DNA from: Sphaeroforma arctica JP610 | Lineage: Eukaryota | DNA length: 41,456 nt | Direction: 5' to 3' | Assembly: GCF_001186125.1 (NCBI RefSeq) | Contig: NW_014039968.1 | Coordinates: 16,290-57,745, forward strand | Made by a program: the position numbers and the translations under genes | Notes under the pieces: model-generated | Told to the model about the DNA's origin: nothing | The model's input: the letters and a program-made list of their open reading frames with translations, nothing else | The model's database searches: none | In this document: positions 1 through 41,456 of the stretch, in pieces | Layout: every line of letters starts with the position of its first letter | Position numbering within the stretch: the stretch's first letter is position 1

Positions 1-179
1 TGGTATTATGAATACAATTAGTCATTTGTTAGTGATAGTGTGCATTGACACGTATACTTCGATGTTTGATGCATGGCTGATTTTGCTACTGCAACTGCTA
101 GATAAAAAAGGACACATGTATTATCACGAACAAAGCATATACATCGTAGTAGTAATATGCCAACGTCGCAGAGACTTAC

Positions 180-228
180 GTAAACCGAACTCACTCGGTG
201 TCTCCGTCGCTCGTACACGTCGTGCCAT
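180..228 (-). CDS. Possible first coding exon of a divergently transcribed gene running off the window (MARRVRATETPSEFGL)
   Basis: ATG at 228(-), 16 codons + 1 nt, then a canonical GTAAGT donor at 179-174. No homology recognised. Confidence 0.25.
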
Positions 229-953
229 GAACGGTGCCACTGTACTCGGGACAGCAGAAGTAGGCAGTTAAGGAATTGGATAAATCGGTTATACAGGGGA
301 GGAAGGCGTGGTATAAATATTGTTACGAAAGTAAATGAACTTGTTCTGCGATTACCCACGTTGTTCACGTGGTATGCGCCGTATGCAGCCTTGTGTGTTC
401 ACTGTTCAATACCTAAAACTAAATATATATAAGTAGTGCATATTTACTGCCTCGCGGCTATGATAAAAAAAATTTAAATCAAAAACAACAAAGTAAATTA
501 TAAATTTTAGAAAATACAATCAAATTCTTTTATAGAAAATTTTATCAAAGAGTATGGAGTAAAAGATGTAAAAATTGAAATTCCTTCACCTGCCTGTAAT
601 ATTTCAGAAATACTTTTAGAACTATTTATTTCAACCCAATTTTAAACCCTAGTCCCACCTGATTCGGTGATTCCCAGCCAGGCCCTCGCTCACGGGTGAC
701 GGACCTTCTTCATCATCTCTTTGCGTTCCGTGTGTGTATTTTTAATTTTAGTACATATTGTGCCCGGAATATTTAAAAACCCCCTTCCCACTCCCAGTTC
801 GAGACTGTAAAAGTTGTCGCGAATATCATGCAATTTCATTAGAGCATGCACTGTTATATAATCGTGGGGTGCTTCGAGATAGAGCCGCTAGTACGAACAC
901 GCACGTCTGTGCACGAGTAGATAGGGCTAGCTTCTCGCAAACCATAGGACACG

Positions 954-3900
954 ATGCCTCCCGTCAAAGATGAGATGAAAGCTGAGAAGCGTGAGCTCAA
1001 GCAGATTGGAGCCACAGCTGCTGCGAAAATGGTGGGACAGCACACACGCGCGGCCGTCATCAAAGCCACAAACACAGATTTGTTGCCACCCAAGCGGAAG
1101 CATATCAATTGTATGTTGTATTTTGTTGCACATTCTGATATGTGCAGACTAGATTATCATGCCAGACAGATAAGTCTTAATACTGTGTGCGTATTCGTGT
1201 TGTTAGAAGTATATTTGCGGTGACTGTCGCTTGCTCTCAGCAGTGCAGGAGTTAACTGCCCGCTAGTGCAAGCAATTTGCACTCGAACATGATATTTTTG
1301 TGAGGCCTACATAGAAATGTGTATCCTTATACAACGATCTACATTGAGCCCAAAAGTCGCCTATGTGCGTTTATATGCCCTCCTCGGTATTTGGATGTGG
1401 ACATGCGTTTCTTTTAGCTCGAACGCTCGTGTACAAAAATCTGTCATAGTACAAGCAGAGTATTCACGAATATGTCTACTTTATATACNNNNNNNNNNNN
1501 NNNNNNNNNNNNNNNNNNNNNNNNNNNNNNNNNNNNCATATATATACATAAATATAAGTATGTATAAATAATTTTATACAACTATAGACAGGTATATATG
1601 TTTTCGCATATAGTTATATATATATATATATAATATATGTATGTATGTATGTATATATATATATGTACATGTATATGTATGTATACATATATTATTGTGT
1701 GTGTAAGTGTGTATGTATTTATTCATTTATATATATATATATATAAATATACACTTCCGTGCTTGTATACTTGTATATAGCTTTATATAAATTTATTTTA
1801 TTTATTTATGTATATATATATATATATGTGTGTGTGTATATATATATTTATATAAATATATATATATACGCATATACACATACATCTATATATATATATG
1901 TATGTATATATATATATATATATATACATATATACATGGTTGTATACGTATACATTTGATATATATATATATATGTATGTATATGTATGTTTGCATGTTT
2001 GTGTGTTTGTTTGTATGTATGTATGTATGTATATTTCTATGTGTATGTTATGTTTATGTATTTCGTATTTTCACTCACACTCGTATATTTATATGTTTAT
2101 AAATGTACCTAAAAATTTAATTTAATTAATATTTGAATATATTTATATATATATATATATATATATGCGCAGATATATGTATACATATATGTGTATATGT
2201 GTATTTTCGAATATATTTATGTGTTGTGTCTGCGTTTGTGTCCGCTTTTGCGTCTGTGTCTATGTTTGTTTGTTTGTTTTTGTATTGTACGTATACAAAT
2301 ACATATGTATGTCGATATCAGTTCCTGCATACTGAACGCTTGTATCTGTGTATCAATTCGTGCTTATGTGTATACCCGTGTGCATGGACTTGTAAATGCA
2401 TACTTACATATTGCATTGTATTCAACGTTAAAAAATACGTTCATTTCGGATGTTAGGTTTAGGCGTAGTGTACCTCATTGAGTCATGACATTTATTTCTG
2501 GTGTAAATGTTAAATATTTAGTACGATAGTGAATGCTCTAGCTGCTAAATATCACTCATATATGAGATGATGTTTTACCATTCTTTGTGAAATATTGCAG
2601 ATCTGTTGGACTACATGTATCAGGGAGGATCCATCGACAAGGTCGTCAGTACGCTATTCGAACGCACTCGCGAGAAGAATTGGATTGTTGCCATGAAATC
2701 TTTGGCTGTATTTCACACTCTCATGAAAGAATGTCGACGAGGATTTATGCGTTGTATGGCTTCTCGTCCTACCAACTTCCGGCATATGTATAACTTTCTT
2801 GACAAACTGAACAATGAAGGTACGTCTATTATTCGTTGATGGTACTTCTCTTATAGGCCTATACTATATCAATTTTAAATTATTGAAATGCTTTGCTTAG
2901 TCTGCATGTATGCTATTTTTCGCTCGTGGGCTCAGGAATGAAAGTATGGCGAAACGTCGATGTGCTTTCAGGAATACGTTGATACAGAATTTTAATCCTA
3001 AGTGAATGGCTGGGAGTCAAATAACAATAAGCGATAACCATAAAGCAATCAAAACTTCGAAGAAATGCATTGCTGATCAATCGTGCCTTGTCGAAATAAT
3101 CTCAAAATTAGGTTTCGAGATGTCTTGGTTCATCCGTAAGTACGCAATGTACCTGGAGGAGAAGGTTGCGACCTGTCGAGAGTATGGTGTAGACTATGTT
3201 CATCATAACTCAGCGGCGTCTTATGCGCCTCTCGACAACAATCAACTTTGCAAAGCTGTGGCCGCTATACAAGTGCAGCTGCAGGTCTTGCTAGACGTCC
3301 AGGTACTGTTGCGTACTTGTTCCGGTACATTTTGTGGCCTGTGGTTTCCAAACGAGTTGCGTATAACCGTTGCTTAATAGTCACCTATCAACTCATTGCG
3401 TGCAGATTGTAAAAACAGGTGACAACATTTCTGACTGCTATTCATACTCAGCCTTTTTCGAATTCGCACGAGGGATGCGCGAGTTGACAATCTTGTACGA
3501 ATCAAATGTTGTAGCATATTGAAAGGGCGTCGATAAAGGCAGACAGCTTTTGCTATACACTCGTCCTCAAAATCACTTCCTTTTTAAATTCAAACAACAG
3601 ATTCCGTTCGAGGAGGTCACAAATGCGGTACAGAAGAACGCTTACATGATAATTATGAGGGAGTGTGTGCGGCTCTATGTGTCGTTGAATACGGGGGTCA
3701 TCACAATCCTTGGTACAGTACATTTCTGTGTACAGGCCATGCTCCATCGATTACATTGTTAACGTAGACTCCGTAAAACAAAATATGTTTCCTGTGCTTG
3801 ACAAGTACTGAGGAGGTTACTATCGTCTCTTCCGATTTAGTATATGTATCTCTCGATCTGTTCGAGCTTTGGAGATGAGGTGTCAAGTGATTTTTCTTGT

Positions 3901-4426
3901 AATAATGTCGTATGGTCGACTTCGTTTCATACAGAGAGGTTTTTCAAGATGTCTAAGAGTCAGGCCGAAAACGCTCTACGGATCTACGAGAACTTTCTTT
4001 TGAATATAAGCGCGGTTTCTTCATTCTTGTTGATTGGCTCCCGAATCGACGTCAGCATGTCAGCGGAAATCCCAGCTTTGAAATCGGTACGTCAGCACCG
4101 AGTGTCAAATGTTAAACATAAAACATACATTGTGCAATGTTAGACATATATATCGATTGATCCCAGCTTTGAAATCGGTATGTCAGCACCGAGTGTTAAA
4201 TATTAGACGTAAAATATACATTGTGCAATGTTATACATATATATCGATTGTTCAACTGAATTTAGTTTGGAACGATTATGAAAGCAGGTTTTTTTTTAAA
4301 TTCGAACTCATAAATATAGGTCCGTACTTTTTATCTGTTGACATATTTACGTGCACTATTACACGGCCATGCCACATTGATGATCGATTTACAACGGAAG
4401 TAAGCACCTATTTACCCTTCACAGAA

Positions 4427-4462
<36 letters not shown>

Positions 4463-4633
4463 ATTTCTATTTCTGTATACACATATCTATATCTATATCT
4501 ATCGATAAATATATATGTGTGTGTGTTTGTGTGTATTTATTTTTATATATTCATTCTTTTATATATTTATATGTATATATTATTTATATTATATAATATA
4601 TAATCTATTTCTGTTTCTGTTTCTGTTACTTCT

Positions 4634-4677
<44 letters not shown>

Positions 4678-7600
4678 TGCTTCATTTTTCGTTTTGTAGC
4701 CACCGGTGACTCTGATTGATTCGCTACGGAAGTATGTGGGAGAGGAAGCCCCCGCTGTGGCAGAATATACACCAAGGAGCGAGAGCCTGTTCAAAACAAA
4801 CAGCAATATAGCGCGCCAGGCACCTGGATTGTAAGTAGGGAGTAATGACGATGATATTTGTATGCTTGTCAACATGCCCGCTTGACACTCAATATAAGGT
4901 TACCTTTGTGTGTATACGGGCAACATGATAGAAAAGAATACCTACTGTGTGCTCCGAGGGTATGGAAGATCAAAATTATTACTTGTTTTCATTGTTTTGG
5001 TCTCACTTGCACTCGGCTTTTGCTAGATTGACTGCAAAGTCTGTAAATAATTTGATCGCCGCTGCTTGTCACATAGAGTACGCCTGAGGTAAAACTCATG
5101 CTTGCATCTGACACACTTTCGGTCGTAAATCGGGACGAGTGTGTGTAAACCGTGGCAATGTGTAATTACGCAACATGCATATCTACACTTGCACGTTCAA
5201 GTATCACATCGTGTCTTGAATTTCTTTTTCTGGCCCGTTGTTGTCTCTGTACAGCCAACCAATATACCATGGGCAAACATCGTCATCCATTAAACCTGCG
5301 GTTCGGTCGGCTGCATCCGATAGTGCAAAGACGCAACCGAGTAGGAAAGCGGGTATGTAGGAGTGTAGTGTGTAGCTCTTTCGATTTTGTGCATTATGTA
5401 TACTGTGGACCGTCGCAAGATGATCGAGCACTGTCAAACGAGTCGAGCGCGGTCAAATCTTTGGTTTGTATCCCTACCGAAGCTTTATCTGTATACTACG
5501 TCTTTAAACGTACTTCTTGGACCATGCGCAACTTTAATTATGTTTCATCCAGTTTTTTCGCCAAGGTTACCAACGCGCACAGCTAATGCAATATGCACAG
5601 GTCTCATTGGGACGAGAGAATCTCTAAGCTTTTCATGCTCTCAAATATATTTCTTGTTGTTCAAACCATTTCATCATTTTTCTGTCTGATATCAGATTAC
5701 GCTCTAGCAAATGTAAGTACTGTGGCGAAGCCAGCGGTGGCTGAGGTCAATCTGCTTGACTTTGATGACGGGCCTAGTACAGGCACTAGTTCCAATCCCT
5801 ATGCCACTACTGATGCGTTTTCCGTCAGTGTCAGCACCAACAATCCTGGAGGCTTGCGTATGTTTTCTACGCAACTACTATAATAGCGGAAGAAAGTCTG
5901 ATCTCTCGCGAGACCATTTTCGTGTCTAGGTGTGCATGCGTCCAGTTGCAGGTATCTCACCGTGATCAGAATTGCACGTAATCAGCCTCGGGGGATGTAC
6001 AAATTAGCAGCAGGTTGATTTTGTGACTGACAAGTGCGAGTGTCAAGGCTCAGAGCGAGTATAATTTTCGAGTACATTCTGCTCTATTTCTGGTGTAACG
6101 GATCTGTTGATGTGCGTCGACAATATCGTCGCGTAGCTCTACTCTTGGTTCCTTCGAGTACATGCTTGTCATGAGATCTTAAGAACTTTCAAACTAAACG
6201 TTGCTTTCGCTTACCTTCAATCGTTCCATGTAGCCTCCGACCTGTTCGGACCGATCAGTTCTGGAAATCAGGAACTACATTCGGCACCTGCGCAGGGTGA
6301 CGGACATCAACAACAAATGTTCAATGGTAAATGTGTCGCTGTGTCCAGATGAATGTTTACTGCCTAGTATTTCTCCTCCCCCGATTCCGTTACAGGCTTT
6401 GCATTGCTAGTGTCGTCTATTGTCTCGAACAGGACAACGACTACATTTAAAGTTTAAAGATGGACCCATTGTTTGCATCAAGAATTATGGTGAACCGCGC
6501 CTCCGACTGGTTATATATATGTAATTTAGATATGCAGCCAATGGCGTTGTTCATAGAAGCCGTCGTACGAGTGAAGAATTCCATAGGCGAAAATATATTG
6601 TAAGTTTTCAAGATATCACCAACGATCACTGACCACCGGAACATATCTACTTGCAGGTCAAGCTCAAGGGTACTACAATGCTGGAATGAACACGGATGCC
6701 AATTATAATACAAATACAATGCAGCAAGGAATGGGTGGAGGAGGATACAACAGTATGCGACAACAACAACCGTCGTACGGCATGCAACAAGGGGTGAGCA
6801 TTTGTTAGATATAAGCCGAGTTGAAAAGTTCTGGCATTTTCTGATACTCTGCACTTATTATCCAATTGTTATTCCTCATCATTCTTTGGTTCTATCTGCT
6901 AACTCCAGATGAATCAGCAGCAGCCGTTTGCATCAGGCTCGAATCAGCCCAACAATTATTGCCTTAGTACTATTTTGCAAATCACACTCTTTCAACCTCC
7001 TTAAGTATGTATTCAATTGAAGTGTGTATTTAATCAATGGTGATTTTTGGCAGTCTGGGATTGAGGCATAGAATACTTAGGTAGTATACGGGTTCCTCAT
7101 CGCACTAGTGTCAGCAACTTATTTTAGAATGTGATGTATCGGGATGGATCGAGGCACAACCGATCACATAATTCTTGCTATGCGTGGCGGGTTGTTTTAA
7201 GTCTGTGAACAAGGTTCGTATCACTACCACATTCTGTAAAAGCTCCAGGGTTTCTTTCATCTGCATGCCGCACTGTCAGAATTGCTTGTTTTTTTTTTGC
7301 CGTGTTGATTCATGCTCTGTCGTGTGCCGCATACGCTTACTTAATACAGCATTCACTTTCCTGTTGCTGAATATACGAAGGAAGCATGTTTGTAATTGAA
7401 TGATTTCAATTCTCAATTTATTAGGGTACGCAGAATGGCATCAACTCAAATCGGTCATCCTTTGACCAATTTACGAGTCGATCGTCCTACGACCAAAACC
7501 AAAATCAATCTTCCTACGATCAAAATCAAAATGGCGAATCCAACGATCAAAATAATCCGTTTGCTATGACAGTAGCCGTTCAGCAAAACGATCCTATGCA

Positions 7601-7871
7601 ACAAGCCATGGGAATGTATGACCAGAAGCAGCAGTACATGGGCATGGGTGGGGGTGGAGTACAGCAGCCAATGGGAGCGTACCAACATCAACCCTTGGGT
7701 ATGAATCCGCGACCAAATGGGATGCAGCAAATACAGAATGGCATGCAACAGATGCAAATGGGTCAAAACTATCAACAGCAAGACCAACAACCTATGCAGA
7801 ATAACAACAACAACTACCAGAACGATCCCTTCAGCGGCGCGGTGGCACGATCGAACAATCCGTTCGATTGA
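954..7871 (+). CDS. PICALM: ANTH-domain clathrin assembly protein (PICALM/AP180/YAP180 family), about 11 exons
   Basis: Phase-consistent GT-AG exons 954-1110, 2601-2819, 3112-3302, 3601-3712, 3935-4086, 4700-4830, 5255-5352, 5696-5857, 6234-6326, 6657-6793, 7425-7871. ANTH motifs: AVIKAT..PPKRKHINYL, NWIVAMKSLAVFHTLM, MSWFIRKYAMYLEEKV, GVITILERFFKM. Tail has clathrin box LLDFD, DLF/DPF, NPF motifs and is Q/N/M-rich. Confidence 0.93.
1489..1536. other. Scaffold gap (N run)
   Basis: Run of N in intron 1, next to (TA)n. Confidence 1.
1537..2200. repeat. (TA)n/(TG)n/(TATG)n microsatellite-rich tract
   Basis: Directly visible; produces spurious Y/I/V/C-rich ORFs. Confidence 0.95.
4069..4250 (+). 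repeat. Tandem duplication, 2 x 91 bp, spanning the exon 5 end and splice donor
   Basis: ATCCCAGCTTTGAAATCGGTA(C/T)GTCAGCACCGAG... at 4069 and 4160. Confidence 0.95.
4428..4676. repeat. (TA)n/(TG)n microsatellite tract
   Basis: Directly visible. Confidence 0.9.
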
Positions 7872-8077
7872 GATCGAGAAAAAAATGAGCAATTTGCGCC
7901 GTACAAACATTTTTGTAAATCCAGGGCAAGTAGATTACGTCTGCGATGAGAGCCTATCTGTGCTCGGGTTGAGATCGAGAAGAAAATGAGCAATTTGCGC
8001 TGTACAAACATTTTTGAAAATCCAGGGCAAGTAGATTACGTATGCGATGAGAGCCTATCTGTGCTCGGGTTGAGATC
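7868..8077 (+). repeat. Tandem duplication, 2 x 101 bp + 8 bp, starting at the PICALM stop codon
   Basis: TTGAGATC... at 7868, 7969 and 8070; few substitutions. Confidence 0.95.
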
Positions 8078-8809
8078 TCAAAGGCAGCAATTCCATTAAA
8101 AGTGTCGATAAGGAATATACTATTTTCGCTTGAACTGCTCATTGGTAACACTAAACTTGAAATCGCGTCGCTCTAGTGTGATTTGCGCGATGTCCATTAG
8201 TCTATTTTATCAACTTCGAATACCTATATGCTCGCTGTACAAGCTCTCTTGTTCATTTGGAGTCTGTGGCCGTTGTGAAATCTAATGTCACCGCAACATG
8301 CTTCTAGTATGTATGTGCACTTATTAATATATGCCTTTACCGCAGGTAATAAAACTACTTCATCTAATCGACAATCCCTATACCATTGTAAGCTAGGTAA
8401 AGGTTGCGCATTGTGGGCTGTACAAACCCTAAAACTGAGTTCTGATGAGAGGAAATACTTAGTATTAATTACTGTGTGGCTCTTTTCACCTTTCTTCCCT
8501 CTCGTATTAAGTGCATGAGCTAAGTCAGTCGCTTACGCCAGGCCATAGCTAATACATCATCGTGTATGCGCGCTCATCGGCAGCAATAACATGAACTGTA
8601 CTATCAAGCTTTAACGTCTCGGTCGATAGGTTTACACAATTATCGCGCTCGCAAAGATACTTTTCTGCATACTTCTTTTTCTTTGAGCTCTCCCCTCTTC
8701 GAACAATCAACTCTCACATTCTAATTTCCATCGTATTCAGATTGTTCACCTCTCAGATTATTATGTTGATTCACTTTCAAAGCTAAGACGAACCTTCACA
8801 GGGTAACAC

Positions 8810-8896
8810 CTGCAGCCTTCGCAAAGGGAATCTACAGCCTTCGCAAAGGGAATCTGCAGCCTTCGCAAAGGGGATCACGTTGCTTCGCAAAGCAAC
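8810..8896. repeat. 22-bp minisatellite, 3 copies plus 1 variant, hairpin-forming
   Basis: CT(G/A)CAGCCTTCGCAAAGGG(A/G)AT x3, then GTTGCTTCGCAAAGCAAC. Confidence 0.9.
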
Positions 8897-10601
8897 ATCT
8901 GGTTGCCACTGCAATGCATTTATTCTTCTTAGCATCTGCATCCACTATTTTATCACCCGCACCACAGATCGAGTTTCGTCCACTATGCCACTTCTGTTGG
9001 CACACGGAACATACAACGAGTTTTATCTGGCGGTATGACCGCGATGAAACAAGGCCGGCACTCTTGCTCTCGAGTAAGCCAATCAGGTCTCGACATTGCT
9101 GTATATATGTGTGTAACTATGTGTATATGAAAAGCTAACAGTGTACGCCGATATCGCGCGATAAAAAACCATTTGGTTGTTTGGTATGTTTTGTAAATAT
9201 ATACAAATCAATATCAATTCAGACCAGGTAGAACTTAAAAGATTTAGTCTATATGTTATATCTACGTGTATGCTCCAAGTTGTCCACCATGTGTAGAATA
9301 CTTGCACAAAAGCATACAGAACATTGGGCTTTTTTGTCTATGTTATACTGCTTGGTATGTCTCTGTGGCGATGCCGAGGTAAATTTCCATACGCATGCTG
9401 AACCGTAAGCTGAAAACGATGTACTATATGTTTGACTACGTGACATGTATTTTATGTTGTTCTGACCACAACTGAGGACAGTACAGGTGCGTAGCAAACA
9501 CAACCGCTTATAGTGCAAAAGAAAGATCAGAAATTTTCTCCTGTATCTCCCTTCTGGGTTGTATGCGGCGACTCCAGGGTGCCCATCAAAAGTTTATAGA
9601 TCATTAATGACCACATCAGGCGTACTTAACTATTAGAACCATCTGTACACGTGAGTATATAGATATATGTACGATATGTGGCCCTTTCCGGCCCAGCGAT
9701 ACTTTGTTCTGCAACTGTATACTACTGCTGCGGAATGGACTACGTCTAAGCGGGCAGGGTTCACGGCAATCATGATTACCATCCAAGACCTCCAACCAAT
9801 AATCTTATTAGCACCAAGCCACTGGACACCAAAGGTCCATGACAGCAGATAAAAATGATTTGTATTGGGATTTCGTCGCTACAACACATGGGCGAACCAT
9901 CGAAGTACTAGTCTAATCATAGTATCAATCAACTGCACAGTCAACTTGTGCATATCACGAGCCATGATACTATACGATAAATACTAGTGTCGAGTAAACT
10001 ACATAGTATCCAATGCTTGGAAGAAATAGTGCGCGACTTAGTGTTTTAGAACATCAGCAATTCATTTTCCTTGAGCAAAACAGCTGTTTACACGACACTT
10101 CACAGCGCTACAAAATTGTAAAATTATCGTGCACAACCTTTTACTGATGCGATTGAGGTGATTTGAGTTCAAGAACCTGTGCCGTACTGCTATTGCTATG
10201 GTGAAGTATCGCTAGGTCACGTATCGCGCCTACAGAATCGATGTAGGAGTATAAGTAGTCCCAGCCGACAATCTGCCATTTAAGTACAATAATCATCCGA
10301 TAACGTGGAAGAACACTTAAAAACACTTTCGTTTCTTTGAATTTCGTATATACTCCCAAGCTTCTCGCAGTGACTAATCATAAGACGGGAAGGATTAGGG
10401 CTTGATAGCGTGTTAATCAATTGAGAGCTATCTAATGGGCGCGTCTAACATTTTAAATACCATATAAGTGGATCCATATGTACATTGCGATACCACGTCA
10501 GGGAACAATATTATGTACATCTGTGTATAGCTTTGTACTACTCAAGAAATTTTCTTAGTTGGAAGATGTTGCGTTGAATATTTATCTAGATTAGTACACG
10601 T

Positions 10602-13600
10602 TTATGCCTCAGTGGTTGCTGTCTTGGCTTTGGGCTTCTTTTTCTTGTTCGTCTTTTTCTTCTTCACCTCCATCTCCTCGGCAAGCAGTGCCTTGAGCTC
10701 CTATACAAAATCACAAACGGGAATCAAAACGAATGTTTCGTGAGAATACCGGGACAAATATAATGGCATGCAGCCGTAAACAATTTCATATAATCTGACA
10801 GTAAAATTTCAATTGCGGCTATAATCAAGATATGTCCAAAAAAGAAAAACGCATTTGTCCAAAAAAGGAAATCGTGAAAATTTATCGCAAGCATACCTCC
10901 TTCTCGATAGACTTCTCGGATTTAACAGATTCAGCATCGAAAATAGATGGAGTCAAGCGAACAACACCGTTGCTTGTAAGCATAACTGTGTACTTGAACT
11001 GGGCAACCAAGGCACCTTCCTTGTCGCTCATGACAGGGTATGACTCTACTAATCCTTGCTTCTGACACTCGACGATACCCATTCGGGCCTTCTTCTCGTC
11101 GGTGCATGCTCTGTTAGCATATTGAGAATTTATCAAGATATCAGAAATGCGCATCGTTCGATGATGTCCTCTAGCCAAACATCATACAAGTCATATACAA
11201 CGACAGTTCAACTTTTGGCCCCGATCAGGCCATGTTCGAGTAGAACATGTTACCACTGGACCTTTCCAAGATAAAAAAATACTCATGTCACTTTACACCC
11301 TATCGCGCACAAACGCTGACCACACCATTCAAAACGCATAAACCACATTAATGTGCCCAAAAAAATACCTTAAAGAGAAAGGCATCGTTGTGAAGTTGTT
11401 GCTGATTTCACTGTACACGGCACGACTGGTAGCCATTCTGAGCGTGAATCGTGTGTTGGTCTTCTTGAACACGGTGGTACGTCCTCCCTTCTCCACTGGC
11501 TTGCCATCTCCAGTGCTCATAATGATGTCGATGGCGAACACATCTCCAACCTCAAATTCGGCCTTCTTTGTCTGTGCTCTTCGCTCGGCATCGGGCGCCT
11601 GTAGGTGTAGGATATTCCACAGAGAAAGTCTGCATGAATATCACACCAAACAAATATTGCGAATGCAAATGCTTCGTATATGTGGTGGTGCGCACCGTAT
11701 TAGACGAAAAAATCATCACCTATGTACTTCGCGCTTCATTCTTCACATTTGAGGGAATGACGGGGTCTCCAAATGCGTGTACGAAATACAACAAGTATCA
11801 GACTATAATATCAGCACATATAGCTCGAGCCATGACCTACTATGGGAATCACACAAGTACCTGCGGGATAACCTTAGCCTCTGCACCAGCTATCTCGTTC
11901 TTAGAGATTTGGTATGACACCATACCGGTAACGGCCTTGACACCGTACTCTTCAGCGACTTGATCGATTAGCTCGGTGCAGTCGAAGTTGGTCTTTTCTG
12001 TGGTCCATTCGAGAAGAGAGCAATAGGAAATTAAAATTTAAGTCGTTTTTAAACCAAACAATATTGAATCAATCAAAAAACACAAGATCAGCCGTTGTAT
12101 GTACAAAGTTACAAGGATATCACTGCCGCTGGCATTAACATACCAGTATTATTTGTCAGACTAAAAGAGCCATATGTAAGAGTCTACGGGTGAGGTATAC
12201 ACAACCCCTACGACCCATACAACTGATAATATCCAAATACATACCAGCCTTAATGGTTCGGAGCACAGCCTCGGAGGCATTGTATGCAGCCATAATCACA
12301 TCAGCAGCAGGGCCAGTGACAGGTGATGTAGCGTCCGCTCCTACAACGATAGTGGTACCAGCAAGAGCCATGAATCCGTCTACATGTGCTCCCATATCAC
12401 TGTTGAAAGATAAAAAGATATGAAGATGAGTCAAGTTTTCCCTTCAAAAAACAGCTGCGATACGCAAGCAGTAAATATAATATTCACATAAACTATAAGC
12501 GCGCTTTCCGCCATCGAGGTATTATACACAATTCATATTAACAACAATAAGACATTGTGAGACAATTTAAATCGTATAATCAACTAATTAAGCAGCGTAC
12601 CAAAAAAAACAGCATGTGTGTTATACTTGTAGAGATGTGAATGTTTATAGCGAACCACATGTTACCATGACGTGCTTGTCATCATTTAACTTGTACAATA
12701 ATATACTATTTGCAACGAATATATCCTACAACTGCCTATGGTTACTTTACCTACTTACATATTAGGACATTCACAACAAACTTACATCTTTACCACATCG
12801 CCGTCCTTTAGCGTGACGCCCTCGTCGGAGCGGAGGGGTGAGTAGTGACATACCATTTCATTCAGCGTAATGCAGACGGGGAAAGCAACACCTGATGTGA
12901 ATTAAGTTGTGATGACAATATAGTTAAGAAACGATTACAGAGTAATTCAAGAGTTTGAAGCTAGAGCAGGTTGACACAGAGTACATTAAAACGTGCATGT
13001 CCCATACTGTGCGTGAAAGCGCAAATAAATAGCTCACTGCTGTAGCCGACAAGCGGAAATCTAGACCTACGTCACTGCCCACTATGTGCACTAACATACA
13101 ATACCACTTGGCCATGTACATGTACAAGCGTGCATCTTCTCCGTCTCATATACTTCCTACGAAGGCTATCGGTTTAAATAACCAACTCAAAATAGAAATC
13201 TACGACCGCGTTACGCATAATTCAACCTGTGCTTCGCGCAATACCTAGTGTGATCTACCATAGAGTTGTGCAACAATTGGATAGAGTATGGTCTTAAAAC
13301 AATTGATGAGCTAACAGTGAAACAGTCACTTACCTCGAGGGATCTGCTTCGTCTTGCCACTCTCTTCGTCAGTGTAACCCTTCTTGTACACCTTCTGTGC
13401 CTCCTCGTTGACACGACTGTCCCCTACAGCACAGATTTCCACAACAGAGCATCCCTCCTTACACATGTCTACGACCTCCTTTAATACAACTGTTGGTGAC
13501 AAACATAAAACAGCGTTAATTTTAATACTACTTTACTTCGATAATCGACAACGTACTTGGAATTCATTTGTCATGTAAAATATGTCTTATAACAATTGAC

Positions 13601-14448
13601 ATATACACTACTGAATAATGGGTAACATATTGAGTTATCATAACAGTAAAAATGTTTGTAATATGAGCTGCTAGTAAAATTTTGAAGTTCACTAATAGCA
13701 CAATACGTGCAACATTGAAAGATTGCAGGCTATACCAAAACACAGAGCACACACCGAGTTTACTATTGCACTTTATCTTTCTTAGTGCATACTTTCATTG
13801 TTGAATACATAAAGAGCTAAATAGCAGTAATCTACGCTACCTCAAGTGCACAAGTTTAAAAATAAAGCCAGAGATTGACCCATTAGATCCATCTAGATCT
13901 CTCTGAAATCAGTATGTATGAGAACCAGCGCATGCATAACATCATTCTGAAAGCTTCACCTAATATTACAACTCATGATAGTTATATGCTGTGATAAGAA
14001 TGCGATTGCTCTACGGAAAGAGGCAATAATTAACAACAGAAAATAAATGTACTATAATCATGTTCAACATAAATAGCAACTATATCAAAATGGGGAGATA
14101 CAACAGCAGTGATGATAGTGTGTCAACTACACTGTGTTATACCGAAAACTGAACCAACCTGCTAGATTTATGCTTCTAGCTGTGCGATCTTCATACTGTA
14201 CACAAATCAATCCTGAAAATTGAAAGAACCCACAAGTAGATCCAAAAACTGAACAACGAGCTACCCTAATAAACACGCTATACGTTGCGAATCAAAAGAC
14301 ACTATGCTCGGCAATATTAGTTCAGCAGCGACGCATATCCCCCGCAGACGTAATACATACCCTTCACTACTTCGGCCGCAGCCTTGTACTTGGTTACATT
14401 GTCAGCATCCTTGATCTGATCCTGAACATTCTCCTTTGGGGGTGCCAT
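10602..14448 (-). CDS. PA2G4: Proliferation-associated protein 2G4 / Ebp1 (inactive M24 peptidase fold), 8 exons
   Basis: Exons approx. 14448-14361, 13489-13334, 12891-12786, 12399-12244, 11997-11861, 11598-11370, 11110-10897, 10700-10602. Motifs VTKYKAAAE, GVAFPVCI..CHYSP, LKDGDVVKIDMGAHVDGF, FAIDIIMSTGDGK, MPFSLR, ARMGIVEC, VAQFKYTV; Lys-rich C-terminus; TAA at 10604-10602. Confidence 0.95.
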
Positions 14449-15503
14449 GGTGACTATTTCTTCTACGATGTGCAGATGTATGAGACTGCCAGAGTTTGTG
14501 ATTAGCCTATTAGATAGTGATCTTTGCGTGTATTTGTTTGTCCAACATTCCAACATGTGGGCCTGCACTCTGGCGACTCTGCAGTCTGCAGTCTACAGCC
14601 AGTCAGCCAGCGCCCAAAACAAGTTATTTTCTTAAACTGAAAAAAAATAGATCATGGTCCATAATGATAGGTCTAAATATTATATAAGGAGACATTCAGC
14701 ACAGTTTTGTGCTTAAACTCGAATAAACGACCATTAATATTTCAAGTAAAATATGAAAACGAATTGAACGTACGATATGTTATTATACGCCAATACAAAA
14801 CTTTAAATTGTTTCCATTTATCTATTTATATATTGCAAGAATAGACGACACTTTCTCAATTTCCAACTTTTTAATTTGATTCATTCTATTTCAGGAGACA
14901 CTTTTTATATATATTTTATCATAGAAATAGACTCAGAAGGCTATGTATTTATCACCAAAAAAACAAAACGTGTTGGTCGTTTACGTCGTGGTCCAGGGTT
15001 GTAGCCACGTCCCCAATACGGGAGCATATTCGGGCGCCCCAAATTCCCTGAATCTTTCCTTACAACGAGGTGTCCGTTGAATTTCGACAGCAGGTCAAAT
15101 TTATCCTTGTCTATTGACCCGTATGAACCTTTTACAGTACAGTACATACATAAATCGAATAATAGGTGTTTACGTGCTATTCGTTCGTATGTAGCTTCTA
15201 CATTCAATCACATTGCCACGAAACATTCCAGTTAATTACACCGCCCTTTCACGTTATTGCACAATTGTGATGGCCATGCTGACAAAGAGGGGTGTTAAAG
15301 GACCTTGACACAGAATTTGGCAACGGATGATTCTGGGGAAGTTATCAGGCAGATTCTTCTTTCGGTGAAGTGGCCAAAAAAAATAGTTTGAGTAGGTGGA
15401 AAACAGCAGTGGTTGCGGTGTGAGATTAAACCATACGTACGATCGCACTTTACCCCTGTTCACACTTGCATGCGATATATGAAACCTACTTACATACTTG
15501 TAC

Positions 15504-15512
<9 letters not shown>

Positions 15513-15537
<25 letters not shown>

Positions 15538-15809
15538 GAGGTATATAGGTATATAGACACCCGCTGACATATCGTTGTACTCATTTGATACACCCAGAAT
15601 TCGCCCCTGGTGTTGGCTGTAACACACAGGCGTGCACTTGTGGTAGACGAGGCAGACAAAGCACCCATTCACGTCACAGGCATTCTCACAGATACAGTAG
15701 TTGTCTGTTTAATGTCTTACCTGTCATTCCGCATATATACATATATATATGTGTGTGTATGTGTGTGTGCCACACCGGTGTGTCATATATATATATATAT
15801 ATATATATA

Positions 15810-15853
<44 letters not shown>

Positions 15854-15888
15854 TGTATGTGTTGTTAGTAATAGTAATAACTAATACA

Positions 15889-15930
<42 letters not shown>
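15513..15930. repeat. (TA)n/(TC)n/(TG)n microsatellite cluster
   Basis: Directly visible; encloses the VWA8-like exon. Confidence 0.9.
15598..15690 (+). pseudogene. VWA8: Orphan exon fragment of a VWA8-like AAA+ ATPase (Walker B region)
   Basis: NSPLVLAVTHRRALVVDEADKAPIHVTGILT closely resembles VWA8 as I recall it (DSPLVKAVKLGHILVVDEADKAPTNVTCILK). Preceded by CTGAC...CCCAG (branch point and acceptor). No other VWA8 exons seen. Confidence 0.65.
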
Positions 15931-15932
<2 letters not shown>

Positions 15933-16835
15933 GTTATTGTTATTGTTTCAATCGGATGTTGTAGATGATAGGATTTTTTTAATCATTGCAGTGATAATTA
16001 CGAACGGAAACACAATTCTATGTAGAAAAACTAAATCCCGTATCTTTCAGTATACATATATCGGGTGTTTAAGTGTAATATAAGTAGTAGGATAAGTATG
16101 AGGTGTGTGTGAAACGAAAGCATAACGTGTGTACTGATGAGAATATCTGCCTCACGGTCTATGAGACGCGACTTTATATGTGCTCATTCGTATTCTTCTT
16201 CAAAATTACGATGTTCTCGTCTCGTAAGTATCAATACTTGTGTGATTAGGAAGCTATCGTATCTTAGGAAGCTATCGTATCAAATCGTTCAGATGTTCAC
16301 AAATTTAGGTATTCACTGTTGTACATATAAGATATTGCGACAATATTTTTAAAAAAGACGAAGAACACGCGTGTGATTGTATGGATTTATATGTATATAT
16401 TGTTTTCCTTTCGATTGTCAACATCTGTACGGTATATATGTGCTACATGTGCGGTGTGCCTCCATTTTATTTATTTGATTGTGATATTTGTCACACCCGT
16501 GACCCGAGTGACCCGGCACTCCGACAGTCTGACACCCGCGACAGGCGTGACCGTCATGCCCTTTCCCCTTCCATCTTATCCCTCTCTCTATTTATTTATT
16601 TATATTTTAAAGGATCTGATTAGCTCAATAGTTTCGAATCTGATAAGGATTAATCAGAACGCTGATATTTTAAATATGAAATTATCCTAATATAGAGATC
16701 TTGGAACCTGAAGTTGAGAGAGATAAATATATATGAGCACTTTTTCGGACATATATAATTGGCCAAACGGTGCGATGTACCGGGTAATAGACAACTTGTG
16801 TTGAGAAGTGTTTGACTGTTTACTTTTAATACAAT

Positions 16836-19800
16836 ATGTTATTTGTCTCCTACGCCCTTGCTATTGCAGTGCTTGTATCAGCATCGGCTGCCGATCACGT
16901 GGAAATTCCATTGACCCGTGTATCTAAGCCGTTTTCAGATCGGTATGTTATACCCAAGAGTACGTTTCCACAAGTTTCTACATACATGAAGTCACATATG
17001 TGCATATATACATACATTTTCACATTTAAAGGATATATATATATATATATATATATATGAATTGTATATTTAACCCGTAATTCGATTATGTGGAGGTAGC
17101 CTTAGTCGGTTGAATCACACTGTATGTGGCAGAGTTTACAGCGGTGAACACTGTCCTTGTTGGTCGCCAGTCCCTCACCTACACACCATTAGGCAGTGTA
17201 GATAAATTTGTTTGTTTGAAAGTGGTCAATTAAATATTTTCAAAAAGCTTTTTAATTTTAAGTGTTTTTTTATGTGGGTGCTACCGACAAACGTCCACTA
17301 TCAGCATGAGAATCCTTCGAGTGTCAAGCCATCACTGCTATTTTAATTGAGCATTTGCATAACATAGTTTGTCTTGACTCTCTTCACTATATCACAGGCA
17401 AATAAGCGACCTGCTCAGCGGAGACTTGTATTACCCCGCAGAAAAGGCAAATGCCAAGTTCGATCTCAGCGGAGGGGTGTTGACAGCCGGCAAATATCTA
17501 CCGCCCATTGAGCATCTCAAAGGTACGTTACAAAAATATTCGAACGACGTTACGCCAGTCATGTGCGTGGTATCATAAAGATTATTATTCTAGTCTGCCT
17601 TGAATTCCAGGTTTTTACGTACATATTTAAAACACCTTCTAATTCATCATATACGAGATTCAATTGAAATACACGCATGCGTATTATTACAATTCCTTGT
17701 ATAAATTTTTGAACTGAAAATCATATTTATTCGTTCAGATATCTCGAATGTCGAATATCAGGGACAGATTAGCATCGGCAGTGGGGGAGCTAGATTTCAG
17801 GTCGTTTTTGATACCGGATCTGCTAATCTTTGGATTCCATCTACCAGTTGCACTTCAATTGGGTGCTTCGGAAAGAGCAAGTACAATCATGTAGGTTGGA
17901 TTGGTACAAGTGATGTTTAGAATTGATTTGATTCACATTCCCGAATGAAACTGCATACTATGCTAGGTTCTCACATGATGCTTAGCTGCCAATTTGAAGT
18001 TGTCATACACGACATAACAATGCAAACCATCCTTCGCACAGACCGCCAGTGACACCTACATCAAGAATGGAAAGTACATTCGTATTGCCTACGGAACTGG
18101 GGCCATGGCCGGATTTCTGTCTAAGGACCAAGTCTCCTTTGGTTCCCTGACAATTCCCAATGTTACATTTGCGGAAGCTAACTATATGGCGGATTTCTTC
18201 GCGAAGACACCTATTGACGGCATCCTTGGTCTAGCTTTCAAGAATGTAAGATTCTTAAGTGTTACGTGGTGCTGCAATTCTTCAATCCTTTCACGTAGTG
18301 TGCTGTTACTTGTGAGTGTTTTCACGCTGGTAGGACATATTAGTAGGCAGCAGAAAGACAAAGAGATCAGGATTTTAATTTGTAGTTGGGCAAGATTTAA
18401 CTGGCATTGATGATATATTCAGTCTGTATGAGTTTATGGAAAGTATAATAGCGCATTCGTCACTGTTACCTCATGTACCGCTATGCTGAACATGATAGTA
18501 GAGCTGTTGGAGAGTCTCTTTTTGACACATGAATTCTGCTCGACTGCGAAGAGTGTACAGTGCAACAGACATTCGCAGGATTGGCTGAACTAACTTTGAA
18601 TCTCTTATTTCTATTTTTGCTCAGATCTCCGCCGACGATGTGGAACCCATCTTTAAAACGATGGTCAAGGAAAAGATAGTGAAATCACCAGTGTTTGCCT
18701 TCTATATGTCTAACAAACCCGGAGATGGCAAAAGCGAGGTCAGTTTGCCAGTGTGTTCCCAATATCGCGTTGAGCAAAATGCAAATTGTATGTGCGCGTT
18801 ACTTCTGTGTGGCGGTCAGTCAAGATAGTGTATCGGATTTGTGGTCGTGTAGATTTTGTGACCGTTGGACCGTACTGATTGAAATGCAAGGGCTACACCC
18901 ATGCAACGCTATACAAGAAGATATTTGCGAGATTATTTCTCCTTTTGCAACCGCAACGTTTGAAATGAAGAGATTGGATGTCTTAGCTCGAGTCGATTAA
19001 CTTCAACTATTCGCTCGAAGTGAAGTGAGACAATACTCATATTCATTGTTAGGACAGAAGTAAATAGAGGTATATAGTGCTATTGGCTGTGAACGCCTAA
19101 GTCGCTACTTATAAAGTGCTACCCTATCAGTTCAATTTCAAACCCACTCACATACGTACGAGAGGATCTATCTTAGCAGAGTAGGCTTGTATCACCCGTG
19201 TATTAATCTCGTACTTCACTACCACCTTGCATGCTCACCCGATATGCGAATATGTTGTACTCGGCTTCGATATTGACTGGTTGTTGTGGGAAGCTAGCTT
19301 ACCAAATTCTACAATATCTATCGTTTATTCTCTGTAGATGACTTTGGGTGGCACTGACGAGCGTAAATATATTGGTAACATCACCTGGCATCCGCTTAGC
19401 AGTGTGGACTACTGGAGCATCAAAATGACGCAACTCAAGGTATGGACTGGATCAGGCACTTAGCTCTAGATTATAAGTGATAGTAAGGACTTTTTATGTA
19501 TGTCGATCTCGCAGTGCTCCGATTCCAATATCTACCTGCCGTGCTACAACATTTCGTGTTGAAATATTCTGTTCCCATATGTGCTAATAGTTGCATACTC
19601 TTACCAGGTCAACAAAACAGTCATCTCGGCAGCCCCAGTCCACGCTATTGTCGATACCGGTACCAGTCTGGTACGTTAGCTGCACAGATTGGGTCGCTTA
19701 CTTGGCATATGCGTGGCCATCTGGAGATAACGCATCGCAAGTACACTTACATATATTGTAACGCAGTATATTCAGGGATTGAGTTAGAATGTCCGTTCAT

Positions 19801-20453
19801 TGCTAGTTGTAGTTTGTGGGGTTTTATGGACCGAACCATATGTCAAAGGCTGCTTTGTTGAGCTGTTAGATACATGATTGGTTCCGTATACGTCTCTCGA
19901 AGAATACGTTTTTGACCTTTTAGGACGATTTGTATACAGATTGCGGGGCCATACTTCGCTGTATCTATGTTGCTCGCTAGACTCGCAGTCAAACGGGACT
20001 GCAGCAATTTCGAAACCCTTCCTGAGCTATCGTTCGAAGTGGAGAATTCAACCTACACCCTGAACGGAGGTGATTATGTAATTAAGCAAAAGAATCCTCT
20101 CACACAAACGGATGAGTGTTTCCCTGGTATTCAGGTGAGGGTGTTTATACGTGAAATTTTTAGAACGCTCCCGAATATCTCAGACATACCCCATACTAGC
20201 ACAACATAATCAAATCTTAGTGCGTAGTGTGTCGATCCATCTATCGCTTTCAAGTGCATACGATCATATATTGGCGACCATTCATATATTTGAACCGTAA
20301 AATCCAACTATTGCACACTTTTATACAATACAGCCAATCGGTATGGACCTTTGGATCTTGGGAGATGTCTTCCTGAGAAAGTATTACAACGCCTACGACT
20401 CCTCGGCACCTCCTAAAGTTGGCTTCGCACTTGCGGATCACTCGGATGATTGA
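16836..20453 (+). CDS. Secreted/lysosomal pepsin-family (A1) aspartic protease, cathepsin D/E-like, about 9 exons
   Basis: Signal peptide MLFVSYALAIAVLVSASA. Exons approx. 16836-16942, 17398-17522, 17739-17890, 18042-18245, 18625-18738, 19338-19439, 19608-19670, 19941-20134, 20334-20453. Catalytic FDTGSANLW (~17810) and AIVDTGTSL (~19653); flap YGTG; DGILGLAF; WILGDVFLRKYY; VGFALA. Confidence 0.94.
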
Positions 20454-20566
20454 AAGGTTAGGCTCTTGTGAGTCACTCGGATGGTTGAAAGGTTAGGCTC
20501 TTGTGAGTCACTCGGATGGTTGAAAGGTTAGGCTCTTGTGAGTCACTCGGATGGTTGAAAGGTTAG
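20438..20566 (+). repeat. 35-bp tandem repeat, 3.7 copies, containing the protease stop codon
   Basis: TCACTCGGATG(A/G)TTGAAAGGTTAGGCTCTTGTGAG head-to-tail, no spacers. Confidence 0.95.
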
Positions 20567-21571
20567 CATGCCCATACAATGTGTATGTCGCGAGCCTACA
20601 CAAAATTTAATAGTAGCCTCTTCCAAATTAAAAGATTATCCCTCAGAACCCACCAAAAAATAATATATTTATGCAAACGCAATCGTGTTATTTAGTTTAA
20701 AGACAACGCTATCATTAACATTTGTGCTTTTTACAAGTTTGTTACTTGCTGCGATTTATACACTCCTCACGTACCATCTGCACGACAATACGCTATAAGG
20801 GTTGAGATAAACGGCACCCGTATATATAGTGTGCGCAATGTATATGTGTACCACGTCGGCAATAAGCATTGCCCCAAATGGATTTTTCCGACATAAATAA
20901 TTGTGGTGGCACCGCACATGTTACAAGCGTGACGCCACGCAGATCAGCCGAACGACCAATTTATCTAATAGCATTAAACATGATTGGGAGTTATATGATC
21001 CCGGCAGTAAATTGACGTCTATTTATAAGCTACAAGATAGAAGCAAGATTCGTTGCATTTACCTTTCGTTCTACCCCAACCTGTTTGTGTGCCGCCTTGT
21101 CATTTCCACGGGTGAAATTGGTCACCATATTGTCAACACGCAAGATTTATGAAGCCCTCGTCAATGGACGTAAGTTTCAGCCCAGCAATACACAATTATA
21201 GTAGATAGATAGGAAAGCAGGAATCTGTCCGCCCTCTATTTCATCCACGTCTGGTCTCCAGGGCATATCAACCAGATATACCATCACTATAAGCAAAGGT
21301 CACTGGCTAGCCTGTCGCCGTTCCGGCTATCGCGTGGAGTCAGCGCATGCTTGGTAAAAATGACCGACCACGAACCGTCAGCGGTGCAACTCATTTGTTA
21401 TGGGAAAAGACGCGCAAAGTGTATAGCGGTGTAGATCATGCATATTTTGACTGTATTATGATTCAAATTGACGTCAAATAACACTCCTTGATAAAATACA
21501 GTGGGTTTATTATAGCAGAGTAATCATGAACAGCACTTGTTTACAAATTTCCGCTTTCAAAAGGTAAGTAT

Positions 21572-22432
21572 TCAACTGTCCGTACCAAGTAGCATACTCG
21601 ATAGGTTGTTACATGATTTCGACTTTTTTCCTCTAAAAGTGTTACTCGGTGAGTTGCTTAGTCGGGGTCCTACAAACGAGTTCACATTGAAATCGTTATC
21701 CAAAATTGCATTCAAGTCCATTTTCAGGCCTTTCTCAGACAATAAGGCCTGAGAACTGGAGCGCAAGCGGTTGACGAGTTTACCAGGTGCCGCGACAATT
21801 AGCACCTCCAAAGTTTTACTACAGTTTTGTGAATCACCTATAATCTTCAACAAATCCCGGGCTGTAGTGCCAACCGTATGTCTGTTACCAATACTAATGA
21901 TTCGCTGGCCAGGTCTTAACCCAGCCAAAGCCGCCATACTCCCAGGCTCGACACGAGCAATTGTGCCGTCTTCGATAAAAGAGAGACCTATCAGCCTTTT
22001 CTTTTTGGGCCGAGACGTACTGCTTGTTTCCCCATCACTGTCATCCGCATACAAGGCAAGGGTATGTTCTGTGAAGCTTGTTTTTTCAATGAGTTCAAGT
22101 GACAGTGTTCGACTAGAATTTAGCGCAGCATACACCTCGGTGACATCCCCTCGAAATTCCTTTGCTAGAATTCCATTGATACTTGTGATCTCATCACCGA
22201 AACCAAGGCCAGCTTTATAAGCGGTTGAATACGTTGATGAATAATATTTATCGACCCATGCTACGAACAAACGGTCTTGATGAAGCACGAACCCCGCCCC
22301 GAACTTTTTGAAATTGTGGGCCACACTGACCTCACGTTTGGACGGATACTTCTCCGCTTCACAGCTCTCTGTACCTGGCACTGACAGAGACAGGAGACTG
22401 TTCTTCCCTGCATAAACTGAAATCGGAGACAT
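21572..22432 (-). CDS. Intronless tandem-PDZ protein, syntenin-like (286 aa)
   Basis: PDZ1 KFGAGF..LFVAWV..AYKAGLGFGDEITSING; PDZ2 LIGLSFIEDGTIARVEPGSMAALAGLRPGQRIISIG. Spacing and the GL.FGD motif resemble syntenin. Confidence 0.8.
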   Translation of the reverse strand: MSPISVYAGKNSLLSLSVPGTESCEAEKYPSKREVSVAHNFKKFGAGFVLHQDRLFVAWVDKYYSSTYSTAYKAGLGFGDEITSINGILAKEFRGDVTEVYAALNSSRTLSLELIEKTSFTEHTLALYADDSDGETSSTSRPKKKRLIGLSFIEDGTIARVEPGSMAALAGLRPGQRIISIGNRHTVGTTARDLLKIIGDSQNCSKTLEVLIVAAPGKLVNRLRSSSQALLSEKGLKMDLNAILDNDFNVNSFVGPRLSNSPSNTFRGKKSKSCNNLSSMLLGTDS

Positions 22433-23319
22433 CTTCCTTTCAATTTCCGTTCGGTTCGAGCACTATGTTGACTTTAACTAATACTGTACCAGATATTTTT
22501 ATGTGATCACCCACCAGCTATTGTATGTGATCACCTTGTATGTGATCACCTGTACACTATTTGTCAGTTAATTTATAATAATAAAAACTCATATGAAGTA
22601 CAGTTCTATGTAAATATATGAGCGGTTGTCGACTCTGTGTTTGTATTTATATTATACAAAACCTCTCAGCGACTCACACTCACATCAACACCATGCAAGA
22701 GGTTTAGAAAATTTGCACTAAAAATGAGTATCTGTTAGACTGTTTGTATAACTCTATATAAATAAATAAATGTGCATCATACAATAAAATATAATATTGT
22801 TTGTGACAAGCAAACACCGAATCTCTCTGTAGAGACTCTCAAGTTTCTCACAACACGTCTCTGAAGGCATGATTATAACTGGTGACTGATGAGCACCGCT
22901 CCACTACACCAGCCATATTACTGCCTCTTGCCCGGAGGCGTCCGCGGCGAGGCCTGATGTCTAATGAGTGATAACAAGTGATATTAAATAAAGGGCTTGA
23001 TGTTGACGGTTGAGCTATACATAATCAAAAACTCACACCTCCAAAGTACAAAATACTCTTTGTGGGTATAATCATATCAACAGGTAGACGTTTTTCATAG
23101 GGCAGCAATTGCACCGAGCAACGGGAAACTCCACTATTCTTCCCCTATACTTCCTACTACAGCAGCCAGGCTGAGCAAGCCTGCACACTCCACCGGTCCA
23201 CCCTATAAAATTTATCGCTCATTTATCATTGGACAATCTTAGCTCTCTGTAATTACCGTGCACCTTTTTTTTAAATAATCATTAGTTCTGTACTGTATAG
23301 TACTTTTTTTCTCTCTATA

Positions 23320-23610
23320 CATAGTGTAGACTGTAGACTGTACAGTGTAGTGTGTAGGCTGTAGAGTGTAGACTGTAGAGTCTGTACTCTGTCGACTGTT
23401 CACTGTTCACTGTTCACTGTTGTCTGTAGACAGTAGTCTGTAGACTATAGACTTTATATAGAGTGATCAAAGATTTTTTTTCGTTTATGTGTTCCTTTTG
23501 TTTCAGTAGTATTTAGTTACTTTTTTAAAAACAAAATTGTTTTTAAATATCATGATGATGACTGATGACTGAGTCACTGACAGGGCTGACACTCATGACA
23601 GCCTGACAGC
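23320..23610. repeat. Low-complexity CTGTAGA/CACTGTT/GACTGA-type short-motif region
   Basis: Degenerate 5-7 nt motif arrays visible. Confidence 0.6.
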
Positions 23611-24231
23611 CATTTTATTGATATAAATTATTATTTTTTCAAGTTTTTTTGTAAATATATAGATACTAAATCTAGTAGAGCACATTAATGACTACATGTG
23701 CCAACGATCAAATTGTTCTTTTTTTAGTTTTTAACAAATGACAGTCTGAGTGTCTGTCACTCTGACAGACTGAACTTCTGAAGCTTGGACACGCACAAAT
23801 TATCCCGGACTCCCTGTACCGATATATTTGTGAAGACTGAAGATTGAAGACATGTGATGAACTAAAGACTGATGACTGATAACAGATTATTACAGATGAG
23901 GTTGTGTGCGTGACAAATCACAAAATAAGGGCTTTGGGAGCAGGAATTTGCTCCGGAGTAGAAGGGTTCAGAAATGAACCTTAATAATATACTATTTACG
24001 ATAGTTACCGACGGACAATAGGTGAAGGGTTGTAGTAAATTATAGATAAAGAACACAAAAGACTCCAAGAGGTGTAAGCTCAGACTCTCAATGTTCTGAT
24101 AGGTTCAGGTTTATGTAAACCGGGACTGGATGTAGGATAGGCTTACAAATGTGCTGGGTGGCAAGCATAAACTTGCACCTGTAAGGCTGTAAGTTGTGCC
24201 TAATCTGGACGTTTAGTGTTTCAGAAGGAGA

Positions 24232-24549
24232 TGTTGTCACCCAATTAGGGATGATAGTTTATATGATAGATATCTTTGTACGTAGCCAGTGTAATAAAGG
24301 TTAGCAAGTATGATAGCAGAAGAAGCCTTGGGGCTGTGGCCCATGGAAGGGGCTCAGCAGAATGCTCATAACGAAGAGTATAAATACTGAGGATTTGGCT
24401 GCAGAAAGGAACAGTGCTAGCGGGTATATAACTTGTTATCTAAACTATATATATAAAAGGTTTTTGCTGTGAGTAATATAAATTGCGTCACTGATTTCCT
24501 CTTAACTACGGCTCAACTTACTTTCTTGTGTACACAGAACAAGATAACA
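24232..24549 (+). mobile_element. Putative 3' LTR (318 bp) of a truncated LTR retrotransposon, with polypurine tract
   Basis: AGAAGGAGA immediately before TGTTGTC...GATAACA (6/7 inverted termini). Internal TATAAATA. No partner LTR in the window. Confidence 0.45.
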
Positions 24550-24745
24550 TTACCCTACGAACATTAGTATGTTGAAAGTAGTTAATAATATGGAGAAGAT
24601 AAGGGCAAAACTCTCAGCAACAAGAAGAACGAAAGTAATAACGTTTGGAACAATACTCAGTCGGCAGTTACGGGTGTAGAAATACGGCCTCCGGTCAGTC
24701 TAAAATATCAAGATCAAATGAGATAACGCATTAGTTTTATATGTA

Positions 24746-24765
24746 NNNNNNNNNNNNNNNNNNNN
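24746..24765. other. Scaffold gap (N run)
   Basis: 20 N. Confidence 1.
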
Positions 24766-25261
24766 ATTTAGAAACGATAGTAGATGTAGGATATTATAAA
24801 CTAAATTACATAATCTCTTAAGTACTGCCTACAGGTTTTGGTCTTCCCGTCAATTTCCAAAATCCAATAAGTCTTTTTCTTTTTAAATTTTTCTTCAGAT
24901 AGAACTTTATTTGTATTAGCGAATGTATTAACTTGATTTACATTCTTATGTTGTCTATCTACAAATTAGACATGTGGTCATCAACACTTAGTACTTTTAG
25001 TGAAAATTATTCAATAAAGAACAGCTAGATGTACGTCCTGTGTGGTCGAGGATATTGGTTCTTACCACGATGCTGTTCCCATCATTTTTACACAAGCTAC
25101 CACTGCTAAATCCTAACTGACTTAAATTGTATTTTAGTTTATATAACATAGTTTAAAACGTAGAAATATCCATCGAAGCTTACACGGGTTTTAGCAGCAT
25201 GACATTTACCCCCCAATGAGTGTTGTGGTAGGGCAAGGGACGTTATAATGCATGAATACCG

Positions 25262-25401
25262 TCCCCTAATACTTAGCTCATTACCAAGGGCTAAAGCTAA
25301 ACTTAAAAAATTACATTGTGCAAATTTACTTTGAAATCTTACTTTTCTTTTACGTTAACTTATTGAAACCGATAGTCAGCCTGGTTAGTCTGACTTTTAC
25401 A
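25262..25401 (+). repeat. 140-bp inverted copy of 32064-32201, probably the 3' part of an element-1-family LTR
   Basis: Reverse-complement match with 4 substitutions and one 2-nt indel; ends ...GACTTTTACA. Confidence 0.85.
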
Positions 25402-26770
25402 CGCTTGTTAGAACTGCTTGAGAGTAGCTACAGAAGGCAAAGCTTTTCCAGGACGTGCAATCCCTCCCACCTGATACACAGCTCTAAAAGTCTCTCTCAG
25501 AGGTGGAGGGGTGTTATCTAACACTATCATCTTAACACGAGTTTTCATTGCTTCTACGGCTTGCACAATAACTTCATGCCATGATTCTGTCGGCGCTCTT
25601 CCGTTAACATTACAAACATGCCCGCCCTGATGAATGCCGAAGGACCACAACGAATCATTAATCCGTACAACAGTTTTTTTTATGGGCCTCGCTCATGTTT
25701 TAGAACCTAGTCAACATATCCTGGTAACTTTGATATTCCACATCCATGCCATAGGTCAATCAAATAACTGCCACACACAACCTGGACTGAGTGTCTCCGA
25801 TACGTTGCACTGGTTTATCCACTACTTTGGTGTTCTCCAGCTCAGAATACTCTTGTAAGCGTTTGACAATGGTTGCCACCTGGTATACCGTCATCAGTGG
25901 TATGGGATCTACTCGAGCCGTGCGATCTGACCAATTATTGGTCGCCATTTGACTCTCCAATGACTCCCATAAACCATTCTTTTGCTAGTAATGCTTCAAA
26001 ACTGGAGTTGCTGAATTCTTCAAAATATATCCTTTATTGTAATAGCCGGGCCTCCACATTAGACTCTATGTTATAAACGTACTCTTAATCAGTACGTAAA
26101 TTATAAACGTACTCTTAATAGTACGAGGAACTTAAGTTTCCTAAATGGTTTTTAACGGTTTTATTATTTAATACCTTTTCCATTTTACATATCAGATATT
26201 TGGACAAGGCCATTAAAAGGCCTCAGTAAAATAACAAACCTAAGATTTGGTCTAGTTCTATTAATAGAACTATATTTACTTTCCAAATCTATTTATATCT
26301 GAATACTTCGGTAGCGAAATGGCTCAACAGAACATAGGTTTCAAAGGACTATTAGCGTTGCTTAGCTTATCCTCCGTTCAGCCAACCAGATGTGCCAGTC
26401 CGATGAAGGCTAAGTCGGTAATTCTTGATAAGTGGCAAGTTATTAGTTAATGCATTAACTATGGACATCAAGAGTTTTTTTTTTGTTTTTCTTTTCTTTT
26501 TTCTAAAGACAGGATTTTACGAGTCTCTCGGATTCGCCCCAACGAAACATACCATAGTTTCTAATAGAGCGACAACGAAACATTAAAAAAAAAATCCCTT
26601 CGGCGAAAACAGTACTGAGAGGATTATATATAGGCAATGTCTCAGCCTCATAATCCCTCAGAGTATTGCTGTTTTCACGAGGTATACCCAACTTTACTAC
26701 AAGACTGATTTCGTTTATTTCTTTCAAACTTAACTATACTTGGACTTAACCTAAGCGTTTAATTACTCTA
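25402..26770 (-). mobile_element. Decayed 5' region (leader plus gag-like fragments) related to element 2
   Basis: Patchy inverted similarity to 32350-32900, e.g. GACTGGCACATCTGGTTGGCTG vs GACGGGCACATCTAGTTGGCTG at 32468. Broken ORFs 25960-25760 and 25650-25408. Confidence 0.5.
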
Positions 26771-26814
26771 AGGCGTTAATATCGCCTTGATAGACCGAAA
26801 CTTATAGCAACGAG

Positions 26815-27693
26815 TAACAGCGTCGTCATGACGTCTCCTGTAAACTCACTACCATTGTCGGTACATACTATAGCTGGCCAGCCGAAATCTGCGAAACACT
26901 TATAAATGCACTTAGCCACCGTTGGTGTTGATTTGTCTTTTAAAGGATATAATACAATATATCTTGAAGCGACATCAAAAACGTGGCAAACATACTTATC
27001 TTTCGTATGTTCAGACGTGGGTAGCTCAACCAAATCAATGATAACCCTGCGCCATGGATCGTCTTCTGATACACTCCGCAATGGGGCATATCCATAGCGC
27101 AACTTTGCAATCGTTACATTCGTGATACACCTGAGATATATATTACTTGAGCTTTGGGTGTACAATCCCGTACCTCTTGCAATCTTTCTCAGTCCTAACC
27201 TTATCCATGTGTTTGAGTGCATGATTCCGCGACATCAAAAACGTGGCAGACCTACTTATCTTTCGTGTGTTCAGACGTGGGTAGCTCAATCGAATTAATG
27301 ATAACCCTGCGCCATGGCTCGTCTTCTGATACACTCCGCAATGGGGCATATCCATAGCGCAACTTCGCAAACGTTACATTCGTGATACACCTGAGATATA
27401 TATTGCTTGAGCTTTGGGTGTACAACCCCGTACCTCTTGCAATCTTTCTCAGTCCTAACCTTATCCAAGTGTTTAAGTGCATGATTCTGTCTTAGCCACT
27501 TCAGAACGTCACCCTCCGTTGATCTTGCTATATCAAAATCTGGAGGTAAGGAATCCACTACTACTTCACCTGGACTCGAAGACTCGTCTCGTCCAATCTC
27601 GCCTGAAAGGTCGGCCGTGTGAATTCTACTAATGCTCTCTTTGTTCATTAGTTGAGTTACATGGTCGTATACATCTGGATAATCGTTCATCAA
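26815..27693 (-). pseudogene. Integrase of element 1 (HHCC plus rve core), internally duplicated and truncated before the catalytic E
   Basis: NHALKHLDK..ECNVC; PWRRVIIDLVELP; FDVASRY; FGWPAIVCTDNGSEF; similarity ends shortly after. Confidence 0.88.
26969..27487. repeat. Tandem duplication, 2 x 260 bp, inside the integrase
   Basis: GCGACATCAAAAACGTGGCA... at 26969 and 27229. Confidence 0.95.
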
Positions 27694-29582
27694 CTGTTTG
27701 AGTAGCCTGGTTTCGGCCTCGTATGCAGTTTCTCTGTCAGAACGTATCTTTTGTAAAATGCCTTCGCTAGTGATGAGTTCTTCTTTGCATCCTTTGGATC
27801 ACATTTTACCTCGGTAACGCATACTGCAGGTGCGTGTGTCGCCCCAGCCTCTCGTTGAGACTTAGGTGTCAAGAGTGGAATCTTGGATTCGTCGACCTTA
27901 CGTTTGAAGGTGACGGATGGTGTCCATTTGGTTGTACCAACTGGACCTATTCGACATATTATTGTCTGTCGCCAAGGAGTCTTCTGAACTGTACGGGTAC
28001 CCTGGTAGAGAAAAGTATCTACCTCTCTATCCACATATATGGGCTCACGTTGTATCATCGATATCAACTGTGGTAGCCATTTATCTGAATGTCTTAGGGG
28101 ACAACACAACGTGGTGGTAGCATCTTGTATATGAACATAATATAGCAACTGTGGTATCAACAACCGCGGTAGATTCGCCCATGCGTTCTCATCGGATAAA
28201 TCGATTTGAAACCCATCACCGCCTGGGTGTTCCAGAGTCCGGTATCGCGGCAGTTGCGCAATATGATGTACTGCAAACATATCGATGGTATGTGGTCCAT
28301 GTATGTTGTCTGCAATTTTAAACCACCTAGGATTGGCCTTCCAATCCGTAGCTAGTAATTCCCGAACCATCGTGTTGATATCCGGTACGAAGCATGACAG
28401 CATATCCGGGAAATGATTGTGTATACCCGGTATATGTGTAATGCTAAAAGAAAACTTTGCGATCGTATCGTGCCATTGACTGATCATTTGTGAATTTGGT
28501 TTCATATCTTTTAAATGTTGCAACGATTTCTGATCACACAGTACATTATAATGTGTACCGTGTAAGCAATCCTTAAAATGAGTGAGTGCGGTCACAATAG
28601 CTAATAGCTCTTGCTGCACAGTCGGATAATTGATTTGTGACGAGTTCATAGCTCTGCTAAAGAACTGCACGTATCTCGGTTTCCCGTCAATCATTTGATA
28701 CAGAACACCTCCCAACGCCATATCGGATGCGTCTGTAGCCACCATGAAGGGTACTCTATCTTGTGGTGGCTGGACTACTGGGGCTTGTTTAACCACTGTT
28801 TTGAGCTGCTTAAAGGCATCATCACAGTCCTTGGTCCACAATACTCCTAATTTGCCCTTGTGACATCTCAAATGTCCGAAAGGCTTCAAGTAGCTTGCCA
28901 GGTGTGGGACTCCATCTGACAGGAAGTTAACGAAACCGCACATGCTGTTCACGTCCTTGCCTGTAGTGGGGGATCTCCAGTCTAGTAAGTGTTCTACCTT
29001 TCCGGGGTCAATCATTATGCCATCCCCAGATACACGATAGCCCAACAGCTGTATCTCGTTCACTCCGAAATGACATTTCTTGCTGATGATTTTAAACCTG
29101 TGTTTGTTAAGCATGGCCAGTACCTCTTTTATAACCCTGTCATGCTCCTCTTTGGTTTTAGTAAACACGACAATGTCATCGATATATACCAGTACATTGT
29201 CCATATCCCTAAACAGGTCTTGCATGATTTGCTGAAAGAAGGCTGGTAGCATATGTAAACCAAAAGGGGCTCCTTTAAAAGAATACTGCTGGCCATCCCA
29301 AGTGAAGGTGAAATACTTCCGATGTGGTTTGTATATTTTCATTTGGTGGTAGCCTTGCTTCAGATCGATGGTTGAAAATATTTTCGCACCTTCCGTTCTT
29401 CTCAGCAATTCATTGAATCTTGGTAAATGGAAATTATGTGTGGGTAAAAGAGCGTTTATAGGACTCGTATCCAAACACACGCGATTAACGTGCCATAGGA
29501 GTTGAACTGGTCGACAGCTAAGAGTGCTAAGTTGACAGGAGTGGGCTCGTGGTTGACTGCAATTACTCCGTCTTCCAACCAT
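27690..29582 (-). CDS. pol fragment of element 1: RT + RNase H + DIRS/Dam-like N6-adenine methyltransferase in one open frame
   Basis: YIDD, TDASD and NHFPDMLS run in frame into DWKANPRWF..GPHTIDMFA..AQLPRY..DGF..AWANLPRLLIPQLL..CPLRHSDKWLPQL. Confidence 0.88.
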   Translation of the reverse strand: MVGRRSNCSQPRAHSCQLSTLSCRPVQLLWHVNRVCLDTSPINALLPTHNFHLPRFNELLRRTEGAKIFSTIDLKQGYHQMKIYKPHRKYFTFTWDGQQYSFKGAPFGLHMLPAFFQQIMQDLFRDMDNVLVYIDDIVVFTKTKEEHDRVIKEVLAMLNKHRFKIISKKCHFGVNEIQLLGYRVSGDGIMIDPGKVEHLLDWRSPTTGKDVNSMCGFVNFLSDGVPHLASYLKPFGHLRCHKGKLGVLWTKDCDDAFKQLKTVVKQAPVVQPPQDRVPFMVATDASDMALGGVLYQMIDGKPRYVQFFSRAMNSSQINYPTVQQELLAIVTALTHFKDCLHGTHYNVLCDQKSLQHLKDMKPNSQMISQWHDTIAKFSFSITHIPGIHNHFPDMLSCFVPDINTMVRELLATDWKANPRWFKIADNIHGPHTIDMFAVHHIAQLPRYRTLEHPGGDGFQIDLSDENAWANLPRLLIPQLLYYVHIQDATTTLCCPLRHSDKWLPQLISMIQREPIYVDREVDTFLYQGTRTVQKTPWRQTIICRIGPVGTTKWTPSVTFKRKVDESKIPLLTPKSQREAGATHAPAVCVTEVKCDPKDAKKNSSLAKAFYKRYVLTEKLHTRPKPGYSNS

Positions 29583-32201
29583 GCCTTGACTTGTTCTCGT
29601 ACCACCTGTTCATGACGCCACGCTACATAATTTCGCGTTGGGCATTTCAACTTCGAAAAGTCTACTTTTGTCAAATCTAAGCTCACGTATCCGTTGTTGA
29701 ATTTAAACTGAGCCGAGTCTCTTTATCTTGTCGTTCTCAAAGATAAGATCCTTCAGCTTTTCTGTTAATTGGGGTATCATTTCCTTCACAGTCTTAGAAG
29801 GCTTGTGTACAGGCTTCAGCAGATTGTCATCTGACTGATCCTTCTGTGGGTCAATGATAGTAGATTGTCATACCTAACGATAACAGGTCTCCCATCCCCA
29901 CTATTGAATCATAAGCTGGCGAAGTGTTACAGACTACTGCCCTAGTCACTGTGGTCCGTTGATCTGTTAGGGTAAACCTCAAATCTACGGTCATGTCACG
30001 ACACGTAATCTCCCTTTCGTCAGCCAATTTTAACATAGTAGGTTCTGATTTACGAGTTACATCAGTTATCTTACAAAATCTCGATGATAGACATGAAATT
30101 TGCGAGACCGGATCCAACAACGCTTTTATTTCATGCCCATTAACTCGTACATCCAGGATGACGCGCTCATCTTGCGGTGCATCCTTTTTGTTTCAGTGCC
30201 AAGATCCGGTCAGATTGTCACTTAACTTCTACTTTCGGTTGCACCTTACATATATGTTTGTGGTAACCTCCAGTCCCTTCACAGTCTTCACACTTCGCGA
30301 TAAAATGTTCACACTTTTCTGCGTGCCTGCCATTCCAGCGTCCATTCGGCTCATGTTGGGTCATGCGCCAGCTGCAATCTGTCTCGGTACAGTCCTTGGT
30401 CTCCTTATACTTAGGTTTAGGAGGATCAGCTGCCTAATTAAATCTGTTGCCCGAAGTCCCGTGAGTGTTGACATTGTTCTTTTGACCATCAGTACCTTGC
30501 ACTTGCTTGTTCTTATGGCCTCCTCTGGCACCACCTTTGTTCCCTTTGTTATTTCTCGTACCCGTATGAGAGTCTCGACCGTTACCTGGTCCTCCATTCG
30601 TGCTGGGTACCGTCTTCTTAGTAGACGGTGCGAATTTCTCCACAGAACTCGGACGTTTCGAAAACGTCTGGTCTGCTCTCGAATAAAATTCAGTCCAAGT
30701 CAAGTCGGCAAGTTTCATGATGCCGTAAGTTGGCCTTCAATTGAAATCTCACGCACTTTGTCTGGAAAAGATTGGTGCATATCTGCGTACAACACTTCTT
30801 GGTCTTTTCTATGTAGAGCCGACCAGAAAATAGTTTGTACCCATAACACACACATACTCAACTTGTCTCGCAACATTTCTTGTGTTTGAGCATGTGTTCT
30901 GTGAGTGTCCAGGACCATTATCGATACCAATAGTTCCGGTCTAGGATCGGTTGAAAATAGATGGACTATCATTTCGCTCTGCTCCTTCCACGTCTTTAGC
31001 TTTGTTATAGCAGCTTTAGCCTACTCCAACTTAGTATAATTATAAGATGACGGCTTAAAACTCTGTTGCGCAGCCTCGAACCATAGGATCTTACTTAAAT
31101 TTGCAGGGAGCATAATTTGACCAAATTCTTTCAAAGATCGCGACAATAATGCTAAGTTACTCGTATCGATAGGGTCCTAACGGTCTTTTCGATCGGGACG
31201 ATATGTAGTGGATAACTTAATATGTCCTTGACGAACTTTTTACTGTCCACTGTCTTCTCGGCGTGTATGATGCGTAGCTCCGTATCGATCTTGGATTGAA
31301 AGTGTTTCGTCATTGTCCTTCTCAAACTGGCTTGCTCTAACCTTCCTTGACCCATTGCTAGTTTAGCATTCGAGCAGTGAAATCAGTAATATTCTTGTCA
31401 CTCTCTGAAATCTCATCAAATTGCGTGTCCATCTCCTTCAGACCATGTAGTTACTGATTGTCTCCATCGTCACCGTCATCCTTTCGTGCCTTCTTGCGAG
31501 TCGTCATCGTCGTCGATGTCCTCGACTGCTTGGCCGATGGCGGCAAGTAATCTGGTCCTGACGAGTCTGGTTCTTCAATATGGGCGACGATTGATCCTCG
31601 TCTCCGCTAGAACTCTTAGATTTCTCTTTATTCCTAAAATTCAGCCGCCAATTTTCGCAGTTCGCGCAGGTAGTCATCTGTGTCCCGATCGTCTGAATCT
31701 TCTCCTCCAGAGTCCGTCCCCTGTTCTAAGTCAGATTTTAAGGCTCCTTTACCGTGTGGTATTAGGTCTCCCGGTCCCGATTCTATCTGCTTGTGCTTCG
31801 GTATCTCGTCAGCTGACTCCATCGGTGGATTTTTCTTCTCCTTGGATTTCTTTGATTTCTTGGGCTTGGTCTTGCCCGTTGTAACTTCATCAAAGGAATC
31901 CGCGGGTAAAGCGTGTGCCATCATACTTGTCACAGCTTCATCCGCTTGTGGGTCAGGTGCCAACGAGGGTTCAAAAGGCGTAACCTTCGGCTGGTTCTTT
32001 GATGCCTTCGCTTTCCCTTTACTCTTCGTCATATTCTTCCGATAGTGTATAAACTTAAAAATATGTAAAAGTCAGACTAACCAGGCTGACTATCGGTTTC
32101 AATAAGTTAACGTAAAAGAAAAGTAAGATTTCAAAGTAAATTTGCACAATGTAATTTTAAGTCTAGCTTCAGCCCTTGGTAATGAGCTAAAGATTAGGGG
32201 A

Positions 32202-32435
32202 TGTAAGACTGAGACTATTGTCTTTATGGCTCCGCTCTAATCACTCAATACTTCGGTCTAGATATATTCGGTGTCAGTAACTAAGATCAGATTATTATCT
32301 TCTATACCATGTCATGCCTCGAATTTACCTTCCAATCGCAAATAAATATAACTCTAAGTCCAACTTAAAAGAAATAAAAGAAATCAAAAACACCATGATG
32401 GTACAGTTAAATGACTGTACCTATACCCCATCACA
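32202..32435 (+). repeat. Candidate 5' LTR of element 2
   Basis: TGTAA...TCACA with two AATAAA, followed by TGGTACCTAGC (possible tRNA PBS). No matching 3' LTR found. Confidence 0.35.
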
Positions 32436-34661
32436 TGGTACCTAGCTCTCATCCCATTGAAGGCATAGACGGGCACATCTAGTTGGCTGGCTAGGGGGGA
32501 TCATTTTTATACCCCATTTCTCAGTAGGCTATCTCGCGCTAAGAGTATTTGGTAAAACAACATGTGTCATCAAGTGTCAATATCACTTGAGACTCGCCCA
32601 GTGTTGTGTCCCAATATTCTGATGGAAAACACATCAGTGTAGAAAAACCATCATATCAATATCAGCAGGGTCTCTGGCCTCGGTCGTATACAATTGTAAT
32701 TCCAAATAGCCAAATTAGATTATTTGTTTGTTTGTTTTCTGTAAATTCAATAAATCTATAATTAGATTATTTGATTATTATACAGATACAATTATCTACA
32801 ATTGCGTTTCAACCTATGCCAGGTTTCCTAATAGTAATAGCGTTTAAACGTTATTACGTTTATTATATACGTTATCATGTGCTTTTACTATAGGAACCCG
32901 CTGATTTACAAGCGTAAGAAAAGAGGATTATGACCTAATTATGGAGGTTGCTACAGCTGCAATTCTATGAAGCACCGACAGTACCAGTGTCCGGTGCTGA
33001 AGAGAAAGCGAGCGAGTGAGCGCAAGGAAGGAGGCCATGGAAAAGGGGGTAAGGGGCTAGGAAGAAGCTTGCCACAAGGTCAGCCAAGATTTCCTCCCAT
33101 GCAGAATATGGGAGTAGTATGCATTTATACCTTTACTCCTACGTCTCAATCAGGACAAGGGGGAGTGGCAATCAGAGCACCTTCAGTGGCAGCAGCCCAG
33201 CCCGTGGGAACGGGAGTAAATGGAGGTGCTGTGATTCAGCAACCCATAATGCCACAGACGTCGGTTTACACATCGGGCCCAGCGATGGCCTATGGTGACC
33301 CAGGCATGGCAGGGACAGTCCTTCCAGTAGCAACCTTAGCGACAGCTAGTGTTGATTAACAACAATTCAACTACGAGCAGTCTCATACAGCATGGGGCAA
33401 GAGAGGGGGCCTACTGATATTGGGCGGTAGTGCAGGCATGGGTGAGAGGAATCAAAATAAAGATTGATGTGGACACGGGACCTGTTCCCACATTAGTTTT
33501 TCATGATTTTGCACACCAATTGGTACTACCAATAGTGCCCTATGAGGGCATGTCACTTTCTGGAATTGGGGCGTTGGAAACATTGCGACTTACAGGGTCA
33601 TTGAGTGTAACACTGGTAATAGAAATATGGCACAAACAAGCGAGGGTGTTACTCAATGACTGACTGGTGGTACAATCACTCCCCTATGGTACTTCGATAC
33701 TAGTGGGATATAAAACACTACAGTGTTATGGACTTATTGTGAAAAGAGCATACCTTAACAGTGGTTCCTAGGATGGAGTTGGAAGCAGCAATGAGACAAC
33801 TTCTTCAGACGTCAAGGCCCATAGGAGTGGTGTATGTGCCTAGAGAAGCAGCTTTCCAGCGTATGGTGAAGGAGGTGCGTACGGCGACCGATCCAATCTA
33901 TCTGCCCAAGCTCATCGACCATACGTCATGAGCTGAAATCGAGCATCAGACAAAAGAGAACTTTGGGGCGTTGCCGGGCCATGAAATGGGAAACTTTGAG
34001 GATATATACCAATTAGCCGCGACTGTGAATACGTCTTCTCTGGCAATAGAAACCCTCATCAAATACATACAGACGGTGGCGTACAATGTATTATATCTTA
34101 AGTTCGTGGATGTGCCGCCTCTCGTCATTCAGGACATACCACAGGCAGTGCTGAAGGCCATTTATTACATGGACAAAGATCTCACAAAGGTATCAATAGT
34201 GAAGGAGAAGATGGATGCCTGGGAGGCGGCAGGAATAATTGGTCGGGTAACAGACCAAGGTTGGTGCTCGGCGACACACTCGGTTTTTAAGAAACAGGAG
34301 TGGTCCCGGTGAATGCCAACGGATGGAGAACGTGTATCAACTTAAAGTTGATCAATGACCAACTCCAAGCAACCCCATACTACATTCCAACGGAGAAGCA
34401 ATATTTAGCGAACGTCAAGGGAAAGGACTGGATTACGACGGCAGACCTTGGCCAGAGCTTTTGCCAGATCCTCGTGGCTCCAAATCCTACGAAGCACTTG
34501 ACATTGAATACTCCATGGGGCTTCAACTTTTTCATAGACATGCCTTTTGGCCTGAAGGAAGCCTCATGGAGAATGCATCAAGCGCTAGGGTTGGTGTTTG
34601 GGTTTCTGAAAGCAGTCATGTGGTACATTGATGGCCTATTGTTTGGTCACAATGACCCGAA

Positions 34662-35141
34662 GGAACATGTATGTCTACTAAAATTTGTACACGCTGGCAA
34701 AGCAAGGCGAGTACAGTTGCTGTTGAACAAATGTACGCTTGCCGCATACCGGAAGGCAGTAGTACTACTTGGGAGGTCAGTGGAATGGCGAGGCAGCACA
34801 ATTACCGATGAACGTCTGCGACATTTGTTGAATCATAGCGCTCCTACTTCACAAGATTTGGCTCGATCGTAGTATCATACCATGGCCTGGTGGAGTGATA
34901 CATTCCCAACGGAACATTGGGTATGTCTACTGAAATTTGTACACGCTTGCAAAGCAAGGCGAGTACAGTTGCTGTTCAACAAATGTACGCTTGCCGCATA
35001 ACGGAAGGCAGTAGTACTACTTGGGAGGTCGGTGGAATGGCGAGGCAGCACAATTACCGATGAACGTCTGCGAGATTTTTTGAATCATAGCGCTCCTACT
35101 TCACAAGATTTGGCTCGGTCGTAGTATCATACCATGGCCTG
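34662..35141. repeat. Tandem duplication of ~230 bp (period ~250) inside the RT of element 2
   Basis: GGAACAT..GTATGTCTACT.AAATTTGTACACGC...ACCATGGCCTG at 34662 and 34911. Confidence 0.93.
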
Positions 35142-35754
35142 TTCACCAGGGTCATGGCCTGTATAGTGGCCCTTCTTAAAAAAGGATGTAAAGTTCATCT
35201 GGACGAAATAAGACCAGAGGGTATTCGAGGAATGTGCATACTTGCTTCGGCACTGTGCCACTCTGGTGGAGCCTCTTATGTCCGAGCAGTTGTGTGTGTT
35301 TTCGGATGCATGTAACTTTGTTGGTGTTGGTGGAGTATGCATGGTGATGACGAGATGGGCAATATCTCCCAGTCTCATTTGCGGGATCTAAATTCGATTC
35401 CGCCCAGATTCCTTACCACGTTCTGGACATAGATCTGCTTGGCACAGTCTTTGTGGTACAGAAGAATGTCGCTGTCATCAGAAGAGCCATTCCAGCAACA
35501 TTCTTGTATACCGACCATCAACCACTTATAGCTATCTGTGCGCGAGAACTACATGCGTTCTCCAACACAGTAAGGGAACGTCGACAGCAACGATGCCATG
35601 GCATACTGCGTGATTTTGACATCCAGGTGGTCTATGTTAAAGGCAGAGAATCCAGTGGCAGATGTCATGTCACGGCTGTGTACAGGCATTGATCCGATTA
35701 TGCGGGTCAAAAGGGGGCGTACAGAGCTCAGGGTCACTTTTGCAGCCTAAGTAC

Positions 35755-36150
35755 ACAGGCTGTCTGCATCCTGGTTTCGGGTGCTAGAGAAGCGGTATGA
35801 CCTCCATACCATAGATGTCTTCGCTCTACCGGGCAACCAGCAGCTTAGTGCCTATTGTTCACCAACACTGGAAGGAGGAGTGTTCGTCGGTTTTGGGGGC
35901 GACACCACAGTCAACTGGTACATGAACCCCCGTTCTCGTTGCTCCCGGAAGTCCTTAGTAAGGTGCAACGTGACCGGGCCTGTGTGACAATAGTGGTGCC
36001 GTACTGGCCAACAGCTGGGTGGTTCCCTTTGTTTGTGTCCCGATTAGCGGACGTGCCGGTGTACATACCGGCCACGGCGAGCACCTACTTGTGTCATGGT
36101 CATATGGTACAACAAGCGCCCCGATTTGCATTGGTAGGGGCGAGGTTAGG
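35755..36150 (+). pseudogene. DIRS/Dam-like N6-adenine DNA methyltransferase domain of element 2
   Basis: RLSASWFRVLEKRYDLHTIDVFALPGNQQLSAYCS...WYMN/PPFSLLPEVLSKVQRDRACVTIVVPYWPTAGWFPLF. NPPF is split by one missing C in the run at 35927-35931. Confidence 0.88.
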
Positions 36151-39100
36151 GCCCAGAACAGACTTTAGACTGTCAGAGGATGTGTGGGTACGCTTTAATG
36201 CGCCGCTTGAGCCACCAATAGCAGATACGGCGGTTCTCCCTGCAGCTCTGGCCCCGAATTCTTGGGCAGGACGGACACCCACGTATAAGCAACGTACGAT
36301 GCTCGCTTCGGTTCAGACGCCGGTACCACAAGTGGTGGGCTGCTTAGCGGCGTCATTGGACAGGGCCGAGCAGGCCTGTGGCGTTTCCTCACCAAATGTT
36401 GATCCATGGACCACCTTACATGCGTGTCCCGTCCGAAGTATATGGGGCGTCCTCCTTACGGCAGCACAAGTAGTCAGAGTTCTTCGATACACGCATGCGC
36501 TCTACTCCCATTGTGGCATGCGCAGGCTAGAACTCCTTATTGATTCTCTATTTGGCTGGGAGGGGCTCCGAGATCAGGTTCGCGTAGTCCATTTGGTCAG
36601 CGAGTCCTGCCAGCGGCATGGGCTGATCGGACATATATCGAAGGGCTTGCTTCAGCAGACACTAGTGCTAGTTACTGGGCGCTCGGAAGGATGGAACATG
36701 GGCTTTGTTCATTTCTCAAAGGCCACATGCGGGGAGTGCATGTTGTTGTGCGCGACCAACATGTTCTCAAACTTATTGGTCGTACGTGTGTACACTAAGA
36801 AGGGACCCCGGGCTAAGACCACAGCGGCGGTGATAGCATTTGTGCAAGAGCAAATCCTCCCCTGGGGCGTTCCCAAGGTCGCACAAGGGGATCCAGATTC
36901 GGTCTTCGGCACCCAATTCAGCACGTGGTGTTTTGCCAGGGGAATAACGTATCGCCCCTGTACAGTCGCACACCACGAAGGTAATGGCCGTGTGGAGCGC
37001 TTTATTCGTACTTTTACTGAGTGGCTTGCACGATGTGCGGATCAGCATTCCTTGGATGAATGGGTATCCAACATCCACGATTGTGCTGCCAGTTACAACT
37101 CGACGGCGCGGTCGGGCAAGATGATGAGTCCTCATTTTATCCATACGAGTCGAATATATGACGGCATGCAAAGGCTGGCATTGGAGGACAAATAAGGTAA
37201 CATGATCCTCACGGAGCGCGGGTTCTTGGCGGTTCCTCATGACAAAGTCGGCCATCGGCTAAATATTCGTGCGCAGCAGTCCGCACAGGTGGCGGCCGAC
37301 AAACGCCGCATGAAACTTCCAGCTTTCCGGTAAGGGCTCGGGTGAGGTTCTGGCGCGATGTCGGTCAACATAGGCTTACGCGCATGTGGTACGATCCGGC
37401 CGTGGTCCAAGCAGTTACACATGTGAACATGCACAAGCTACGCTATAATGGCAAAACATATACGGTGCACAGGACTTATGTGGACGCATATCACGATTCG
37501 GTGGACCCTGGTACACCAGAGACACCGGCAGCACAACGGGTCACACTGGTGGGCACGTATGCGGCCTGATTACTATGGGTCTCGGCATTTCGCCTGCTAC
37601 CTCATACTGAACGTCATACCTTGTCCAGACTTATGAAGACGAACTTGATGGCCCAGAAGTGGTTAGACCGATCGCAGTCGGCTTAAGAACAGTTCCAGGG
37701 AGTTATTGATAACTGTGTAGATGCAGGTGACAATACTCTGCTCGAATATAGGGACACCATTGAATTGATCAGCAATCATTTGCTTAGTGATGTGGCAGCT
37801 GCCTGTCTGGTGAACCACATTCAAGAATCTCCTTTGGTGCATGCAATCATAATGGGCAATGATCCGGGTTTTAGGACGCATATGCGAGTTGCGTCTGAAG
37901 AAGACGCCGAATTCTAACTATTAAAGTGGCAGATTGATATATATGTGTACATACCTATAGCAGTTAGGGTGACTGGGCCGCACTGGTTGAAGGTCTCTTA
38001 ACAGCATTTGATGGCTACGTTACCTACTGGTTGGCACTTCGTAGGTCTATCCGTATTCGCTGTGTTGCCCAAGTATATGGCTCGACGTATGAATCGCATT
38101 GACTGTGCTGGGGATTGCGTATGGGAGGTGGTATGCTGCGGCAGGTCGCCCTCACTACTGTCACTTACAAGGGCAGGTAGTTCGTCCGCGCTATCCACGT
38201 ACCCCTCGTCCGAAGACCAGTCGGTGTTAGGCACGCCACTTGTAATAGATCGGAACTCAGGATGTGTGAGGGTTGGATATTAGGAAGCATTAGCATAAGG
38301 TATTGCCCGTATATGGTGCTACGTAGGGGCATACGCACGTCTGGATCGTCGAGATATGCGACCCTAAGCTGAGGGTGTGGTAGGTTCTCGTCTGTGATTG
38401 AGGGTGCTGATTGAGTCTGGGGATAGGGTGTGTACATGTTTAGGAAGTGGGGGCTGGCATCCGATCAGCGTTACGTGGACTTTCTTTGTCTGTGCCCTCC
38501 CATTCTATGAAGGGTGGTGCAGGATGGCTAATTCTGGTCATACCAGTTCAGATGCTACAGTTAGTTGTCAGCTGGTGTGGAATAGTGTGTACGCAATATG
38601 AGTGTTTTGCAGGGGATGTGCAGTTATGATTTTGCAGAGGTTTGGGCTGGGGCATTTTGCATTGGGACTTTGTGTTTTTCTCAGTCCCAAGACTCCAGCC
38701 TCCTTTTGCTTGTTTGTTTTTTTATGAATGTTTGAAAATATGTCACGACTGGCCAATTTCACGGTGTCAAAGGGATAGTGCATCCGCGTTAGAACTGGCG
38801 AATTTCTTATACGAGCACTTATCCAACTTTGCACATGAAGTGACCCCACTTCGGACGTTGTCTAATCTTAAGCCAAAGGAACCGATTGGGGATCTTTGGA
38901 AATCAGAACACCAATTGGCACGGGAGCAGATGAGGGAGGTAGTTGTGTCGGCAGTTGTGTTCGTCTGAACTTTCCGGTCGAAGGTGTGCCACTTGAGTTG
39001 GAAACGGACGCAAATGATTAAGACATTGGTGGGGGGTTGTTTCATCGACGGACACAAACGTCACCTGATTTTCTTCTCGACGACGCTTAACCAGGCATAG

Positions 39101-39713
39101 CAAACGTATGCAACACCGATGAAAGAAACTGTGAGCACTTGCCTATGTATTGGTTCATTTTCATGACCACCTCTGATTGGACAGCGATTTACCGTACACA
39201 CGGATCATAAGGCACTCATATACATGAATATTTGTTGAACTGAAATGGTATGCTGCAGCGTTGGCATCACATCATTGCAAAATTCAATTCTACTATTACA
39301 GGGAACGATATCAACTACCCAGCTGTGCTCTACACATCGTGTAGGAATTTATAACCAGATTTCTCTGACCAAGATCAGAAGCATTTTGAGCCTAACGACG
39401 ACGATGCTTTTACATCGAGTCACAACGCTCAACTCCGACAATACTGATCGTATGAAAAGTATGTCTAAATATGACTAGAACAAGTAAAATACATACATAA
39501 ACCCACCATGGTGTCATAAACATAAGGTACTATGCAAGGTGTTGGCTGACTAGGTGTCTGCATCTTCTCCTTCGGGCTATAAGGTCAATCCATCGTTTTG
39601 GTGCGTCTGGGTCTGGAGGTATCTGTATGTGAGGAAGCTAGTACACTTTATCAAGAGAACTGGACATAACCAGAGATGACTAGACGTGCGAAGTACCCTA
39701 CTAGGCAGATTTT

Positions 39714-39813
39714 AGGACCGGACCAGAGGACCGGACGTGAGAGAGGCGTTTAGGACCGGACCAGAGAATCGGACCAGAGAGATGAGTTTGGGACCGAACC
39801 AGAGGACCGGACC
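39714..39813. repeat. GGACC(GGACC)AGAG short-repeat cluster, about 3 higher-order units
   Basis: TTTAGGACCGGACCAGAG twice, then TTTGGGACCGAACCAGAG. Confidence 0.85.
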
Positions 39814-39818
39814 GCTTG

Positions 39819-40221
39819 GTGGAATAGAGAATTTAATGAGAAGAAAGTGATGACTCATCCGAAACCATAAAGACGGGTATCACATGACCCGATGGTAGAG
39901 AAGGTCTCGTTCCGCATAGGATCGTGATTAATAAAAATAACAGGCGCGTCATTTCCAATGGCACTTCTGACTGAGTTCACTTGTTTCAGACTTAACACTA
40001 TTTACTAAGCGTTCCTCGGAGTGGAATAGAGAATTTGATGAGAAGAAAGTGATGACTCATCCGAAACCATAAAGTCGGGTATCACATTACCCGATGGTAG
40101 AGAAGGTCTCGTTCCGCATAGGATCGTGATTAATAAAAATAACAGGCGCGCCATTTCCAATGGCACTTCTGACTGAGTTCACTTGTTTCAGACTTAACAC
40201 TATTTACTAAGCGTTCGTCGG
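39819..40221. repeat. Tandem duplication, 2 x ~202 bp
   Basis: GTGGAATAGAGAATTT... at 39819 and 40021; about 5 substitutions. Confidence 0.95.
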
Positions 40222-41456
40222 TTTTGACCACATTCTTAAGCGACCAAACTACTGTAATTAATTCATTACGTTCTTTACAGAAAGCTAACTAAAATCAATT
40301 AGTTATGCAATTTTTGTTACCGTGATGAATGAAATTGATACGGGAGCAAGAAAGCCTGTGCTCGATTGTTGAAACAACTGCTTTGAATTTATCGGCAATC
40401 GCCATTGCGTACTGAGGGGGTGGCGAAATAATTTTCTTCTTATTCGATACCGGATGAAGAACCCAAGATAAAGGTACATGCTACGCTAGACCATTTTGGT
40501 AGCTGAGCTCAACAATCTATTTCTACGTTGGACAAGGCCATACAATATATTGAAAGGGTTATCAAGCGGAGCGACAACTTGTGGATGCTGACACATATGC
40601 AGAAAGATAAACAGGTTACTCTGCTAATTCGACTACTAGTTCAGCAATTTTGGGGATTTTGAATAGATTGGGTTGCCTCACCTCTAGGCAATGGCACAAT
40701 CTGGACGGATGAGGACTATGCGATTGATAGGAACTCAAGAAATACTTTTCAGGCATCAAACCAAATCTATAAGCTCCGAACTTGACAATTATACGAACGG
40801 TAATGCCTCATACTATTTGGCCGTCCGAGGCTGAACCAGTAAATACTGTATAAGAGCTCGTGTACATGATAAACATGTGGGGGTGACCAAGGGCAACGAT
40901 ATTAGATAATACAGTGTAAAACAACAAAGGGTTAAATTTGAATTTCAGAACGACATATACAGGGTTCAAATTAAGCGAAACGGCAACTGGTCGAAGGTGT
41001 CATTGCTAGGACACCACCAAAAATTCTCAAAGACATCATATCTGGTATTAAAGTGGGCGGCAGGCGTGTACATAAAAGGTACAAGTACGGCGGTCGCCGT
41101 CGGCATTGCATCTCAGAGATATTTAACGTACGCAACGGACAACACCAGAAAGGCATCAGGTTAATTTGGAAAATTACACAATTTTTAGGATTTATGTTTG
41201 ACTCGGAGGCACCTCGGCTAACGGCTATTTGGGTACTGGTGGTGACGCAGGCGGTTTGCTCACGGCGGCAATACTCATGGTCAGGCTGGTTTCAACTATT
41301 TTTTAGTTTTTGAACTGGTGCATGACAGCTACATGCGTAACCATTGTCCGAAAAGATGCGTGAGGGATGTGTAAGGGAATTATAAGTATTGCCTTACATG
41401 ATGTGCTGGCGACGGCAACATCTACAACGATATGTAAGCCGGTGAATATTTATAAA

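Follow-up and report, generated by a model that had tools for sequence, protein, structure and literature searches.

Ty3/Gypsy 'DAM-LTR' retrotransposons, which carry a Dam domain, include an ichthyosporean lineage that has been defined with Sphaeroforma arctica named among its hosts (Fernandez-Moreno et al., bioRxiv 10.64898/2026.05.21.726589). In S. arctica the copies of these elements show raised 6mA and raised expression, a relation that is correlation only, and representative DAM-LTR domains expressed in dam- E. coli gave no rise in 6mA (same preprint). The main text of the preprint makes no mention of PCIF1 or of priming, and the position of the domain in the ichthyosporean lineage is not put in words there. 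The methyltransferases of DIRS elements have been placed in the PCIF1 clade, and the DIRS-type domains judged likely to be inactive, in passages of Iyer et al. (2016, PMC4738411).

Two head-to-head elements

The window, that is the whole stretch of 41,456 nucleotides that was analysed, contains two head-to-head elements, element 1 on the - strand and element 2 on the + strand, each with a domain of about 140 amino acids between RNase H and a DDE integrase. They are read here as dead copies of Ty3/Gypsy DAM-LTR retrotransposons of S. arctica, with a probability of about 0.95. Both copies are decayed, and the catalytic motif IV is broken in each. The architecture, the ichthyosporean lineage and the host species have all been described in the 2026 preprint, and the novelty suggested by the first-pass annotation is therefore not supported. 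An exon of a host gene in the window is 100% identical over 77 amino acids to SARC_07436 of S. arctica JP610.

The only terminus seen is a likely 5' LTR of element 1, TG...CA, of about 814-815 bp (32064..32877, - strand); both elements are truncated. We infer both LTR ends, the outer one included: the CA end is the same base at which a second copy (25262-25401) stops matching, and a contig joint that extends to ~32873, together with unique contigs starting at 32784-32834, is in keeping with the TG at 32877. A 31-nt leader that has no TGG tRNA-type primer site leads to the gag ATG (32030..32063). The gag region (30250..32032), labelled from its position, is broken in translation by stops and frameshifts, has a Cys/His-rich end and gave no gag match in Pfam. 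It is followed by an aspartic protease remnant (29863..30171; gag-asp_proteas E 4.6e-5; tblastn to the relative P0001 35%, E 1e-14) and by a reverse transcriptase (RT) with YIDD and RNase H (RH) (28452..29456; RVT_1 E 2.3e-28, RT_RNaseH_2 E 4.3e-29), for which Ty3 RT/RH is the best PDB sequence match (E 4e-59). In the ORF 29609-27690 (-) the order is RVT_1, RT_RNaseH (E 1e-26) or RNaseH_2, and then the methyltransferase-fold domain. This Dam/PCIF1-type N6-adenine domain, identified from its relatives, an AF2 model and a motif tally, reads WKANPRWF..DMFA..WANLPR..WLPQL at 28361-27942 (-), after RNase H, and is 67-69% identical to the domains of P0001 and P0002. DMFA is intact. Motif IV, for which the first-pass annotation gave the signature N/F-P-P-F/W, is degenerate and reads NLPR, the sole such case among 163 aligned domains.

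The linker, H2C2 and integrase core of element 1 lie in shifted frames (26806..27798, - strand; rve E 4.7e-12, H2C2 weak at E 0.09) and include a 260-bp tandem duplication at 26969-27487. The integrase is cut at ~26805 by another repeat, with loose contig ends at 26804 and 26807, and its remainder was not found in the window. The second copy of the LTR 3' end, at 25262..25401 on the + strand and thus in the opposite orientation, is 95.7% identical over 140 bp.

Element 2 begins with a zinc knuckle from the end of gag (weak, zf-CCHC E 0.15) and a protease remnant (32946..33760, + strand); the gag upstream is missing and was likely cut by element 1. Its RT is degenerate, with YIDG, and together with RNase H covers 34291..35692 (RT at 34291-34872, RVT_1 E 1.8e-5; RNase H at 35351-35692, RT_RNaseH E 8.7e-6), with a 252-bp tandem duplication at 34669-35141 inside this region. 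The methyltransferase-fold domain (35757..36157, from tblastx and alignment) has an intact DVFA. A frameshift near 35926 falls inside its NPPF, so that 'WYMNPPFSLL', earlier given as one reading, does not lie in a single frame. The letters at the frameshift are identical in contigs of all four sequencing runs, and an assembly error is therefore rejected as its origin. H2C2, a degenerate DDE integrase core and an SH3-like tail seen by eye follow at 36473..37570 (Integrase_H2C2 E 0.0027; rve_3 E 0.0005), the H2C2 and rve_3 matches being in the same ORF as the second half of the domain.

Together the elements have the Ty3/Gypsy pol order protease-RT-RH-integrase, with an HHCC and DDE integrase; in element 2 the first catalytic Asp is lost, its position reading Gly in the alignment. 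The protease announced for the locus stands as a remnant in element 1, while that of element 2 is seen by eye only. A Dam-type domain is placed inside the pol of an integrase-encoding element by Pfam, profile and fold matches. Element 2 is a very divergent, apparently low-copy relic and may fall outside the families of the preprint. When longer relatives of its domain-integrase ORF were sought, 8000 scored proteins gave a single match, to 11% of the query, in a protein from a fish. Contig depth, which is not taken here as a copy number, showed a low-copy pattern in three runs and run X1 did not fit.

The domain, its relatives and the phylogenetic trees

The domain has the fold of a SAM-dependent N6-adenine methyltransferase. 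The AF2 model of the element 1 domain (pLDDT 93.6) is a Rossmann-type SAM-methyltransferase fold, in line with what had been anticipated from the motifs. The best solved match is PCIF1/CAPAM (Z 11.2, rmsd 2.7, 132 residues aligned); T4 Dam scores lower (Z 8.2, rmsd 2.9, 108 aligned). The five highest places in Foldseek all go to PCIF1 chains, and PCIF1 also ranks first in a second structural search (VIA), followed by rRNA adenine methylases. A PDB sequence search with the domain profile gave no matches at E<=10. The top ESM Atlas clusters (0.93) are unnamed and one cluster (0.90) has Dam in 14% of its members, which is a lead only.

The shared extra domain at the same position in pol, the starting observation of the first-pass annotation, is confirmed by tblastx (28-36% identity between the two domains, E 2e-7), in an output that also held many spurious low-complexity rows. 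The domain profile finds 5624 proteins at E<=0.001 (980 at E<=1e-10), and the similarity is therefore not due to chance; a chance motif is excluded by the profile and fold matches alike. Of the 163 aligned domains, 117 have NPPW or NPPF as motif IV, 14 have FPPF, 4 have HPPW and 3 have CPPW, the last being the form in P0001. An intact motif IV (N/D-P-P-Y/F/W) is absent from both window copies and present in P0002, P0004 and P0006. The retention of DxFA and NPP[WF] in most relatives in this alignment is what SAM binding and catalysis would call for. Two intact relatives share 69% identity in the domain, compared with 62% in RT, 70% in RH and 33% in the linker, and by this measure the domain appears to be as conserved as RT.

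Most of the domain-profile matches are of the DIRS1-like kind. RT, RH, Dam and integrase are encoded in one frame in P0001 and P0002, and in 10 of 28 profile matches chosen by rank and length. In the RT tree of 35 rows, a subset of a 57-row tree from which P0040 and 21 DIRS-like rows were dropped, element 1 forms a clade (97/97) with the Abeoforma whisleri proteins P0004 and P0006, and a 95/95 split puts both elements on the integrase-bearing side. All tree rows come from a profile built on the window elements, a biased sampling, and the RT tree is free of named references for Gypsy or DIRS. The branch of element 2 is long and lies outside the core clade (best identity 27%), and joining it to that clade is not rejected (p-AU 0.18). 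In the domain tree, made with 70 of the 163 domains, both window domains and the Abeoforma proteins fall in one starred (99) clade. The domain order of the relatives, the trees and the fold matches support two proposals made from the letters of this DNA, an N6-adenine methyltransferase-type domain between RNase H and DDE integrase in a Gypsy pol and an old, diversified lineage of such elements.

Among the best 80 of 175 metagenome loci an integrase-like match was present in 5, and only one of the 80 (L001, without termini) had the order RH-domain-integrase. None of 37 and none of 53 candidate viral contigs were confirmed. CrRem1-like LTR elements of Chlamydomonas were reportedly described earlier as carrying an N6-methyltransferase.

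The 140-bp inverted repeat that flanks element 1 could be taken to mean that this element is DIRS-like, or a DIRS/Gypsy hybrid with inverted terminal repeats and an integrase that is a nested piece, and a Gypsy-domain element with DIRS-like repeats has been described in Klebsormidium. We consider this very improbable. The relatives encode RT, RH, Dam and integrase in one reading frame, which argues that the integrase is not from a separate nested insertion. We reject a nested DIRS on the basis of these relatives and of the RT tree, in which the element 1 RT stays apart from the DIRS-like RTs (joining rejected, p-AU 0.024, 35-row subset). No tyrosine recombinase match was found within either element with three partial queries (the best in the window, E 0.005, is at 9.7-9.9 kb), and self-BLAST gave no internal complementary region. 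The 140-bp repeat has the CA end of an LTR, a separate repeat sits between it and the cut integrase, and past 25402 a contig runs on into other sequence in all four sequencing runs. The 140-bp copy is thus likely a second LTR piece from another insertion and not a true terminal repeat.

Possible self-priming of element 1 and possible roles of the domain

In the leader, nt 32061-32050 have their complement in a segment of the LTR about 100 nt upstream. The match is 12 nt, all Watson-Crick, to the second LTR copy (1 of 500 shuffles) and 11 nt with one G-U to the last 141 bp of the element's own LTR (28 of 500 shuffles); against the whole 815-bp LTR it is not significant (59 of 150 shuffles). The complementarity suggests a Tf1-like self-priming of element 1.

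For intact copies we give even odds to a mechanism in which the domain methylates the element's own replication intermediate. As a portion of Pol the domain would be carried in the particle, where it would put 6mA on the RNA-DNA hybrid or the cDNA. The mark would then be maintained by host AMT1, and new insertions would gain the active-chromatin mark of the host. Should 6mA indeed be written by intact domains, these transposons turn an activating mark of the host to their use rather than flee a silencing one, an idea already in the 2026 preprint. The mimicry of active 6mA chromatin put forward in the first-pass annotation is the same model and has correlative support there, but DNA methylation by the domain was not borne out in dam- E. 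coli, the very assay that had been proposed and is now published with a negative result for representative DAM-LTR domains. Raised 6mA could also follow from transcription or insertion site instead of from the domain. The closest solved fold, that of an RNA cap methylase, and the judgement of inactivity in the passages of Iyer et al. also speak against the mechanism.

That judgement and the negative E. coli assay both favour a domain that is catalytically inert and retained in Pol for binding SAM or nucleic acid or for a structural role, with 6mA coming from host AMT1 alone. The variation of motif IV, including the CPPW of P0001, points the same way. We regard an inert domain as possible if doubtful, as most relatives have retained DxFA and NPP[WF] and the domain is as well conserved as RT. 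The domain might instead act on RNA like PCIF1/CAPAM, methylating or holding an adenosine near the capped 5' end of its own transcript for stability or priming. PCIF1 leads both structural searches with rRNA adenine methylases next, weak Pfam PCIF1_WW matches occur in a piece of element 2 (E 0.04) and in 5 of 47 DIRS-like relatives, and Iyer et al., in the passages cited, have the DIRS methyltransferases in the PCIF1 clade. Activity on RNA would also account for the negative DNA assay, and the 5' end of element 1 may itself serve in priming. It is nevertheless unlikely. PCIF1 may owe its first rank to the lack of solved structures among close relatives; in sequence the domain is nearer to phage Dam (PF05869) and phrog_111, and this domain of 140 amino acids is without the helical domain of PCIF1, which helps to bind the cap. 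For self-priming, the strong match is confined to the second LTR copy, and it comes from the single family that was testable. The fuller version, that the 'Dam' domain of retrotransposons is a PCIF1/CAPAM-like RNA enzyme and not a DNA methylase, marking or gripping the capped 5' end that serves the element 1 family as a tRNA-free primer, is quite improbable. If true, it would explain why DIRS and DAM-LTR elements alike have retained the domain, and also why the DNA assays failed.

Comparison with known systems

The Pfam check suggested for the domain gave a divided result: neither window domain matches Dam, but intact relatives do. For phage Dam (PF05869 / phrog_111), P0004 (40.4 bits), P0006 (43.5) and P0011 (53.8) are above the Pfam cut-off of 28.1 bits, and P0001 (22.9) and P0002 (26.2) below it. 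PCIF1/CAPAM (PDB 6IRX, 6IRW), a cap-specific adenosine N6-methyltransferase, is the closest solved fold to the window domain and shares an NPPF-type motif IV; identity is 12-15%, and the window domain is without a WW or helical domain and is embedded in a retrotransposon Pol.

DIRS1-like retrotransposons, as far as described in parts of PMC3266345, share the order RT-RH-methyltransferase and the same methyltransferase family. They differ from the window elements, which have a DDE integrase, a Gypsy-side RT, likely direct LTRs and a protease, and in which a tyrosine recombinase was not found. The self-priming Gypsy elements Tf1 and Sushi, in the sections of PMC6317226 that treat them, resemble element 1 in having no tRNA-type primer site and a short complement between leader and LTR. 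In self-priming of the Tf1 type the primer site pairs with the first ~11 nt of the transcript, and the complement in element 1 is a candidate for such a site. Unlike Tf1 and Sushi, the window elements have no chromodomain (no match in the scanned window ORFs, P0001 or P0002).

With the ichthyosporean DAM-LTR lineage the elements share the Ty3/Gypsy organisation, the Dam domain, the lack of a chromodomain, the host S. arctica and the Abeoforma whisleri/Sphaeroforma/Pirum clade, on a comparison with the preprint's description; the window copies differ in being decayed. The window contributes two dead examples, a domain that appears as conserved as RT, and two leads beyond the main text of the preprint: a nearest solved fold that is an RNA cap methylase, which points towards RNA as substrate, and what may be a signature of self-priming in element 1, which has a 12-nt match instead of a tRNA primer site.

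Layout of the two relics

The window holds two decayed Ty3/Gypsy relics arranged head to head. Element 1 (- strand) comprises, in order, a likely LTR, a broken gag, a protease (Pfam, E 5e-5), a single 639-aa ORF (29609-27690) encoding RT (E 2e-28), RNase H (E 4e-29) and the extra domain, and finally H2C2 and rve (E 5e-12) in frames shifted relative to that ORF. The integrase is broken at about 26805, with loose contig ends on either side. The interruption, 25402-26804, is a separate, much-repeated element; its broken ORFs (25411-25692 and 25763-25984, - strand) have no Pfam match and bear, by eye, what we take to be a faint resemblance to nucleotide cyclase motifs. Element 2 (+ strand) consists of a zinc knuckle, a degenerate RT (Pfam, E 2e-5), RNase H (E 9e-6), the extra domain and an integrase with weak Pfam matches to H2C2 and rve_3.

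The motifs quoted in the first-pass annotation are present in both elements, except that the catalytic motif IV reads NLPR in element 1 and that NPPF in element 2 is interrupted by a frameshift. The contigs of all four read sets compared showed zero differences from element 2 at this position, and the frameshift is therefore real. Judged from sequence, neither copy can be active.

Tandem duplications with two copies (91-260 bp, 92-98% identity) are found at five sites, 26969-27487, 34669-35141, 39819-40221, 7868-8069 and 4069-4250, two of them within coding regions of elements 1 and 2. Downstream of element 2 lie a long, degenerate reading frame containing an acidic stretch, LPALVSDSSE (37600-38750, -), and, from a third element of Gypsy-like type, the remains of an RNase H (38929-39444, +; 28% to the intact relative P0001, E 2e-5). 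The genes at 948-22462 belong to the host and code for an ANTH/ENTH protein, a protein with a peptidase M24 domain (SARC_07436), a PDZ protein with few introns and an aspartic protease; the exon at 11368-11598 and SARC_07436 of Sphaeroforma arctica JP610 share 100% identity. Scaffold gaps are at 1489-1536 and 24746-24765.

Relatives of the extra domain

Scanned alone, neither window domain matched Pfam Dam. Two intact relatives, P0001 and P0002 (64-66% identity over the region concerned), carry RT, RH, a sub-threshold Dam match and integrase in one frame, which in P0001 includes a protease; the position first assigned to the domain, between RNase H and integrase, is upheld. The domain profile found 5624 proteins at E<=0.001. 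RT-RH-Dam-integrase within one ORF was seen in 10 of 28 matches picked by rank and length, several of which exceed the Pfam Dam cut-off. The 47 mid-length matches scanned were mostly RT-(RH)-Dam without integrase, the DIRS pattern. Motif IV is NPPW in 61, NPPF in 56 and FPPF in 14 of 163 aligned domains, among which NLPR is unique to element 1. P0001 and P0002 share 69% identity in the domain, compared with 62% in RT, 70% in RH, 53% in rve and 33% in the linker, which points to selection on the domain.

Other placements occur. Among the best 80 of 175 metagenome loci, the domain precedes RT in an integrase-bearing element (L015) or follows the integrase (L027, L028, L032). Proteins P0014, P0075 and P0076 combine the RH-Dam-IN order with a chromodomain, and the DIRS-like P0122 and P0132 have weak Tudor-domain matches directly after Dam (E 0.001-0.006).

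The best match of element 1 in a PDB sequence search was Ty3 RT/RH. In RT trees, whose rows, like those of the domain tree, all come from a profile built on elements 1 and 2, named references being absent, both elements fall on the integrase-bearing side (95/95), and element 1 groups in one clade with proteins of Abeoforma whisleri (97/97). Forced placement of the element 1 RT in the DIRS-like group was rejected (p-AU 0.024). The element 2 RT is a long branch (nearest row 27% identity; forced into the core clade, p-AU 0.18) and its position is unsure. In the domain tree a single starred clade contains both window domains and Abeoforma proteins.

The methylase-carrying Gypsy feature is real and was correctly read. 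Its supposed novelty did not survive: LTR retrotransposons with a Dam-type domain (DAM-LTRs) have been described in the same lineage and host, the main text of the preprint by Fernandez-Moreno et al. reporting among them an ichthyosporean lineage, present in Pirum, Abeoforma and S. arctica, whose elements are organised like conventional Ty3/Gypsy elements and lack a chromodomain (bioRxiv 10.64898/2026.05.21.726589). The families of elements 1 and 2 may be in its supplement. DIRS MTases were known earlier, according to passages of PMC3266345 and PMC5890265.

Fold and possible activity

The domain has the predicted methyltransferase fold: an AlphaFold2 model (72-row alignment, pLDDT 93.6) matches PCIF1 and Dam. 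Foldseek ranked PCIF1/CAPAM first (E 8e-4, TM 0.63-0.70), and a wide structure search gave Z 11.2 for PCIF1 (rmsd 2.7, 132 aligned), 8.4-9.6 for RNA adenine methylases and 8.2 for T4 and E. coli Dam.

In intact copies the domain would, most likely, enter the particle as part of Pol and there methylate adenines in either the cDNA or the RNA-DNA hybrid, and the host would retain the mark after integration. We infer every step, the support being correlative, and put the probability at about 0.5. The preprint reports higher 6mA and expression on DAM-LTR elements and proposes that the domain marks reverse-transcription intermediates, with upkeep by AMT1 (bioRxiv 10.64898/2026.05.21.726589). It also found no 6mA gain with DAM-LTR domains in dam- E. 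coli, and Iyer et al., in the relevant part of PMC4738411, assigned DIRS MTases to the PCIF1 clade and judged them likely inactive; that the domain is an inert binding module is a possible but clearly less probable alternative. Slightly more doubtful still is a PCIF1-like role on RNA, which the structural ranking favours only weakly, because close relatives have no solved structure. Action on the RNA cap, coupled to tRNA-free priming, is improbable. Neither PCIF1 nor priming is mentioned in the preprint main text, and among the titles and abstracts listed in literature searches none linked them to DAM-LTRs.

Repeat and possible self-priming of element 1

A 140-bp inverted repeat (95.7%) lies on either side of element 1 (25262-25401 and 32064-32201) and terminates in CA, 31 nt ahead of the gag ATG. 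It first suggested a DIRS-like hybrid, a reading made very improbable by the CA end, by the different sequence that continues in another contig at the end of the second copy, and by the separate repeat between this copy and the cut integrase. The preferred reading makes the second copy the 3' end of another LTR in opposite orientation, its end positions being inferred rather than fixed by reads.

After the LTR, the leader of element 1 has no tRNA-type (TGG) primer site. In tests picked post hoc, 12 nt of the leader (32061-32050) were complementary to the second LTR copy about 100 nt inside it (25298-25309; 1 of 500 shuffles), and 11 nt, with one G-U pair, to the element's own LTR (32165-32155; 28 of 500 shuffles when limited to its last 141 bp, 59 of 150 over its full length). 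This complement suggests Tf1-like self-priming; a leader/LTR match in an element without a tRNA-type site is similar to the self-priming of Tf1/Sushi elements as outlined in part of PMC6317226.
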